This document shows positions 1 through 64,000 of a stretch of DNA of 64,000 nucleotides, piece after piece. Below the pieces are notes generated by a model, which saw nothing but the letters and a program-made list of their open reading frames with translations, was not told where the DNA came from and searched no databases. Where the stretch lies: the IMG/VR virus record IMGVR_UViG_3300045971_000577, positions 1-64,000 of that record; one strand, written 5' to 3'. Positions within the stretch are counted from its first letter, which is position 1, and each line of letters begins with the position of its first letter. The position numbers were made by a program, and so were the translations under genes.

Positions 1-110
1 GCTTCGTTGGCGTAACGGATGAACTCGTCACGCGTCATCGGCTTCGACATGTTGTTGGCTCCTTGCTGCGATGTCTGTATTATGCACGCAAGGAGCCACC
101 CTGTCAACCG

Positions 111-614
111 CTAGTTGAACGCCTGCCCGTTGATGCGGAGCTCGGTGATGCTTTCCGCCTTGAAAGTGCGGATGATCACCTTGTCTTCCAACCCGCCCTG
201 TTCACCTGCAGTGGCAGCTGGCAAGCCCTGGATGTCGCTGGCAGCAATGGGGTGGCCGTCCAGCAGGTACTCGCTGTTGCCGGGCTTGTGGAAGATGGCT
301 TCCAGGTAGTAGGCCCCGTTGTGTTCCACGATGGGCATGTTGGGAACACGGGTGCCCCAGGCGCGTTCCGACAGCGTGAAGTCCGTTGCTGGCTTGCCCT
401 CGGCAACCAGGCGGCGTTGCACCATGGCAGCGTAGGCGTTGACATTGGTGTTGGTGAACGCTTGCACGGCAGCGCCGATCATGCGCTTCGTGACGCGGCC
501 TTGCATGGGGTTCTTCTTGCCACCCGTCAGCTTGACTTCGGTGTGGGTGTCGATGCCGATGAAGCTGGCGCCCTGGATGGTGCTGACAGCGTTGACGAGG
601 GTTGCGTGCTTCAC
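111..614 (-). CDS. Hypothetical early phage protein
   Basis: ORF with GTG start directly downstream of a promoter cassette. Confidence 0.75.
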   Translation of the reverse strand: MKHATLVNAVSTIQGASFIGIDTHTEVKLTGGKKNPMQGRVTKRMIGAAVQAFTNTNVNAYAAMVQRRLVAEGKPATDFTLSERAWGTRVPNMPIVEHNGAYYLEAIFHKPGNSEYLLDGHPIAASDIQGLPAATAGEQGGLEDKVIIRTFKAESITELRINGQAFN

Positions 615-685
615 TAAGTGCCCTTTGTGTGTTGCGATGTATGTATTATGCAGCAGGGCGACCCGTAGGTCAACCACTGTTACAT

Positions 686-898
686 CTAGCTGATGATGCA
701 AAGCCTCTCGGGGTAGTTCATCGGCCGCGTGCTGTCTGCGAGGTAGACCTTGTCGCCGTTGACCTTTGTGCAGATCTGCACTTCGACCCAGGCGATGCCC
801 TTGGCCCCTGCAATCGCACGGGCAACCTTCTGCCCCACCTCGAACTGCTTGCCCTGCACGTCAACGGCCATGTCGATCTCCAGTTGTTCGTGGCACAC
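686..898 (-). CDS. Hypothetical protein
   Basis: Minus-strand ORF in the co-oriented run. Confidence 0.55.
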   Translation of the reverse strand: MCHEQLEIDMAVDVQGKQFEVGQKVARAIAGAKGIAWVEVQICTKVNGDKVYLADSTRPMNYPERLCIIS

Positions 899-1094
899 GT
901 ATTTCTATAGACGCCCGTGTCCGAGAAGCGCCATTGTAAAAAGGGAGAGTGTATGTGGGCGATTCCGCTAGTCGTGATTCAGCGTAGTCCTCGGCGGCTC
1001 TCGGCGCGCCTTACTCGCTTATCCGATCCCAATCGCTGCACTCACCGGTATCAGTTTCCCGGCCTGGCAGCTTCACACACACCCTCCCGGAAAC

Positions 1095-1352
1095 TCAATC
1101 GTTGATGATCAACACCGTGGTGCCGGCGAACACCGGACTCTTCTGCACCGTGGCCGTCGACGCCTTGTAGCGCCAGCCCATGACGTCTTCGTCCGACGCA
1201 TCCATGTCCGTGCCGTAGTGATGGAAGTCGAAGCCGTTGATCGACACCACGGAACCGGCGTGCGTACCCGGAGCCAAGCCCAACTCACTCGCTTCCGCGA
1301 CGTAGGTCTTGCTTTGCTCTTGGTACTGGAACTGCTCGGACTTGAAGCGCAT
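1095..1352 (-). CDS. Hypothetical early protein
   Basis: Promoter cassette and RBS immediately upstream. Confidence 0.8.
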   Translation of the reverse strand: MRFKSEQFQYQEQSKTYVAEASELGLAPGTHAGSVVSINGFDFHHYGTDMDASDEDVMGWRYKASTATVQKSPVFAGTTVLIIND

Positions 1353-1427
1353 GGCTGACTCCTTGTTGCGATGTATGTATTATGTGGTCAACGCCCGTAG
1401 GCGTCAACCACTGTTACATCTGCAGGG

Positions 1428-1772
1428 TCAGCCCGCCTCGGTGAACTGCTGCGACAGCGCCGCCAGCGTCTTGCGGTTGGCTTCTTCGCGGGAGGCCACC
1501 TCGGCAGCCTTCGCGGCCAACGCCGCATCGACCTTGGCCTTGTCGCGGGCCAGCAGCTGGGTGGCCATGGCCTTCGCGGCGTCCTTGATGCTCTGGGGCG
1601 CGGGCTCGCGGCGCGGCCAGCCCAGCTTGTCCTTCAGCGTGCGGCGGATGAAGTCCTCGTGCTTCTCCTCGATGCACGCGCCCTTGGGGCGGGCCTGGGC
1701 AATCATGAACACGCTGCGGCGCGTGTCGATGTCGATGGTGGTGCGACGGGCGGTGTTTTGGGCTGCGGGCAT
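1428..1772 (-). CDS. Hypothetical early protein (helical, Ala/Lys/Arg-rich)
   Basis: Promoter cassette and RBS upstream. Confidence 0.8.
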   Translation of the reverse strand: MPAAQNTARRTTIDIDTRRSVFMIAQARPKGACIEEKHEDFIRRTLKDKLGWPRREPAPQSIKDAAKAMATQLLARDKAKVDAALAAKAAEVASREEANRKTLAALSQQFTEAG

Positions 1773-1843
1773 GTTGTGTGCTCCTTGTTGCGATGTGTGT
1801 ACTATAGCGGAGACAGGGTGAGCTGTCGACCGCTAAGTGAAGT

Positions 1844-2059
1844 TCAGGCTGCCAGTTCCGTCTTGGCCTTCGGCTCGTTGTAGCCTTGCGGCGCACGGTG
1901 GCGCGTGGCGGGCACCTTGTGGCCGTGGTTGCCGTCGTGGTCGGGACCCTTGCGCACGGGATGGGTGTAGTTGCCGGCATCGTTCTTGGGGCCACGGGCT
2001 TGCTTGGCCAGAACCTTGGATTCGAAATGCTCGCCATTGACGGTGAAAAGACGCTTCAT
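1844..2059 (-). CDS. Hypothetical early protein
   Basis: Start MKRLF after GGAG; promoter at 2090-2131. Confidence 0.7.
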   Translation of the reverse strand: MKRLFTVNGEHFESKVLAKQARGPKNDAGNYTHPVRKGPDHDGNHGHKVPATRHRAPQGYNEPKAKTELAA

Positions 2060-2137
2060 TGCTGTGTGCTCCACGTTGTTGCTGCGATAGTGCAGTGTCG
2101 TTACTATAACAGAGCCCGCAGGCCCTGTCAACAGGTA

Positions 2138-2413
2138 TTAGCAGGTCTCGTTCTGCTCACTCGTTGCATCGCCTTCGACCAACGAGGCAAGCAAGCGGTC
2201 TCGCTCGATCTTCAACGATAACAGCTTGCCCAGCGACATAGGCGGCTGATATCGGAGATCAGCGATATCAGCCGCACCACGGAACACTTGCACCAGCGGC
2301 GAACCTATGATTCCGAATGTCGGAGTCATCCATTGCCCGATCGGACCGCCCGCGCCATAGAAGGCGAAATGCATGCGGGAGATCGTGTTGCGTCGATGTT
2401 GTCGGAGGTTCAA
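2138..2413 (-). CDS. Hypothetical early protein
   Basis: Promoter cassette and RBS upstream. Confidence 0.7.
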   Translation of the reverse strand: MNLRQHRRNTISRMHFAFYGAGGPIGQWMTPTFGIIGSPLVQVFRGAADIADLRYQPPMSLGKLLSLKIERDRLLASLVEGDATSEQNETC

Positions 2414-2486
2414 TCTTGACTCCTAGTTGCGATGTGTGTAGTATACGCCAAGATCCGAATCTGTCTACCTGATCTTGGCGCGAAGT

Positions 2487-2801
2487 TCAGACCGACCAGT
2501 ACGTCTCGGTGCTGGGATCGCAAATCATCGGCGTGTTGACCGCTTGCTGAAACTCGACACCAGTCATCAGGTTCTTCTTGGTCACGGTCTTCTGCACGTT
2601 GCAGAAGAAGTTGTCGTCTTCGGTGATCAGGAAGTTCTCGCGCAGGATGGGTTGCACCTTCGATGCGGTGTCCTTGATGGCCCGCGTCAGGGCAGCCTTG
2701 GCCGCACCTTCAGAAGCGAACGACGCATGATCCGTCTTGACCCCCGGATGCAAGGACAGGAAGCGGGTGGTATCCTTGTGGTAAACAATGTAGCGGGGCA
2801 T
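2487..2801 (-). CDS. Hypothetical early protein
   Basis: Promoter cassette and RBS upstream. Confidence 0.8.
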   Translation of the reverse strand: MPRYIVYHKDTTRFLSLHPGVKTDHASFASEGAAKAALTRAIKDTASKVQPILRENFLITEDDNFFCNVQKTVTKKNLMTGVEFQQAVNTPMICDPSTETYWSV

Positions 2802-3068
2802 GAGCTGCTCCTTGTTGCGATGTCGTTATTGTACTAGGCCAGCCAGCACAAGTCAAGTAGTTTGTGAAAGGATCGCCGCGATATCTTCATCGCCATGCAG
2901 GTCCTTTAAAGCCTTGCGAACTTCTTCCGAAGCTAAGTCACGCTTTGCGAGAACCCGGGCAATAGCAATCAGCCCGTCTATTAGTCCGACAGTAATACCT
3001 ACTTCGGACCGGCAGCAAGTAGAAGTTTCCATAGTCGTAACTATATTAGCATTCCACCAGAGTGTCAA

Positions 3069-4172
3069 CCATTGTTACAAAGAGTTACATCTCCACCACG
3101 CAGTACACACGCCTCACAACGCCACACGAGAGCAACTGATCCTTGGTCCGAGACTAGCTATGTGCCTCACAATAGGGCTTGAGACCTAAGCCCATCCCAC
3201 CGAGGCACCATGAAACCCTATGCCTCACAAGATGTAACAGTTCGTAAAAGTTGTAACAAAACGTTTCTTTGCGAGGCTGAAACCCGAAACCCTTGAAGAT
3301 CGAAACGCACAAATGGAAATAGGCCTCAACGAATACTCTCCGGAGACCTTTCAGCTTTCAACAGACCTGCGGGACTCAATACCCACTCGGAACTCTATCC
3401 GTTTCACTATTCGTTGAGCTTCGTCGATCGAATAGGATCACTTCTTTATGAACATCAAGCAAATGTTTTCGCATTATAAGCGAAACTCTACGATATTTTG
3501 GGGGCTGGCCCGAGGGTGCCGCATATGTTACATAGAACTTCTTTTATACTGCTACAATGCTATTTATGACGAAGATCACGTATAGGCACAGTTATAGGGC
3601 TCACGTTAGCTATACAGTAAGCAAGATCACAGCGTAAACAGCGGTCTAGGGGCGAGGCAGCAGCACTATTGCCACCGTGGCTACATGCAGCCGGTCTGCA
3701 TAGTCAGTGAAAGGTTCTAGAAAGGTTCGGCGTGATAACCTATTGATTTAGAAAGGTTTTATATAGGTGTTCACATAGATACGCATGTGTGCGCTCACTC
3801 ACTCACTTTGGATTCCTAGGCTAGAATCCTATACGCATCCGTGAATTCACGACGGAAAGGGCCCGCAGCTTTTTGCCGCAGCTTTTCTAGACAGGATTCC
3901 GAATCTGGCCTCGAAAATCCACTCTTGTCGACTGCCTTAGAATCCCAATCTACCTTCATCTCATACCGAGAGAGGCTCATGCATTTCCTTCATTATCCAT
4001 ATCGCCCACACAAATCCACACTCTTTCACACTCTATTGCACCCTGTTGATTTATATAGGGTTGCTTAGAGTTATACGTTCTTTTCTGTTGTTTTTCTGCA
4101 CTCTATTCTATATGCGTCTGAATGTCTACTTACACTATTTTCTATGTATTCTTGCTAGTATTTCGTTCTAGT
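3069..4172. other. ~1.1 kb non-coding region with short dispersed repeats
   Basis: No credible ORF; GCCTCACAA x3, GAAAGGTT x3, TGTAAC/GTTACA words. Confidence 0.7.
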
Positions 4173-4418
4173 CTAGGGGTTTTCTTGGACGTCATCTTCC
4201 AGTATTATTCTTCTTAGTAGTGCCAAAGCTTCATAGGTCTGTTGCACATCTTTACGAACAGAAGCCCAGTTGGCTATCATGTCTGGAGTAACCTGCCGGG
4301 CGTCGTAGTTCCATTGCCTGCTAGTCCATTTGTGGAAGAGTCTAGGAGGAAGTGCTTCTAGTTGTTCCGCTGTGGGTGGATGGCCTATTGGATACTTGAT
4401 ACTATCGAATATCGTCAT
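4173..4418 (-). CDS. M(S/T)(L/I)FxxIKYP paralog family member
   Basis: MTIFDSIKYPIGHPPTAEQLEALP. Confidence 0.85.
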   Translation of the reverse strand: MTIFDSIKYPIGHPPTAEQLEALPPRLFHKWTSRQWNYDARQVTPDMIANWASVRKDVQQTYEALALLRRIILEDDVQENP

Positions 4419-4651
4419 CTTGGATTATAGTCCCGAATAAGTCTTCGTAGAAGGGATAGGGCTTCGATTGTGTCTGGGCGGCCTCTGCGAACATCTGCCC
4501 AGTTGGCTATCATGTGTGGAGGACATAGCGCGGGTTCATAGTCCCATTGCTTCTTTACCCACCTGTTGAATAGTTCGCCTGGAAGGGCTTCTAGTTCTTC
4601 TAGCGTTGGTACTTCGCTTATTGGATATCGAAGTACATCAAAGATTGTCAT
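4415..4651 (-). CDS. M(S/T)(L/I)FxxIKYP paralog family member
   Basis: MTIFDVLRYPISEVPTLEELEALP; overlapping start/stop. Confidence 0.85.
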   Translation of the reverse strand: MTIFDVLRYPISEVPTLEELEALPGELFNRWVKKQWDYEPALCPPHMIANWADVRRGRPDTIEALSLLRRLIRDYNPR

Positions 4652-4841
4652 CTGATGGCCACTCCCATTCGAGTATTACTTTCTTTAGAATATTACGAGT
4701 TTCTACTTCTTCTGTTAATTGGGCGTTGGACAGATGTCGATGCACATTCATATACACGTCCCAGATGCAATTTGGAACTGCGTAGATGGTAGTCCGGTCT
4801 TCGGGTACGATCGGATACTTGATACTATCGAAGAGACTCAT
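4638..4841 (-). CDS. M(S/T)(L/I)FxxIKYP paralog family member
   Basis: MSLFDSIKYP. Confidence 0.85.
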   Translation of the reverse strand: MSLFDSIKYPIVPEDRTTIYAVPNCIWDVYMNVHRHLSNAQLTEEVETRNILKKVILEWEWPSDDNL

Positions 4842-5071
4842 TCTTCGGGCTCTTGGCGATCGGCCAACATTTTTCTAAGCAGGGCAATATCTTCTTCGGC
4901 ATCGGTTGCGAATATGCGGAAGGCCGCGGCAACGCTCACGGCAGTCTGTGTGTGGATGAATCCTGCCTTTTGCTTATACTCTTCGAAGAATTCGACAGGC
5001 AAGGCTTCTAGTTCCGATTGTGTTGGCACCGGAAAGGATAATTGATATTTGATTACATCGAAGAGGCTCAT
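4838..5071 (-). CDS. M(S/T)(L/I)FxxIKYP paralog family member
   Basis: MSLFDVIKYQ..ELEALP. Confidence 0.85.
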   Translation of the reverse strand: MSLFDVIKYQLSFPVPTQSELEALPVEFFEEYKQKAGFIHTQTAVSVAAAFRIFATDAEEDIALLRKMLADRQEPEE

Positions 5072-5256
5072 TCCTCACCTTCCCATTCCATCATCACTTT
5101 GATAATGACTGCATTGCTGTTGTTTTCTTGGGTAATTTCCTCATCGGCCATGTTTTCACGCAGCCTAATATAGGCATCCCATATATCATCTGGTACATGG
5201 CGAAAATCGGCCGTTTCTTTATCTACTGGATACTTGATAAGTGTGAAGAGACTCAT
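5068..5256 (-). CDS. M(S/T)(L/I)FxxIKYP paralog family member
   Basis: MSLFTLIKYP. Confidence 0.8.
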   Translation of the reverse strand: MSLFTLIKYPVDKETADFRHVPDDIWDAYIRLRENMADEEITQENNSNAVIIKVMMEWEGEE

Positions 5257-5528
5257 ACCGGTTCTTCGTAGTCGCGGATTAGTTGCTTCAGCAGTTTCAT
5301 ATCGGCAAGATCATTCCTATACCGCTTACTGTTGCTATTGAAACCCATGTGGCGCCAGTTATCCTGATACCACTCAGCGATATGTTAGTAATCGTCTCTC
5401 ACGCTTGTTAGCGATCTCCAGTCGGAGTTGTTTATCCATTGGACATACAAGTCGCGTGGAAGTGCTCGAAGTTCTTCAGCCCGGGGTGGTCCGCTTATTG
5501 GATATTTGATTACGGAGAAAAGGCTCAT
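5253..5528 (-). pseudogene. Family member interrupted by an in-frame TAA
   Basis: Hand translation: MSLFSVIKYPISGPPRAEELRALP...RDDY*HIAEWYQDNW...KQLIRDYEEPV; similarity to the neighbour continues past the stop. Confidence 0.8.
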
Positions 5529-5791
5529 GCACCATCCCAGTTCTTGATAAGTTGCCTTAGGGCTTCTATATCTCTCATGTCCTTCTGAAATTCGCGCATT
5601 GATTCAGAAATAGATGTCCAATGATCTGCATACCATTCGGCTATGTATGGAATATCAACATCATTACCGTAGTGGTCTCTCCAATCGGACATATTGATCC
5701 ACTTTATGAAGAGTGTAAGCGGTAACGCCTTCAGTTCTTCGGCCCGTGGCGGACTGCTTATTGGATAGCGGAGGACATCGAACAGACTCAT
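5525..5791 (-). CDS. M(S/T)(L/I)FxxIKYP paralog family member
   Basis: MSLFDVLRYPISSPPRAEELKALP. Confidence 0.85.
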   Translation of the reverse strand: MSLFDVLRYPISSPPRAEELKALPLTLFIKWINMSDWRDHYGNDVDIPYIAEWYADHWTSISESMREFQKDMRDIEALRQLIKNWDGA

Positions 5792-6057
5792 TCTTGCCAC
5801 TCTGATATCAGTCTTCGAAGTAGATATACATCAGCTTCTATTTCGGTGCTGAGCCGCGTCGGTGCCAGGCTAGGCCAGTTGCGGTTCATCCATCCGGAAA
5901 CCCATCGTGGAGATTGAGCTGAATCCTTGTCAACAGTGTACCAGTGGCATTCAACGTTATCAGTCCAGGAGTGGAACAGCTTCACAGGAAGTGCATCTAG
6001 TTCTTCCTCGGTCGGCGGAAGGCTTATTGGATAGCGGAGGACATCAAAGAGTGACAT
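5788..6057 (-). CDS. M(S/T)(L/I)FxxIKYP paralog family member
   Basis: MSLFDVLRYPISLPPTEEELDALP. Confidence 0.85.
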   Translation of the reverse strand: MSLFDVLRYPISLPPTEEELDALPVKLFHSWTDNVECHWYTVDKDSAQSPRWVSGWMNRNWPSLAPTRLSTEIEADVYLLRRLISEWQE

Positions 6058-6307
6058 CGCAGGGCTCCACTTCTTTTAGTGCTCTATGGAACTTCCGGCG
6101 CACATATTCTTTCTCGTGGGTGGTCTGAGCGGTTTTTGCCCAGCGGGCTAGGCTACAACACTTGAGGGAGAAGATTACCCCGTTCTCCTCTTCAGGTTCA
6201 TGCACTACCACCCACAACCGATCAACAATAGGTGCAGGCAGCCGGTATAGGGCTGCCTCGCTGGTTACGTCGGTATCCGCGTAACGAAGATATTCGAAAG
6301 TGCTCAC
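6044..6307 (-). CDS. Divergent member of the same family
   Basis: MSTFEYLRY..EAALYRLP. Confidence 0.7.
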   Translation of the reverse strand: MSTFEYLRYADTDVTSEAALYRLPAPIVDRLWVVVHEPEEENGVIFSLKCCSLARWAKTAQTTHEKEYVRRKFHRALKEVEPCDVTL

Positions 6308-6901
6308 ATTGCCTTACTTCTTCAAGCAGCGAAAGATTCCAACATTCATTTTCTTTGCTACGTCCTCGCATGACTTCTCGCCGCGAAACTCGCTAATGAC
6401 CTTCCAATCATTCGCGCCGTGTACACCTGTGTGGTTGGCAGCGTAGCCAGCAAGCGCCATGATAACCAGAATGTGTGTCATGATTCTGTCTTTTGGCCAG
6501 CCGCCGGCCAACCGTCGACCGCGTAGTTGAATATCGCACTGCTAACGAATGCGATTGCGAATCCGATCAGTGCCGGAGTGAACAATCCCAATATCCAGTA
6601 GCAGCTGGCAGCGGAAATCAATCCTGCTGCTAGCGCCAAACCAAAGTTTTCATTCATTGCATTTCCTTCAGTATGTAGCGGAACGAATAGATTGATTCCA
6701 GGAACTCACGTCGGTAGGCGAAGTGCTTGCCCTGCTTCTTCCGCCCGTTCTTACACGAAGCACGATACACAGCAATGGTGCGTTTCGCGAAGTCGATAGC
6801 CGCAGCTTCCCCGTCACGTTGAAGCATGAAGTTGAAACGCTCGAGTTCTCTGTTCTTGTCCATGTGTGTATTGTAACGCACACGGGCAGGAAGAGCAAGA
6901 C

Positions 6902-7333
6902 CTATGCTTCTTGCATATGGGCTTGATAGTTTCTCCAGGCCGCCAGCGTGTTCATGTTGTAGTGGGCGAATGGGCTGTGTTCACGCAACCCGAGTTTCAG
7001 CAAACTCATGTGCGCCAGTGCAAAGTTAGCCTCGGGCACTGGTACTTCTTCGATCGCACCTTCATAAAGGTACGTGGTCACCCAGTAGTCGTTGCCGTCT
7101 GCGCCGTAGCAGACCGCAGCGTAGAGAGGCATGAGCTTTTCGGGGCGCAGCGTGACACTGCATTCCTCTCTGGTTTCGCGGATGATCGCTTCCAGGTTCG
7201 TTTCACCAGGATCAACCTTACCGCCTGGCATGCCCCACTTGGTGAAGTCATTGCGACGGCTGATGGCCAGAATTTCGTCCGGATACAGCCCGCCACCAGT
7301 AGGGATCAGAACTGATACGGCTTGCTTCAGCAT
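6902..7333 (-). CDS. NUDIX hydrolase
   Basis: Nudix box [21 protein letters not shown]. Confidence 0.9.
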
Positions 7334-7996
7334 GGCTTAGCGGAAAAGAAACCACACCACCCCGCCAATCAACCCAACCACCACCCCGCCAACCAGGGCA
7401 GCTTTGATGATCAGGCTGGCGAAGAATTCGAAGAGCATGCTGAGAACGCCGGTGGAAGAGGTATCTTGGCTCATGGTAATTTCCTTTTGTCAGGGTTGAG
7501 GGAGAATGGTTGTCCAGATTTCTGGATCACATGGATCGCCGGTCGAACTGTCCCACATCACTGTCTCCAGCAAGATGAACATCACAGCATCGTTTAGATT
7601 ATCGAAATCCATAGCATCATCTATGGCGTCACCACACACTGCCTTGCTCCGATAGGTATAGTTGCCATGTTTGTGTTCCGACTTACTTGTAGGGTGAATA
7701 ACCGTCGGCGATGAGTTCCTGTGCGATTTGTTCGGGCACATCGAACAAGATTTCGTATTTGGCCGCCAGATAGGCCTTTTGTTGTTCTTCAGTCAACTTG
7801 GAGAACACAAGGTGCTCATCAACAAAATACCCGTATTGGTAGTCGCGATCAACAAAAACACGCACACAGTTGCCGACCGCCGCGGGTCGAAGAGTCCCTA
7901 CGCTTTTGTGTTCGGTTATCTGAATGTGCATCTTGTGCTGCCAATGTGTGTTGCGATGTATGTATTATGCAGGAGACGACGGATTAGGTCAACCTC

Positions 7997-8512
7997 TTAC
8001 ACCAAAATGTCGTACACCTCATCATCGATGTATATCCTATTTCTGCAGGATGGTTCCGAGGCATACAGGAAGATACCCATACATTTCGGCCTATGATTGT
8101 TGTATTTGGCAGCAGCCCTGTCAATGGACCGGATGATATGTTTCACTGTGGCACCAGTGTTGATGAAATCATCAACAACGAGGTAGGTCCTGATAGGTTC
8201 CGTGCTGTTGCTATCAATTGCGGAACCATGACTCTGCTCACCTACCTTGCGCACATTGATAATGGGCAGTTGATGGAACACTCCAGCGATAAACGCAAAG
8301 GCTGCGCCACTATGACCGCTGTAGGCCAACGCATCCGGCTTGAGCTGTTCAATATGCTCACCCAGTCCCATTGTCGCAATCTTCAACTTCGTGGCGAGCC
8401 TGGCAGGAGGAAAGTTCATCCATCCATACCCGCCTTCGCATCGCCACGCAGATCTGGTAACCTTGCATTTTTTCATCGGTTGCCCCAAGCATTCATGAAC
8501 CTGTCGAGACAC
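7997..8512 (-). CDS. Type I phosphoribosyltransferase-like protein
   Basis: PRPP-binding motif LVVDDFINTGAT and INVRK. Confidence 0.8.
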   Translation of the reverse strand: MSRQVHECLGQPMKKCKVTRSAWRCEGGYGWMNFPPARLATKLKIATMGLGEHIEQLKPDALAYSGHSGAAFAFIAGVFHQLPIINVRKVGEQSHGSAIDSNSTEPIRTYLVVDDFINTGATVKHIIRSIDRAAAKYNNHRPKCMGIFLYASEPSCRNRIYIDDEVYDILV

Positions 8513-9690
8513 CTATTGAAGTAGCGTAGCGTCATCCGGGAACCAGTCACATCACGACCTTGCAGGGTACGCTCCAGACGCCTGGAGCGTAGTGTGATGC
8601 GGGTCTTACTCAGCCCCCACGCATTCGGGAAAGGTTGACTTCTCATGTGTGTATTATGTAGCGACAGCGTGAAGCAGTCAACCTAGATCTGAAGGGACGA
8701 TGGTGATCTGGCCGCCCTGTTGGATGTGGGCGAACAGATCCTTGAAACCCGCAAGCAATGAGCTCTCCATGTGGAAGCCGTGATCAGCCTCGCACCTGGC
8801 CTGCGAGATGATTGCTTGCTGGAGTGCGAACAGAAGGTTAGATTGTTGGACGTTCATGTCACTCCTTCCAACTGACAGGCATCGTGAATGCCTGTGCGTT
8901 GTTCAACCGCTTCACCTCATCACAATCGTAGCCTTCGCTAACTAGGACGAACCTTGCGGCGCTGAGACTCGCATGATTTCCTTCCAGGATGGTGCAGTGT
9001 CGGCCGCCGGTGGCCTCGCGTTCAATCTGGCGTTCAAACCACGGCTTGTCAGCCAGTGCGCGAGCTTGTGCAGGAGTGATCACTTGATGTCCTTCAGCTT
9101 GATGCAGAGTGACTTGTCACCCTTGGCAGCGTACCAGGAATGGGCGCCAGGGCAGAAGTACATGGAGATGATGCGATCGCCGAAGAGTTCACGCAACGAC
9201 TTCTCCAGTTTCCACTGTTTGGCTTGCTTGGCCTTGAAAACATCGGTGGCAAACCACAACTTCAGCCGTCGGGTGGGGGCCTTGGGCTTCGCCTTGCTGT
9301 CATCGTTGAAAATGCTGCGTTGCGACGCGCTGTCGAAACCAGCTTCCACCAGTGCCAGTCGGAACAGGCCGATATCTCCACGGAAGGTGCGTGCCATAAT
9401 GCTGTGATTCCTTGTTGCGATGTATGTATTATGCGCGACTGAACGGAATAGGTCAAGCAGTTTGCGAAACTTCCTTGAGGAAGTAGGCAATCTTGCCGCT
9501 ACCGCTACCCTTGAAGAAGCGGTTGTCGGGTTGCAGCTTCACGTCAAATGGGCTGGAACCTTTTTCGTTGTCCCATTGCATAATTCCGGTGACACGGCCG
9601 TCCTTGACTTCGATGTTCGAGAAGGACGTTTCGCGACGTGGCTTGGATCCGTAGATCTGGCGCATGGCAATGTATTTCATGGGAGTCCTT

Positions 9691-10068
9691 TCAGGGTTTC
9701 CACTTGTAGCCAGGACCTTCGTACTGGCGGTTGATCTTCTGGATGGAGTCGAATGCGAACTCCTTGTTGCTGCTGCGCGCCAGGATGGTCTTGCCCTTGG
9801 ACTTCTTGGCAGTCTTCTCGTCCGGGTGCCACGTCTTTCCGTGGTCGGCGCTGTATTGGATGCCCTTGAAGACACCCTTCGGCGTGTAGCGGCGGTAGGT
9901 CAGGATGCCGTACGTGATGCTGGTGAACTTGAAACCACGCATGTAGGATCCGCTGCGCCCGCTGACACAGTCCACCATAATATTCACCTGCTTGTCACCA
10001 AGCATGGCAAGCTGGTTGTTGTTCTTCAGATACTCGTCTTTGACGACGGTTGGGGAGAGCTGGAGCAT
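9691..10068 (-). CDS. Hypothetical early protein
   Basis: Start MLQLSP after the promoter cassette. Confidence 0.75.
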   Translation of the reverse strand: MLQLSPTVVKDEYLKNNNQLAMLGDKQVNIMVDCVSGRSGSYMRGFKFTSITYGILTYRRYTPKGVFKGIQYSADHGKTWHPDEKTAKKSKGKTILARSSNKEFAFDSIQKINRQYEGPGYKWKP

Positions 10069-10420
10069 TGCTGTCCTTTGTTGTGCGATGTGTGTATTAT
10101 GCGCGCCTGACCACATTAGGTCAAGTAATGATTGAAAAGTTTCCACACATCGAAACCCACACCATCGGTCTACAGTGATGGGGAACCCCATCACTGTAAC
10201 GGTTACACGGCTTGCTTAAAGGTTTCGCGCAATGAGGCCATGGCCTCATTGTATTTTCTCTGATCTTGCATCCGAATTTGCTCCTGCAGATAATGCCGGT
10301 CCTGCAGATGTCGAGAGGATCGTAGCCAGTCCATATTGGTCTCGGACATGACACGCTGAATATTCTCTTCGCTCGGGGTGAACAACATTTTTTACTACTC
10401 CTATCAATCGCGGTGTTACC

Positions 10421-10807
10421 TCATACTTGAGCGAATACACAACCACATGCATCGCACTCGTCCCCGAACACCGCATCGGGGTCAACTTCTTGTCCACATT
10501 CGGGACAATCCTTGTGTTGGTCAACAACCAATGCAGGCTGTTCGACCAGATCTTTCAGCGATTCCTTCCATTCCGGGGAACGCCGACTTTGAATCCATTC
10601 CACGAGTGCTTCGACCGCACCCGAGTTGTCTTCCAGGAAGACGAAAATGTCGCCCAAACACGCGCCACCCTGCATCTGTCCATAACGGTTAATGCTATCC
10701 GAATAACCCAGCGCATTCACCAACTTGGCCAGGCCTTCGACGCCACGCCGCCCTTCCAGGCTGTGGATCTTGTTCTGGTCGAGAAACTGTTGGACGAGGG
10801 ATTGCAT
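10421..10807 (-). CDS. Hypothetical protein with C-terminal CxxC..CxxC zinc ribbon
   Basis: CPECG...CDACG. Confidence 0.7.
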   Translation of the reverse strand: MQSLVQQFLDQNKIHSLEGRRGVEGLAKLVNALGYSDSINRYGQMQGGACLGDIFVFLEDNSGAVEALVEWIQSRRSPEWKESLKDLVEQPALVVDQHKDCPECGQEVDPDAVFGDECDACGCVFAQV

Positions 10808-11232
10808 ATTTCACGCTGCCAGAAGCAGGCTCCACTTCAGTTCAGTGGGGGTCTTCCCGGTAGCCATCACTTCGCCGTTCGGGTCGAACAGCGTCCAATC
10901 GGACCCGCGGATGTCGACGTTGTGGCCTTTCGGGCCCGTGTACCTGTTCGACCAGGCCTTTGTGCCCGTGCCGTTGGCAACGAAACCAGCGGTGTCGGTC
11001 ACCTTCTGGTAGGCTTGAATACAATCAACCATGTCACCAACGGATGCAAACATTGCGATTCCTTGTTGCGATGTCACATTATGCAGCGGGCAGCGAAATA
11101 AATCAACCTGTTTTTGGCTAATCTGCTGTAGGCGCTGCAAGACGCAAGGGTGTGGCGGCGGAGTTGACGGATTTAGGCGTGGATTTAGCTGTTTTTAGCC
11201 CTGTCTGCGGGCATAGTACAGGGCCCTGTATT

Positions 11233-11559
11233 TTACCGCGGCGGCCTATTCAGCGATCGCTTTACGCTACCTGCGGATTCCGGTATGATGAATGCATCGA
11301 ACTCCCGCCCTGGTGAAACTTTGCCGTATCCGGACATATGGCGAGGCGGTAAATCCCCCTCATCGAGCTGCCCTCTCAGTGCGTCTACCACCGTGCCGTT
11401 GCCGAACCCGAGGACAAACATCTTCTTCGGGTCGCCCCACACTTCTGCATTGATGTGATCGACGTATTCACCACCACAGTGGCCGCCTTTGCATTCACGA
11501 TATCCATCAGTGGATAGACTGAACACTTCGTTACATTGGATGCACAATAATAGCTTCAT
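11233..11559 (-). CDS. Hypothetical Cys-rich protein
   Basis: N-terminal CIQC..C...C. Confidence 0.65.
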   Translation of the reverse strand: MKLLLCIQCNEVFSLSTDGYRECKGGHCGGEYVDHINAEVWGDPKKMFVLGFGNGTVVDALRGQLDEGDLPPRHMSGYGKVSPGREFDAFIIPESAGSVKRSLNRPPR

Positions 11560-11822
11560 TTAACTCTTTCTTAGTTAGTTTGCAGTTATCGAAATGATAT
11601 CGTTTCATCGGTGATCCGCTACCGACCTTGCCACCCACTTGCCGTTCACTTTGCCACCTTCTTGCGGTTGAAGAACCACGTGACCAGTCCGACCAGCAGT
11701 GCCGCCCAGATGGCATTCTTGATGGGGTCTTTCTTATCAGGAAGGAAGTTCACGATGTGCGCCTTGCTGTGTTTGTTGCGATGTGTGTGTATTATGCAGG
11801 AGTCACCACCTGCTGTCAACTA

Positions 11823-12032
11823 CTATTTGAATAGATCCTGGATGCGTTTCCAGGAGAAGAACTGTTCCACGCCCGCGCCGGTTCCGACAGCACTCAGCGT
11901 TCCTTTGACGCCTTTCTTGCCGACGTTGAGTACCGCACCGGGATTGCCGATGGTAATGCTATTCGGACCACGCTTGCCAACATTCAGCTTGACTGGCCCA
12001 ATCTTGAATACCTTGCGAAACTTGAAGTGCAT
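11823..12032 (-). CDS. DUF4236-like protein
   Basis: FRKVFKIGPVKLNVGKRG..SITIG pattern. Confidence 0.65.
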   Translation of the reverse strand: MHFKFRKVFKIGPVKLNVGKRGPNSITIGNPGAVLNVGKKGVKGTLSAVGTGAGVEQFFSWKRIQDLFK

Positions 12033-12149
12033 TTTCTTTCCTGCTGTGCGATGTATGTATTATGTAGGAGTCACACCCTGCAGTCAACAGGTATCAGAAA
12101 AGAGTGCATAAGTGCAAGGGTTAGATAAATATTCAACAGGGAGACGAAT

Positions 12150-12884
12150 ATGGAAGCACAACTCAACACGAAATCAATGTTTATCGACAACAAATACACG
12201 AAATGGTATTGGAGCATTGTGGATAAAGCATTGCAACGAATACCAGGGCCCGGAATAAAGTATGAGCGGCATCATATACTGCCCAAAGGCAAATACCTGT
12301 TCCCGGAGTTCAAATCCCTGAAAATACATAAGTGGAACGGGGTCAGCCTCACGCATAAAGAGCACTTCGTATGTCATCTTCTGCTAACGAAAATGACTAC
12401 AGGCAAAGCCCGCAGTTCCTGCATTTATGGACTAATGAGGTTTTCGACTGGATTAGATAAATGCACCAGTCGCCAGTATGCAAAAGCTCGCACCCTCTTT
12501 TCGTCAACACGAAAGGGCGATCCAAACCCTCACAAAGGCAAGCCGGGCAGGATATGGACTGACGAGGCTAAAGTCGAACATTCGAAACTCATGAAACAAG
12601 TTATGCAGGACGAAGATGTCCGACGCAAGTGTTCTGTGGCGAAGAAAGATAAGCCCGGCAATAAACACACGGATATATCACGGAGCAAGATTTCGTATGC
12701 TCAGCGAAACCTCTCACCGGAACAGCTTGCACGGAAGAGTGAATCGAAGAAGGGAAGCAAGAATGGGATGTACGGAACACAGTGGATAACAAACGGAGTT
12801 ACCTCGCGCCTGTTATCGAAAGACCTTCCTATGCCTGCTGGGTGGGCTGCTGGCCGGGTCGGGGTACGGAAGGCGGCGCAGTGA
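12150..12884 (+). CDS. HNH homing endonuclease with NUMOD-like C-terminus
   Basis: ERHHILPK...LTHKEHFVCHLLL; TAAATA late promoter at ~12127; opposite to the local strand. Confidence 0.85.
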   Translation: MEAQLNTKSMFIDNKYTKWYWSIVDKALQRIPGPGIKYERHHILPKGKYLFPEFKSLKIHKWNGVSLTHKEHFVCHLLLTKMTTGKARSSCIYGLMRFSTGLDKCTSRQYAKARTLFSSTRKGDPNPHKGKPGRIWTDEAKVEHSKLMKQVMQDEDVRRKCSVAKKDKPGNKHTDISRSKISYAQRNLSPEQLARKSESKKGSKNGMYGTQWITNGVTSRLLSKDLPMPAGWAAGRVGVRKAAQ

Positions 12885-14427
12885 CGTAGATCAGCTCTTC
12901 TTGAGCGCGGGTGACTGCCACATATTCCAAGTTCGCTTCTTGCACCTGCTGCCAGGGCTTCCGTGCATACGGGCTGGGGAGATACTTTTCCTTACCAACC
13001 AGAAACACACGGGGAAACTCCCTTCCTTTGCTTTTGTGTATCGTGGAGAGCGTAAGCACCTTGGCCTTTTCGCCTTCGGGCGTCGTGCCGAACATCTGCT
13101 TGATTTCTTCGACCAACTCGTCCACCGTGTGCTTATTTTGGGCTTGGCACCGCGTGATGATAACGCGCAGGCATTCCACTTGGTCAACGAGTGCTTCGAC
13201 TTTGTTTTCCTGATTCTTGGACATGAACTTGGCGGTCTGACGCGCTTCGTAGTCGTCCAGCTTGGCAGTCAGTGCAGCCAGCGTGCTGATCTTCCAACGA
13301 CGCGCCAGCTTCTCCAGCCCTTCACTAATGTCGCGTCCTTCAACGCGGCAGGCCGTACCACGTGACAGGAGTGAGTAAGCAGTTTGAATAAGCGGAGCGG
13401 TATTGCGGCACAGGATGACGTCCAGTTTGGTGAGCGTTTCCTTGTTCATCATCTCTTCGTACGTGATCGCACGCACCACACCGTCCGGGGCGGTTTCGTG
13501 TGCAACCAAGTCCGGAACAATGCGTTGCGCTTCGGCCACGATGTTCTTGGGGCAGCGATACGTGACGTTCAACGGCAGACTGGCGGCCTTCGTTGCTTCG
13601 CGCAACTGGTCCATGGAGTTTGCATCCGCACCAGTGAAACCGTAGATTGCCTGGCACGGATCGCCAACAAAGACCATCCGCCCGACACGCGGCGCAAGCA
13701 TGGCCAGCGCCAATGCACGCCGTGCAGGATTCGTGTCCTGGGATTCGTCAACCAGCACCCACTTCTTCGGCCAGAAACGAGCCTTGAAGTACAAGGGAGC
13801 CAGAATCATGTCGTCGAAATCGATGACTTGACGACACGCATTCAGAGACAGCTTGTAGATGAAACGAGCAGCATGGATGACATCGTCCGCATGCCAGTCT
13901 TCGGTGATGTCGTTGTCCAGGTCGAAGTGTTCCCACATATCGTACCAAACATCCAGATCGTCCATGCTGCACAGGTGTCCAACGGCGCGTTGCTTGCCGT
14001 AGCCAACCAACTTCTGGATGGCCGTACCGCACTGGCGGAACACCTCCGCATCGTCGTTGAACTTCTGGGAGTCGATCAGCTCGAACACCTTGTTAGCGTT
14101 GAGCTTGGCATCCGGGGCAACCTTGCGCCACACACCGTATCCGAAGGAGTGGACAGTGCCGGCCTGCGCCAGCTTCCAGTCGTAGCCGGCGGCTTCGATC
14201 TTGCCCTTGATTTCCGTTGCGATGGATTTGTTGTAGGCCAGAACAGCCACATCACCCAGCTTGTTCTTGACGATCTCTTCGATCATCACCATCAGCATGG
14301 AGGTTTTGCCGCAACCAGCGCGAGCAACGATCTCCAACGAGCCCGTACCCGTCAGCGTCCAGTCCTTGATGGCAACCTGGAGCGGGGAGAGCTTGAACGG
14401 TGCGTTCGACATTTTGTGTTCCGGCAT
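12829..14427 (-). CDS. UvrD/Rep-like superfamily 1 helicase
   Basis: Walker A ARAGCGKT, VLVDESQD, TYRCP, STIHKSKGREF, YVAVTRA. Confidence 0.92.
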   Translation of the reverse strand: MPEHKMSNAPFKLSPLQVAIKDWTLTGTGSLEIVARAGCGKTSMLMVMIEEIVKNKLGDVAVLAYNKSIATEIKGKIEAAGYDWKLAQAGTVHSFGYGVWRKVAPDAKLNANKVFELIDSQKFNDDAEVFRQCGTAIQKLVGYGKQRAVGHLCSMDDLDVWYDMWEHFDLDNDITEDWHADDVIHAARFIYKLSLNACRQVIDFDDMILAPLYFKARFWPKKWVLVDESQDTNPARRALALAMLAPRVGRMVFVGDPCQAIYGFTGADANSMDQLREATKAASLPLNVTYRCPKNIVAEAQRIVPDLVAHETAPDGVVRAITYEEMMNKETLTKLDVILCRNTAPLIQTAYSLLSRGTACRVEGRDISEGLEKLARRWKISTLAALTAKLDDYEARQTAKFMSKNQENKVEALVDQVECLRVIITRCQAQNKHTVDELVEEIKQMFGTTPEGEKAKVLTLSTIHKSKGREFPRVFLVGKEKYLPSPYARKPWQQVQEANLEYVAVTRAQEELIYVTAPPSVPRPGQQPTQQA

Positions 14428-15217
14428 TGTTGCTGCGATGTATGTATTATGCAGCAGCCGGTGGATTAGGTCGACCTGTTATTGAACGTCAGATCGGCCG
14501 TTGCTTTCATGGTATGCATTCAGCATCCGTTCCAGATTCTCCCGAATCTCCATGAGCTTTCGATCAACCTCTTTTTGCGAGGCCCAGGCCTTGTAGAGCT
14601 TGTAGAAGAACCACACCTCGAAACCCAATATCAAGACTGCGAATATTTTCATTCCGAATCCAATGTGCAAAGGTCATGTCCCCAAATCCGGGCAGCATCG
14701 GCCTTGTTGAAACGATCTTCGTTCAGTTCCCACGCACAGCCAGCGCAGTAGTATTTCCGTGTCGAATGGTTGTACCAGCGGATGCCGTCGCGGTCATCAC
14801 TGGCCGGCTTCATACAAGCGGTGCGATTGCACCGGCCACCCTTCTCGCCCTTATTGGCAGGCAGCGCCTTCTCTGTGCGAGGCCCAGTCTTTTCGGCCTG
14901 CCGCCGTGCGAAATAGCCAGTGGGTCCCTTCAGCGGCTTCACAGTTCACCTCCCATCAACCACATCGGGTCGAAGGTGTTCTGACGCTTCAGTTCCATAA
15001 CGACGATGCCTGCGAGCCAGAAGCGGTAGTTCCAGTCCATCGGATTCTGCCACTGGTACCTGTCACCATCCTTGTGGAACTGCGGAAATGCTTCACCGCG
15101 ATCCAACGGTTGGTAGTCAGGCTTCTGAAATACTTCCATTAGGCGCATAGTGCGTCTCCTTGCTGCGATGTTTGTATTATGCAGCAAAGAGTGGATTAGG
15201 TCAACGGCAGAATGAAC

Positions 15218-15589
15218 TTACAGCTCTTCCGGAATGGGCGGAAGTTCCGGCCAGTACAGGATGGAACCCATTCCCATGCTGTCCGTTCGGAAGTCCGTCA
15301 GCGTCTTTACCAGCTGACGATAGAAGCGGTTCGTTTCTTCGCGGGATGACCCCAACTGCACCGTTTGGCTATCGATGCCAGCCCTGGTAAGGGCTTCGGA
15401 GAGCACCTCTTGGCAGTCGCGCATGGTTCCGGTGATGCCCACGCAGGTCTTTCCAAACATGCAGCGACCGGAGTAGTCGTTGCGGAAACGGACGCTCCCG
15501 TGGTCACCGTCTTCGGCAATCACGTCACGCAGGTAGTATTGCGGATGCTTCATTTCAACCCTTCCACGCCGTTGCGTAAATCGATGCAC
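15218..15589 (-). CDS. Hypothetical phage protein (YSGRxMFGKxC)
   Basis: ORF in the co-oriented run. Confidence 0.7.
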   Translation of the reverse strand: MHRFTQRRGRVEMKHPQYYLRDVIAEDGDHGSVRFRNDYSGRCMFGKTCVGITGTMRDCQEVLSEALTRAGIDSQTVQLGSSREETNRFYRQLVKTLTDFRTDSMGMGSILYWPELPPIPEEL

Positions 15590-15733
15590 AAAGGATGCCC
15601 CAAAACACGAAACTCAGATTCATAATAAACCACACAAATCTCTCCCAGCCCGTGCCACTCGGTTTCATAGGAGCACCGACAAGTGCGATTGCCAGATATA
15701 GAAGGCCAACCAACCCGATGATGTTGACGCCGT

Positions 15734-16483
15734 TCATACCTTGCTCCACATCAGGTTGATTGCGGCGCCGCCGCCGATTGCCATGATCACCATGCTCAGG
15801 CGCAGCAACCAGGCCGGCGATGCGCTCGGGCCAATCACCACCAGGATAGCGAAAGAGAAGATCAGTGCAAGGATGATTGCTGCCACTTGCAAGGACACAA
15901 AGATGCTCATTTCGTTGCTGCCTGTCTGTCTGTGTTGTGCGATGTATGTATTATGCGTGACAGAACGGATTAGGTCAACTGGTCTTTGGTGTAAGCAAGG
16001 ATTCCCGCACCATCTTGCGAACTTTGGGAATGTCGCGCTTTCTGAAAGTAGGTTCCATCCCTGATCACCAGTCGTGAGCTGCTTCATTTCCTCCAGCGTC
16101 AACTTCCCACGATAAAAGGGCATGCCATCCAGTGTCTTGGACTTGGTGTGGCATCCTTTGGTGTCATAGTGCCACACCTCTCCTTTGTGCCTGAACTCCA
16201 GCCCAACGTGGCCGAAAGTCACCCCGTGTTCGTTCCACTCGTACGTGGTGTTCTTCTGTGCCTTTCGTCTGGCTGTTCCTAGCATCTTTCGACCACCAGA
16301 CCAGGACTTGGCACGATTGGCAGCAACGATGCCTTTCGCCTTGATGCCATGTTCCAGCAGGCATTCGGCAACCACTGCTGCATAGACGCAGCACCCGCCG
16401 TGGTTGATATAGGGAAACCGTCTGAAGACTGCATCGCCCAGGGTATCCAACCGTGTAATCAGTGTCATTGGTTGTGCCACCAT
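15734..16483 (-). pseudogene. Apparent frameshift fusion of a hypothetical protein to a small membrane protein
   Basis: The ORF reads through a promoter cassette; an alternative frame from ~16050 gives a natural C-terminus that stops at the promoter. Confidence 0.55.
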
Positions 16484-17477
16484 TTCTTGAGGCCATTTGC
16501 TGCGTCGATGATTAGGACGATTGCAAGGATAGTTCCAGCAACTTCAAGAATGAAACACCACAGCCACACCACCAAAAACGGAAGATAAAGAATAATCTTC
16601 CATCCGTCGTCCGTTGTGTCGTCACATATGATTTCCGATAGGATGTCGCGCAATGCGAAAGAAGCCCACAGCGCAAAGAAAAACGCCGCCAATATCAGTA
16701 TGGCGTAAATCAATGCGGCTGTGGTGCTCATGGCCGATTAGCCGTGGTACATGCGTTCGCCAGCGCCCAGGAGGTGCAGCGCCTTCTGTTCCACAGGCCA
16801 GCCCAGTTCGAGCAGCCTGTCGACCAGGTTGAAGGCGCTGGGCAGCGTCGGATTGACCATGCCGGCCAGCAGCGAATGGGCACGCTTCTGGAGTGCCTGC
16901 ATTTCGGCCTGCTGCTCCTCGACTGTCGAAACCATCGACTTGACCTGGTGGTCGTTGATGTCACGCAGGAGGGACTTGGCTTCGGAGATGAAGAACTGTG
17001 AGTTCATTTGGATCACTTTCTGTAACACTCGGGGTATGAGATGTGGCATACCCCTAACCACTCAAACAAGTATAGCTGATCTACCTGGCCCTGTCAAACA
17101 TTTTTGCGAAGCAATTGAAGGCAAAAGTGCAAGCGTAAAGGCTATTCAAGAATGGACAAATAGAAATGAAAACCATGACTGCTATGTCAACATCGGAAGT
17201 TGGAATAGCATTTGCACCGCAATCATCAAGCCAGAATCCCAGCCCAGCCAACAAAGCACTGAGCAAATAGGTGGTCAGAAGAAATGATACCATTTTCTAA
17301 CCGTTCGAGCTGGTTTGCCTCGCCGCCAGGCCAGGTGTCTTGCACAGTCGAGCGCGAGGCCAGCACTGAAGCAGCCCGCGGTGAAGAAGTGGAGAAGCCC
17401 GTCAACCACCATTGCAGGGCCCAGCAGCATACGCCACCCCCACGATTGGATGTTGGGCTCCCCACTTCGTTTGAAGT

Positions 17478-17804
17478 TCACTTGCCGAACTCTTCGATCA
17501 GCGCATCCAGCCAGCGATGCCGGTACTTCTGCACTTCGTCACGCGGATATGCACCGTGTTCGATACCCACGTAGGTGAGGTAGGATTCGACGCAGTTGCC
17601 GTAGGGCCGGAGCCGTTCCATGATGACACCGACCGCATCATCGTATGCGATGGTTGAAATGATCCTTCGATCATGCAGCCGCCGAAGCGCATGGCAAATG
17701 AACTGCTCTTTGGCGCCGATCGAATAGGTCATCGAAACGTGATTCTTGGCAAGACTGAATGCTCGCTCAATCTCCAGCCGTTCCCAGCGCGAGTAGTCGC
17801 TCAT
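17478..17804 (-). CDS. FICHA..KYRHRW family protein
   Basis: Paralog of 17801-18151. Confidence 0.8.
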   Translation of the reverse strand: MSDYSRWERLEIERAFSLAKNHVSMTYSIGAKEQFICHALRRLHDRRIISTIAYDDAVGVIMERLRPYGNCVESYLTYVGIEHGAYPRDEVQKYRHRWLDALIEEFGK

Positions 17805-18151
17805 TTCGAGAACTCCGCAATCAGTGCATCCACCCAGCGGTGTCGGTACTTCTGAATGCAGTCCGGATCCTGCAGCCGGGCCGCTTGGTAGGCCCTGACA
17901 CCGAGAGTGGTAACCAGAAAATCTTCCACGGTCGAGTGGCCAGGACCCAGGCGGCGCTCAATCATCGCCGTGGCCACTCGATACTGGTCGTGTGTGATCT
18001 TGCCGCGCTCTTCGGCATCTTCAATGGCGTGGCAGATGAAGGTGTGCCTCTTGACAGTTATACGCCTGCCATCAGACTCGGAATTCACCAGTCGAAGGTA
18101 CGGTTTCGCAGCTTTCAGCGCCTTGGCAATCTGTGCTCGTTCCAGGCTCAT
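17801..18151 (-). CDS. FICHA..KYRHRW family protein
   Basis: Start MSLERAQ; tandem paralog. Confidence 0.8.
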   Translation of the reverse strand: MSLERAQIAKALKAAKPYLRLVNSESDGRRITVKRHTFICHAIEDAEERGKITHDQYRVATAMIERRLGPGHSTVEDFLVTTLGVRAYQAARLQDPDCIQKYRHRWVDALIAEFSK

Positions 18152-18669
18152 ACGCACTCCACAACTTCGCCTTGCTTCAAGCCAACATCGCCGTACCGCT
18201 TGATTTCCTTCTCGCCAGTGCCTAGCTTGTAGGTGTCGCCGCTGTTCGGACCCAGCCCCTTGATCATCACCCAGGAGCACGTCGGCCAGGCAACCACCTT
18301 GTCGTCGAACTTCTCGCTGGCATCGCCCTGGAGCACAAAGCTCTGGCATCGGCCGATCTGGATGTTGCCGTCGCGCTGCACGAGTTCCAGCACGCTGAAG
18401 CAGTCGTCGTCAGCCACTTCGGGATCGTCGGCCTTCGGCTTCTTGTTGCCGGGCTTCTGCACGCCCTTCGGAGCAGGTGCGCGACCCAGGCCTTCGACCG
18501 GTGCGGCCTTCTTGGCGTTGTTGTAGTGGGTAGCAGCGGCCGCCAGCGAACAGCCAGTTTCAGCCATCAGCGTATCCATCACGGTCTTGCGGAACGACCG
18601 CCCATCCGTTGTCGCCAACGCGATGTGCAGGTTGTACAGTTCGACAGCTCTTTCCTTTGCGGTTGTCAT
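18148..18669 (-). CDS. SLAxAATHYN family protein
   Basis: FRKTVM..GCSLAAAATHYN..VEGLGR. Confidence 0.8.
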   Translation of the reverse strand: MTTAKERAVELYNLHIALATTDGRSFRKTVMDTLMAETGCSLAAAATHYNNAKKAAPVEGLGRAPAPKGVQKPGNKKPKADDPEVADDDCFSVLELVQRDGNIQIGRCQSFVLQGDASEKFDDKVVAWPTCSWVMIKGLGPNSGDTYKLGTGEKEIKRYGDVGLKQGEVVECV

Positions 18670-18725
18670 GTGACTCCTTGTTGCGATGTATGTATTATGC
18701 AGCAGACGGTGGAACTTGTCTACCT

Positions 18726-19091
18726 CTATATGAACAGCGATGCATCGACACTCTGATATCCGTCGATGGTCATCACGTAAACCTGGTGGTTGAGTGGATC
18801 GCCTTCCATGATGCTCTGCAGGTCACTTTGGTAGAAGGAATCTTTCCCGAACATCGGATCCACTGCCGCCAGGGTGATCTTGTATCCGTCAGCAACGGTG
18901 TATCGGGATTCGTCGATCCGGCATTCTGTCCGTTGGACGGGAGAGTCACTGCTGCGAAATGCAAAGCCGGGGATGATGCCCACATGCTGCAGGCGCGACA
19001 TGGGAATGAAGAACGCCAGATTGGCTACTCCATATTCGGCTGCAAGTTTCTTCAGGTTCATATCAAATCCTTGTTTCTTCTTTGCCGCCAT
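18726..19091 (-). CDS. Hypothetical protein
   Basis: Minus-strand ORF with RBS. Confidence 0.7.
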   Translation of the reverse strand: MAAKKKQGFDMNLKKLAAEYGVANLAFFIPMSRLQHVGIIPGFAFRSSDSPVQRTECRIDESRYTVADGYKITLAAVDPMFGKDSFYQSDLQSIMEGDPLNHQVYVMTIDGYQSVDASLFI

Positions 19092-19638
19092 CAGCGCATT
19101 CGGGGCAGACGGCGAACATCACTCCAACGTAGTCACCGTCGCCGTCGAACGCCTTGGTTTTCGGATTGAAGGTGTGGCCGTACTGCAAGTGAAAGGAGCC
19201 CGTCTCCGGCTTGGTGCTGTCAACCGCAACATTGTCGCACTTGGTGCACCAGAAGGATTGCGGCTCCCGCGGAGTAAAAGGATTGAGCTTCATTGCGTAT
19301 TCGGGTAAATGTCGTCCCAACCTTCACTGTACCAGTAATCAACAGTCAGTTGGTACATATCGATGCTCTCGAACATCCGACTATTCAGTTCCTTCAGGAT
19401 GCCGTTCTTCCACAGTCGAATGGTCTGCATGCTGTTCTCAGTCAGGCAGCTTATCGCCAGGGCCCCAGAAGACCGCTTCCCAGGTCTTCTGGTCGTCGAT
19501 GAAAGTCCAGGACGAACCCAGCGGCTCCAGCCACCTGCCGCCGACATTGGGTGTCCCATCGGGCTTGCGCTTACGGACGGCGAAGTAACAGGATTCGGGG
19601 CTGCCGGATTCTCGGGTGGGGTTCTGGATCAGCATTTC

Positions 19639-19983
19639 TTACTCCTGTCTGTCGTGGATGGGAACTGCGCCGTAGGATTCGGTACCGATGATCTCGCGAA
19701 CAGCATCGTGGAAGCGGCTGTCGCTGGTGTGGGCGAAGTTACCGCCCATCATCCACCAGCCCGGCTTCGGCCGCCATTCACCGATCTCCAGGAACTCGGC
19801 CGGCACAATCTTCACATGCCCGGGGACGTTACCCTTCACCAACATTGCCGCAGGAACATCCCAATGCGGCTTGGTCGGGCCCTCCACATTCACCAGGCAG
19901 AGGTCTTTCACCATTCTGCCGGAGATGCCCTTGTTGGTGCAATCGCCCAGCGGAAACTTGTAGACAGAAACGCAGAGGCCCAT
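19639..19983 (-). CDS. Hypothetical phage protein
   Basis: GDCTNKGIS...MMGGNF..SDSRF..PIHDR. Confidence 0.75.
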   Translation of the reverse strand: MGLCVSVYKFPLGDCTNKGISGRMVKDLCLVNVEGPTKPHWDVPAAMLVKGNVPGHVKIVPAEFLEIGEWRPKPGWWMMGGNFAHTSDSRFHDAVREIIGTESYGAVPIHDRQE

Positions 19984-20676
19984 TTGGTTCTCCAGATATT
20001 TGTTGCAGTGACTAAACTATAACGCAGGGTGGGACCGATGTCAACCGGCCAACTTCTTTATCAGAAGGCCCTGCAAGTCGCCCACCTCATCGTTCTCGAG
20101 ATAGAAATCGGTCTTCGGATCCCAGTACTTGCCTTCCTTGGAATCGTAGTAAAGCACGCGGCCATTGCCAAAGTGGAACGGCCCTTCGAGACCATTGCGC
20201 GGGCCGTACCGTTCATCCCTACTGAAGGTGATGTAGGCCACGTTATCCGCCAGTGGGTTCGTCAGCGTCGGCTTCGTCTTCGTCGGGAGTATCGTCGCCG
20301 GCGTTGGGAATGTAGTCGTTGGAGCGAGCAAACTGCTTCACTTCATCTTCACTCAGGAAGTTCAGCAAGTCGCGGATGACGTTGTCCTTGTCAAGGACGC
20401 CTTGCTCAACCAGGTCGAGCATCTGGCAGGTAACGGGCCTGCTTTTCCTGTGATCAAAACCAAACATGGTCTGTCCTTGTTGTGCGATGTGTGTATTATG
20501 CGCGGACAGATGGAGTCTGTCAACGACTTTTTAGGAATCGCTCACCTTTTAGCTGAAAGATTTCGTGCAAGCGTTCATGCCACACCAGGAACTTTTTCTG
20601 GGTGGGTGTAAGCCCATTCCAGATAGTTTCATCGATGTTGACCGGCCGTACGAGTTCTGATTTCATCTGTTTCTCC

Positions 20677-20901
20677 TTATTGGTGCTCGAGCAGCGTTTG
20701 ACAGTGCAGGCAGCGTATGCATGCAGGGACCGCTAAACGCCGCGCATCCGCTATTTTTTCGCCACAATCCACGCAAATATCCGACCCTTTGCCCTGCAGC
20801 ATACGCCCGCGCACAGCAGCAATCGCGTTCTCATTCAAGTGCATCGCGTGGAGTTGACCCATCTCTTCTTCGGCAATGTTACTATGCTGGGTGTTATCCA
20901 T
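20677..20901 (-). CDS. TraR/DksA C4-type zinc-finger protein
   Basis: CVDCGEKIADARRLAVPACIRCLHCQ. Confidence 0.88.
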   Translation of the reverse strand: MDNTQHSNIAEEEMGQLHAMHLNENAIAAVRGRMLQGKGSDICVDCGEKIADARRLAVPACIRCLHCQTLLEHQ

Positions 20902-21571
20902 TTTCGAGTTCAGCTTTCTTTCGAGCCAGAAATGCATTCATAGAATTTCTTCTCTTCTGCCGTGTCTCTTCGGAGATAGGTTTTGGAGGATTATCCTTTA
21001 GGTAGGCCTTACGAGTCTCGGATTGTTTCCGTTTTGTTTCTTCCGAGTGGTGCTTTCCAAAATTCGGATGATTGACTCCTGCTATTTTAGCAGAAATAAG
21101 CTCCTTTGTCTCATCTGAATGAAAATTGCCTTTGTTCTTTGCACCAATCTTAGATCTTGTTTCTGCCGTCGGAACTCTGCCATAGTTTGGATTATTTTCA
21201 CCAGACGTTGCTGCAGATATTCTTCTTTTTGTTTCGTCTGTATGGCCGTCACACTTGAAGCGTCTCTTTGCGTTATACTTTACATTTTTGTTTATCAATA
21301 GAGGATTATTCCAGTTCTCGAAGATTAGCGATTGCTCAAAGTCATAAGCAGACTGATCATCAAAGAATTCGGCAACGATAGTCCAATTGAACTCGCTGAA
21401 TGTTTTCTTTATTGGTGGTGAAGATGTGAAGTAGATCTTTCCAAAATCTTCCGAAGATGGAAGATTATGAAAAACATTTCTTTCTCGATAGCCGATATAG
21501 ATCTTGCCGGTGACAGAGTGGACGCCTATATACACATAGGGCATCGGTTTAGTCGAGGCAGGGAACGTCAC
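20894..21571 (-). CDS. GIY-YIG endonuclease with NUMOD3-like repeats
   Basis: YVYIG..TGKIYIGYR; repeated HT/SxETK..IS and NPNYG; TAAATA upstream; AT-rich. Confidence 0.85.
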   Translation of the reverse strand: MTFPASTKPMPYVYIGVHSVTGKIYIGYRERNVFHNLPSSEDFGKIYFTSSPPIKKTFSEFNWTIVAEFFDDQSAYDFEQSLIFENWNNPLLINKNVKYNAKRRFKCDGHTDETKRRISAATSGENNPNYGRVPTAETRSKIGAKNKGNFHSDETKELISAKIAGVNHPNFGKHHSEETKRKQSETRKAYLKDNPPKPISEETRQKRRNSMNAFLARKKAELENG

Positions 21572-21794
21572 CTCTTATTTATCCTCGATGTTCGAGTGCT
21601 GTACGGTTTCGACTTCGGTCTTCATAGGATACCCAACATCCGCTTGGCATTCTGTAGCTTGTAGGTCATCATGCAGTAGATTCGGCTGTTGCCCTTTTCC
21701 ATACACATTTCAACGGTGTCGGATGTGTACATCCAGGATCCGATCATGAGAATAACCACAACCAGTGCGGCTATTGCCCAAAGTGCATTCTTCA

Positions 21795-22193
21795 TCAGCT
21801 GCCCATCGAAAAGTCGACGTTGTAGAACTTCTGGCTGATTTTCACACCTTCGAAATACAGGTCGCTGAAATCATGTCCCCAGACGCCGTATCGACCAGCA
21901 GAAGAGGAACGGTTGAGCATACCAGGAATGTGTCCCGGATTGCCGACATCGCCTTCCTCTTCCTTGTAGATGCGCTCGTAATCTGCCCGGGCGAGCACCA
22001 GTAGATCTTCGCCAGTCATTTCCGGCGTTAGTTCATGTTGGAAGCTCGCTTCGGTGCTCAGCGGATAGCTGTAGCGGAAGTTGAAGAGCCCGCTCAAGCC
22101 CAGCGCCGGAATCAACTCGTCGATGTAATCGATATCCTCGTTGGCGAAGCCCTTGACGAAGGATGCAGCGTGGATATTGCAGTCGAGTTGCAT
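21795..22193 (-). CDS. Hypothetical protein
   Basis: ORF with RBS. Confidence 0.7.
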   Translation of the reverse strand: MQLDCNIHAASFVKGFANEDIDYIDELIPALGLSGLFNFRYSYPLSTEASFQHELTPEMTGEDLLVLARADYERIYKEEEGDVGNPGHIPGMLNRSSSAGRYGVWGHDFSDLYFEGVKISQKFYNVDFSMGS

Positions 22194-22679
22194 GTTAGGC
22201 CTCCTCAGCTTCGAGCTCTTCCAGAAGCTTCACACCAGCAGCGATTGCTTCTTCGTCGTTGGTTGCTTCCAGCAGTATCTCGTCCCCACACCAGCAGAAG
22301 AAGTATTGCTTCAGATCCCGCCAATACGACACCCGCTCGTTCAGTTCTCGGATGATGGGATCGGTTTTGGGTTTGGACATTTGGGTTGATTCCTGTTGCG
22401 ATGTCACTATTATGCAGCGACCTGTCTGGATTGTCAACTGCTAAATGAATTGCGGTCCACCCTGTTGTTTCGGGCTACTCATCCTTACGGGATGATAAGC
22501 ATCGCGAAATGCTTTCGGTTATTTCCGATACTGTAAGGCCCCTTCGCGGGAACCTTGTGGACTGCAATGCACTCACCCGAAAAGGACCTTTCGGTCCAGT
22601 CCAGGCACTGCTCTTCCTTTAGTAAATGGTGGCCCAAGCCCTTACGCTTGGGAACCGCACCCAACCCCAACCTTGTTGC

Positions 22680-23156
22680 TTAGGCGGGGGTCGTTTCCAC
22701 GGCCGGCGCAGCTTCGGCATCTTCGGCGTGCAGCACTTCGCCCGGTGCGGGGATGAACGGCACAGATTCCGGAGCAGCTTCCACCTCACGGATGGTCAGC
22801 TTCGTCTTGCCGGCGCCCAGGGCTGCCACGATCAGCTTTTCGGCAGCGCCGCGGCTGATACCCGCAGCAACCACTTCACCGGTGCGCACCTTGATGACGT
22901 CCACGGTATGAATGACCTTCCTGCCGCCCTTCTTGTCGTCGGGGCGGCCCAAGCCTTCCACCAGCTCGGCGTCGATGCTGCGCACGGTCTTCAGGCTGTG
23001 GTTGTAGTGCGTCGCTGCGCTCGCAAGGCTGATGCCGTGCTGAGCCATGGCCGCCTGCATCACCGCCTTGCGGAAGGCCGTGTTGCCCATTTCGGCACGT
23101 TGCGGTAGCATTTGGGCGAACGTCTCATTCACGAAGTCGCGAACACCTTTGGTCAT
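22680..23156 (-). CDS. SLAxAATHYN family protein with acidic Ala/Pro tail
   Basis: AFRKAVM..GISLASAATHYN..VEGLGR. Confidence 0.8.
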   Translation of the reverse strand: MTKGVRDFVNETFAQMLPQRAEMGNTAFRKAVMQAAMAQHGISLASAATHYNHSLKTVRSIDAELVEGLGRPDDKKGGRKVIHTVDVIKVRTGEVVAAGISRGAAEKLIVAALGAGKTKLTIREVEAAPESVPFIPAPGEVLHAEDAEAAPAVETTPA

Positions 23157-23851
23157 ATCAAACTCTCTTTCTTGCATTGGGTTGGGGTTGCATGAGCTGC
23201 GTCTGCTGCCCATGTATGTATTGTGTGGCTGGGCATACTTTTGGGCAAGTCTTTTAGGCGGTGCAGATGTAACAATTTGCGGAAAAGAGAAAACCACCGA
23301 AGTGGTTTATTTACAGGTGAAACTTTTTATTTTTCGTATCAAATCATTTGTGGGCGGTGTAACTGTTCCACCGGTTGAAGTGATATAAAATGTAAGAGAT
23401 ACATGCAGATTTGAAACTTTTCTGCATAATGCCTTTAGTTCCGATTCGGTATATACTCCATATTGAAAGTTACATCTAAGAAGTATTCTATTATAAATGT
23501 TCCGGATTTCCGTTTCTATCTGTTGCTGCATGTTCCTGGTCCATTCGTTGATCTGCTGTATCCAGTATTTGATTCATTTCCTTCAATATATTCAACATAT
23601 GAATTTCGAGTTCTTCTTTAGTCATCTTACCTGGATGTTTTTCGAATTCTGTCAATCTCATTATTTTATTCCCTTCATTACAGGATTTTCAGCAAGCTGA
23701 TGCATATAGAAATCAATCTCTTCTACAGACATATTTTCTACAGATCTTTGTTCCAGTTCAAATAATCTCATCATGCTGTCCTCCGTTATACTATTTATCA
23801 AAAGAAAGCCTGCACAGGGCAGGCTAACTTGGTTAGGACTTGGTGAAAGTC

Positions 23852-24097
23852 TTAGGCGTACAGGCGAAATTGATCGCCGAAAACGTCTCTGCGGCTCACA
23901 GCATAGGCGGTGCGGCCCTTGGTGTTGGTTGTCTTACGAACAACCAACCCGTTTTGGCGCATTTCTGAAATTCGCGCACGCAAATTTTGCACACCGAAGG
24001 TTGCAGCAGCCTGAGCTGATGTCAGGGTGCGGTTCGTTCCACGAAGATAGGTCTCGAGAAACTGATTCTGGGTCTTGGTAAGTGTTGTGAAGGACAT
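23852..24097 (-). CDS. Small winged-HTH-like protein
   Basis: LTSAQAAATFGVQNLRARISEMRQNG; own sigma70 promoter at 24125-24152. Confidence 0.7.
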   Translation of the reverse strand: MSFTTLTKTQNQFLETYLRGTNRTLTSAQAAATFGVQNLRARISEMRQNGLVVRKTTNTKGRTAYAVSRRDVFGDQFRLYA

Positions 24098-24139
24098 AAT
24101 GTCTCCTTAGTTGATAATCTAAGTATAACAGTTCATGCC

Positions 24140-24530
24140 ACGAATGTCAAGAGAGTGGGCATCGGTTTTGACACGCGATGCCCACTATGATACGGTTGAA
24201 GCGTGGTCCGGAGGTAAGTCTCGGTACGCAAACCGCAGCCATCCATATACTGGAGCGGCACCTCGGGCACCTTGGCTGTTATCGGCAGTTTCTATGCTTG
24301 CCGCTTATCGATGGGACCCTTGTAACATTAGGTATCCCGAACCCAATGCACGACCGTCAGTTAGGAATAGACAGACACTAGCGGATAAATCTTCCTACAC
24401 CCTTTCGGGCTCCGCTGCTGGTTTGATAGCCACTGCAGACAAACCAAGTCTGAAGTGCGGTATGCGGTCCACTCGGCCATCGACGCTCCATCCAGGAAGT
24501 TATTAGCCCAACCATTGCTGGTCCCCTGCT
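24140..24530 (-). ncRNA. Candidate structured ncRNA
   Basis: No credible ORF; nested stems TGGAGCG/CGCTCCA, TCGATGG/CCATCGA, GACCG/CGGTC; GAAA tetraloop. Confidence 0.5.
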
Positions 24531-24573
24531 CAGCAGGAAAGGGCCCGAAAGCCCCTTGTGGATCCTATTTGGC

Positions 24574-26070
24574 TTACATGCCAGCCAGGATGCCAACCAG
24601 CGCCGCCGCTTTCGGCACGCCCAAACCAGTCGACAGGTCGTAACCCACCTTGGCTTGGGTGGCGCTCGGCCCACCGCTCACCACGTCGTTGAACGCTTGC
24701 GAGTACAGCAGCGGATTCGAAGCCACGGCGTAGAGCGCAGCCTGGAAGTCGATTGGCGTCTTGAACTGCTCAGCACGCACCGCGTTGGTGATTGCCGCCA
24801 ATGCCGCCCACTGCGGAGCACCGATGCTGGTACCGTAGCCACCGTACCAGCCGCAGTTCGCTGCACCCTTGGCTGTCACACATGCCTTGTCCGGGATCTG
24901 CGCACTGGGCGTCAGATACACGGAAAGCGCACTGGCCGCGTCAGCATCGAACGCCACGTCAGGCACTGCACGTCGCGGAAGGCCCAGGCTGGTTTGGTAA
25001 GTCGGCGTCGCATAGAACTGTGTCACGCCACCACCACTGCCACCCCAACCAGTGTCAACTGCACCCAGGTTGTTCGTGCCGCCGACAGCCAGCACACGGT
25101 TGGACACGGATGGCCAGATGGGACGTGCACCGATGTCGCCGCTGGCAGCCACGTAGGTGACGCCCGTTTTGCTGAACGCGATCGTGTCCCAGCCACCAGC
25201 CGTGTAGTTGATCTGTCCGTTGGGCATGATCGGATTGGCAGGACCGTACAGGTAAGTAGCGGTGGCCGAAGCTGCGGTGCAGGTGGGGTCGTACTGGACG
25301 AGCACACCTTGCTTGTTCTTCACACCCTGGCAGGTCGAAGCAAACCCGCTTTCGGCGCCGCCCCAACTCATCGAAACCACGTTGCCGATCTTGGCGCCGT
25401 ACTGCACACCAAAGGACAGCGCACTGACGAAGGGGCTCGGAACTTGCACCAGGACGATGGTCGCCATCGGCGCGATCGCATGCGCCCACTCGATGTCCAT
25501 GCTGGATTCGGCCATCCAGTTCATGTCGTCGCCGAAGGTCTGCTTGGTCGGGCGCCCGGTAGAGGTCAGGTTGATGACCTGGAAGGAGCAGCCGCTACCT
25601 GCAGTCGGCTTCGGCGAGTTGGCGTTGTAGTAGCCGGAAACAGGGTCCACGGTGTAGTTGGTGGTAACCACGTTGCACTGCGGAAGCCCGTGTTGCGCGG
25701 AGAACTTGGCCAGATCGCCCGCCGCGTTGGGGTTGTTGTAGGCGGAAACAATGACGATGACCTGTCCGCTGCCTTGCTGCGCGGGAGTCGTCAACGTGCC
25801 AAATCCGTAACGGGCACGAACTTGGGCGGGATTTTGGCCAAGGGTGGCAAGACCACCGGCCGTCTTCACGGATGCAAGCACGCCCGCAGTGGTAGTCGCC
25901 GCCATGGGTTGCATTTCCGGTTCGGCACCCAGCGCGGTTGCCGTTTCGCTGTCACTTTGTGTGGCCACAGCGTCTTTGGCCAACTGGTCGGGACCAGTGT
26001 TTTCACCACCGCCACATGCTGCCAACAGGCACGCCGTTGCGATGATGCTCAGGGATTGGAGCTTCTTCAT
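24574..26070 (-). CDS. S53 (sedolisin-like) serine peptidase, lipoprotein
   Basis: Lipobox LAAC; ESSMDIEWAHAIAP, AASGD, GTSIGAP; early promoter upstream. Confidence 0.85.
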   Translation of the reverse strand: MKKLQSLSIIATACLLAACGGGENTGPDQLAKDAVATQSDSETATALGAEPEMQPMAATTTAGVLASVKTAGGLATLGQNPAQVRARYGFGTLTTPAQQGSGQVIVIVSAYNNPNAAGDLAKFSAQHGLPQCNVVTTNYTVDPVSGYYNANSPKPTAGSGCSFQVINLTSTGRPTKQTFGDDMNWMAESSMDIEWAHAIAPMATIVLVQVPSPFVSALSFGVQYGAKIGNVVSMSWGGAESGFASTCQGVKNKQGVLVQYDPTCTAASATATYLYGPANPIMPNGQINYTAGGWDTIAFSKTGVTYVAASGDIGARPIWPSVSNRVLAVGGTNNLGAVDTGWGGSGGGVTQFYATPTYQTSLGLPRRAVPDVAFDADAASALSVYLTPSAQIPDKACVTAKGAANCGWYGGYGTSIGAPQWAALAAITNAVRAEQFKTPIDFQAALYAVASNPLLYSQAFNDVVSGGPSATQAKVGYDLSTGLGVPKAAALVGILAGM

Positions 26071-26189
26071 GATTTCCTTTCGGTTGATTTCAGGATGCAA
26101 CCACCCGGTTGCTTCACTGCAGGGCCTTTGCTGCCCATGTATGTATTATGTCACCTCTGCCAACTGTGGTCAACAACCTTTTGAAACAA

Positions 26190-26640
26190 AAGAAACGTGG
26201 CCCGGAGGCCACGTGAGGACGGTTGTAACCCTTTTCCATCTTCGGGAAGGTAAACCGTAAGTAGGGAGGCTGATCTTCTTGGCAGCCTACCCGCGAAAAA
26301 GGGAGTTTCTGGTGATTCCCTATGATACTTCTTTAACATTGTTGGGGATCATATTCACACCTGGAGCATCCCGAGCTCAGGTGAGGATCGTCAGATAGGA
26401 ATAGACGAACCTTAGGGGATTTTCATCCTACCTCTTTCGAGTCCCCTGCATCTTGTCAACTAGGCGCTCGATGCCGTAGTTGGCAGCACGAATGCTGTCA
26501 ACAGATAAAAGGAAGGCACCCAAGGGTGCCTTGAAGAGCTGAACCAAAGATTTTCGGAGGTGCATGGTTACTCTCTTATTCACCATACCTGTCCTCAAAC
26601 CATCCCACGGATAATAGGTGTAGGGTAGAAGCTCGGGCCG
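26190..26640 (-). ncRNA. Candidate structured ncRNA(s)
   Basis: Dense hairpins ending in terminator-like CACGTGGCC/GGCCACGT plus T-run; shares a motif with 24355-24415. Confidence 0.5.
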
Positions 26641-26945
26641 TCTAAAAGCCGCTTTGGTTGGAAGCGACACATCGGGTGCCTGCCACTTCCATTTGGGTGA
26701 TGTACTACTTGGGCACCAGGTTCAGAGTGGAGGGGGCTCGACGAAGTCTTCGATCAGCGAAATCTTGCAGGTTTCTGTGGGGCCGAACTCGAACCCGTGT
26801 TGCAAGGCAACCATCATGCCGTCCTTCAGATCCTTCTCCGTCGTGTCGTCCTCGACATCGAACAGGATTTGGAATGCTACTTTCTTCATGTGTTTGTTCT
26901 CCGTTTGTTGAAAGGGGCGGGCGGTTTATTTCCCGCCCCTGCTAC

Positions 26946-28100
26946 TTAGGCCCCAGCGAGCATGACTCCGCGGCGTGCAGCCTCCGCTTGCCGACGTTCC
27001 AGGAGACGCTTGAATTTTGCCTCCCGCAACAAACAAGTGGCTTCTGCCATCTCCGCCCAGTCTTTCGGGTCGGTTTTGACGAAGTCAGCCACCTTCTTCA
27101 CCATACGCAGCGACACTTCGCGCAGGTACTCGGCGTTATCGAACATGAACTTCAGGATGTCAGCTTCCTGTGCTGCGTCAAAGTTATACGGCGTCAGCAT
27201 GCCGTCGCGCACGACCTGCTTGATACGCAGCAGTTGGTCACGGATGGTGCCGATCTCCAGGTCCATGTAGTGGCAGCGTGACATGATTGCTTCCAGGTGC
27301 TTCGCAATGCGCGAACCCTTGGCAATCGTGCGCTCGAAGTCCACATTGGACAGGAAGATGATGCTGCCCTCGAAGTCAAACGCTTCGGGGATGTCTTCCA
27401 CTTGCAGAACGCGGCTTTCCTTGTTCCAGCAGATGCGACGCTTGTCGCCGCTGTTCAGTGCTGCCTTCAGCAGGTTCAGGCACTCTTCCTCGAACAGCAC
27501 GCCGTCGCAGTCGTCGAACACCAGCACTTGTTCCGGGTTGCGGTTGTAGTAGAGCTTCTGGTACAAGCCGATGCTTGACACACCGCCACTGACCACTTCG
27601 TATTTGGGATCTCGGCCTTCCATGGTGCGGAACATATTGGCGGCTGCCAACTGCTTCTCCACACCAAACGACTTGCCAATGCCCGGAGGGCCACTGACCA
27701 CCAAACCGCGGATGCCGTCCGGCTTCGTGCAGCCGTCCGTGATCTTGTCCAACATCAGGAACGTGTTCTCGATGCGGTCCATGGCTTCATCTTCCGTCTC
27801 CGCTGCGATGAACACCGCCTCGTAGTTCGTGGATTGCATGACGCCAGCAGCGCCTGCACCACCATCGACCACAATGTGTTCGCCGAGTGCTTCACCTTCC
27901 ATGTCCAGAAGTTCGAAGTCGCCCTTTTCGCAGCTGACACGCTGCACGGGAGGATGGCCGGGTTGCGGCTCCGGGTTGCGGATGGTCACGAACCCGCCCT
28001 TGGCGCCATCTTGCCATGGCTTCACCAGCGCGAAAGTACCTTCGACCGGTTGCCCACGGTAGTATCCCTTGGAAATCTTGCACTGAATACTCAAAGTCAA
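26946..28100 (-). CDS. AAA+ family ATPase
   Basis: Walker A GPPGIGKS, Walker B LVFDDCD, IIFLSN, SRC. Confidence 0.88.
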   Translation of the reverse strand: MTLSIQCKISKGYYRGQPVEGTFALVKPWQDGAKGGFVTIRNPEPQPGHPPVQRVSCEKGDFELLDMEGEALGEHIVVDGGAGAAGVMQSTNYEAVFIAAETEDEAMDRIENTFLMLDKITDGCTKPDGIRGLVVSGPPGIGKSFGVEKQLAAANMFRTMEGRDPKYEVVSGGVSSIGLYQKLYYNRNPEQVLVFDDCDGVLFEEECLNLLKAALNSGDKRRICWNKESRVLQVEDIPEAFDFEGSIIFLSNVDFERTIAKGSRIAKHLEAIMSRCHYMDLEIGTIRDQLLRIKQVVRDGMLTPYNFDAAQEADILKFMFDNAEYLREVSLRMVKKVADFVKTDPKDWAEMAEATCLLREAKFKRLLERRQAEAARRGVMLAGA

Positions 28101-28446
28101 TCTCCTTGTTGCACTGCGCTCTGCAGTGTATGCATTATGCGATCAATCAGCGGATTGGTCAAGCACTTACTTCGTTCTGGTCCAATCCTTGAAATAGAAC
28201 CGGTGGGTGCCGACCAGGAAGGACTCGTGCCCTTCGTGCACCACATCGAACGGAATCGGAAGGCCGCCATCGTGGCTGATATGCCCGGTTACGCGAACTG
28301 CGGTGACCGTGTCAATGGATGCGGCAACCTTCGTGAGTTGACCCCAGAAGCCAAGGTAGGGAATGTAGTTGGGACTGGCCATTGTGTTCCACCAAAGTGT
28401 GTTGCGATGTCTGTATTATGCAGGCACTTGACCACTTGGTCAAGCA

Positions 28447-28905
28447 TTAAATGGTGGACCAATCGTCGAGCATGTCCATTCGACGATACGGATGGAACCT
28501 CGTCTTGCCGTCCCAGCGATCTTCGATGGTCGAAACACGCGGCATGCCCATACCGGACACCTGTTCGCCCAATGGCTTCCACGCATTTCCATGGTATTTC
28601 ACATGCCATTCGTTGTCGCGGAACAGGTAGTTGTATTCGTATTCGTCGTGATCGGAAAGCACCGGACTGATGTTAATCCGAACGGGATCGCTGCGCCCGC
28701 GGTAATAAGAAAGCGTTGTGGCGTAGCTGTCGCCCAGACTGGAAATGTCGCCCAACGAAACCAGCGCCGCCACCTGCTCCAGCGTGGTATAGCAACGATG
28801 CAACAGGACACCGTTGTATTGCAGGTAGCCATCCGAGTGGACATACACACTTGCAAAGACACCCGAAACAGGGTGCATGACGATAATGCTGCTATTGGTT
28901 GACAT
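28447..28905 (-). CDS. Hypothetical phage protein (YxHxDGY motif)
   Basis: SVYVHSDGYL..NGVLL. Confidence 0.7.
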   Translation of the reverse strand: MSTNSSIIVMHPVSGVFASVYVHSDGYLQYNGVLLHRCYTTLEQVAALVSLGDISSLGDSYATTLSYYRGRSDPVRINISPVLSDHDEYEYNYLFRDNEWHVKYHGNAWKPLGEQVSGMGMPRVSTIEDRWDGKTRFHPYRRMDMLDDWSTI

Positions 28906-29365
28906 GCATTCTTTCTATTGCCACACCGGCCATTCATTGCGGTCAAGGGTGTAGCCATACACGACCGCTTCTGGAAGATCGGATCCATCTTGGTTCACAC
29001 CAGTTGACAGAACTTCTTCGGCAGCAGCCTGTGCCGATTGTTCGTCTTCAGCATCAACTTCGATGACCTGTGTGTGAACTTCCTTGATCTTCACGAAGAA
29101 TTTTGGCATATCATCCCTTTGTTGCAATGTCATTACTATAGCTGACCGCTTGGTTGCTGTCAACTACATTTAGAAGAGGGCGGAGAAATCCCAGGACCTT
29201 GTCCATGATTCCTATCTGGTGTTCGGCCCGTAGTCGCGCTCGGTGACCTGCTCTTTCAGGTATACAAGCCATGCAGGAATCACCCAGCCATCATCACCTT
29301 TGTATTCGGCAAAGATACCTTCCAATTCCTTGACTTGAATTTCAGTGATATTTCCGAGCCACATT

Positions 29366-29632
29366 TCATGCTCCGGGAGTTCGTCGAATGACGATGAAGT
29401 CGGTGTAGTCTCCCCCATCGTACAGGTCGTAATCCAGACAGCGGGTGTGAATCTTTTCGGCCGAGATGGTGATGTTGGCAGCACTGGCACCTTCCCACTT
29501 GTTGAGGATGTCAGCGAGGATATTCTCCAGCGTTTCATCACCGGCGATGTACATCACCGTGTCCGTGTCATCCGGCCAGAAGTCTCGGATTTGGTGGCCG
29601 AACTCGTTTCTCGGCCGATAAGTGATACCCAT
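29366..29632 (-). CDS. FWPDDTDT family protein
   Basis: Tandem paralog of 29634-29903. Confidence 0.8.
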   Translation of the reverse strand: MGITYRPRNEFGHQIRDFWPDDTDTVMYIAGDETLENILADILNKWEGASAANITISAEKIHTRCLDYDLYDGGDYTDFIVIRRTPGA

Positions 29633-29633
29633 G

Positions 29634-29903
29634 TCAGGCTCCTTGCAGGCGTGTGATTTTAATGAAGGTGGTGTAATCACCCGGATCGTACAGGTCGTAT
29701 CCGAGGCAATCGGTGTGGATGTGCTCGGATGTGATTTGGATTTGAGTCAGTGCAGCGTCTGCCCACTTCTCGTAGATCTTCTGGAGCAGATCGGCCATGA
29801 TGGGAGGAGAACCGTGCCAGAAGTCGGTCGGAATATACATCTCCGTGTCCGTGTCATCCGGCCAGAAAGTTCTGATCCCGCCGTCACGTGTACCGTATCC
29901 CAT
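29634..29903 (-). CDS. FWPDDTDT family protein
   Basis: RTFWPDDTDTEMYI..EHIHTDCLGYDLYD. Confidence 0.8.
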   Translation of the reverse strand: MGYGTRDGGIRTFWPDDTDTEMYIPTDFWHGSPPIMADLLQKIYEKWADAALTQIQITSEHIHTDCLGYDLYDPGDYTTFIKITRLQGA

Positions 29904-30324
29904 GTCTTTGCTCCTTGTTGCCACTATTATGTAGCAGCAGCAACTACCTGTCAATGACTATTTGAAACCTAGTCGGTAGTCTTTTCGACGGTGACTTCTT
30001 TCCAGGCACCCGGCGCGTAGATCCGACCTTCGGTCATGTTGCCGTTCATATCAATCTCAGCTTCGAGGATCAGCTCTCCACCTGGGCCGACATGAATGCC
30101 GTCGTCCAATACCTTGTAGACGGGATACAAGCCCACGTGGGCGCCACCCGGCTGGATGATTACTTTCAGCATGTCAGAGCTCCGCGTTGACGTCGACGAT
30201 TTCAGTTTCGACGATGTCGTTGCCGTGCGCGAAGTGGTAGTCCATCTCGGCCACCAGTGTGGACACGTCTGCATCCTCGCGAACGGTCAGCTTTACTGTC
30301 ACTTCGATTGTCTTGGTTCCCATG

Positions 30325-30639
30325 TCAGACCCCTTGTTCTTCGGCCAGCAATGCTGCAAACTTCAGCCACAGATAACGAGCACCTTGGCGCTCCTCGTCG
30401 GTGCTGAACTCGTTGAATTGCTTCATGCTGCCGGTGTCCAGGCCGAGCGTAGTCAACCCTTCGTTAATACGTTCAGAGAAGTCGCCGAAGTCTCTCCAGG
30501 GCAGCCGGTAGCTGTCGATTGCATTGTCGATAGCCCAGCAGCTGAATCCTTCGGTGTCGCTACGTCTGTAGAACGAGTTGACGCCGTCCCACAGATATTG
30601 GTCAGCAGCAAGATGCAGGGCGGCAGAAATCGTTAGCAT
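30325..30639 (-). CDS. Distant member of the FICHA..RHRW family
   Basis: FSCWAI...RQGARYLWL. Confidence 0.65.
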   Translation of the reverse strand: MLTISAALHLAADQYLWDGVNSFYRRSDTEGFSCWAIDNAIDSYRLPWRDFGDFSERINEGLTTLGLDTGSMKQFNEFSTDEERQGARYLWLKFAALLAEEQGV

Positions 30640-30797
30640 GTCGTGTCCTTGTGTGATGTCGCTACTTTATAGCAGGCCCGTCCTGCTGTCAAGAGATATA
30701 TGGTGGCCGAGTTTCACCAGATCCAGCCGTGTGGCTCGATGGCAACAGTGGTCAGGACGAAACTCGAATGCCGTGAAATGTAATTTTCGAGTTCCAC

Positions 30798-31896
30798 TCA
30801 GAAAGGATCAGCACCTTCGATATCACGAAGATAGAGATGCAGTCCACTGACGGATAGTTTCATTATCGCAGCTTCATCCTCGGCCATCTTGGCTTCGAAA
30901 TATATTCTGTTTAGATCGGGGGTGTGGGTGCATGTGTTAGTGGTTTCGATATTATATCTTTCAAGTATATCTATCATATAGAGTGCTTCGTCTTGATGCA
31001 CCGTACCTGCATACCAGCGACGTTTACTCACCACATTGGTTCTTCTCTTCAAAATCTATCACCTGATCCACAACCAGAAACACCGCTTCTGGCGGACATG
31101 TAAGTTTTAGGAATGCTACTTCCTCTTCTGTTATGTTCAGTATGTGCCGTGTAAAAGATTCCGGATTACCCTTTACCGTCATCGTTGCATGGGTAACGCC
31201 CAGCATCATACCGAGCCTGTTGAACCGCATAACAGTCGCATGGAAAAGATCGCTATATTCATACGGTACATACACGATATGAAGTGCAGTTTCTGCTGTA
31301 GGATACACGTCGGATTCGGGCATAGGATTTTGGTGCAAGATTCCAAATCAGATTTGGAAATCTGAGATCGATATTTGAATACGAAAATCAGACCGCATTT
31401 GTTTGGATAATGTATTCTGGACGGATGCTATCCATGATGTGCCTACCGTCTTTGTTTCTTATTGTATGCCGGATGACAACAAACACAACGAATCCACTAA
31501 GCTTCAGAAATGTTATCTGCTCAAGTGTTGCTTCCGGAATGATTCGGGCTCTGGAGAAACACTGCATGCTGCTATCGTTCTTCAGATCGCAATATAACGG
31601 AAATGAGTTTTCCGGCCACACGATATCTTCGATATTTTTGTTTTTATCTGCATCGATAATAACACTAACAGTTAGCATTTTCAATCCTCTGCACATAGCT
31701 CAATCCGGCACGGAAAGGTAAGCTTCATAATCATTGCCATGTCCGGTGGCAGGAATAGGTCGAACGCAGCGCCGTGGATTATGTTCGGATACATAAATCC
31801 GTTGAACTTATGTTCCTTCACAAAGGCAAGCATTGGTATCTCGTATTCCTTTAATACCCATACCTTGTACCTCGGGTTTATCTCCACTTTTTCCAT
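30798..31896 (-). CDS. Cluster of four small E/D-x-A-x-x-L-K-L family proteins
   Basis: DEAAIMKL, EEVAFLKL, EQITFLKL, DMAMIMKL. Confidence 0.65.
31324..31396. repeat. AT-rich element duplicated at 55762-55863
   Basis: AGGATTTTGGTGCA..TTCCAAATC..GAAATCTGAGAT..AAATC..CCGC in both copies. Confidence 0.8.
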
Positions 31897-32414
31897 GCAG
31901 CGAATTTAGATAAAAATATGCCAGCCAATAAACCGAGGGCGATGTCGAATGTGTAGTTTATGTACCAGACCGGATGCAATACATGTGAAACTATTACAGT
32001 GGTAGCACATACGGGAACTATTATTACAGCACCGGCCATGCCAAATTTTCGATCATTCGATTTCTTTACTGCTTCTTCGTCGGCAGCCCGCGCATTCAGC
32101 ACATTGATATAGTCGTCGATTATCCACCCAGTGCCATCGAGTCTTCCGTCATCACGAAACTGATCGAGTAGTTGAATGTATGCTGTGGAATACATATTGA
32201 TAAATGGTCCAGGCCGCCCCGGCGTACCAAGTATCCATCTATATTTCATCCGCCGTTTGTATTTCTGTATCAGTCGATTATGTTCTTTATGTTCTTGCAC
32301 ATACTGATAATGCATGAATTCGAGATGAGAAAGGGAACTTTCGTAACGACTTTCCAGTTCAGCAACCGGAATACGACGCAGGGCGTCGTATGTGTCGTCT
32401 TCGGTATGCATCAC
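31878..32414 (-). CDS. TEDDT family protein with C-terminal TM helices
   Basis: MMHTEDDTYDALRR; two hydrophobic segments. Confidence 0.7.
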   Translation of the reverse strand: MMHTEDDTYDALRRIPVAELESRYESSLSHLEFMHYQYVQEHKEHNRLIQKYKRRMKYRWILGTPGRPGPFINMYSTAYIQLLDQFRDDGRLDGTGWIIDDYINVLNARAADEEAVKKSNDRKFGMAGAVIIVPVCATTVIVSHVLHPVWYINYTFDIALGLLAGIFLSKFAAWKKWR

Positions 32415-33113
32415 TACTCGAATGGGATGGGTTCAACCGACCAATGCGAATCGCTGTCCATTGTGTCCAGGTCTTCCCGTTCCTGTGCAGATAGTGTGCT
32501 CACGAAATCATCGTTGACTTTCGATAACGCTGCGAAATACGCCCTGTTCTTTTCCTGTAGGTCGGCAACGGTATTTTCATTCCACACCTTTACCTGCCTG
32601 AGCTGTTCCTTCTGCTCGGCAGTCCATGACTTCCTTGGACCAATGAAGTTTGGTTCCGGCTTGGGATAGTTTCGCGGAGCACGAGCCATAGGGTTGGCAT
32701 CCCGCCATGCTTGATTTACCAGGAGACTCTTTTCGTAGATCTCGTCGCGCTTTTTCTTTCTATCGTGCATACCCATCACAAACAATTCCGCATCTTCATG
32801 CATGCCAAATGCCTTCACGGGCGTTTCGCGATAGTCGTCGTAGGAACCTGAACAACACAGGACAAGGTAGATTTCCTTCATTTTAGTTTTTCCAGCTTTG
32901 CAGGATGCCCAATACCGATATCGAGCGCAGTGAGTTTGGACATGGTTGTCAGTACTGGGATTGTCAAGCAGGAATATACCGCAAACGACTCGACGTCTGT
33001 AGACGCGTCTAGCAGCAGGAGCATCCGCTTTAATCCGGCGTCTGTAGCAGCAAGACAGAGCTCTTGCGAGCCCTGCCGTTGTGTGTAGTTGACGACGATT
33101 TTGTAGCTGCGAC

Positions 33114-33557
33114 TCACACCAATCCCTTTAATGAAAGATACATATGATGGTACTTTTCCATACGCTTGACATCTTTCTCGGTAACTCCCTTCAACCGACG
33201 GATATCGCTGTTGTGACGTAAGTCGGCCAGCTTGACATGGATGGCATCGGGGTTGGCCTTTATGCGTTCCAAGTATTCGTCGTTGGTTTCGCCCGGCACT
33301 TTTGTCATAGCACGAATGCCGTCGATTACTCGTTCGGAGAAACCAGCTACTCGGAGATCCTGATAAGTCACCTCGGTATCTTCCACCAGATCGTGACCGA
33401 GCGCAATGATGTTACGTTCTTCGTCATCGCTGCGGGTGTAGTGCATTACTTTCAGGCAATGCATTGCATACGGAACGCCACCCTTGTCAGACTTGCCATC
33501 AAACTTGGTGGCAACCAGAACGAGCATTTTGTTGAGACCTTCGCCGCGCTTCATCAT
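33114..33557 (-). CDS. HD-domain hydrolase, SpoT/Mesh1 (ppGpp hydrolase)-like
   Basis: PYAMH, HDLVEDT, VKLADLRHN. Confidence 0.85.
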   Translation of the reverse strand: MMKRGEGLNKMLVLVATKFDGKSDKGGVPYAMHCLKVMHYTRSDDEERNIIALGHDLVEDTEVTYQDLRVAGFSERVIDGIRAMTKVPGETNDEYLERIKANPDAIHVKLADLRHNSDIRRLKGVTEKDVKRMEKYHHMYLSLKGLV

Positions 33558-34108
33558 GTGATTCTCCTATATGCCTATTATAGCAGCATAGTCGAGATGC
33601 GTCAAGGCTGAGATAGATAGGTAATAAGATAGTCGAGAATCTCTTCAGTCTGTGGCATCCTCGGCAAATCAGCATGAATCTTGGACTTAATAGTCTTCAG
33701 CTCATAGAGAAAGACTGCAAGTTCGTCATTCGAATATACCTTGTGTGCATCAACAGAAAATCTCTGAGACGAAGATTCGACTATTCCGAAAATATCTAAT
33801 GCTTCTTGTGCATTACGATTGATTAGCACTTCGAGTAATCGAGCTTGCTGAGATATGTTAATTTCATCCAGCCGCATTTACTGATTTCTTTTCAGCTTTA
33901 ATCCTGATATCAGCGGCGAGCAACTTTGCCTTCAGTTGTTGAAGAGAGGTAAGCACTTCGCGAGCAGCGGTGATTTGATCGGGCAACGGAATATCATTCC
34001 GTGGTTCTGTTTTCTTATCATTTAATTCGCAAAGTGGTGTCATAACATGCTCTCCTATATACTATTTATCAACATATGGCACATTATAACATAGACATTC
34101 GTAATAGT

Positions 34109-34669
34109 CTATACTACAACCAGGCTCTTGCCACCAGCCCAAACGCAGTTCGCGTCAATCAATCCACCCTTCAGGATGGTTGCGGCGTCGATGATGTTTT
34201 CCATACAGCCGGTAGTGATCTCGAGTTCGAAACCACGCGGGTCCAGGATGCGCCACAGCTTGTTGGAAGTGGAGTATCGGCTCACGGAACGCTGAACTAC
34301 GAAACCAGGCAGTGGCGTATTGTCCAGCAGCATTGGTTGGGGATCGGCAAATTCACCGATGATGATCTTATTCGGCGGCCATTGGCCACGTGACGCGGAT
34401 CTGTCGTATTTCCATCCGCTGATCCAGAGATGGCCACCGCGATCTTCGCACTTGAAGTCGTTGATGTATTCCTTGTAAGCCCATTCGCGCTGGGTGTTGT
34501 GTTTGTTGTCATCCGGCTTTTTGGGGTTCCACGGATGCAGGAAGCCGAGTGGAGGTCCGTAGCCGGTGGGGATTGCAACACCATTCGCATCACGGTTATC
34601 GTAGTTGTCGTAGATGGGTTGCTTCTTCGCCGTGACATAGACTTGCGCGGGGATTTTGATTTTGGACAT
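34109..34669 (-). CDS. Hypothetical phage protein
   Basis: Long ORF with RBS; DPRGFELEI. Confidence 0.75.
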   Translation of the reverse strand: MSKIKIPAQVYVTAKKQPIYDNYDNRDANGVAIPTGYGPPLGFLHPWNPKKPDDNKHNTQREWAYKEYINDFKCEDRGGHLWISGWKYDRSASRGQWPPNKIIIGEFADPQPMLLDNTPLPGFVVQRSVSRYSTSNKLWRILDPRGFELEITTGCMENIIDAATILKGGLIDANCVWAGGKSLVVV

Positions 34670-34883
34670 TGGTGGGTTCTCCTATTGACGAAAGGGGCCC
34701 GAAGGCCACTTTGGTTCACATCAGTACCGCGGAAACGGAAATCTGATGTATTCGATGAGTTTGCCGATTGCCATCACAGCAAACCCTACCTCGTATCCCG
34801 CCCTGTACATGATACAGTACAGCAGGCTCGGTGTCTCGGTTGCCATGATGGTTCACAGTAGTGGGGCTTTCGCCCCACTCTGT

Positions 34884-35384
34884 TTACGCGACAGCTTCGG
34901 GCTGCGCTTCAGCAGCAGTGGCCACTTCGGCTTCGGCTTCGGCTTGCGGCAGCACCAGCTCGGTGGTCGCCGGGGCTTCAGCAGCCGGGGCGGCCTCGGC
35001 GGTCACTTCGGTCTTGGCGCGGTTCTTGGAACCTTGGGGGCGGCCACGCTTGGCACCTTCGGCCTTGGCGGGCTTTTCCTTCTTCGGGTCGCGGCCCAGG
35101 CCAACTTCGGCGTCGGCAGTTTCAGCAGCCTTTTTCGCAGTGTTGTACATCGTCGCAGCGGACGCAACCGACACGCCCAGGGTGGTCGTGATGCCCGTCA
35201 GCACAGCGGCGCGGAAGGCCTTGTTGGAGTCGAACTTGCCGGCAGCGCGATCAGCCAGTGCTTGGGCGAAGATGACGTCGGCCTGGCTCTTCTTGCTCGG
35301 TGCCTTGGGCGCAGCGGGAGCGGCAGCAACGGCTGCAACAGTGGTGACTTCGACGGTAACGGGGGTCTGGGTAGCTTGGTTCAT
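34884..35384 (-). CDS. SLAxAATHYN family protein, Ala/Lys-rich with AT-hook-like KRGRP
   Basis: AFRAAVL..GVSVASAATMYN..VGLGR; KRGRP. Confidence 0.8.
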   Translation of the reverse strand: MNQATQTPVTVEVTTVAAVAAAPAAPKAPSKKSQADVIFAQALADRAAGKFDSNKAFRAAVLTGITTTLGVSVASAATMYNTAKKAAETADAEVGLGRDPKKEKPAKAEGAKRGRPQGSKNRAKTEVTAEAAPAAEAPATTELVLPQAEAEAEVATAAEAQPEAVA

Positions 35385-36149
35385 GGTAGGTTCCTTGTGT
35401 ATGTGTAACCAGTAGACTGATGTTTTGGGCCTATCCCTAACATCACAACTCTATTTTGCACTAAGCCCTGGGGTCTGTCAACCTCTGGCTAAACCTGCGT
35501 GCTCAGGTCGCTAACAGCAAAGTCTTGGTCGGCAGATGCTTTCACCCAACGGCTGGCCTTGTGATTTTGGTCGCAGCCTTCGGGCGAACAGAAGAGCCAC
35601 GGACCTTTTACGCCCGGGGCAAACAAAATGGTCTCGGTCACAGCGAAAACAACCCAGATCGGGCCGTGGTCCCTGACGCGATTCTTTCCCTTTTGGGTGA
35701 GGCCAGTCAGCTTGATTTTTTTGCCGAGGAGTGACATTTGCTTTCCTTTTTGATGTATTGGATATGTGGTTCGCCATTTTTCCATGGACCCCACCGAACG
35801 ATCACTTGCATTATACGCACCCACCCCCAATCAGAGCGAAGGGCCCAGGTAACGTGTGTACCTCGAAGCTTGAATCTGGTTTTAAACCTATTCGGGGGTA
35901 TTTTTGTAGTAGTCACGATAATCGCCATGTCTTGGCTGTAATACGCATGTTTCTACTTTGTGCAGTATGTGATATCGATAAGCAAATGTTATTGCGAATG
36001 CAAGATTATCGTGTTCATAGAGAGTTTCGCCGAGGTGAAATAGTGCGAACCTTGGATCGAGCAGATAAACTTCGTATTCCATTAGATAATCTACTACGAG
36101 AACTTGTGCATAGTATGCAATAGATCTCGTAGTAAGTCAATCTTATCTT

Positions 36150-36803
36150 TTATGCTGGTACGAATGTCCAAGCATCAGTAGCCTTACCATAGAAATTCGG
36201 AAACCAGGCGTACGGCATTTCGAAGTATCCTTCGCGGCCCCATGTCGATCCGAATGAGTTCCGGCAGAGTATAGTGTTCGGTGTGAACACATCGTATCCG
36301 CACGCAACAACAGCGTGACCACCGAGCCATTTGTTCGATGTGTTCCACATTGGCAGGAATCCATCGTACTTTGTCCTTGAGACGAATGTATCCGGAACCA
36401 TCAGCGCAAACATCACTGGTAAGCCGAGATCTAACGAAGACTTCATTGCGGCAAGCGACGTTATTGACTGGTACGACTTGATGCGCGACCGGAGCGGTTG
36501 TGCAGTGGCATATGCATTCATATCTGGCTTCATAGTCAACACAGCCGTGCTGTATGGCCAAAACATCTCGCTCGGCGCACCGAACTGAGCGATACCTTTC
36601 ACTGCATTACGTGGTTGGCAACCGAAGTCACCACCTGCTTGATTTGCATACACTCTCGCATTGTAATACACAAACAACCGAGACAGATCGGCTACACCAA
36701 GAACAGCCTCGACCACTGACGTAGCCGCATGGGCGACGCACGAGTTTGGCGCCCCCTGTTGTTCGATTGGACCGAATTTGGAACGAAGATCTACAGAAGC
36801 CAT
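36150..36803 (-). CDS. C1A papain-like cysteine peptidase (catalytic domain)
   Basis: VDLR, QQGAPNSCVAHA, GGHAVVACGY, RNSFGSTWG..GYF. Confidence 0.9.
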   Translation of the reverse strand: MASVDLRSKFGPIEQQGAPNSCVAHAATSVVEAVLGVADLSRLFVYYNARVYANQAGGDFGCQPRNAVKGIAQFGAPSEMFWPYSTAVLTMKPDMNAYATAQPLRSRIKSYQSITSLAAMKSSLDLGLPVMFALMVPDTFVSRTKYDGFLPMWNTSNKWLGGHAVVACGYDVFTPNTILCRNSFGSTWGREGYFEMPYAWFPNFYGKATDAWTFVPA

Positions 36804-36804
36804 T

Positions 36805-36942
36805 TTATTTTTCTCCTGTGAAGATTTGGTCTCGGGCATCAGGTTCATCCTTGATCCAGCCGTTGAAAGTTTGCTCGACCGCATCTTCTGCGATCTTCTT
36901 ACCGAACAGGCTCATAAACCAAGCCACGAATGTTTGCCACAT
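36805..36942 (-). CDS. 45-aa ORF resembling the N-terminal prosegment of bacterial C1A peptidases
   Basis: Hand translation MWQTFVAWFMSLFGKK...GWIKDEPDARDQIFTGEK*. Confidence 0.65.
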   Translation of the reverse strand: MWQTFVAWFMSLFGKKIAEDAVEQTFNGWIKDEPDARDQIFTGEK

Positions 36943-37013
36943 ATAGTTATTCTCCCTAAAACGAATAAAGGACGGCCTCGGCCGTCCTTTATATTTATCA
37001 CAGCAATCTCTGA

Positions 37014-37241
37014 TCAGCGCATGAATTGCTTACGCTTTGCAATCAGGACGGCCGCGAAGCCGGCAATCATCAGTGCCCAAGTGCTTGGCTCGGGAACCGG
37101 TGGTGCTTCGGCGACTGTGAGTTCGACCCCAGCACCACACGTGGTCTGACCTTCGAACGTAGCTGGATCACACGGGGGTGCCAGCGATGCCTGGGCAGCC
37201 GAAGCCGCCAGAAGCATCAGAACGAGCAGCGACTTCTTCAT
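37014..37241 (-). CDS. Small PEP-CTERM (PEPxxWA) protein
   Basis: Signal peptide plus VPEPSTWALMIAGF..TM..KRK. Confidence 0.85.
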   Translation of the reverse strand: MKKSLLVLMLLAASAAQASLAPPCDPATFEGQTTCGAGVELTVAEAPPVPEPSTWALMIAGFAAVLIAKRKQFMR

Positions 37242-37244
37242 GGC

Positions 37245-37985
37245 TCAGGCCTTGCGAGCACGGCGTGCTGCACCGACACCGACCAGACCGAACAGCGCCA
37301 GTGCAAGGCTCGTTGGTTCCGGCACCAAAGACACGTCGCAACCGTTGAACGTTGAACATCCACCACCGGAGTTGACCGTCGCGGTAATGAAGTCTTGCTT
37401 GCTGGCCTTGCTCAGAGCCGTCGAGTACTCGAAGTCAGACAGGTACGACACGTCGTATAGGCTCGTAGTCACTGCACCATTCTGCAAGAGACCATTTGCA
37501 CGGGCAACCACGTCGGTTCCAGTCACGTTGATCACGTTGAAGTTGCCGGTCGAGACGTCGAGGTCGGTGTCGTACAACGTGTTCCAGATGGCGAGCTGCA
37601 TCGCGGCCGAGCCGGAAGCATCACCGCTGCCAGCGCCATCATTTGCGGTGAACAGCTGACCCATCTTGTCCCACGGGCTCAGTTCTGTGACGTAGTCAGT
37701 CTTGTCGTACTGGACGCCGAGACCTTGACCAGCAGCAGGGCTGTACAAGTCGACGCAGAACATCAGGAACGAGTCAGACGAACCGCTGGCTGGCTGGAAC
37801 GTGGCTTGCATGCCACCGATGTAGATTGCGCCGATGGTGTTCGAACCGACTTGGACGGTACCAGTTACTGTTGGTGAGAACTCGAAGGCACCGCGGGTCA
37901 GTGACCCCGAAGTAACGACTGGTGCAGCAGACGCTGAGAGCGTGGCGACAGCCAGTGCCAGGGAGGTGAGAAGTTTCTTGATCAT
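37245..37985 (-). CDS. PEP-CTERM protein with thioester-domain-like core
   Basis: Signal peptide; FCVDL and MQLAIW motifs; VPEPTSLAL..TM..ARRARK. Confidence 0.88.
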   Translation of the reverse strand: MIKKLLTSLALAVATLSASAAPVVTSGSLTRGAFEFSPTVTGTVQVGSNTIGAIYIGGMQATFQPASGSSDSFLMFCVDLYSPAAGQGLGVQYDKTDYVTELSPWDKMGQLFTANDGAGSGDASGSAAMQLAIWNTLYDTDLDVSTGNFNVINVTGTDVVARANGLLQNGAVTTSLYDVSYLSDFEYSTALSKASKQDFITATVNSGGGCSTFNGCDVSLVPEPTSLALALFGLVGVGAARRARKA

Positions 37986-39789
37986 TGATTGCCCTTTGTT
38001 GGGTTGAGTTTGTCTGTATGACATAATGTGCCTATCACACTACGCCACGTGAACCTTATTATGCATGTTGTAATCTGCTTTGTCAACCGCGCCGGTTAGT
38101 CGGTTGCAAAGTTGATATATTAGTTATCACCTTCACGATAAAATATGCCATTATAATGATCGCAGACCATTATTTGGCCACGGCAGCAATGATCTTGTCG
38201 AAATCTTCCTTCGAGTTGGCCATCGCCAGTTGAGCAAGACCAATGGATAGTTCTTGCATTTCTTCACCGGTTCGGTCGAACGCCTTGGCCAGTTCCGCAA
38301 CAATCTGTCTTTCGGAACTTGTTCCACCACTGGTCCTGAGAATAGTACGGAGACTTTCTGCAAGTTCCAAATTCAATGAACGACTATCGCGCAGACGTTC
38401 GATCGTCTCGACAAAGGTGGTCGGGGCACTCATGACACGCGAAACCTGCCGAGCGAAGCACCACGAATCATACCAGCCATTAGGTAACCCATTTCGCGTG
38501 CAGTGATACGAGTGGAATGAGCAGTCACCGCGCCGCTGCCGTTGAGTTCTTCTTCGAGCTGGTAGCCAAGACTGTTCTTGTCGATACTGAAATGTCCGAT
38601 TGCCATTGGTTCCTGTGAGCGAAGAAGTACGTCATTCAATCTGACGCATTGATCTCGCAAGGTGTATTTGGTGATACGCATCACATTCTGTCCATTGCTG
38701 CGGATTGTTGCTTCAGGTAGCCCTTGATTTCAAAGAGCTCGAGCTGCTTTTCGTGACCGGGAATCTCACCGGTGGCCTTGTTGCGCCATTGGGTGCCGTC
38801 AGCCACGTAGCATTCGACGATCTCGCGCCCGATGTTGGTTGTGCCAGCCTTCAGCATCATAGCCGACCATTCGAAGATGCCGGCTTCACGAGTGATGGTT
38901 ACTTCTTCAAGTCCATCCTCGTTCGAGGTAGCATGGCTGATTGAGTTGTAGTGCTTCACGCCAGTGCCTCCGGGACGTCGTCTTCAAGTCCGTTCACCAA
39001 TGCATCAATGTCAATGCCGGCCACAACTTCGACGGATATAGTCTTCCTGTTCTTGTTCACCGTGTCGATGGTGACAGGACGGTACGGCCACAGTGCGCAG
39101 GTATGTTCGCTGCGGCAGGATTCCACCTGTTCGCGCCACGTGCCGCCGGCCAGCGGGTCGTAGATACAATCCTTGCACTTGTCATTGATGGCTTTGGTTC
39201 GGCTCATGTTTGCTCCTTGATGCTTGTATTATGCGGGATCAGGCGACAAGAGTCAACTGGTGTCTTTCAACGACGCATTATGTAGTTCCACAATGTGGTT
39301 GGCAAGACGGTCACCCACATTGAAAGCAACCGCATTAGGCACGTTGTATATAGTTCGATTGGGTGAAAAGTCAGACCTCATTTCCACTGTGTCAGCAGTG
39401 TAGATTGATCCGTCGACCACCACCCATCGGACTTCAGTTATCTTCACCGGTAGGGATAACACTTCAATGCGCCAGCCGCTGCATTTGTATCAGTGTAGAA
39501 ACCGCGAGCAGACAATGCAGCCCGCATCTTGGTAGGATCGGTACTCGACTTCAACCAAATCCATGCATCCAGATCGCCCCGGGATGCGGCAGACTCAAAA
39601 AACCTCTTCAGACGAGATTCATTTTCTGCCAGGTTGTTGGCGAAATCAGTATCGGTGGCGGCCTTCAGGCCCTGTTGTCGGGTGTACATGATGCGGTCCT
39701 TGTTGCTGTGTGGTATTGTGTAGCATTGTCATGCAAAAGTCGAATGTTATATTTCGGATTGTGAAATATACCACACCTTCTTTGGTGGA

Positions 39790-40083
39790 TTACTTACTGG
39801 GAGCCACCTGGCCGGGAACCCAGTTAGGATCTTTCGGTGCCAACGGTTGATACAGATCCCAACCGATGAAGTAGATCGGCACCACCACGGTCTCGCAGAA
39901 GATGACTGACCAGAAGATGGACCAGCCGGAGATCTCGTATTGGATCGTGGGGTTCTTCATCTCGGATTCGTTGATCAGACCGTAGGTGCCATATTCCACA
40001 CCGTTGATGGTCTTGTTGTCGGCGCCGCAGGCGGTAAGCAACAGAGCGGATGCAAGGACGGCAGCAAAGAGTGAGCGCTTCAT
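39790..40083 (-). CDS. Putative lipoprotein/membrane protein
   Basis: Lipobox LTAC; hydrophobic C-terminus. Confidence 0.75.
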   Translation of the reverse strand: MKRSLFAAVLASALLLTACGADNKTINGVEYGTYGLINESEMKNPTIQYEISGWSIFWSVIFCETVVVPIYFIGWDLYQPLAPKDPNWVPGQVAPSK

Positions 40084-40140
40084 GGGATCTCCTATGTTGA
40101 GCCACTATTGTATGTGCCTTAGAGTAGCAATGCAAGAGGA

Positions 40141-40205
40141 TAAATAAGTGTAGTTCGCGGGATTGCAGTCCCCAACCACTCTAATGCTACAAGGAGCAAT
40201 CAGCT
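40141..40205. promoter_or_regulatory. Late promoter plus two-hairpin leader of a GIY-YIG gene
   Basis: TAAATA; AGTGTAGTT-CGC-GGGA/TCCC-C-AACCACTCT; TGCT/AGCA hairpin over AAGGAG. Confidence 0.75.
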
Positions 40206-40820
40206 ATGTATTTAGCCTATACTTATCTCGTCCGTAATAAGATAACAGGTCAATTCTATTATGGATTCAGATGTAAAAATGTAAAACTAAAAAGACACCC
40301 CGAAGATGATCTATGGGTGAAATATTTTACTTCATCTAAGAAAATTTCTAATCTAATTAAGGAATATGGAAAAGATTCTTTCGAATATATAATATTATCA
40401 ACGGACGTCGATCCCGATAAATGCTACACATTAGAGCAGATACTAATTTCCGAAAATATAAAGAATAAGTTATGCCTTAACGAATGTTGTCGGTTAACCG
40501 GCCGATTTTCAACAGCTGGACGCATTCCCTCCAACGAATCTAGATTAAAATCAAGTAAAACTCAGAAAGGAAGATCTAAGCTGCCCATTACAGAAGTGAC
40601 TAGAGAAAAATTAAGTACATCCACTAAGAATACATTTCTTAAGAACGGCTGTTCTGTTGAAACTAGAATAAAATTATCTCAGGCCACAAGTAAACCAGTA
40701 TGTGTTTTTGGTAACAGATACCTGTCTATGAAAGACGCAATTGATAAATTGAATCTAACTTATTGCATGTTGACCCACAGATTAAGATCTGATAAATTTT
40801 CTGATTGTTATTATCTATAA
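40206..40820 (+). CDS. GIY-YIG (Seg-like) homing endonuclease
   Basis: YTYLVRNKITGQFYYGFR, YFTSS, NUMOD-like tail; AT-rich; opposite strand to its neighbours. Confidence 0.85.
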   Translation: MYLAYTYLVRNKITGQFYYGFRCKNVKLKRHPEDDLWVKYFTSSKKISNLIKEYGKDSFEYIILSTDVDPDKCYTLEQILISENIKNKLCLNECCRLTGRFSTAGRIPSNESRLKSSKTQKGRSKLPITEVTREKLSTSTKNTFLKNGCSVETRIKLSQATSKPVCVFGNRYLSMKDAIDKLNLTYCMLTHRLRSDKFSDCYYL

Positions 40821-40823
40821 GAG

Positions 40824-40843
40824 AAAAGGCTGCCGAAGCAGCC
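40824..40843 (-). terminator. Intrinsic terminator
   Basis: Minus strand GGCTGC-TTCG-GCAGCC-TTTT. Confidence 0.8.
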
Positions 40844-41385
40844 CCTATCGATTTCGATAATAGTTACCGAAGTAACTACTCTCTGATACAACACCTTCTG
40901 CGAGTTTCCTCTCCAGTTTGTATCTTTTTCCCAATTATCTATAATTTAATCATATAATTGCATGTTATCTTGTGGCGCCCACGCCTGCACGATACCAGTG
41001 GCCGGGTTCTTAGGCCCTTGCTAAGTTATTTAGGATAGTTTGAATAAAATCTCCACTGAGGATGAGTCCTCGTTAGTTATTTCACTTCTTTTGTCTTCGT
41101 TTTACGTTTCTTTATCTATAATTTATAAACTATGTTCCATGTAGGCTCTCAATCAGTGGCCATATCCGGTTACACTGTCCTACAGCGGGCTTGGCGTACC
41201 TTCCGACTCTCAAGAGCCATAATCAGCAGCACAATATGGGTCATAGAAAAGAGATTCTACAGTGTTCCCACGCACCGGACTCATCTTCTCTACAAGCTTC
41301 GGGAACCGCGACACGATTCCCGGCAGCTTGCCCATTTCGTTGTAGTGCAACTCTTCAGTTGTGCCTATAACTACTTACTTATGCC
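40824..41385 (-). ncRNA. Candidate ~560-nt structured ncRNA
   Basis: Promoter TTGACA-17-TAAAGT (41416-41388), many stems, UUCG loops, terminator; no credible ORF. Confidence 0.5.
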
Positions 41386-42074
41386 ACACTTTACAGCATG
41401 GGCTAGTATTTGTCAACCCTTCGGTTTATTCCATTATCACTGAAGAATGGAAACTACACGGTTGCTGGGCTATTAGTCCGCTTGATGTGCAGCCCGGAAT
41501 GGGACTCAACCCATGCACCTGCTGTGGCCCGATCGATTTCTCGAACACCCCTCCATGTTTTTCTACCTGTCGGTATATCCTGGGATCCTAACCACTGGAC
41601 AAAGAACACGGACGACCTTCCATCGTCACTTGCCCGCATACTCCAGGAACCCCTAGAGTCTACATCCTGCTTCTTGGGTGGGACAGGACGATACCCTTTC
41701 GGGTAGATAAAGTTATTTATTTCCGTTCCGGTCTCGAACCGGACATCACCTACAACTTGATAGGCACAAGTTGGACACCAAAACATGCTTGCAGGGCCTT
41801 GGATGTCTATCACAACCTTGCATCCCCATTACGAAAACAAACAACATTCAGTTGGACGATCGGTACGTACCGACCACCCATCGATCTTTTTCTTCTTTCT
41901 CCATATGAGCAAAGGCTCTCTTGCTTATGTAGAAGTTCTTCTTGGCCATCTTCGCAATCAGCGTTTTGAGAGACTTCTCCAACTTCTGCCGTTCAGCTTC
42001 GATGGCAAGCTCTTCTTCGCGTGCTTGCACCAGCGCGGTGATCTTATCTTTGCTAAGTTTGATTGCAGTCATAC

Positions 42075-42480
42075 ATTCCCTTGTTGAAAAGCCCCACGGG
42101 GAATCGAAACCCCAATCGCGATGTTAAAAGATCACGACGTCAGCCTTTAGATAAGAAGATGTACAGGCCCCTTACCTATGACGGAAACTTATTGCAACAG
42201 ACTCAAAGGAACTGTCGGCACCAAGGCATTGGTCCACCGATTTCCGATCCGCCTCTTTCAACTGCAATGAAACTTGAATGGACGAGTAATTGCAGATCCT
42301 CTTCCAACCTTGTCAGTCTGTTGCAATAAGTGCCCGAGAAACTTATAGGAACTGGCGTTTAGTGGCAGGATTGCGATTCCCGAAAATCCACTATCCATCT
42401 GCCAATGGACTTGAAAACTTCCCGATGTGCAGCGGCGAAAGTCTTCTCGTCAACCAGTTCGTATAAATCCCTAACGCATG
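42075..42480 (-). ncRNA. Candidate ~400-nt structured ncRNA with tRNA-like 3' part
   Basis: Promoter TTGACA-17-CATAAT (42514-42486); perfect 17-bp inverted repeat; T-arm-like hairpin. Confidence 0.5.
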
Positions 42481-43729
42481 CGACTATTATGCCTAACTGT
42501 TACGGAATTGTCAAGCGGTTATAGGAACCTTATCAGGTCATCACGCAGATCGATGATTTCGTACTCGATACTATTCGCTAGACCAGCCATCACCTGTGAA
42601 TCGGTGACGGCACCGGTTTGAGGATTGATCATCTGCTTTAACATCTTCAGCCTACGTTCGATAGCCTCGATGTGATACAATGCAGACGAAGCAGCTTCGA
42701 AGTTATCTTTTGCCACAGTTATCTCACAGATGAAAGTATGCAACGATCAAGTTCACCACAGGAATCAACGGAACAATGATAAGTCCCACGACAATTTCCT
42801 TAGTGGTGTATGGATAGCGTTTCCTATAGTCGAGCCACTCAATAAACAGTATGCCGAATGAAACGACGACGGTAACTGCATAGACTGCACAAAGGATAGG
42901 AATGAGCATGATTACCTCAGGTAGTGGATGTTTTCGATGATTGCATCCTTCTGTTCCCTAGAAAGAGTTGCAAAAACATCCTGTGCAACGCCGCGGCGAT
43001 ATATTCTGGCTTCCTGATCAATCTTCATATCACGAAGCTTACGCTCCAGATATTCGAGTTCCCACGATTCTGTCTGGTAGGTCAGCGTGTCATCAATGAC
43101 GGCGGCATCGTCGTAGAAGTGAACGGATGGTCCGGTTGCAGTCAGACTGACATTCACAGCGACACCAATACTTTGCGCCAATGCCTGTGCATCCATCAAC
43201 CGCTTGGGGACAGTCAGCAGATAGGCTTCCAATGCTGCTTCGGCAACAGCCTGCTCTCGAGCTTCACGGAGAATCTTTTCATCTTTTGTTTCACGAGCCA
43301 TTTTTCTTTCCCTTTGTGCGTTCACGTGGCCAGTAGCCTTCGGCCAGATCATCCGTGATTGAATCCATGAACTTTTCCAGTGCTGCCTTGTTACGATGAA
43401 CACACTGGAAGAAATGCTTCTGATCACTGTCAGACAACCGCGTCACTATGGTGTGCAGCCCGTCTTCTTTCAGTTCCACCGTGTATGTGAACTTAGTCAT
43501 CAACATTTGTCGCTCCAGCTATACAGAAATGCCCACGAACCTGTTCCATCTCTCTGGTCAAACGTGCCGCGATAGACCGTGTAGTGTACGCTGAACCCTA
43601 CAGCAATGCAAACCCCTCTTGCTCCGCATAAATCCGCGGTTGCTTCGGGCAAGGCTTCGTAGTATTGCCTGCCTATACCAGGCGTCGACAATGGCGGGAT
43701 AAGTCGATAGCCATTGATGGTAGTTTGCA

Positions 43730-44389
43730 TCAATCTCTCACTGGGTAGCGCGTGAACATGATCTTACCCTCATTCATTTCTTGTTTCAGCCGTTTACGCT
43801 TCCATCCGACCTTCTGCAGCCATGTGTCAATTTTTCTTGAGAACGCGTCGGCAGAAACTTTCATTGCCCACTCGTTTAGTTTGAGTTCTATTACTTCCGG
43901 TGCAAGAGGATTTTCCTGGGCAGCAAGCATTTCCATTACTTTTCTGCGGGTATCGGGTGTCATCTTATTTACAAATCGTTTCACATTCACTTGATGTCCT
44001 TCGACCGAACCCTTCCTGCTATTGCAAGGAGAACACAGAACCTGCGTGTTGGAAAGATTGTTTGCTCCGCCCAGACCACGTGCAAGTATATGGTCACAGG
44101 TCAGCAACACTTCCTGTCCGTCGGCATCCAGCGCATACAGATTCAGGTGGGTGTACTGTGTTTGATTACGAAACGAATCGATGGAAAAGAATGCACCCTG
44201 TAACCCACAATGGGCACAGAAGAGCTTTCCGTGATCTCGCCCGAAAGTCTTTAGCCGTAGAGAACTCACTCCCACCTCGAATCCGTGCAACTGCACCTTT
44301 GTATCTTCGTAGTTCCAGCTGGACTTTATATGCCATACCACTTCGTCAACTGGAACTATTGTTCGTCTGAGATAGTTATTCATATGCAC
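43730..44389 (-). CDS. HNH endonuclease
   Basis: CAHC..LTCDHILARGLGG.N..SN.Q.LC..CN..KG. Confidence 0.88.
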   Translation of the reverse strand: MHMNNYLRRTIVPVDEVVWHIKSSWNYEDTKVQLHGFEVGVSSLRLKTFGRDHGKLFCAHCGLQGAFFSIDSFRNQTQYTHLNLYALDADGQEVLLTCDHILARGLGGANNLSNTQVLCSPCNSRKGSVEGHQVNVKRFVNKMTPDTRRKVMEMLAAQENPLAPEVIELKLNEWAMKVSADAFSRKIDTWLQKVGWKRKRLKQEMNEGKIMFTRYPVRD

Positions 44390-44425
44390 ACATTGTATGT
44401 GTGTTGATGGATACTGTCAACAGAA

Positions 44426-44611
44426 TTATTTCGGTCTATGGGCGTTATCCCATTCTTTGCGAGTCCATCCATTCATAAACAACTGCTCACGCCAGGTAGT
44501 TCGGTTTGGATCAACTAGGCCCATGTGTCGCCGGAAGAGTGTTTCCATCTCTTCCAATGATTTCCTCGTAAGACGGCGAAAGGTGTCATCTTCCGTATGA
44601 AAGGTGTTCAT
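44426..44611 (-). CDS. TEDDT family protein
   Basis: MNTFHTEDDTFRRL..LF..NGW. Confidence 0.75.
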   Translation of the reverse strand: MNTFHTEDDTFRRLTRKSLEEMETLFRRHMGLVDPNRTTWREQLFMNGWTRKEWDNAHRPK

Positions 44612-44952
44612 GGCAGCCTACGAAGTTTCTCCGCGAGTACCAGTTGAAGAATTTCGTTAGCGAAATCGTCCTCGCCTTGCAGCAGCGCCTGCGCTCCGAT
44701 CTTGCGAAGTTCTTCAATCAGCCGGTGAACAGGTTCGCCGACATCGACCTTCTCACTACGAAGGATACGGCATTGTTCGTCAAACACCGTGTCCGTACAC
44801 GGTTGTAGATCGAACGTTTGCGGGACGCCCGCGATCTCGGATGCGTCCTTGGCTTCCTTAAGGCCTAACCCTGTGAGCATGCGGATAGCTTTGATGACCG
44901 AGACCTTGTTGTAATAGATCAAGGGACAGGTAAAGGTGATTTTCTTATTCAT
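44608..44952 (-). CDS. Protein with ribosomal L7/L12 C-terminal-like domain
   Basis: NKVSVIKAIRMLTGLGLKEAKD. Confidence 0.8.
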   Translation of the reverse strand: MNKKITFTCPLIYYNKVSVIKAIRMLTGLGLKEAKDASEIAGVPQTFDLQPCTDTVFDEQCRILRSEKVDVGEPVHRLIEELRKIGAQALLQGEDDFANEILQLVLAEKLRRLP

Positions 44953-44975
44953 GCGTGTATTGTATATGATTTAGT

Positions 44976-45026
44976 TGACAGTCGCGAGCGGTAGTGATCT
45001 TTTGTCCGACATACCCTCCACTGTCA
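44976..45026 (-). ncRNA. Solitary copy of the array module
   Basis: Minus strand TGACAGT-G-GAG...CTC-GCG-ACTGTCA; TGC-GAAA-GCA hairpin upstream. Confidence 0.7.
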
Positions 45027-45113
45027 TTGGTTTGGTTTTTACGGGTTATAGGATGCTTTCGCAGACGCCCTTTTGCCTCGCCCCAATGGAACTAGCTGCC
45101 GACCTTCCCAACT

Positions 45114-45317
45114 TTAATCGTGTGGTAACTTTATATTTCGTGCCCTGCTGGATTCAATAAACTCCTGCATGCCCCATCCATTACTATTGAATAGCTGGCG
45201 TCTTTCGTCTGTACTCCATGAATAAGGATGCTGATCCCTCATCCACTGCCTGTATATCTCCTTCATCTCTGTGACAGATGGTCGCGATAGGGCTCGGAAG
45301 GTGTCGTCTTCGGTCAT
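45114..45317 (-). CDS. TEDDT family protein
   Basis: MTEDDTFRALSR..LF..NGW. Confidence 0.75.
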   Translation of the reverse strand: MTEDDTFRALSRPSVTEMKEIYRQWMRDQHPYSWSTDERRQLFNSNGWGMQEFIESSRARNIKLPHD

Positions 45318-45820
45318 ATCAGAATGTCCTTATGTCCAACATTGCTTCGGGCACGATGCTGGTGTCGAAACAATATGCATTCCACATCAGTTGATACTTG
45401 TCGACAGTTTCGCCCGGTTTCATCTGGAAGCCAAGGATCCAATAGTCGCCAAAGTATTCGAGGCCGAGATCAATCTCGTTTAGCTGATCGTCTTCGTACA
45501 TATCGAGGCAGAAAGTAACCGCTTCCTCGCGATCAGTGAAAACAATGCCAAACGCAAGGAGTGGAATTCTATATGTGCTCACATCAATCCCGAAGTCTGA
45601 TGCCAGCCGCGGCCAGATCGAAGTCAGCAGGGAAGGTCAGCGTAGCAGCCGGCGAGCCTTCATTGGTCCAGTAATGCTGATGCCCGTTATCTTCATCAAG
45701 CATTTCGTCGACTGTGTCCCTTGATCGGAACCAGTGGATAGACGAACTGCCATCGCCGCCGTCGGAAATCAATGCATAAACCGTTTGTGTCTTTGCCATA
45801 TCTACCTTTCTATGTTATGA

Positions 45821-45843
45821 TGGTGCCCGGAGGGGGACTCGAA
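45821..45843 (-). other. 23-nt tRNA 3'-end fragment
   Basis: TTCGAGTCCCCCTCCGGGCACCA immediately 3' of tRNA-Leu. Confidence 0.8.
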
Positions 45844-45928
45844 TGGTGCGAGCAGAGGGATTCGAACCCTCAATCCTTGCGGCGGGGGATTTTAAGTCCC
45901 CAATGTATCCCAGTTCCATCATGCTCGC
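45844..45928 (-). tRNA. tRNA-Leu(UAA)
   Basis: GCGAGCA/TGCTCGC acceptor, GGGGA-CTTAAAA-TCCCC, long variable arm, GGTTCGAATCC, CCA. Confidence 0.92.
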
Positions 45929-47107
45929 ATTATCTACCAATTCCATCATCCGGGCTGTTACTATCCACGTTCCTTTAGTATTGCTTCTTCGTAGCCAGCT
46001 TCGCTACCAGCTTCGTACGCTTCTTCCCAAATCAACTCAGCAAATCGCTTGAGGTTGAACTGGGAAAATGTGTAGGGTTTTCCGTCCAAGTCGATAGCAG
46101 GCACTGCAACATGCGCCATTTTGTGGAACCGCTCGAAGTCTTCTTGTTTCATGCTGTCAACCCTAGGCGAGCCCTGATTAGTTCTTCAGCACCTTTCGTC
46201 TTGCCTAATGCATCAGTGGCGCAGGCGCTGATGCACTCTTCCATGATGAGTTTGGCAAACTGTTCCATACCGATCGGATAGATATATCCGCCTCGCACGT
46301 CAGCTGCCTCAGCCAATCCGGCCCTTTCTGCAAGCTCTTTGATCTTGTTCATAGCGTTACGTTGGGTAGACCATGTTCTGCATTCGTCTTCTTGCAGAGC
46401 TCGATTACCTCTTCCTTAGTTGAGTGACGAGTGCGGACGCCCTGGAACATCATGTAATGTTCTACTTCGCAGCCGCGGTGTTGAATCCAGCAGTAGTATG
46501 CTGAAGTATATTTCTGTTCCATTATTTCCACTTGTCGACAAATATCTGTTCGTCGATTTCGTCAGCAAACCAAAACTCTGTACCATCGCCCCACCATTTG
46601 GGAATGGTCCTGGATTGTTTGCCGTCTTTCATAACTCCGCCCATACCTTGTGCGCGGAGCCATTTATTTCTTGCTGTGCGCCATTCGGCAACGGGTGCAT
46701 CGACAACGCCGGAGTTCGGCTCGAACCACTCAATTGCGTTACCGACGATGACGTTGGAGACTGTCATCGCTTGTAGGTCACCAGCCATTTGATTGCGAAG
46801 TGCAACATGGAGCCAATGGTGATGACGCTCGCGATTGGGGCAAAGAGCGCCATGATGACCACCATACCGACAGGACTGTCATCTCTTGGCATGGCGTACC
46901 TGGCAAGCAGGATTGCCTGCACAAGAGCATAGAGAATGTAGAGTACAATTTCCATTATGTTCTTTCTAAAAGCGGTGGTAGCGGATTCGAACCGCTGGAC
47001 GGCTGAGTAAAGGTACGCAATTACCACTCGTCCGCTCTATCTTGCGTTCAACAATAAGCCACTCTGTCAACCACCTGCCGCACTGCCTTCACACGTCAAC
47101 TACTATG

Positions 47108-47686
47108 TTATAGTCTTGCGACAACTTTGTCAACAGGCTTATAGAACTTGTGATTGCCTATTTCCACAGTGTGCGTGAACATCTTTGCCCAGCGTGGAGT
47201 CCTATAACCCTTTATCTTCATCACCTTAGGTGCAAGATAGCTGATGCTGCCCTTGGTCGGATCAGTGATAACTTTTTCCAGCACCAGTCGCGCAACCTGA
47301 AGCGACTGTTGCCAGCTTGCTTTATCGATCTCGTTCCGTTGAGCTGGTTCCAGATGTAAGCTCGTAGCCGCCGCCTTTAGTGCAACGTTGCCATTGAAGG
47401 CACTGTATTGCATAGGCGCAAGCACCTGCTTACATACCGTGGATTTAGGCGAATTTAGCGCCCTATTGACCGCTGTGTGTGCAACAGCGGCCATGCCCTC
47501 TATTGTCTCCCCTCTGCTTTCTCCGTACACCATAACCGCCAGACATTTGACTTGGGCAGGTTCTGCAACGATAGGTTCTTCAAAGGGTAGATCACGAATG
47601 CACGCCATCTGTGCAGCATTGTGAATGGATGTAGGGACTAAGGCAAGAGCCAGAAGTATGTATCGCATAAGAGTATTATGCAACAC
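47108..47686 (-). CDS. SleB/CwlJ-like cell wall hydrolase
   Basis: CLAVMVYGESRGE..AVA...NR, QYSAF, IGNHKFY. Confidence 0.88.
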   Translation of the reverse strand: MLHNTLMRYILLALALVPTSIHNAAQMACIRDLPFEEPIVAEPAQVKCLAVMVYGESRGETIEGMAAVAHTAVNRALNSPKSTVCKQVLAPMQYSAFNGNVALKAAATSLHLEPAQRNEIDKASWQQSLQVARLVLEKVITDPTKGSISYLAPKVMKIKGYRTPRWAKMFTHTVEIGNHKFYKPVDKVVARL

Positions 47687-47699
47687 AAGATATAAACAG

Positions 47700-48700
47700 T
47701 CAACAGATAAATGATAGTCGCGGAGCAGGGCCCTATAGTTTTGCCGGCCGGTCTAGTTACACAGGATAATCCCACTATCAGTAAATGGTTCTGAGTTTCC
47801 CCTCACACTCACCTTTTGACAATCACGATGAGTAGCGAGCGCCCCGACTGAACAGGCAGATATATTCATCCATAGTCATTCTATAGCTTGGATGACTATA
47901 GAAATATTTCCAAAGACTGGAGGTAGGTGCTGGCTGTCGCAGGCGTACATTAGTTCAAGCATGACTAAGACGCATACTTTCGAGCCTTCGGAAAATAGTT
48001 GGTAGTCACGGATAGCGGGACGTCTCAAGTGTAGACGAAAGCATATACCACTACCAGTATAAAATGATTATCAGTCCACTACTCTGAGTTCACATATTTA
48101 CACCTTCAACATAGCTGGCAGTCGCGATTAGAGAATAGATTAGTGCGTTAGTTCCGCCATTCATCAAATGATACTTCCACTGCCTGTACTGTTCCTTCGT
48201 ATTCTCATACAAGGGAACAGCACCAGTTGGCTACAAGAAGAATACGTCGCCTTTCGGTCGACTGGCTCCACCTCGCATAACTATTGTGGTAAGCATTCTT
48301 GTAACAAATAGTCGATGGTCGCGACGGAAGTGATCAATACCCCTGCCTGCAGACAGTTTGATATCAATATACCATCCACTATCCGTCCTCAGATCATTCC
48401 TCGGACCTTATCAAAAATGGTAATCACGGAGTAGAGAATCACTCAACGGGACAGGCTCCACCGGTCAGACCGGACTGCCGTCTGCAATCATGCTCCTATT
48501 ACCTGTGCTTGGAGAAGGCACCTTACTGCATTGACAGTCACGAATACAGTATACGGTTGGTGCCTTTCGACCATCTCCGACCGCAATGTATTCCACTATC
48601 TGTACGGGTTCGTCACTCCGCACCTTTTTCCTAATGAACTGTTCAACCGCATACCAGCGTGAGATACCTTTCGGTAGAGCGCTGGAATAGCCTGTTCCTC
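47700..48700 (-). ncRNA. Tandem array of seven conserved structured RNA modules
   Basis: Units at 47712-47780, 47817-47878, 48000-48056, 48116-48185, 48313-48384, 48418-48504, 48532-48601, with covarying stems. Confidence 0.75.
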
Positions 48701-49498
48701 GGCTAACGATTAGAAACTTTATTTCTTACTGGTTCCTCGGCAACTATATACCAATCAGGCGGTGGCCACGCCGTATTGTGTTTGTTGTTATAGTCGACAT
48801 GAAACTTATCTGCCTCTTCGAATGTGTCGAAGTAAAAGCTTTCATCAACCTTGCTACCCCATCCGCGCTCGGATTCGATCATGTCAACGCGCCAGGGTTT
48901 AGTATCATCTTTGTTCATTGTTACACCCTGCTATTTGTCATTTTCTTTTTCAGATCTTCGAGAAACTTGATACGAGCTTCGAACCATTCGATCTGCTCCG
49001 GCCACTGTGGTTTTTCATCGAGCAGCCGTACATGACATTGCACGATTTCCGCTTGAATAGCATCGAAGATTGACTCGGCTTCGAAGTCATCGACGATAAA
49101 ATCGAAGTGAATCATGGCTGCGGCTTGTAGTTTTTCAGCGTGTGGATCAATCCGCAGGCTTCGTTGTTGACTGATTGGAGTAACCCGGCCTCTTCAGGCT
49201 TGTGAGCGATCAGGTAGGTGCGGGCCGTTTCCAGCCGCATATATACCATCGACATTCGTTGGCTCAGATTGGTGGTCTTCTCGTTGCCGAAATCGGCCCG
49301 GATGTTGAATACTTCGTCGCGGATGCTTTCGAATAACTTGGCTTCTTCCTTTCGGCCAGCGTTTTCCAGCATCCGCATGTAAGCATAAACACTGGCAGCC
49401 ACGTCGGTAATCATGGCCTCGATAAGCATCTGTTCGGAAAGACGCCCGCTGCGGAATGCTTGCAGAATGTCAAAGTTCATGTGTGTCCTTGTGTTATA

Positions 49499-49574
49499 TG
49501 GTAGACCCTGAAGGAGTCGAACCTTCGCCTGACGGTTATGAGCCGACTGCTATTACCACATTAGCTTAGGGTCC
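49499..49574 (-). tRNA. tRNA with CAU anticodon (Ile2-like or Met)
   Basis: GGACCCT/AGGGTCT acceptor, CTCATAA loop, GAAGG-TTCGACT-CCTTC, ACCA. Confidence 0.88.
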
Positions 49575-49582
49575 TGTGTTTT

Positions 49583-49882
49583 TCAGCTGGTGGGCATCTC
49601 CGCGAGCCTGATATCTTGCACCGGCAGCCCAAGTGATTTACCCATCTCGACAATGAGATGAGACTTGGAGCCATTCTTCGCTTCCTTTGCTTCTTCCTGT
49701 GCCACGTACCAATCGAGCAACTTGGCCTGCACCTGTTCGGCCACGCTGCCGTATCCGGTGTCATGTGCGAAGCGCAACGGGCAATCCACCCAAGCCTTGC
49801 GGCGCAGGAATGCGCGAGCGGCAGCACGGTGTGCCTTGTTGGCAGGGTTGAACTCGATAACTTCTTGGCGCTTGAGAAACAT
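49583..49882 (-). CDS. Hypothetical phage protein
   Basis: ORF with RBS. Confidence 0.7.
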   Translation of the reverse strand: MFLKRQEVIEFNPANKAHRAAARAFLRRKAWVDCPLRFAHDTGYGSVAEQVQAKLLDWYVAQEEAKEAKNGSKSHLIVEMGKSLGLPVQDIRLAEMPTS

Positions 49883-49886
49883 GGGG

Positions 49887-50231
49887 TTAGTCCTTATCTT
49901 TCATTTCGAAGTGCAACTCTGTGTGGCAATTCCTACATACAAGTATACACTTGTTTAGCTCAACTCGCAAGGCATCAATATTTAGACCTCTTCTCTCGCC
50001 TATGTGGAATTCCTTTGTGTTAGGATCGGTATGGTGAAACTCGAGTGCATCGAAACATTTGTCGTACCCACATCTTGTACACTTCCCACCATATTCGGTC
50101 TTTAGACTTCTGACCTTTTCCTTGCCTGCATCGCCTGTTCTTTTATTCCAGCAAGTCTTGCATTGATATCTTGCTGTATTGTAAAAATTTTCTTTACCTG
50201 TTGTCGGACACGTTCTGCATTGATATTTCAT
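49887..50231 (-). CDS. HNH endonuclease between tRNA genes
   Basis: GGKCTRCGY..ALEFHH.DP..K..EL.KCILVCRNCH.E.H. Confidence 0.88.
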   Translation of the reverse strand: MKYQCRTCPTTGKENFYNTARYQCKTCWNKRTGDAGKEKVRSLKTEYGGKCTRCGYDKCFDALEFHHTDPNTKEFHIGERRGLNIDALRVELNKCILVCRNCHTELHFEMKDKD

Positions 50232-50268
50232 CTAACCTCCTCGGTTAGATTACTTATCTCTATTCAGA

Positions 50269-50344
50269 TGGTCCGCCCGCCAAGACTCGAACTTGGAATA
50301 AGAGCTTAGAAGGCTCCTGTGATCATCCCTTTCACCACGGGCAG
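50269..50344 (-). tRNA. tRNA-Arg(UCU)
   Basis: CTGCCCG/CGGGCGG acceptor, GGAGC-CTTCTAA-GCTCT, TTCGAGT, ACCA. Confidence 0.9.
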
Positions 50345-50551
50345 GTGTTCGTTAGGAGATTGCCGAGATGAACACCGGCGCGAATTGGACAGCCCACCAT
50401 TCCGGGTTGCACGCAACGGCGCTGAACATTTGGAACAGAGTGATCTGGATCTTCTCGAGCAGGGTCATGGTCAATCTCCTTAGTGCATACAGTATAACAA
50501 AAGACAAAGGGCCCGTCAAGGCCCTTTTATCTGTTTATCCGAAGTAGTTGA

Positions 50552-50650
50552 TTACTTCGAAGCAGCCTTGGCAGGTGCAGATGCAGCAGGTGCAGCAGCC
50601 ATAGAGGCCATTGCAAAGGTTGATAGAACAGCAGCGATGATAGTCTTCAT
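50552..50650 (-). CDS. 32-aa signal-peptide microprotein
   Basis: Hand translation MKTIIAAVLSTFAMASMAAAPAASAPAKAASK; TAAATA and GGAG upstream, terminator downstream. Confidence 0.6.
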   Translation of the reverse strand: MKTIIAAVLSTFAMASMAAAPAASAPAKAASK

Positions 50651-50989
50651 AGTCGTTTCTCCAATTGTTTGAACGTGCTTTATTTAGCTATCGTGCATCA
50701 AGCATCCGTTGAAATATTGGCAGCACCCTGCGGTAGATGCGTTTTTCTCTCTCTTCTGATCTCTTGAAATCAGCATCAGACATATAGTCCCACGCATCAT
50801 CATCGCCATTCGGCACAGCGAATGTGCGGTATTCCCAATCATCATTCATCACTCTTGCCCATTCTTCCGCGGCTCTGCTTGCAGATATGATCGGCTTGCT
50901 ATTTCGAACCTTGTCAGGCCGGCCGTTTCTTCCGCGCTCAACAGTTGAGAAGCGAATTGAACGAACTGGAGTGATGGTGATCTTCATGC

Positions 50990-51316
50990 CTAGTCTCCGC
51001 TGTCAATGTCGAAGGAAAAGTTGCACTTGGTGCAGGTGTAGATGTGGTAGCACCGACCAGCCTTCATGCTGGTAACAGTGTGATGGCAACCAAGCCCGGT
51101 TGTCGGATCAATCCTTGTATAACCCAGCGCCCTACCGGACATCGTCTGCCCGCCGCAGTTGGTGCACTGACGATGGGTGTGGCCCTTGTACCAACTGTAG
51201 CCAAGTTCCTTTTCAGTCAGTTCAACCTTACCGGTGCCGCCACAATCGGGGCACACACCGTGGCCCTTTGGGATGGGATACCAGTCGGTATTGTATGGTT
51301 GCTGAACTTGGGTCAC
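50990..51316 (-). CDS. Zinc-finger protein (DnaJ-like CxxCxGxG)
   Basis: CPDCGGTG, CTNCGG, CTKC. Confidence 0.7.
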   Translation of the reverse strand: MTQVQQPYNTDWYPIPKGHGVCPDCGGTGKVELTEKELGYSWYKGHTHRQCTNCGGQTMSGRALGYTRIDPTTGLGCHHTVTSMKAGRCYHIYTCTKCNFSFDIDSGD

Positions 51317-51964
51317 TTCATCACCGGTGGCATAACCATTCCGAGAGTTTCAACCTCGTAGGAACAGAACACATGGCAATGGCCATCCTGGATCTTGCCG
51401 ATGAGTTCGTTGGTGCGATTCTTGACATTTTCGGGGTCGAAGTCGTCGTTGGGCGGAGACGCAATGACTGCATTTCCTGACATCAGGCCTTCGTGGCTGG
51501 AAGCAATCCAGAACCGCGCTGCCGGTTCGGTCGCGTGGAAACAGAACTTGATTTCACCCATCGGGAAATCGCCATCCTCCAAGCGGAGAACATCGACCGT
51601 GCCGTCGTCTTGGGTGACTTCGTAGACCAAAGAAACAATGCGAGTTTTCATAGATTACCTTTGTGTGTTTGTGTCTGAAATCACTTCAGCATGCGCTTGA
51701 AGATAGGAAGGCTGCGACGAACGAGCTTGTCGATACGGTCCTTCCGATAGTTCCATGTATCGTAGAGACGCAGGAACTCGGCAGCACCGATGCGCTCGAT
51801 CGTCCTGTTGCGCCACTCGTTGTAGATATGGCTGGCCCAGTGTTCCGCGGCTACACCGGGTTTCTGGAACTTCCGGTTGTTTCCGTACATTTCCTTGCCA
51901 TGTTCGTCGTAATAGACGAACCGAAGTTGGATGACCGGAATGCGGGTGACTACGCAACCTCTTT

Positions 51965-52369
51965 TCATAGAAGCCCCAGCGCCTTCATATCGGCTTCGGT
52001 CAGCTTCTCCAGCGCACGTTGGCGAGCAGCCTTTCGTGCGTCAGCAGCATCAGCAGCCTTGCTCACCTTTTCCAGGAGGGCTGCACTGGCAGCAGGAAGG
52101 GGTCCTGGAGTGGTAACAGGTGCATCCACGGTCACTGTGGTGTGAACACCCTTGCCGACTTGATACGTGGCTGACGTAGTTGAATTCGGGCATCGAACAA
52201 TGTTCAGAGTGGGACCGTTTTCACGAATCACCGCTTCGTGGAAAGTGCAATCCGACAGCTCTGCCGGTAATGTAGCCGCCGGAGTAACTTGTGTTGCATA
52301 CGGTTTTTGGCAGGATGCAAGGAGCAGCAACGGAGCAAGAATGAGTAGACGTCTCACGGCTGGCTCCAC
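51965..52369 (-). CDS. Putative lipoprotein
   Basis: Lipobox LASC; CTF..IVRCP. Confidence 0.7.
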   Translation of the reverse strand: MEPAVRRLLILAPLLLLASCQKPYATQVTPAATLPAELSDCTFHEAVIRENGPTLNIVRCPNSTTSATYQVGKGVHTTVTVDAPVTTPGPLPAASAALLEKVSKAADAADARKAARQRALEKLTEADMKALGLL

Positions 52370-53435
52370 ACAGGAAATTCTGTCTTTGCAGGCTTCAACT
52401 TCTTGAGATAATCTACGGCCAAGTACCGATGTTCACCGTTTACCGATACCTTGTATCCGTCGAAGTGCTGCCAGCGGTTGCGCTCAGTAAACTTCAATGG
52501 TTTCAGTGTACCGGTAATCTTGACTGAACACAGTTCCTGGGTTGCTGTATTCCAAAAGTATCCGGGATACTTCGTGGCAACAAACTCTTTAGGTAGGACA
52601 ACCATTACCAGCTCACCGTGGTAGAATCGCCATCGCGCTGGTCGGACGTGTGCTTGACTGTAAAACCGGCCGCTTCGAGTCGCCAGGTAATCAGCGCACG
52701 GTGCTTATATGGCATAGTGACATAGCAGGAATGCTCCCCGAACATCGCTGCCTTCTTAATAGTTTCCAGGCAGAGATTAGTTTCGGCGCGCACAACTTCG
52801 CCGTCCAGGGCATTCGCTTCTTCGGCCAGTTGTCTGGCCATGTTGGCGTTGAATTCCACCTCAGTACCACTCCTTCTTCACCGCGTACACCGCTGGCGCC
52901 TTACCAGTACCACGCGCCTTGGCTTCTTCTTCAACGTTCAGCGCCGCGTACTTTTCCTTCCACTCTTCGAAGAGCGTGTTTGCTTCCTTGATGTTGAAGA
53001 CTTCACGTTCTGCAACGGTGGTGCAACCTGTCAAAACTACAATGTGCCAAGATTTCATGTGTTTCCTTATTTCGCTTTGTGTGGGACGGTCATCGCGCGA
53101 TCGAAGTCCAGCGTCACGAACGCTTTGTCGATAAAATCGACTGCGTTGGACTCGGATTCAAACACTAGATTTCCGCGTCGGGGGAGATCTCGATACTGCG
53201 TCATCCAAGTGACTTGGATGAACCTGGGGCCATACACATTCACCGCGCCATCCACATTTCTCGGATAGCTGAACAACACAGTGTAGTGGTTGCCATGCTT
53301 CACAACATCACCACCGTACGGTGTGGTAAGATCGTTGTTGTTGATGAAATTTGCAATGCGTTGGGCTAGTTCCTGACGTGCGCTCATATCATCCCCTGTT
53401 GCTGTTATTGTAGCATGACCTACAGTGTAGGTCGA

Positions 53436-53912
53436 CTAATGCAAGGTGTCGGGCCCCTTGACAGCGGTGGCCGGAACCACCATATCGGGATGTTCCGTAA
53501 GTGCAACTTTCAGGCGACGGACGGTTTCGTCATCCGCCTCGTTGCCCGTCTCGTCAGGGATGCTGTCGAGGTCGGTATCGACTTCACCGCCAAATATTCC
53601 CGATTCCATTGCATCAATCATACGGGAAAGTCCTGCTTCAACCTCCCGTTGATTCCGCAGAATCATTCGAAGAGTGTTTCGTACGTGCGCCTCAGACATT
53701 TCCTGAATCAGGAGTGGAACACCAGCTTCGGTAATCCACACCTCATCGGGGTACTCCAGGCCGTCCATGGCAGTGTAGGATTTGTGTTCAATCCATTCTA
53801 CAATGTACATGCCATCCTTTTCAATGGCAGGCAGGATGAGCCATTTCTGCTCTTCAATGAGGCCAGCAACAAACACCAGGGCTTCTTCGGCAGAGTCAAA
53901 ATCTTTCTTCAT
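53436..53912 (-). CDS. Acidic hypothetical protein
   Basis: ORF with RBS. Confidence 0.7.
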   Translation of the reverse strand: MKKDFDSAEEALVFVAGLIEEQKWLILPAIEKDGMYIVEWIEHKSYTAMDGLEYPDEVWITEAGVPLLIQEMSEAHVRNTLRMILRNQREVEAGLSRMIDAMESGIFGGEVDTDLDSIPDETGNEADDETVRRLKVALTEHPDMVVPATAVKGPDTLH

Positions 53913-55102
53913 GTTGTCCTTATTCAGTCATTACCTTTACCAGACGTTTAGCGAGCTCCATACCCGTGCCGTATGCGTGTTTTTCAACTTCTGGTGCAAC
54001 TCGCTTCGAGTATTGCATCCAGGTAAACAGCGAAACCTTGCACTGTTCGGCCATCAGGTGCGGAAACCCGGACCACTGAAAGTTGGGTCCTCAATACTTC
54101 GGATTGTGGAACATCGCAAAGTTCCGTGCCACCACAGCGTGGCAGTAGAGCGCGATGCGGTCTTGGCGATGTGGGCTCATTTCAGTCCTTGTACTTCCTG
54201 CGATCGCGGATGTCATCCGCCCAGTCTGCAGCACGTTCAGCATTCATGTGTCCGCCGGCATCGTATAGGCCACTTTCGGTGATCTTGCCGCGGTCATCAT
54301 ACCATATCCGACCGGCTTCTTTTCGAGCATCGTCGGCCTCGTCGATCGCATCACCGAGCTCGTCGTATTCGGCAGTGCCTTCGAGCAGGATCGACCAACC
54401 GAGGTCGGCAGCCCATTTGGTGATCGCGGCCCAGGTGGGTTCGATTTCGTTAGCCTGTGCGGCCAACAGAACATCGAGGTCGCCCTGGAAGTTTTCGACA
54501 GTGGGTTCGGCGCCGTCGAACACCATAAACCGCTTCTCGTTCTCCACGGTTGGATCTTCGGCAAGCCAATCAGCCATTGCCTTTTGCCAGTCTTCCCGGC
54601 TTGCGTACATACTTTGGGTAGGGGTCATCAGTCTTCCAGTTTATATCCGAGCAGTTTCAGCATGGCATCGCACCACGCCTTGGATTCTTCATCAGTGGGG
54701 CCATCGCCTTTGTCACCGTAACACCAGTCGCAGTGCTCGGGCCAGTGATAGTCAACGTAAGGACCACCGTCTTCGTAAGTACCGTGATGTTCTCTGAGAT
54801 GTGCAGCACGGACACGAACCCGCGGAGTCGTTTCAATGAGTGCAACACGGTAACGGACGTCTTCCGGATCGCGTCCCACGATGTGGCGGAGAGAACAGTC
54901 ATCGTATGTAATCCAAGGTGTGATCTTGTGCATGCCTACATTTTAGTTGATCTGCAGAGTGTGTCAACAGGTGCCAGGGACCTACTTATATGTATGCGGC
55001 AGATTCGGCTGAGGTCGGTCCGTTTCACCAAGACCAGTGCAAGGGCAAAGTGTTGCTGCTGGGCAACAAAGACAATGTACAGGCTGGTGACGTTCATTCT
55101 GA

Positions 55103-55184
55103 TGCAAAAGTTGTAACTAGAAGTAACTCCTGCAAAAGTTGTAACTAGAAGTAACTCCTGCAAAAGTTGTAACGGAGTGTAATC
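55103..55184. repeat. 28-bp tandem repeat (2 exact + 1 degenerate)
   Basis: TGCAAAAGTTGTAACTAGAAGTAACTCC x2, then TGCAAAAGTTGTAAC. Confidence 0.9.
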
Positions 55185-55230
55185 CGGTCATCAATCTTCG
55201 AAAAGGTCGGCCTGACGCTCCCTGAATTCC

Positions 55231-55707
55231 TCAACCTTCTCGGCGGCCAAGGAGTTCGTTGTGGTGGTGGTTGCAAAGAGTTTTCACCCAACCTGTGTTG
55301 CGACGTTCGCCTGGGTGGCCGCAGATCTCGCAGGTTTTGTAGGACATCTGTTCCGCGAATGAGATGTAGTTACTTACATCGTCGCCGCCACGATTTACAT
55401 AGAAACGAAGTCCGCCAAACTTTTCCTTTATCTGCTGGATAACAGGAAGATCTTCAATGGCCGTAGCCAATGCTGCTTCGGCAGCAGGGATAGTCATAGC
55501 ATATTTGTTGCCTTCGTTTTCCAATGCGTATTTCAGTTCGTATCGTGCCTCTGCAACCCTTCGTGACATGACTCCGCACAAGGTGTCGACAATGTTGAAC
55601 CAACCTGCTCCAACACCGAAATATTGTTGGTCGGCCTTTTCCATAAGATCAGGCCATCTTTTAGCTAATCTTTCAAACAGCTCGTCGTCTTTATCTTCTG
55701 TAGGCAT
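55231..55707 (-). CDS. Phage hypothetical protein (QIKEKFGGLRFY, CxxC)
   Basis: G.GWF..V..L; IKEKFGGLRFY; CEICG..G..GWVKTLC. Confidence 0.8.
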   Translation of the reverse strand: MPTEDKDDELFERLAKRWPDLMEKADQQYFGVGAGWFNIVDTLCGVMSRRVAEARYELKYALENEGNKYAMTIPAAEAALATAIEDLPVIQQIKEKFGGLRFYVNRGGDDVSNYISFAEQMSYKTCEICGHPGERRNTGWVKTLCNHHHNELLGRREG

Positions 55708-55761
55708 GGCATTTGAATGTAGTTTGTAATAGTATAACAGATATGCGCGGATAGGTCTATG

Positions 55762-55863
55762 TGCAGGATTTTGGTGCAGGATTTTGGTGCAACTTTCCAA
55801 AAAATATTTCCAAATCTGGTTTAGAAATCTGAGATTGAAAAATGAGTTTTGAAATCTGGCCGC
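55762..55863. repeat. Second copy of the AT-rich element, with duplicated TGCAGGATTTTGG
   Basis: Aligns by eye to 31324-31396. Confidence 0.8.
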
Positions 55864-55868
55864 GGAGT

Positions 55869-56312
55869 TTAGATGTACTTGGGACAGAAAAGATGATAGA
55901 TGAGTGAATTTTTGTCGAATGCTGCTGCAGAGTCAATATCTCGAAACCTAGCTGCAACAGACTCTGTGGTTGCCAATGGCTTCGGTACATTGAAAAAATA
56001 ATCAGCATATGCAAGCGCCATCCCCGTATTGCAATCTACAACATAATTCTTCATCATACTTCTGGTTGAAATTTTCTTACCCTCTACTTCGACGAGAACA
56101 TCTATTGTAGAAACGAATAGTATTGATCCATTAACATAATCGCCGTTGTCTAGGCGAGTGATAGAATGATTGTTGCGATCGAAGAATATCGATACGGTAG
56201 GACTTTTCTTTGCGCCGATAACCGGTTGCCAGTCGCGCGGATTGATGGTATCTTCACCAGCATAAGAAGCAAGTGAAATAAGAAACACAAACAACAAAAG
56301 TAGTAGTTTCAT
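55869..56312 (-). CDS. Putative secreted protein
   Basis: N-terminal signal peptide; two Cys. Confidence 0.7.
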   Translation of the reverse strand: MKLLLLLFVFLISLASYAGEDTINPRDWQPVIGAKKSPTVSIFFDRNNHSITRLDNGDYVNGSILFVSTIDVLVEVEGKKISTRSMMKNYVVDCNTGMALAYADYFFNVPKPLATTESVAARFRDIDSAAAFDKNSLIYHLFCPKYI

Positions 56313-56322
56313 CTACTACTTA

Positions 56323-59032
56323 TCATCTATGCTGATCTGGACGTATCTTTACCGCCACGCCAGGTATGGCCAACGAAATATAGGTAGCCATTTCGTCGGG
56401 TATACATACCTTATACACACAGAATATAGGAGTCTGCTGACTTTTCCTTAAATGATGTGGAATCTGCGATAAATCACCCGTACTATTCATCATGTAATCA
56501 ACACCATTTGCGGTAAGGTATTCACTGACATCCCGTCTGTCGGTGTTCCACGCTTCGTAAATGGAATAATGCTTTAGTTTAGAAACCACAAAAACCTTCC
56601 CCTTACCGTATTGATAAAGTCGAACCATCTACGATTGCGAATGATTTGAACTTCTGGGATGGATAGTTTGATTGCCGACAAGTCCGACTCATCCAGAAGT
56701 ACAACATAGACGGCGACCAATGGTCGATTACCTATCATCGGATGTGCGGCTATTTCCTTGTCGATAGAGAAACCATACTCGGCTAGATCTTCTTGTCGAT
56801 CTGCACCTAACCTATATCCGATGTCCCGGGATTTGAAATATTCTTCCAGATCCCTATCGTCGGTGTGCAATGGTTGCACCAGTGTATGATATTGCTTCAT
56901 TTGGGCATCTTCGCTATGTATTCGATTTCACACGAGAGAGATACCAACGCTGCTTCGTCTTCCGAAAGTGCCACGATTATATTGGTCATTACACCGCATT
57001 TTATTCCATCCCCGGAAATAATGATATCTGTAATCGAAGGTCTTCCGAGATTTAACAATACCTGGCGCAGTCGCGCTTCATTTTCATGGCCTGCTGCTGC
57101 AACATGGTACGTTTGTCTCACGGAGTAGGCGGGGTCGGTGCTGCACCGGGCATTTGGCTGGGATCGACCAACACAGTCACCTTAATGGTGTTCGCATCCT
57201 TTAGGGCTTGTTCTTCAGCAAGCTCTTCTTCGGTGCGCTCACGGCGGATCTTCACATTCTTCATTCCGAGGCGGAAAGTAAGAGCTGCTTCTGGATCCAT
57301 TTCCATGATTGTTTCACGCGGACTGTGCTTGCCATCTTCCGGCTTGGTGAGGTGAATCTCTTCCAGCACAGTGAACTCGTCCGGATCCAGCCGCTCCACT
57401 ACACGGCGGAACTTGGCTTCTTCATCTTGATCAAACGTAAGTGTGTATTTCGTCATGAGCTTTCCTGTTGATGTTGCATTATAACTATGCTTGCTTGATT
57501 TGTCGACCAAGCGCCTTAGTAAAGTCAAGGAACCCTATGAACGGAAACTTTAGTCTTAGCATGATGACTTCTTCGGTAGATAATTTCGATGAGTACAACC
57601 ATGATGATTTACCCGTAACTATATCTCTCGATAGTAGTTCGAAATTGCATCCGATACCGGTTAGGTATTCGTCTAATTTTCCAGCTACCTCAGGGGTAAC
57701 CCGCATGTAATATTTATTGGCCATCTTTTGTGTTTACAGAAACAGATGGAACAGTCATTTTCAACATAACTAAATCCTCCGGTAGCATGTCGACTTGATA
57801 TACCTGGATATTCTTATCTCGAAAAATGTGTGTTGCTGTATAGCCTAGTTCTATAATCTTTTCCACAAGAGTAGAATCATTTTCTTCGGTGATGATGACC
57901 CAGGCTGTCGCTTTCACTCTATTCTCTCAATGCAAGAGCACGGTGCCGCGGTGAGAACGAATAATGTAGCAGTTTGCTCACACATGATTAGTTCATATTT
58001 ACACTTAGTTGTGAGATCTGCTTGCACATTCGCCAGGCTACGAACAACCACACGGTGTGCCTGTACAAAATTCCACATATCTTCTGCACCAGTAACGGTT
58101 GTTTCAACAAGATATTTTCGATCGATCATTTCTTGGCGTACCTCTCTTGAAACTGCAATGGATGGCGAAGCTTTACGCTCAGTGCAGATTCCTGAGAAAC
58201 AATTATGCCTATCTGAACACACGATTTTAGTTCGGCACCGACAAAATCCCATGTGTGTCTTACCGCCGGGTAGATCTTCTGATCACGTAGCCACTCAAGC
58301 TCTGCGTCTTTTTCTTCGGGCTTGACTTTGTAGATCAATTTTATCATGATTTAGTATATAGCTGGTCAGCAGATATCGCAAGCGGTTACTTGTATAAGTC
58401 TTTCTTCTTGTAATAATCTACGCTGACTTTCTTCAGTTTGTCGTAATAGTCTTTAAGAATTATTCCTTCTTTAAGACTATTGTTCGATTCATAATCGTGC
58501 CAAACATAATTCTTGTTATCTTCTTCTTTGATGTGACGTTCCTTCAAGAACTTCATCTTGTACTTGTACTGGTCGTTCTCCTTCTGTAGTTCTGCAGGAT
58601 GAATAGCGGGACGTTCGACAAGATGGCCGCCGAACTGCAACTTCAGCAGCATTGCAATATCTTCGGGCACAGTAACTGAAACGTGTGTTGCATTCGCGGT
58701 GTACGGATACCAGTCGTTTACCGCAGTCACTGCCACATCCGGCACTGCTTCGTAGATAGTAGCAAGCCATTTACCGTACGGTGCCGAGTAGAGGCTAGTG
58801 AACTTGAAGTCTTGTCTTATCTTATCCATACTTTATCCTGTCCGTATTTTAATCTTAATACCAACATTTCGTCTTCTTCAGCCGATATAACAAACAACCG
58901 GCTATACCCATTTCTTGTTGAATACGACTGTCGTATTTCAAACCTTCCAGTCTTTGCACGATCCACAATATCATCGGTGTCTTCTTTAGCAACAATGACG
59001 TGAAACTCAATCACTTTAATAGGGTGATGCAT
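56323..59032 (-). CDS. Cluster of about ten small E/D-x-x-x-x-L-K/R-L family proteins
   Basis: Overlapping ORFs with motifs such as SDLSAIKL, EAALTFRL, EEVIMLRL, ESALSVKL, DIAMLLKL, DEMLVLRL. Confidence 0.65.
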
Positions 59033-59072
59033 CTTCTCTTAGATACGCATACATAATAGATTAGGGCAGAAC

Positions 59073-59858
59073 TCATAGTGTTTTTACCAATTCAAGCATG
59101 TCAGGAATGCGAGTCTTTGAGTTTCTGCTGCCCAACAAAATTAGGATTCGTTTGCCCACAGATGTGTTTATCATCATTGCAAGACAGCCGCCTGCCGGAT
59201 TTGTAAATCCGGTCTTAGACAGAATTATGTCCATCTTAGATGTTAGTGGATTGGTATTGTTTACCTTGATTGTCTTGTTACCTACAGTAATTTCTGCATT
59301 TGGCATACTCGACAATTCATTAACAACAGGATGCATGTATGCGACCATTATCAGCTTCATCAAGTCATTCGCAGTGCTGACATTGTTTGCACTCAATCCG
59401 GTAGGTTCGTCGAAATGAGTATGTGACATACCAATCAAGGTAGCACGCTGATTCATTTCGTTTACACAATTAGGGAGGTTACCACACAATATCTGTGCAG
59501 CAAAATTATCCGATCGAACAAGTGCGAGTGTAAGCAACTCCTTGCGAGTAAGGTATTCCGTCTTTCGAGGAATAGTGCTTGTCACGGTACGAGTAGATGG
59601 GATTGATAACCGTTCGCTGAGATCTTGCTCGGATGCAAGTATACCAACCATTAGTTTACTGATTGATGCAATAGGACGAACGGTGTCGCTATCCTGTTCC
59701 TTTAGAATAATACCTTCTGTATCTGCAACAAGAAAGCTTTTGGCACTAAAGGTAGGGACGGGCTTTGCACGATTTCTACCGTGGCGAGCTTCAGCATGCC
59801 CTGTGAGGAGCATAACTGCTGCCAATACGATTAGTAGTTTTTTCATGTGATACCTCAA
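59073..59858 (-). CDS. S11 D-Ala-D-Ala carboxy/endopeptidase (PbpG-like)
   Basis: Signal peptide; IASISK (SxxK), SDN (SxN), SKTG. Confidence 0.9.
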   Translation of the reverse strand: MRYHMKKLLIVLAAVMLLTGHAEARHGRNRAKPVPTFSAKSFLVADTEGIILKEQDSDTVRPIASISKLMVGILASEQDLSERLSIPSTRTVTSTIPRKTEYLTRKELLTLALVRSDNFAAQILCGNLPNCVNEMNQRATLIGMSHTHFDEPTGLSANNVSTANDLMKLIMVAYMHPVVNELSSMPNAEITVGNKTIKVNNTNPLTSKMDIILSKTGFTNPAGGCLAMMINTSVGKRILILLGSRNSKTRIPDMLELVKTL

Positions 59859-60194
59859 AAGTAGTGTAACAGTAATCTAACACTATGTCAACGGTAAAAC
59901 ATGAATAGCGTTTCTTTCACATAGAATATTTCATCTTCTTTGAGATTCTTTGTTATCGCTGTATCCCACTGTAAGAATATATTTTGGGAAACAATACGAA
60001 ACATCAAATAAGTGTCTGCATCGAGTATATATTCGAGCGACCGTTGCCTCATGTAATATGGTGATGCTTCGGTGGGTGAGTGTATTACGGACCAGATTTT
60101 TCCAGGACAAGAGAATTCCTTAAGGATTCGTGATTCCTCTTTTGTGACTTGCGTTCTACTCTTTAGAAGAATGCTAATCTCATGCACATTCCAA

Positions 60195-60578
60195 TCATCC
60201 CGTTATAAGTCCTTGATCTGGTGCTTGCCACAATGGGCCTGCTGAAACTGGTCCGTATGTCTTTACTGGATATGCTATAGTGGAACCGTCGTCCAGTCTG
60301 AAGCTTAGATATCCTGCTCTATCTGTAATGTTTAGGTAGTTGTCGGTAACCTGTATCATAAAGGTACCTTCGCTGTCGCTGACCAGAATCATCTGTCTGG
60401 TGGCGAACTGCACGCTTGATGGATTTTTGGGATACCAGTGCACAGAAACTATATGCGATAGTCCTGCACCTGTGACACGGAAATAACTAGGTATTCCGCT
60501 GGTGATAAAGATACCGGCTACGCCAGTGTCGTTGTATGGAGAGAACGGTAATGCCTGTACCTTTGTTATTGTTGTCAT
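60195..60578 (-). CDS. Late beta-rich hypothetical protein (possible virion/Ig-like)
   Basis: TAAATA directly upstream; beta-strand pattern. Confidence 0.55.
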   Translation of the reverse strand: MTTITKVQALPFSPYNDTGVAGIFITSGIPSYFRVTGAGLSHIVSVHWYPKNPSSVQFATRQMILVSDSEGTFMIQVTDNYLNITDRAGYLSFRLDDGSTIAYPVKTYGPVSAGPLWQAPDQGLITG

Positions 60579-61868
60579 CCAGTATTTATCATTGCGGCAA
60601 CCAGATTTCCCCGCACGGATTCTGTATATTGCCGTACATTGACTCCCTCATACGATTACTGAGGTCTTGACTTGGATTTATTGTCCTACCGGCAACAATA
60701 CGATTGTATTGCCTGCCGCTAATTTCTACAGGCACAGCATCATAACGAAACTTGCACATGAGTTCAAAGTCATATTCAGCATGAAAGATAAACATTTTTT
60801 TAGTTTTATCGTCTATGCGGGTTATGGCATTCCATCCATTCCATTCGACAGGAATAATATGGTTAGCCCCGTTTGCGCGAAGCTCGTCCCGAGTCGCTTT
60901 GCAAAACCAATAGTAGTTCATTTTATGGTTTCGGCGGCGGCCATTATTGATTTACGGATTTGAGCAGTTCTTTCTTTGCTGAAGTAAACCACTTTGCACA
61001 GAGTAAGTAACTTGTATTCTTCTTCTGTGATAACCGCAGGACTAAATCCTTGCATCAACATACAGTAGGTCTGAAAATATTCGTCAGCCTCGAATATCCA
61101 CCCATTGCCCCACTGGTTTATTTTCATAACACCTGCGCCTGATAGATTCGAATTGACGCCGACGAGTAGTTCATAGTCCATACCTTCGATCTGGCGAACG
61201 AAGGTAGACTTGATATAATACTTCATTTTCTATACTTGTTTTTTAGTTCATCTGAAATATACGACACGCGCATATGTTCTGCAAGATATGGATCTTGGAG
61301 TTTGATAACAGACGCATACGCAGAGCTAATCTTACCGGAGATACGAATCCACGAGTTGGTGCGATATCCCTCGTCGTCAGTCTCGTGTTCTTCGTCAGCC
61401 TTCAGACGTACAAAGTCATCGTCCAAATCAGTCAGCTTTTGATTCCAGGTACCATATTCTGATCCCGGGAATAAAAACTCGATAAGGACATATTCCTTCA
61501 TGTGCTCACTGTTTCAATGTACGAGATTCGGATTAGTTCGCTGTCTACCTTTTGGCAGGATGGCGAAAAAGTCTTGTTGTTCACTGGTAAGGTTGTTATT
61601 CCTAGTCCTGTTATTACCTGCGCACAGCTCAATGGCTTGCTCAGATAAACATTCAAATAGATTGTGTGATTTACAAATTCGACATCAACGTCTTTTATTC
61701 CATCGACATTCATATCAAGTTTTGCAGGAGACATAAAGGAAACGGTTGGATCCCCCGTTGCTGCGAGATTGAGTACCGCCACAACAAGACCAATAGAAAG
61801 GAGTGTAGCAGCCACGCATACACCCAGCGAACTTTTCATATAGTAAACCTCGGAAGTTATGTACCTAT

Positions 61869-62414
61869 TTATATCTGCGTCTTGCAAACCGTGTTGAAAT
61901 CACCTAATCCCGAATGAATGCCTTTTGCATCGAATCCTACCACATATCGCGCTGTTCCATCGTCCCAGGAAAAGGAGATGCGCGTGGCAGACTTGAGTGA
62001 TTTCATCAATTGATCGTTGTCGTGAATTGCCCGATACAGGATGTTGTTTTCCTGAATCCAAACTTCTTGCTGCAACAGAACTTGCTTTCCGTCTGCTTGC
62101 ACCAATGGATATCTATTGCCAGTACCGTTCATGCCATTCCAGTAAAGCACCATCATTGGTAGCGCATCACTCTTGGTAGAACACACAATACGAAGTGAAG
62201 CGAATGCCTTCTCAGACTTCTCGGCTATACGAGTACCAGTTGCTGCTGTGTGGTAAATGTAGCCCACAGGGGTCTTATCCTTACCCGGAACTTCTGTAAG
62301 CGTCCACTGTGCTGACGCAGAAAAAGCGAAAAGGAGTAACACACTACTTAGAAGTTTCTTCATATTTGTTTTGATAATGTGTAACATTATACGATATAAC
62401 GATTGTAAAGTCAA
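61869..62414 (-). CDS. Putative secreted protein
   Basis: MKKLL..FSASAQW signal peptide. Confidence 0.7.
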   Translation of the reverse strand: MTLQSLYRIMLHIIKTNMKKLLSSVLLLFAFSASAQWTLTEVPGKDKTPVGYIYHTAATGTRIAEKSEKAFASLRIVCSTKSDALPMMVLYWNGMNGTGNRYPLVQADGKQVLLQQEVWIQENNILYRAIHDNDQLMKSLKSATRISFSWDDGTARYVVGFDAKGIHSGLGDFNTVCKTQI

Positions 62415-62455
62415 AAAAAATCGCGCCCGAAGACGCGATTGAATAGTAGACGATA

Positions 62456-62794
62456 TTAACAGTAATCACCCAGGATTTTTTCTACCTGCTCATTTATGTC
62501 TTTTTCTAGTCTATCTGTATTTATAAATATCTTAACGTCACGCATTTTCTTAAATGAATCTTCCATTACTTCCCAGTTAGATGATTTATTTACCGGGATA
62601 GGATGTGTCAGTTCATCGCCGCTGAGTTCGACTACATTACCATCATAATACTGCACCAGTATATGTTCTATGTATATTGCAGGAATTTCTTTCGCATCAA
62701 CTTCTTTAACTATTCTGTCAAAGACTGATGGACGTGCAATCCTATTGATAGCCTTGTCAAGGTTGAAACTCGTAATTGACTTTTTACCAGCCAT
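62456..62794 (-). CDS. Late hypothetical protein
   Basis: TAAATA promoter and RBS upstream. Confidence 0.75.
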   Translation of the reverse strand: MAGKKSITSFNLDKAINRIARPSVFDRIVKEVDAKEIPAIYIEHILVQYYDGNVVELSGDELTHPIPVNKSSNWEVMEDSFKKMRDVKIFINTDRLEKDINEQVEKILGDYC

Positions 62795-62873
62795 TATGTC
62801 ACCTCCCGGTTATCTACTATTTAGTAGAAATATGTCTGGATAAACCAGACATATTACGGGAATGGCTTCAGTT

Positions 62874-63659
62874 TTACTTCGCTGCTCTTGCTGCATCGCG
62901 TTTCAGCTTTGCTGCCACCTTAGCATCAAGGTCCGACTCTTTCTTCTCGACTTTTGCTTCAGCTGCCTTACGCTGATCACGCTCTCTGCGTTTTGTCTTG
63001 CGTTCTTCTAGCTTTTCCGCCTTTAGTTCCTCTGGATCTGCTGGTCGGCCACGCCCAGGCTTTAGCTCAGGGACAAGGGCGTATGCTTCTTCTCTTTTTG
63101 CGTCAGCTTGCGCTTCTAGGGCGTCTGCTTGGCTGATAAGAACCTTTGCCTGTGCTACTGAATCCATTACCAGAGGTGTCTTGCCCATCATCTTAGCAGC
63201 TAACTCTTCTGCCGCTGCCTGCTTTTCAGCTGGTGTACGAGTGTCTACTGGTGCTGCAGGAGTTGTTTCACCCTTCTGCTTCGCAATATACTCATCTACT
63301 TTCTTATCAATAGTTGCATTAATAAGTGCTAACGGTACCGGCTGATTTGGCAGAGGGAACATGGTCACGTTGGACACAGGTTCCTTACGTAGGTGCCCTC
63401 GTTGATGGAGTGCTGTCAGGCAGTTCAATCCGTCGGGAAATGTTCTGCGATTCAGTACTTCATAAAAGTCATTTGTTTCAAATGCTTCTCTGCTGTTCAG
63501 CGCCTGAATAACATAATCGTGATAACTGTCGGGTAGACGTTCAGTCTCGACAATCAAACAACTATTTTCGTCGTTAGGAAGTTTACGGAATACCACGGCC
63601 ACACGAACTCCAGTATTAGAAAGTGTGCCGGCGTGTTTTTTTAGGTTGTCAACAGCCAT
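62874..63659 (-). CDS. Phage hypothetical protein with basic tail (GRGRP)
   Basis: Long ORF with strong RBS. Confidence 0.8.
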   Translation of the reverse strand: MAVDNLKKHAGTLSNTGVRVAVVFRKLPNDENSCLIVETERLPDSYHDYVIQALNSREAFETNDFYEVLNRRTFPDGLNCLTALHQRGHLRKEPVSNVTMFPLPNQPVPLALINATIDKKVDEYIAKQKGETTPAAPVDTRTPAEKQAAAEELAAKMMGKTPLVMDSVAQAKVLISQADALEAQADAKREEAYALVPELKPGRGRPADPEELKAEKLEERKTKRRERDQRKAAEAKVEKKESDLDAKVAAKLKRDAARAAK

Positions 63660-63690
63660 ATTGTCTCCTTTGGGGCCGCAGCCCCATCAA

Positions 63691-63981
63691 TTACTCAGCG
63701 GTTGCAGGTGCTACTGCTTCGGTTGTTTCGTCTTTCTTTTGAACCGATTCCACATAGGCTAAGAAACCTGCCAACTTGTTGAACGAGTCACCGACTTGAG
63801 AAAGTTCAGCTGCTTGGAAAGCGCCGCGGCGTGATGCCAAGTCAACGATACGAGCCAACAGTTGGAGGTCAGCGATCGTCAACTGAACTGGTTCCAAGCT
63901 GGTTGTTGTTTGTGCTTCGGCTTCTGTGGCTGCCGATACTGTTTCTACTGCAGGTGCTGCGCTCTTCTTTGCTTTTGCCAT
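63691..63981 (-). CDS. Phage hypothetical protein (LTIADL..ASRRGAF)
   Basis: ORF with RBS; hairpin downstream. Confidence 0.8.
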   Translation of the reverse strand: MAKAKKSAAPAVETVSAATEAEAQTTTSLEPVQLTIADLQLLARIVDLASRRGAFQAAELSQVGDSFNKLAGFLAYVESVQKKDETTEAVAPATAE

Positions 63982-64000
63982 TTTTATCTCCGTTTGTTGT

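What the first reader, a model, noticed from the sequence alone, without database searches (positions are those of the whole stretch)
24355..26446. Same pseudoknot-like motif on both sides of the S53 peptidase gene
Seen on the minus strand: GCGGA-GCCCGAAAGGGT-GTAGGA-AGATTTA-TCCGC-TAG..GTCTATTCCTAACTGACG (24415-24355) and GGGGA-CTCGAAAGAG-GTAGGA-TGAAAA-TCCCC-TAAG..GTCTATTCCTATCTGACG (26446-26389). The outer stem covaries (GCGGA/TCCGC versus GGGGA/TCCCC), the GAAA hairpin covaries, and loop TAGGA can pair with the downstream TCCTA. The topology recalls small ribozymes such as pistol, but the pistol core words are absent. Inference: an undescribed ribozyme, aptamer or processing signal, or a relic of the event that captured the peptidase.
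Basis: partly seen in the sequence, partly recalled or inferred. Interest (0 to 1): 0.65.

Follow-up and report, generated by a model that had tools for sequence, protein, structure and literature searches.

The report
Double-pseudoknot RNA module in phage spacers
The repeated motif is real: it belongs to a small, undescribed family of about 105-base RNA modules, each three hairpins locked by two pseudoknots, that sit in the untranslated spacers between early genes of some freshwater jumbo phages; its function is unknown and it is not tied to the peptidase gene.

Summary
The window is the first 64 kb of a 369-kb jumbo-phage record.

- **Structure.** On the minus strand each copy folds as H1 (a 6-bp stem enclosing a small tetraloop hairpin), H2 and H3. 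PK1 pairs the H1 inner loop with the H2 loop. PK2 pairs the H3 loop with a strand 7-10 nt downstream.
- **Copies.** The window holds three: A (26447-26345), B (24416-24313), and a divergent B0 (24528-24419) directly upstream of B. Three more (C, D, E) lie in related phage contigs.
- **Covariation.** All helices and both pseudoknots show compensatory changes. There are 11 G·U cells and no A·C cells, so the folded strand is the gene-strand RNA.
- **Known families.** No Rfam family matches, pistol included.
- **Peptidase link.** A complete relative carries the peptidase at the same place with no module. C, D and E have modules with no peptidase. Capture is therefore not the explanation. These spacers are built from interchangeable cassettes, much like PeSL regions of T4-type phages.
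- **Function.** Not shown. My best guess (about 25-30%) is a cis-acting 3'-UTR domain that acts as a decay or processing barrier. Ribozyme, aptamer, antitermination and decoy roles remain open.

The parts
26345..26447 (-). Module copy A. H1 outer stem 26447-26442 / 26419-26414. Inner hairpin 26441-26432 (GAAA loop). PK1a UAGGA 26430-26426. H2 26411-26404 / 26392-26385. PK1b UCCUA 26400-26396. H3 26383-26375 / 26367-26358. PK2a GGGAU 26372-26368. PK2b AUCCC 26349-26345.
   Evidence: Also found full length by a model built only from the relatives' copies (25.8 bits, E 1.9e-7, filters off, whole window).
24313..24416 (-). Module copy B. H1 outer stem 24416-24411 / 24385-24380. Inner hairpin 24410-24399 (GAAA loop). 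PK1a 24397-24393. H2 24377-24370 / 24358-24351. PK1b 24366-24362. H3 24349-24341 / 24333-24325. PK2a 24338-24334. PK2b GUCCC 24317-24313.
24419..24528 (-). Module copy B0, divergent and closer to the relatives' type, in tandem directly upstream of B. H1 CAGGGG/UUCCUG. Inner hairpin CCA-GCAA-UGG. PK1 UUGG:CCGA. H2 with two bulged A. H3 with one mismatch. PK2 UGGUUU:AAACCA.
   Evidence: R3 gives 8.3 bits, E 0.02. Local alignment to C/D/E scores 42-48 against shuffles of 19-20 +/- 4, 0 of 500 reaching it. Pairs verified.
26190..26322 (-). 3' module after copy A. It has hairpin H4 (AGGGA, 12-nt loop ending AGAAAC, UCCCU), a variable hairpin H5, hairpin H6 (ACGGUUU...ACAACCGU) and the intrinsic terminator at 26214-26195. 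It is a separate, more widespread conserved RNA unit.
24152..24304 (-). 3' module after copy B: H4 (GCGGCA, loop, UGCCG), H5, H6 (GCGGUUUG...UCAACCG) and a terminator-like hairpin at 24186-24154.
24574..26070 (-). Peptidase-like gene (498 aa, lipoprotein-type signal peptide, 61-64% G+C against a 45% genome). It lies between the two spacers and is not part of the RNA family.
26145..26173 (-). Sigma-70-type promoter of the peptidase gene (TTGACC, 17 nt, CATAAT).
26473..26501 (-). Weak or decayed promoter upstream of copy A (TTGACA, 17 nt, TACGGC). It is positionally homologous to good promoters in relatives and is preceded by the terminator at 26532-26513.
24122..24150 (-). Promoter of the downstream winged-helix gene (TTGACA, 17 nt, TATACT). 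The gene is at 24097-23852.

Best explanation
What it is (about 0.85-0.9). It is a member of a small, undescribed family of roughly 105-110-nt RNA modules. Each has three hairpins in a row. H1 is a 6-bp stem that encloses a 2-4-bp hairpin with a 4-nt loop (GNRA in four of the six copies). H2 has a 7-8-bp stem and an 11-17-nt loop. H3 has an 8-9-bp stem and a 7-9-nt loop. Two H-type pseudoknots lock them. PK1 pairs the 5 nt that follow the inner hairpin with the H2 loop. PK2 pairs the H3 loop with a strand 7-10 nt downstream.

The modules are read on the gene strand. They lie in untranslated spacers between early genes, after an upstream ORF or terminator and 35-140 nt before an intrinsic terminator and the next gene's promoter.

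The motif is seen on both sides of the peptidase because spacers in this hyperplastic region are assembled from interchangeable cassettes. The cassette types are this module, a commoner 3' module, terminators and promoters. The two spacers around the peptidase happen to share the same composition.

How it works (inferred, about 0.25-0.3). It folds within the transcript as a compact, mechanically stable double pseudoknot and acts in cis as a barrier or boundary for RNA decay and processing. It would either protect the upstream message or define the 5' edge of a stable RNA derived from the 3' UTR that ends at the downstream terminator.

Shown here: presence, fold, strand, modularity and independence from the peptidase. 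Inferred: transcription, folding in vivo and the barrier function.
For: Fold. 29 of 29 pairs are kept between A and B, 12 with changes on both sides. For A with C, D and E, 23 pairs are 96.7% paired and 13 have double changes, against 0-4 in slid controls. My hand alignment of five copies has 35 pair positions, 168 of 169 cells paired, and 21 positions with double changes.

Pseudoknots covary. PK1 is UAGGA:UCCUA in A and B, UUGGG:CCCAA in C, D and E, and UUGG:CCGA in B0. PK2 is GGGAU:AUCCC, GGGAU:GUCCC, GGGAGU:ACUCCC, UGGGA:UCCCA and UGGUUU:AAACCA. The loop lengths fit H-type geometry: 1-3 nt cross PK2 and 7-10 nt cross H3.

Strand. There are 11 G·U cells and no A·C cells.

One family. The A/B model finds C. 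The model built from C, D and E alone finds A full length as the only extra hit in 64 kb.

Position. D and E start 5 nt after the stop codons of unrelated ORFs. Every copy is followed by a terminator.

Cassette behaviour. D and E share an identical H1-H2 but carry different H3 types. L258, whose winged-helix protein is 98% identical to that of L184, has a different spacer between the same conserved flanks.

Shape rather than sequence. No unpaired nucleotide is invariant across the six copies.
Against: There is no expression or end-mapping data; only two pond DNA runs hold the sequence. Only six copies are known, from four contigs of one phage clade, and some share ancestry. The cross-type alignment was made by hand and is fitted to the structure. 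Single-sequence folding energies are not exceptional (z from -2.2 to +0.45, pseudoknots not counted). A downstream terminator hairpin already protects 3' ends, so an added barrier is not obviously needed. The distance to the terminator varies. Copy A follows a terminator and a weak promoter, so it may be poorly transcribed.
Confidence: 0.3

Rival explanations
1. A trans-acting non-coding RNA domain, such as a protein-binding decoy, sponge or anti-defence RNA, released from the 3' UTR. The compact fold and the GGA-containing strands would be recognised by a host or phage protein.
For: Copies occur in tandem (B0-B) and next to another conserved RNA unit that can itself be tandem (L248). The distribution is patchy and accessory among close relatives. 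GGGA or AGGA is kept in both pseudoknot strands of most copies.
Against: The GGA strands are predicted to be paired, and their partners covary. No protein gene co-occurs specifically with the module; the winged-helix gene is present in hundreds of loci that lack it. There is no expression data.
Confidence: 0.15
2. A cis-acting processive antitermination element, working like HK022 put or the Bacillus EAR RNA. The nascent module would bind the transcribing polymerase and let it read through the terminators that separate these early genes.
For: Every copy lies upstream of an intrinsic terminator, in a region where each gene has its own terminator and promoter. There are several copies per phage. 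Structure is conserved with little sequence conservation.
Against: The argument is positional only. put RNAs are two plain stem-loops placed right after promoters (my own knowledge, not tested here). Modules C, D and E follow ORFs rather than promoters. Most relatives have the same terminators and no module.
Confidence: 0.12
3. A new class of self-cleaving ribozyme that cuts early transcripts between genes.
For: Pseudoknotted compact folds of about 100 nt in phage intergenic regions are typical of small ribozymes.
Against: No ribozyme family matches, even at E up to 10. No unpaired nucleotide is invariant across the six copies, and the junctions and loops differ between the A/B type and the C/D/E type. 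The hammerhead-like word CUGACGA in A is CUGACGG in B and is absent from C, D and E.
Confidence: 0.1
4. A ligand-binding aptamer (riboswitch) that controls the terminator downstream.
For: The fold is complex and pseudoknotted, it lies upstream of an intrinsic terminator, and the same element is found before two different genes.
Against: The distance to the terminator ranges from 35 to about 140 nt, with other modules in between. I saw no alternative pairing between module D and its terminator (by eye). There are no invariant pocket nucleotides. The next gene has its own promoter after the terminator.
Confidence: 0.08
5. Only a DNA-level relic: a duplicated spacer or recombination substrate left by insertion of the peptidase cassette, with no RNA function.
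For: Direct repeats flank a high-G+C, moron-like gene in a region of repeated promoter-terminator cassettes. In T4-type phages such cassettes (PeSLs) mediate shuffling (PMC2839356, PMC4122927).
Against: The repeats are only about 74% identical, and the differences are concentrated in compensatory pairs. Modules exist without the peptidase, and the peptidase exists without modules. The strand asymmetry, G·U but no A·C, points to selection on RNA.
Confidence: 0.05

Closest known systems
PeSL cassettes (promoter-early stem-loops) of T4-type phages (Arbiol et al. 2010, PMC2839356; Comeau et al. 2014, PMC4122927)
   Same: Short repeated non-coding cassettes flank non-essential genes in hyperplastic early regions. 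They sit at terminator-promoter boundaries and go with modular gene shuffling. The window shows repeated promoter and terminator families and cassette swaps between conserved flanks.
   Different: A PeSL is a promoter plus a simple terminator stem-loop, and its effect on genome shuffling is exerted through DNA recombination. This module carries no promoter, is about 105 nt with two pseudoknots, and evolves under RNA-structure constraint.
Pistol self-cleaving ribozyme (Rfam Pistol family)
   Same: A small RNA in which a loop strand pairs with a distant segment to form a pseudoknot. It is often found in phage-like DNA.
   Different: No covariance-model match even at E 10. The connectivity differs: here there are three hairpins and two separate H-type pseudoknots. 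No conserved core nucleotides are present.
Classical H-type pseudoknots with a long first stem, such as coronavirus-type frameshift stimulators and the pseudoknots of tmRNA (my own knowledge)
   Same: H3 with PK2 has an 8-9-bp stem 1, a 1-3-nt loop 1, a 5-6-bp stem 2 and a 7-10-nt loop 3, which is the geometry of mechanically robust H-type knots. Several knots come in series, as in tmRNA.
   Different: There is no slippery site or reading frame upstream. It is not part of a tRNA-like molecule, and ARAGORN finds no tmRNA.
HK022 put RNAs and the EAR antitermination RNA (my own knowledge)
   Same: They are cis-encoded structured RNAs in phage or operon transcripts that lie upstream of terminators. 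There are several diverged copies per genome, with structure better conserved than sequence.
   Different: put consists of two plain stem-loops directly after promoters.
Exoribonuclease-resistant RNAs and REP-type 3'-UTR stabilisers (my own knowledge; xrRNA review context in PMC11702639)
   Same: They are pseudoknotted or stable folds in untranslated regions that stop RNA-degrading enzymes, and they depend on shape more than on sequence.
   Different: xrRNAs block eukaryotic 5'-3' Xrn1 through a ring fold. REPs are simple palindromes. No resistance has been shown for this module.

Membership tests
Pistol ribozyme | A match to the family covariance model (P1 hairpin loop forming a 6-bp pseudoknot with the P2/P3 internal loop, plus conserved core nucleotides). 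| tested here: not met
   The Rfam 15 scan of 24200-26700 at E up to 10 lists no pistol hit. There is none in the whole window at gathering score and none in the C/D/E loci at E up to 1.
Hammerhead ribozyme | The conserved core CUGANGA ... GAAA around a three-way junction. | tested here: not met
   CUGACGA occurs in copy A only. B has CUGACGG, and C, D and E have CACUACC-type strands at that place. There is no Rfam hit.
Other small ribozymes in Rfam (twister, twister-sister, hatchet, HDV-like) | A match to any of the family models. | tested here: not met
   No hit at E up to 10 over the region or at E up to 1 over the relatives. The order of the paired strands also differs from the nested HDV fold, read directly from the sequence.
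tmRNA or tRNA | A tRNA-like acceptor and T arm, with detection by ARAGORN or the Rfam tRNA/tmRNA models. | tested here: not met
   ARAGORN and Rfam find only three ordinary tRNAs, at 45.8-50.3 kb. Nothing is found at the module in relatives.
H-type pseudoknot (structural class) | A hairpin loop pairs with a strand outside the hairpin, the loop lengths can span the stems, and the pairing is supported by covariation. | tested here: met
   PK1 and PK2 can be drawn in all six copies, with compensatory changes. Loop 1 is 1-3 nt and loop 3 is 7-10 nt for H3/PK2.
PeSL regulatory cassette | A composite of a strong early sigma-70 promoter and a terminator stem-loop, repeated through a hyperplastic region. 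| tested here: not met
   The region does have such promoter and terminator repeats. The module itself contains neither: it lies upstream of the terminator-promoter unit.
Riboswitch | A conserved ligand pocket together with an expression platform that competes with the aptamer. | tested here: inconclusive
   There are no invariant unpaired nucleotides, the distance to the terminator varies, and I saw no alternative pairing by eye. Ligand binding cannot be tested with these tools.

The most novel reading that the evidence does not exclude
The module is a new functional RNA class with an active role. It could be a new self-cleaving ribozyme, a polymerase- or nuclease-directed regulatory knot, or a phage RNA that disarms a host defence or RNA-decay protein. 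In that case it would be one of several unrecognised RNA cassettes (this module, the 3' module, the 'Y' element, the tRNA-like long RNA) that together make up an RNA-based regulatory layer in the early region of freshwater jumbo phages.
Probability: 0.2. Interest if true: 0.8.

Novelty: new variant of a known kind. Interest (0 to 1): 0.5.

Why it matters
Jumbo-phage early regions are usually annotated as strings of small unknown genes. Here the spacers between them turn out to hold conserved, covarying RNA folds. A double-pseudoknot module that is shuffled as a cassette gives a concrete candidate for testing how huge phages control transcript stability, processing or termination. It also adds a new family to RNA motif catalogues. 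Finally, it corrects a tempting misreading: direct repeats around a moron-like gene are not necessarily scars of its capture.

Tried and rejected
**Exact-pattern scans of IMG/VR.**
- The 14-base core gave only chance hits.
- Stricter composite patterns of the A/B type gave nothing or chance hits.
- The C-type pattern and the 3'-module pattern returned only contigs already known.

**Other collections.**
- A genome-contig scan with the winged-helix protein found no bacterial relatives, so there is no host clue.
- Whole metagenome records cannot be searched with a model.
- Eight look-ups of contigs encoding close winged-helix homologs gave 21 new loci. None showed a further 5' module: the R3 model was run on the first 11, a relaxed pattern screen on all 21, and I read some spacers by eye.

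**Alignment and model limits.**
- MAFFT cannot align the A/B type to the C/D/E type correctly.
- With default filters the C/D/E model misses A and B. Only filters-off recovers A. B is recovered only through its H3.

**Ideas dropped.**
- A closing helix P0 (A: 26459-26454 / 26338-26333; B: 24430-24425 / 24309-24303) covaries between A and B. It is not convincing in C, D or E, and in B it overlaps B0, so I do not count it.
- Opposite-strand ORFs cover some copies (window 24135-24506 +; L181 1573-1959 -; L184 2-325 -). I rejected them as genes: they run through terminators, promoters and neighbouring genes, have no family hit, and the G·U/A·C asymmetry favours the gene strand.
- The integron attC idea fails because the R'/R'' consensus words are not met by eye.
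- A CsrA-type sponge is unlikely, because the GGA strands are paired and do not fit the A(N)GGA loop context.

**Reads.** No RNA run holds the sequence. Laying the two DNA runs showed contigs only and nothing decisive.
Full report
**Setting.** The window is the first 64 kb of a 369,145-bp IMG/VR virus record with direct terminal repeats, rated complete. The genome is 44.9% G+C. Around the finding all credible genes lie on the minus strand. Each has its own sigma-70-type promoter and intrinsic terminator, and families of repeated promoter and terminator sequence recur. The gene between the two motif copies (26070-24574) encodes a 498-aa protein with a lipoprotein-type signal peptide. It is 61-64% G+C. 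It has no Pfam, NCBIfam or PDB sequence hit, but language-model features place it next to S8/S53 peptidase clusters at 0.97.

**The observation.** The 18-nt core occurs twice, against 0.10 expected, and a motif pattern finds only these two places in the genome. Rfam gives nothing there at gathering score or at E up to 10.

**Anatomy.** Reading the two copies side by side showed that the similarity runs about 150 nt and that the differences sit in helices. I built a covariance model from copy A plus a hand-drawn structure. It finds copy B at 65.8 bits. On the resulting structural alignment all 29 pairs are standard in both copies and 12 changed on both sides; slid controls give 0-2. The core module has these parts:
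- H1: a 6-bp outer stem enclosing a small hairpin with a GAAA loop.
- PK1a: 5 nt straight after the inner hairpin.
- H2: a stem whose loop carries the complement, PK1b.
- H3: an 8-9-bp stem with loop UCGGGAU.
- PK2: the GGGAU of the H3 loop pairs with AUCCC (A) or GUCCC (B) 7-8 nt downstream.

After a short linker comes a further hairpin, H4, with a loop ending AGAAAC. It proved to be the start of a separate unit.

**Relatives.** The flanking ATPase-like gene and the downstream winged-helix gene (PF14090) led to related phage contigs.

L121 is a complete 364-kb relative. It has the peptidase ortholog (42% identity over full length) between the same two genes. There the order is simply terminator, promoter, peptidase, terminator, promoter, with no module, and neither model finds a module anywhere in that genome.

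The A/B model found a third copy, C, in contig 3300009694_000671 at L119 10144-10250. A metagenome scan with an alignment of the winged-helix proteins gave 80 loci. Reading their upstream spacers revealed two more copies, D (L181 1618-1724) and E (L184 205-312). A descriptor script run over all relatives' loci found four of the five known copies (A escaped its strict H3 rule) and only two low-complexity hits besides, which I take as false.

D and E begin 5 nt after the stop codons of unrelated ORFs. They share an identical H1-H2. D has an A/B-like H3 (9 bp, loop UUGGGAU), whereas E has a C-like H3, so the family is mosaic.

**One family.** All copies are 103-110 nt from H1 to PK2b and have the same element lengths. 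A model built from C, D and E alone, run without filters over the whole window, finds copy A full length at 25.8 bits, E 1.9e-7, as the only extra hit. On that alignment 23 pairs are 96.7% paired and 13 have double changes; slid controls give 0-4.

My hand alignment of five copies has 35 pair positions, 168 of 169 cells paired, and 21 positions with double changes. PK1 changes from UAGGA:UCCUA to UUGGG:CCCAA, which is two compensated pairs. G·U occurs 11 times and A·C never, so the selected strand is the RNA of the gene strand.

**A third copy in the window.** The same filter-off search flagged 24533-24418, just upstream of B (8.3 bits). Its local alignment to C, D and E scores 42-48, against 19-20 +/- 4 for shuffles, with 0 of 500 shuffles reaching it. 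Every element can be drawn, and PK2 is fully compensated as UGGUUU:AAACCA. This copy, B0, runs from 24528 to 24419. The order downstream of the peptidase is therefore B0, B, 3' module, terminator, promoter, winged-helix gene.

**Context and modularity.** The 3' unit is H4, a variable H5, H6 (closing pairs such as CGGUU/AACCG) and then a terminator. It follows A, B and C. It also occurs alone in many relatives and in tandem in L248. I found 17 distinct examples, with covariation in H4 and H6. D and E lack it.

L258 encodes a winged-helix protein 98% identical to that of L184 and has the same upstream ORF end. Between those conserved flanks it carries a different spacer. So the spacers are assembled from interchangeable cassettes. 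This parallels the PeSL-mediated shuffling described for T4-type phages (PMC2839356, PMC4122927), although this module is itself neither a promoter nor a terminator.

**What it does.** Nothing here shows function. No RNA data exist: two pond DNA runs hold the stretch, and laying them added nothing. Single-sequence folds recover H1-H3 in B, D and E, but the energies are unexceptional.

Several features favour a role that depends on shape. No unpaired nucleotide is invariant across the six copies. The geometry of H3/PK2 is that of a robust H-type knot. The position is always inside an untranslated stretch before a terminator. I therefore commit, at about 25-30%, to a cis-acting barrier or boundary for RNA decay and processing.

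The rivals are a trans-acting decoy, antitermination, a ribozyme and an aptamer. I estimate each at 8-15%. A pure recombination relic is largely excluded.

**Limits.**
- There are six copies from four contigs of one clade.
- Part of the covariation evidence rests on alignments fitted to the structure.
- No tree-aware significance test was run.
- The pseudoknots could not be scored in one column frame by the counting tool, because the loop lengths differ.

Noticed in passing
window 26322-26190 and 24304-24152 (minus); L119 10311-10450; L178, L182, L186, L190, L192, L207, L217, L248 (two in tandem), L254, L258: A second, commoner conserved RNA unit of about 115-135 nt. It has hairpin H4 (GGGA, loop AUCAUUAGAAAC, UCCC), a variable hairpin, a covarying hairpin H6 and then a terminator. 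It lies just upstream of the winged-helix gene's promoter. There are 17 distinct examples, and 11 of 20 predicted pairs show compensatory change. No Rfam match.
   Followed up: partly
window about 26650-26513 (minus); L119 9255-9400; L157 6950-7085; also L172, L179, L180, L259: A further conserved non-coding element (GGCUUUUAGACGGCCCGAGCUUCUACCC ... UGGUUCAGC, then a terminator) downstream of the ATPase-like gene. It is shared by several relatives and absent from L121.
   Followed up: no
L119 about 9440-9670; similar in L179, L189, L190, L217: A promoter-driven RNA of about 230-300 nt with a tRNA-like T arm and acceptor end (GGGGUUCGAAUCCC ... CACC) and a 5' end that pairs with it, so it looks like a tmRNA or an intron-bearing tRNA. 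ARAGORN and Rfam do not call it.
   Followed up: no
L186 534-631: A 98-nt tRNA-like gene with a long insertion, matched by the Rfam tRNA model at 34.7 bits.
   Followed up: no
window 20894-21571 (minus); L260-L262 next to the winged-helix gene: An ORF with NUMOD3 motifs (homing-endonuclease type) in a low-G+C patch (about 41-44%). Similar ORFs abut the winged-helix gene in some relatives.
   Followed up: no
window 22392-22447, 23199-23226, 26124-26151, 28117-28140, 28398-28453, 29919-29935: Repeated promoter-proximal sequences (families D2, D3, D9 and D12), with sigma-70-like promoters on the minus strand at 22437, 24150, 26173, 28162 and 28443. The layout resembles the PeSL regions of T4-type phages.
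   Followed up: partly
window 29394-29876: Two pairs of direct repeats 268-286 nt apart (73-86% identical), suggesting tandem paralogous small genes.
   Followed up: no
window 45844-45928, 49499-49574, 50269-50344 (minus): Three phage tRNA genes: Leu-UAA, Met-CAU and Arg-UCU.
   Followed up: no
window 24574-26070 (minus) and L121 9238-10608: The peptidase-like lipoprotein gene is far richer in G+C than the genome (61-64% against 45%). It is only 42% identical to the ortholog in the relative, whereas its neighbours are 63-72% identical.
   Followed up: partly

What the first reader, a model, noticed from the sequence alone, without database searches (positions are those of the whole stretch)
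40141..40205. Minimal copy of the array module is the leader of a GIY-YIG endonuclease
Seen on the minus strand: TGCT-CCTTGT-AGCA-TT-AGAGTGGTT-G-GGGA-CTGCAA-TCCC-GCG-AACTACACT-TATTTA. This has the same G/GCG 1x3 loop and hairpin order as the 47.7-48.7 kb units. On the plus strand the element follows TAAATA and hides the RBS. Inference: the module travels with, or regulates, this mobile nuclease. The array may titrate the factor that binds it, or supply RNAs to the nuclease.
Basis: partly seen in the sequence, partly recalled or inferred. Interest (0 to 1): 0.65.

Follow-up and report, generated by a model that had tools for sequence, protein, structure and literature searches.

The report
Portable leader of phage homing-endonuclease genes
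The 65 bases upstream of this GIY-YIG nuclease gene are a real, widely conserved expression leader (late promoter plus two RNA hairpins) that travels with homing-endonuclease genes in T4-like phages, but they are not a demonstrable copy of the nearby hairpin array.

Summary
The link to the 47.7-48.7 kb array is not supported. A covariance model of six array units scores the element 11.5 bits (E 0.68 per window). A model of the element's own family scores it 48.8 bits (E 8e-14) and finds no array unit.

The same leader precedes two paralogous GIY-YIG genes in this 369-kb T4-like phage. Its core also occurs in at least 120 IMG/VR stretches, upstream of GIY-YIG and HNH nuclease genes.

On the gene's strand the leader reads, in order:
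- GATAAATA, which is this phage's own gene-upstream motif and resembles a T4 late promoter.
- Hairpin P1, with an almost invariant CGC/C internal loop and covarying stems.
- Hairpin P2, which holds the Shine-Dalgarno sequence.
- CAGC, then AUG.
- UAUUUA, kept in all three reading frames.

The most likely function is late-phase expression control of mobile nuclease cassettes, as known for I-TevI, mobE and segB. This particular motif is absent from Rfam, from GenBank phage records and from the searchable literature.

The parts
40139..40146 (+). GATAAATA, a T4-type late-promoter-like octamer; 5' boundary of the conserved cassette
   Evidence: Similarity among the three genomic copies starts abruptly here. 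VATAAATA is this phage's own upstream motif: 76 of 129 copies are intergenic, and 74 lie within 100 nt upstream of a gene on the same strand. G occupies position -1 in 45 of 53 instances that also have an SD and a start codon. The genome encodes a T4 Gp23-type capsid protein. Metagenome contigs diverge at 40139-40141.
40146..40183 (+). Hairpin P1: outer stem AGUGUAGUU/AACCACUCU, internal loop CGC/C, inner stem GGGA/UCCC, loop UUGCAG
   Evidence: Model R2 scores it 48.8 bits, E 8e-14. The inner stem covaries: 78 cells changed on both sides against 21.5 expected, with 0 of 500 shuffles reaching that. The outer stem covaries in divergent members, e.g. AUGGUU/AACCAU and GUCCUU/AAGGAC. The 161825 copy has GAUG/CAUC instead of GGGA/UCCC.
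40184..40198 (+). Hairpin P2 (AUGCU / AGCAA with loop ACAAGG) carrying the Shine-Dalgarno AAGGAG
   Evidence: In the family, the 5 nt after UCUA pair with the 5 nt before CAGC. That gives 318 paired cells against 268.5 +/- 4.1 in shuffles. Mutual-information pairs: 58/77 GC 72 and AU 28; 59/76 CG 74 and UA 20.
40199..40214 (+). UCAGCU, the AUG start codon, then UAUUUA (the complement of UAAAUA)
   Evidence: CAGC and TATTTA are at least 90% conserved in 116 leaders. TATTTA lies 0, 1 or 2 nt after the start codon, so in all three reading frames: 17, 18 and 68 cases.
40206..40820 (+). GIY-YIG homing-endonuclease gene (204 aa), AT-rich, opposite in orientation to its neighbours
   Evidence: Pfam SegE_GIY-YIG at 1e-6. 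GC is 31-37% against about 50% around it. tblastn relatives are annotated as NUMOD3 or homing endonuclease. Paralogues are 44-48% identical.
40825..40846 (-). Minus-strand terminator-like hairpin just beyond the nuclease gene's 3' end
   Evidence: The consensus scan finds a 9-bp stem, a UUCG loop and a U-rich tail. Function is inferred only.

Best explanation
The element is the 5' leader of a mobile homing-endonuclease cassette and belongs to a widespread leader family of T4-like phages. Shown: its architecture on the gene's strand is GATAAATA, then hairpin P1 with a conserved CGC/C internal loop, then UCUAA, then hairpin P2 holding the Shine-Dalgarno sequence, then CAGC, AUG and UAUUUA. Also shown: it is attached to GIY-YIG and to HNH nuclease genes in many phages. 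Inferred: GATAAATA is a gp55-type late promoter. Transcripts would then start at or near the base of P1, which becomes a 5'-terminal hairpin serving as a stabiliser and/or a protein-binding site. P2 would tune ribosome access to the SD. In transcripts that read through from upstream, UAAAUA could pair with UAUUUA next to the AUG and close the initiation region. The nuclease would then be made late, as for T4 gene e, I-TevI, mobE and segB. The very high DNA identity of the leader across unrelated nuclease genes also suggests that it serves as a homology handle for exchanging cassettes.
For: Three genomic copies share a sharp 5' boundary at TAAATA, while their proteins are only 44-48% identical. 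The core occurs in at least 120 IMG/VR stretches. R2 scores the window copy 48.8 bits and the other two copies 52.3 and 46.5 bits. Both P1 stems and P2 covary. Of 96 downstream ORFs, Pfam matches NUMOD3 in 30, HNH in 12, HNH_3 in 8, HNH_5 in 5, SegE_GIY-YIG in 5 and I-TevI_DNA-bd in 4. Divergent leaders sit 40-95 nt upstream of 17 or more of 52 GIY-YIG relatives, always on the gene's strand. GATAAATA is enriched upstream of this phage's genes, and the phages encode T4 Gp23. TATTTA is kept in all three frames. The T4 precedent, a late promoter that encodes the 5' strand of an inhibitory structure and is also used by homing endonucleases, is reviewed in PMC3014915. The leader's orientation follows the nuclease gene rather than the neighbouring genes: the upstream neighbour is opposite in 43 loci and the same in 24.
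Against: No transcript data exist, because no RNA run holds the region. Start sites and timing are therefore inferred. The UAAAUA:UAUUUA helix is weak in thermodynamic models: mean probability 0.25, median 0.03, with no change in SD/AUG accessibility. It shows no covariation beyond the invariant hexamers. In this genome all three cassettes are antiparallel to their neighbours, so sense read-through may not occur here. Neither the promoter idea nor the occlusion idea explains why the CGC/C loop is invariant. A-C mismatches on the sense strand would be G-U on the antisense strand; they occur in two of this genome's copies and in some divergent members. The acting strand of P1 is therefore not proven.
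Confidence: 0.62

Rival explanations
1. One reading: the element is a minimal copy of the hairpin units of the 47.7-48.7 kb array. The two would bind the same factor, or the array would titrate that factor or feed RNAs to the nuclease.
For: Read on the minus strand, both have U-G-G...C-GYG-A, a 1x3 internal loop closed by U-A and G-C pairs. The array model aligns the element with all 10 modelled pairs intact at 11.5 bits, the fourth-best match outside the units used to build the model. The same model gives 15.5 bits antisense to another leader. Divergent leaders have CAC instead of CGC, which mirrors GYG.
Against: E is 0.68 per window, which extrapolates to about 4 per genome. A generic scan for this loop geometry finds about 4-6 unrelated hits per strand in the genome. 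The leader model finds no array unit. The array's conserved UGNNAGU/ACUNNCA letters and its 30-50 nt interior are absent from the element. The array units lack GATAAATA at the right spacing, UCUAA, P2, the SD, the AUG and UAUUUA (read). No array units occur in 834 kb around other leaders. The leader's orientation follows the gene, so it is opposite in sense to the array in this genome.
Confidence: 0.07
2. The conservation is mainly at the DNA level. The leader would be a recombination handle or cassette boundary, a late-promoter counterpart of the PeSL promoter-stem-loop cassettes, kept uniform by gene conversion and not needed as RNA.
For: The homology boundary at TAAATA is abrupt. Metagenome contigs share the leader and diverge at 40139-41, at 40183-87 or at 40266. 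The same leader sits on unrelated nuclease families. PeSL cassettes are a precedent in T4-like phages (PMC2839356 and PMC4122927).
Against: Compensatory changes keep P1 and P2 paired, which points to selection on structure and not only on identity. The SD, AUG and promoter positions show an expression function. The two roles do not exclude each other.
Confidence: 0.2
3. The element acts on the minus strand. It would be a terminator, insulator or antisense RNA for the flanking minus-strand genes.
For: On the minus strand the hairpin is followed by UUAUUUAUCC. Two copies in this genome have G-U on the minus strand where the plus strand has A-C. Cassettes lie antiparallel to the upstream neighbour more often than parallel, 43 against 24.
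Against: 24 loci have the leader parallel to the neighbour. G-U pairs on the sense strand also occur, 16 cells. P2, the SD, CAGC-AUG and the promoter are features of the sense strand. The terminator scan did not call it.
Confidence: 0.08

Closest known systems
Late-promoter and RNA-structure control of T4-family genes: gene e lysozyme, I-TevI/II/III, Aeh1 mobE, T4 segB (reviewed in PMC3014915)
   Same: A TATAAATA-type late promoter lies directly upstream of a nuclease gene. Hairpins involve the SD or the initiation region. The promoter's complement lies next to the AUG. The setting is homing endonucleases in a T4-like phage.
   Different: Here the leader is one conserved sequence family, shared by GIY-YIG and HNH genes across many uncultured phages. 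It has an extra promoter-proximal hairpin P1 with a near-invariant CGC/C loop that the known mechanism does not require. The occluding helix would be only 6-7 A-U pairs and is predicted to be weak. There is no experimental evidence.
PeSL / PmSL mobile regulatory cassettes of T4-like phages (Arbiol et al. 2010, PMC2839356; Comeau et al. 2014, PMC4122927)
   Same: Short repeated promoter-plus-stem-loop modules flank variable genes, and they were proposed to mediate modular shuffling.
   Different: PeSLs pair a terminator-like stem-loop with an early sigma-70 promoter or a middle Mot-type promoter, and their sequences are specific to each phage pair. This leader has a late-type promoter, two hairpins, the SD and the first codons, is tied to nuclease genes, and is nearly identical across many phages.
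The hairpin array of this window (units at 48607-48526, 48390-48307, 48191-48110, 48062-47994, 47786-47706 and 45032-44970, minus strand)
   Same: The same 1x3 G/GYG loop geometry when the leader is read antisense, and the same genome.
   Different: Different conserved stem letters, a 30-50 nt interior against 14, tandem arrangement among tRNA genes, and no ORF, SD or promoter context. The models do not cross-recognise the two.

Membership tests
Array module of 47.7-48.7 kb (model R1) | Significant score against a covariance model built from the six clear units | tested here: not met
   11.5 bits, E 0.68 for the window; the units themselves score 50-72 bits.
Array module of 47.7-48.7 kb (model R1) | Conserved basal stem UGNNAGU / ACUNNCA flanked by UACWG and ACUA | tested here: not met
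   The element has AGAGUGGUU / AACUACACU; only the U-A pair next to the loop matches.
Array module of 47.7-48.7 kb (model R1) | 1x3 internal loop G / GYG closed by a G-C pair | tested here: met
   G / GCG with a G-C closing pair on the minus strand. The same geometry occurs about 4-6 times per strand by chance in the genome.
Array module of 47.7-48.7 kb (model R1) | Reciprocal recognition: the element's own family model finds the array units | tested here: not met
   R2 gives no match in 44.9-48.7 kb on either strand at E up to 10. The model penalises long insertions, so this evidence is weaker than the forward test.
Homing-endonuclease leader family (model R2; defined here) | P1 hairpin with GUGUAGUU-CGC-G...C-C-AACUAC core | tested here: met
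   48.8 bits, E 8e-14, against a model that excludes this genome's copies.
Homing-endonuclease leader family (model R2; defined here) | NATAAATA 1-3 nt upstream of P1; UCUAA; P2 with the SD; CAGC; start codon; UAUUUA within 0-2 nt | tested here: met
   All are present at 40139-40214 and align column for column with 113 other leaders.
Homing-endonuclease leader family (model R2; defined here) | Directly upstream of, and on the same strand as, a free-standing nuclease ORF | tested here: met
   GIY-YIG ORF at 40206. Across the family the ORFs are of GIY-YIG/NUMOD3 and HNH types.
T4-type late-promoter / RBS-occlusion leaders (gene e, I-TevI, mobE) | Functional gp55-type late promoter TATAAATA upstream | tested here: inconclusive
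   GATAAATA is enriched upstream of this phage's genes, and the phage has T4 Gp23. No gp55 homologue was sought and no transcript ends are available.
T4-type late-promoter / RBS-occlusion leaders (gene e, I-TevI, mobE) | An inhibitory helix whose 5' strand is missing from late transcripts and which sequesters the SD or AUG | tested here: inconclusive
   The UAAAUA/UAUUUA complement is conserved in three frames. However, its predicted pairing probability averages 0.25 with no effect on accessibility, and there is no covariation.
T4-type late-promoter / RBS-occlusion leaders (gene e, I-TevI, mobE) | Translation delayed to the late phase of infection | not testable with these tools
   Needs infection time courses or reporter assays.
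Any Rfam family | Match to a curated covariance model | tested here: not met
   No match at the element at E up to 5, and none in two other leader loci at E up to 1.

The most novel reading that the evidence does not exclude
The near-invariant CGC/C loop of P1 is the docking site of a dedicated phage or host factor that co-regulates all nuclease cassettes of a genome, a 'homing-endonuclease regulon'. The array of hairpins with the mirror-image G/GYG loop among the tRNA genes would then be a decoy or sponge for that factor, or an antisense partner of the leaders. That would give the host phage a way to restrain its selfish nucleases.
Probability: 0.07. Interest if true: 0.8.

Novelty: new variant of a known kind. 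Interest (0 to 1): 0.55.

Why it matters
Free-standing homing endonucleases are major drivers of mosaicism in T4-like phages, but only a handful of their control regions have been studied, one gene at a time. This is a single, sharply bounded leader of about 75 nt. It is shared by at least two unrelated nuclease superfamilies across well over a hundred uncultured phage contigs, and covariation supports two RNA hairpins in it. That suggests the nuclease bodies are swapped behind a common expression module. It also gives a compact motif for finding such cassettes in metagenomes, and it points to an unexplained conserved internal loop that may bind a factor.

Tried and rejected
- Folding energies of the element alone were not informative: z = -0.99 and -0.49.
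- Megablast of 39-43 kb against GenBank phages found nothing. blastn of a consensus-like leader against the same collection also found nothing.
- I looked for close relatives of the phage through the cell-wall hydrolase at 47108-47686 and found none in IMG/VR. No empty-site allele could therefore be compared.
- Laying metagenome contigs in search of a cassette-free relative showed that the roughly 90%-identical wastewater relative also carries the nuclease here.
- A pseudoknot between the P1 loop (YUGG) and the conserved UCAGC was considered. Mutual information shows no such coupling.
- A second, antisense late promoter formed by TATTTA was considered. The flanking-base preferences differ from those of the sense promoter, and this reading is not needed.
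- The literature search for the core sequence returned only unrelated primer hits.
- The identity of the array was explored with Rfam at E up to 5, by comparing it from memory with tRNA, Y RNA, K-turn and ribozyme motifs, and by folding. No assignment was reached.
- The fragments flanking tRNA-Leu do not form a tRNA when joined.

Full report
**Observation**

The window is the first 64 kb of a 369,145-bp virus record with direct terminal repeats. The next base starts a 204-aa ORF on the plus strand (40206-40820), and Pfam assigns it to SegE_GIY-YIG at 1e-6. Its relatives in GenBank phages are annotated as NUMOD3 or homing endonucleases.

The gene is AT-rich, 31-37% GC against about 50% around it, and it points against its neighbours. 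Folding energy of the element alone is unremarkable on either strand: z = -0.99 on the minus strand and -0.49 on the plus strand.

The array is real. AGTGG-N20-50-CGYGACT occurs six times on the minus strand of the genome and never on the plus strand, and five of the six lie in 44.9-48.6 kb. The units share UGNNAGU-G-G...C-GYG-ACUNNCA, with compensatory changes at the NN positions.

I built a covariance model, R1, from six units.
- R1 scores its own units at 50-72 bits and one further degenerate unit at 20.7 bits.
- It scores the element at 40143-40186 (minus) at 11.5 bits, E 0.68 for the window.
- A generic scan for this loop geometry finds four to six unrelated instances per strand in the genome.

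**What the element is**

The generic scan also turned up near-identical copies at 81865-81894 and 161769-161798. Both lie upstream of plus-strand GIY-YIG paralogues, with ATGs at 81920 and 161825. These proteins are only 44-48% identical to the window's protein, yet the leader and the first 80 coding bases are about 80% identical at the DNA level. The similarity begins abruptly at TAAATA. One copy has the inner stem GAUG/CAUC where the others have GGGA/UCCC.

Aligning 116 leaders gives this architecture on the gene's strand:
- NATAAATA or CTAAATA, followed by 1 or 3 nt.
- Hairpin P1, with outer stem GUAGUU/AACUAC, internal loop CGC/C and a variable inner stem.
- UCUAA.
- Hairpin P2, whose loop and 3' strand hold AAGGAG.
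- (A)UCAGC(A), then the start codon.
- UAUUUA, 0-2 nt after the start codon.

**Support for the two hairpins**

The P1 inner stem covaries strongly. 78 cells are changed on both sides against 21.5 expected, and 0 of 500 shuffles reach that value. A model of P1, called R2, was built from 67 distinct IMG/VR copies and excludes this genome.
- R2 scores the window element at 48.8 bits, E 8e-14, on the plus strand.
- It scores the two other genomic copies at 52.3 and 46.5 bits.
- It scores no array unit at E up to 10.
- Three more distant GIY-YIG paralogues in the genome lack the leader.

R2 also finds divergent leaders 40-95 nt upstream of 17 or more of 52 distant GIY-YIG relatives, always on the gene's strand. 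In these the outer stem has changed compensatorily (AUGGUU/AACCAU, GUCCUU/AAGGAC, GUAGGU/ACCUAC), while the loop stays CGC or CAC.

P2 covaries as well. It shows 318 paired cells against 268.5 +/- 4.1 in shuffles, and the mutual-information pairs are GC/AU and CG/UA.

**Association with nucleases**

96 complete ORFs behind leaders were scanned against Pfam. The matches were NUMOD3 in 30, HNH in 12, HNH_3 in 8, HNH_5 in 5, SegE_GIY-YIG in 5, I-TevI DNA-binding in 4 and GIY-YIG in 3. The same leader therefore serves at least two unrelated nuclease superfamilies.

UAUUUA follows the start codon at offsets 0, 1 and 2, in 17, 18 and 68 cases. It is thus conserved as nucleotides, not as codons.

The orientation of the leader follows the nuclease gene and not the neighbouring genes. 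The upstream neighbour is on the opposite strand in 43 loci, the same strand in 24, and unclear in 22.

In pond and wastewater metagenomes, several contigs share the leader and diverge at 40139-41, at 40183-87 or at 40266. This independently shows a repeated module with sharp edges.

**Mechanism**

This genome and three of four large leader-bearing contigs encode a T4 Gp23-type capsid protein, with E from 1e-78 to 1e-98. In this genome, 76 of 129 VATAAATA copies are intergenic, while only about 13% of the genome is intergenic. 74 of them lie within 100 nt upstream of a same-strand gene. G occupies position -1 in 45 of 53 instances, a median of 27 nt before the start codon.

GATAAATA is therefore very probably the phage's late promoter, by analogy with T4 TATAAATA; this is an inference. 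If transcription starts about six bases downstream, as in T4 (established knowledge, not tested here), late transcripts would begin at or near the foot of P1.

In T4 gene e, I-TevI, mobE and segB, the late promoter encodes the 5' strand of a structure that blocks the initiation region in read-through transcripts (PMC3014915). The conserved UAAAUA...UAUUUA complement fits that design. The evidence for it is weak, though.
- The helix has a mean predicted probability of only 0.25 and does not change SD or AUG accessibility in the model.
- It shows no covariation.
- In this genome the cassettes are antiparallel to their neighbours, so sense read-through may be rare.

The invariant CGC/C loop remains unexplained. 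A protein-binding or stabilising role for P1 is inference only.

**Comparison with what is known, and novelty**

The kind of control is known: a late promoter plus RNA structure in front of homing endonucleases. So are PeSL/PmSL promoter-stem-loop cassettes as shuffling modules (PMC2839356 and PMC4122927).

This specific leader has no Rfam match, no match in 50,697 GenBank phage records and no hit for its core sequence in the searchable literature. I therefore rate it a new variant of a known kind.

**Verdict**

'Leader that travels with the nuclease' is supported and much extended. 'Copy of the array module' is not supported. The array itself remains unexplained and deserves its own follow-up. 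No RNA data were available, so promoter use, the acting strand of P1 and timing are untested.

Noticed in passing
window 47706-48607 and 44970-45032, minus strand: Tandem array of about seven hairpin units (plus one isolated unit) with a conserved base, UACWG-UGNNAGU-G-G...C-GYG-ACUNNCA-ACUA, and variable 30-50 nt interiors. It lies among tRNA genes with no ORF. There is no Rfam match at E up to 5. Weaker units lie at 48412-48510 (20.7 bits) and 47811-47884 (11.8 bits). Its function is unknown.
   Followed up: partly
window 45815-45960, minus strand: The tRNA-Leu(UAA) gene (45844-45928) is flanked by fragments that look like the 5' end (GCCCGGAUGAUGGAAUUGGUAGAU) and the 3' end (UUCGAGUCCCCCUCCGGGCACCA) of another tRNA. 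Joining the flanks gives no tRNA by ARAGORN.
   Followed up: partly
window about 46975-47045 and 42070-42125, minus strand: tRNA-like pieces, with T-arm GGUUCGAAUCC or GGGGUUUCGAUUCCCC and acceptor-like ends. ARAGORN and Rfam do not call them; they may be decayed tRNA genes.
   Followed up: partly
whole window, minus strand, e.g. 105-112, 671-678, 1405-1412, 11817-11824, 20521-20528, 47068-47104: Recurrent early-promoter-like motif AGTGGTTGAC-N17-CATAA(T) in front of minus-strand genes. Its AGTGG part overlaps the array's conserved word, which could confuse motif searches.
   Followed up: no
window 43730-44389, minus strand: A second free-standing nuclease gene (HNH / HNH_5, about 1e-7) in the tRNA region, without the leader described here.
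   Followed up: partly
G000:C1 21122-21544 (-), 124052-124321 (-), 238862-239035 (+): Three more distant GIY-YIG-like paralogues in the genome that lack the leader.
   Followed up: partly
window 37245-38024 (-), 36150-36884 (-), 44608-44952 (-): Phage-encoded proteins: one with a PEP-CTERM sorting signal, one papain-family protease, and a small protein with a ribosomal L7/L12 C-terminal-like segment. The PEP-CTERM motif hints at the kind of host.
   Followed up: no
window 38000-43000 in runs X3, X4, X6: A phage about 90% identical in wastewater metagenomes carries the same lipoprotein-like gene, leader and nuclease, but differs by a 1612-base replacement (537 other letters) between 41294 and 42907.
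   Followed up: no
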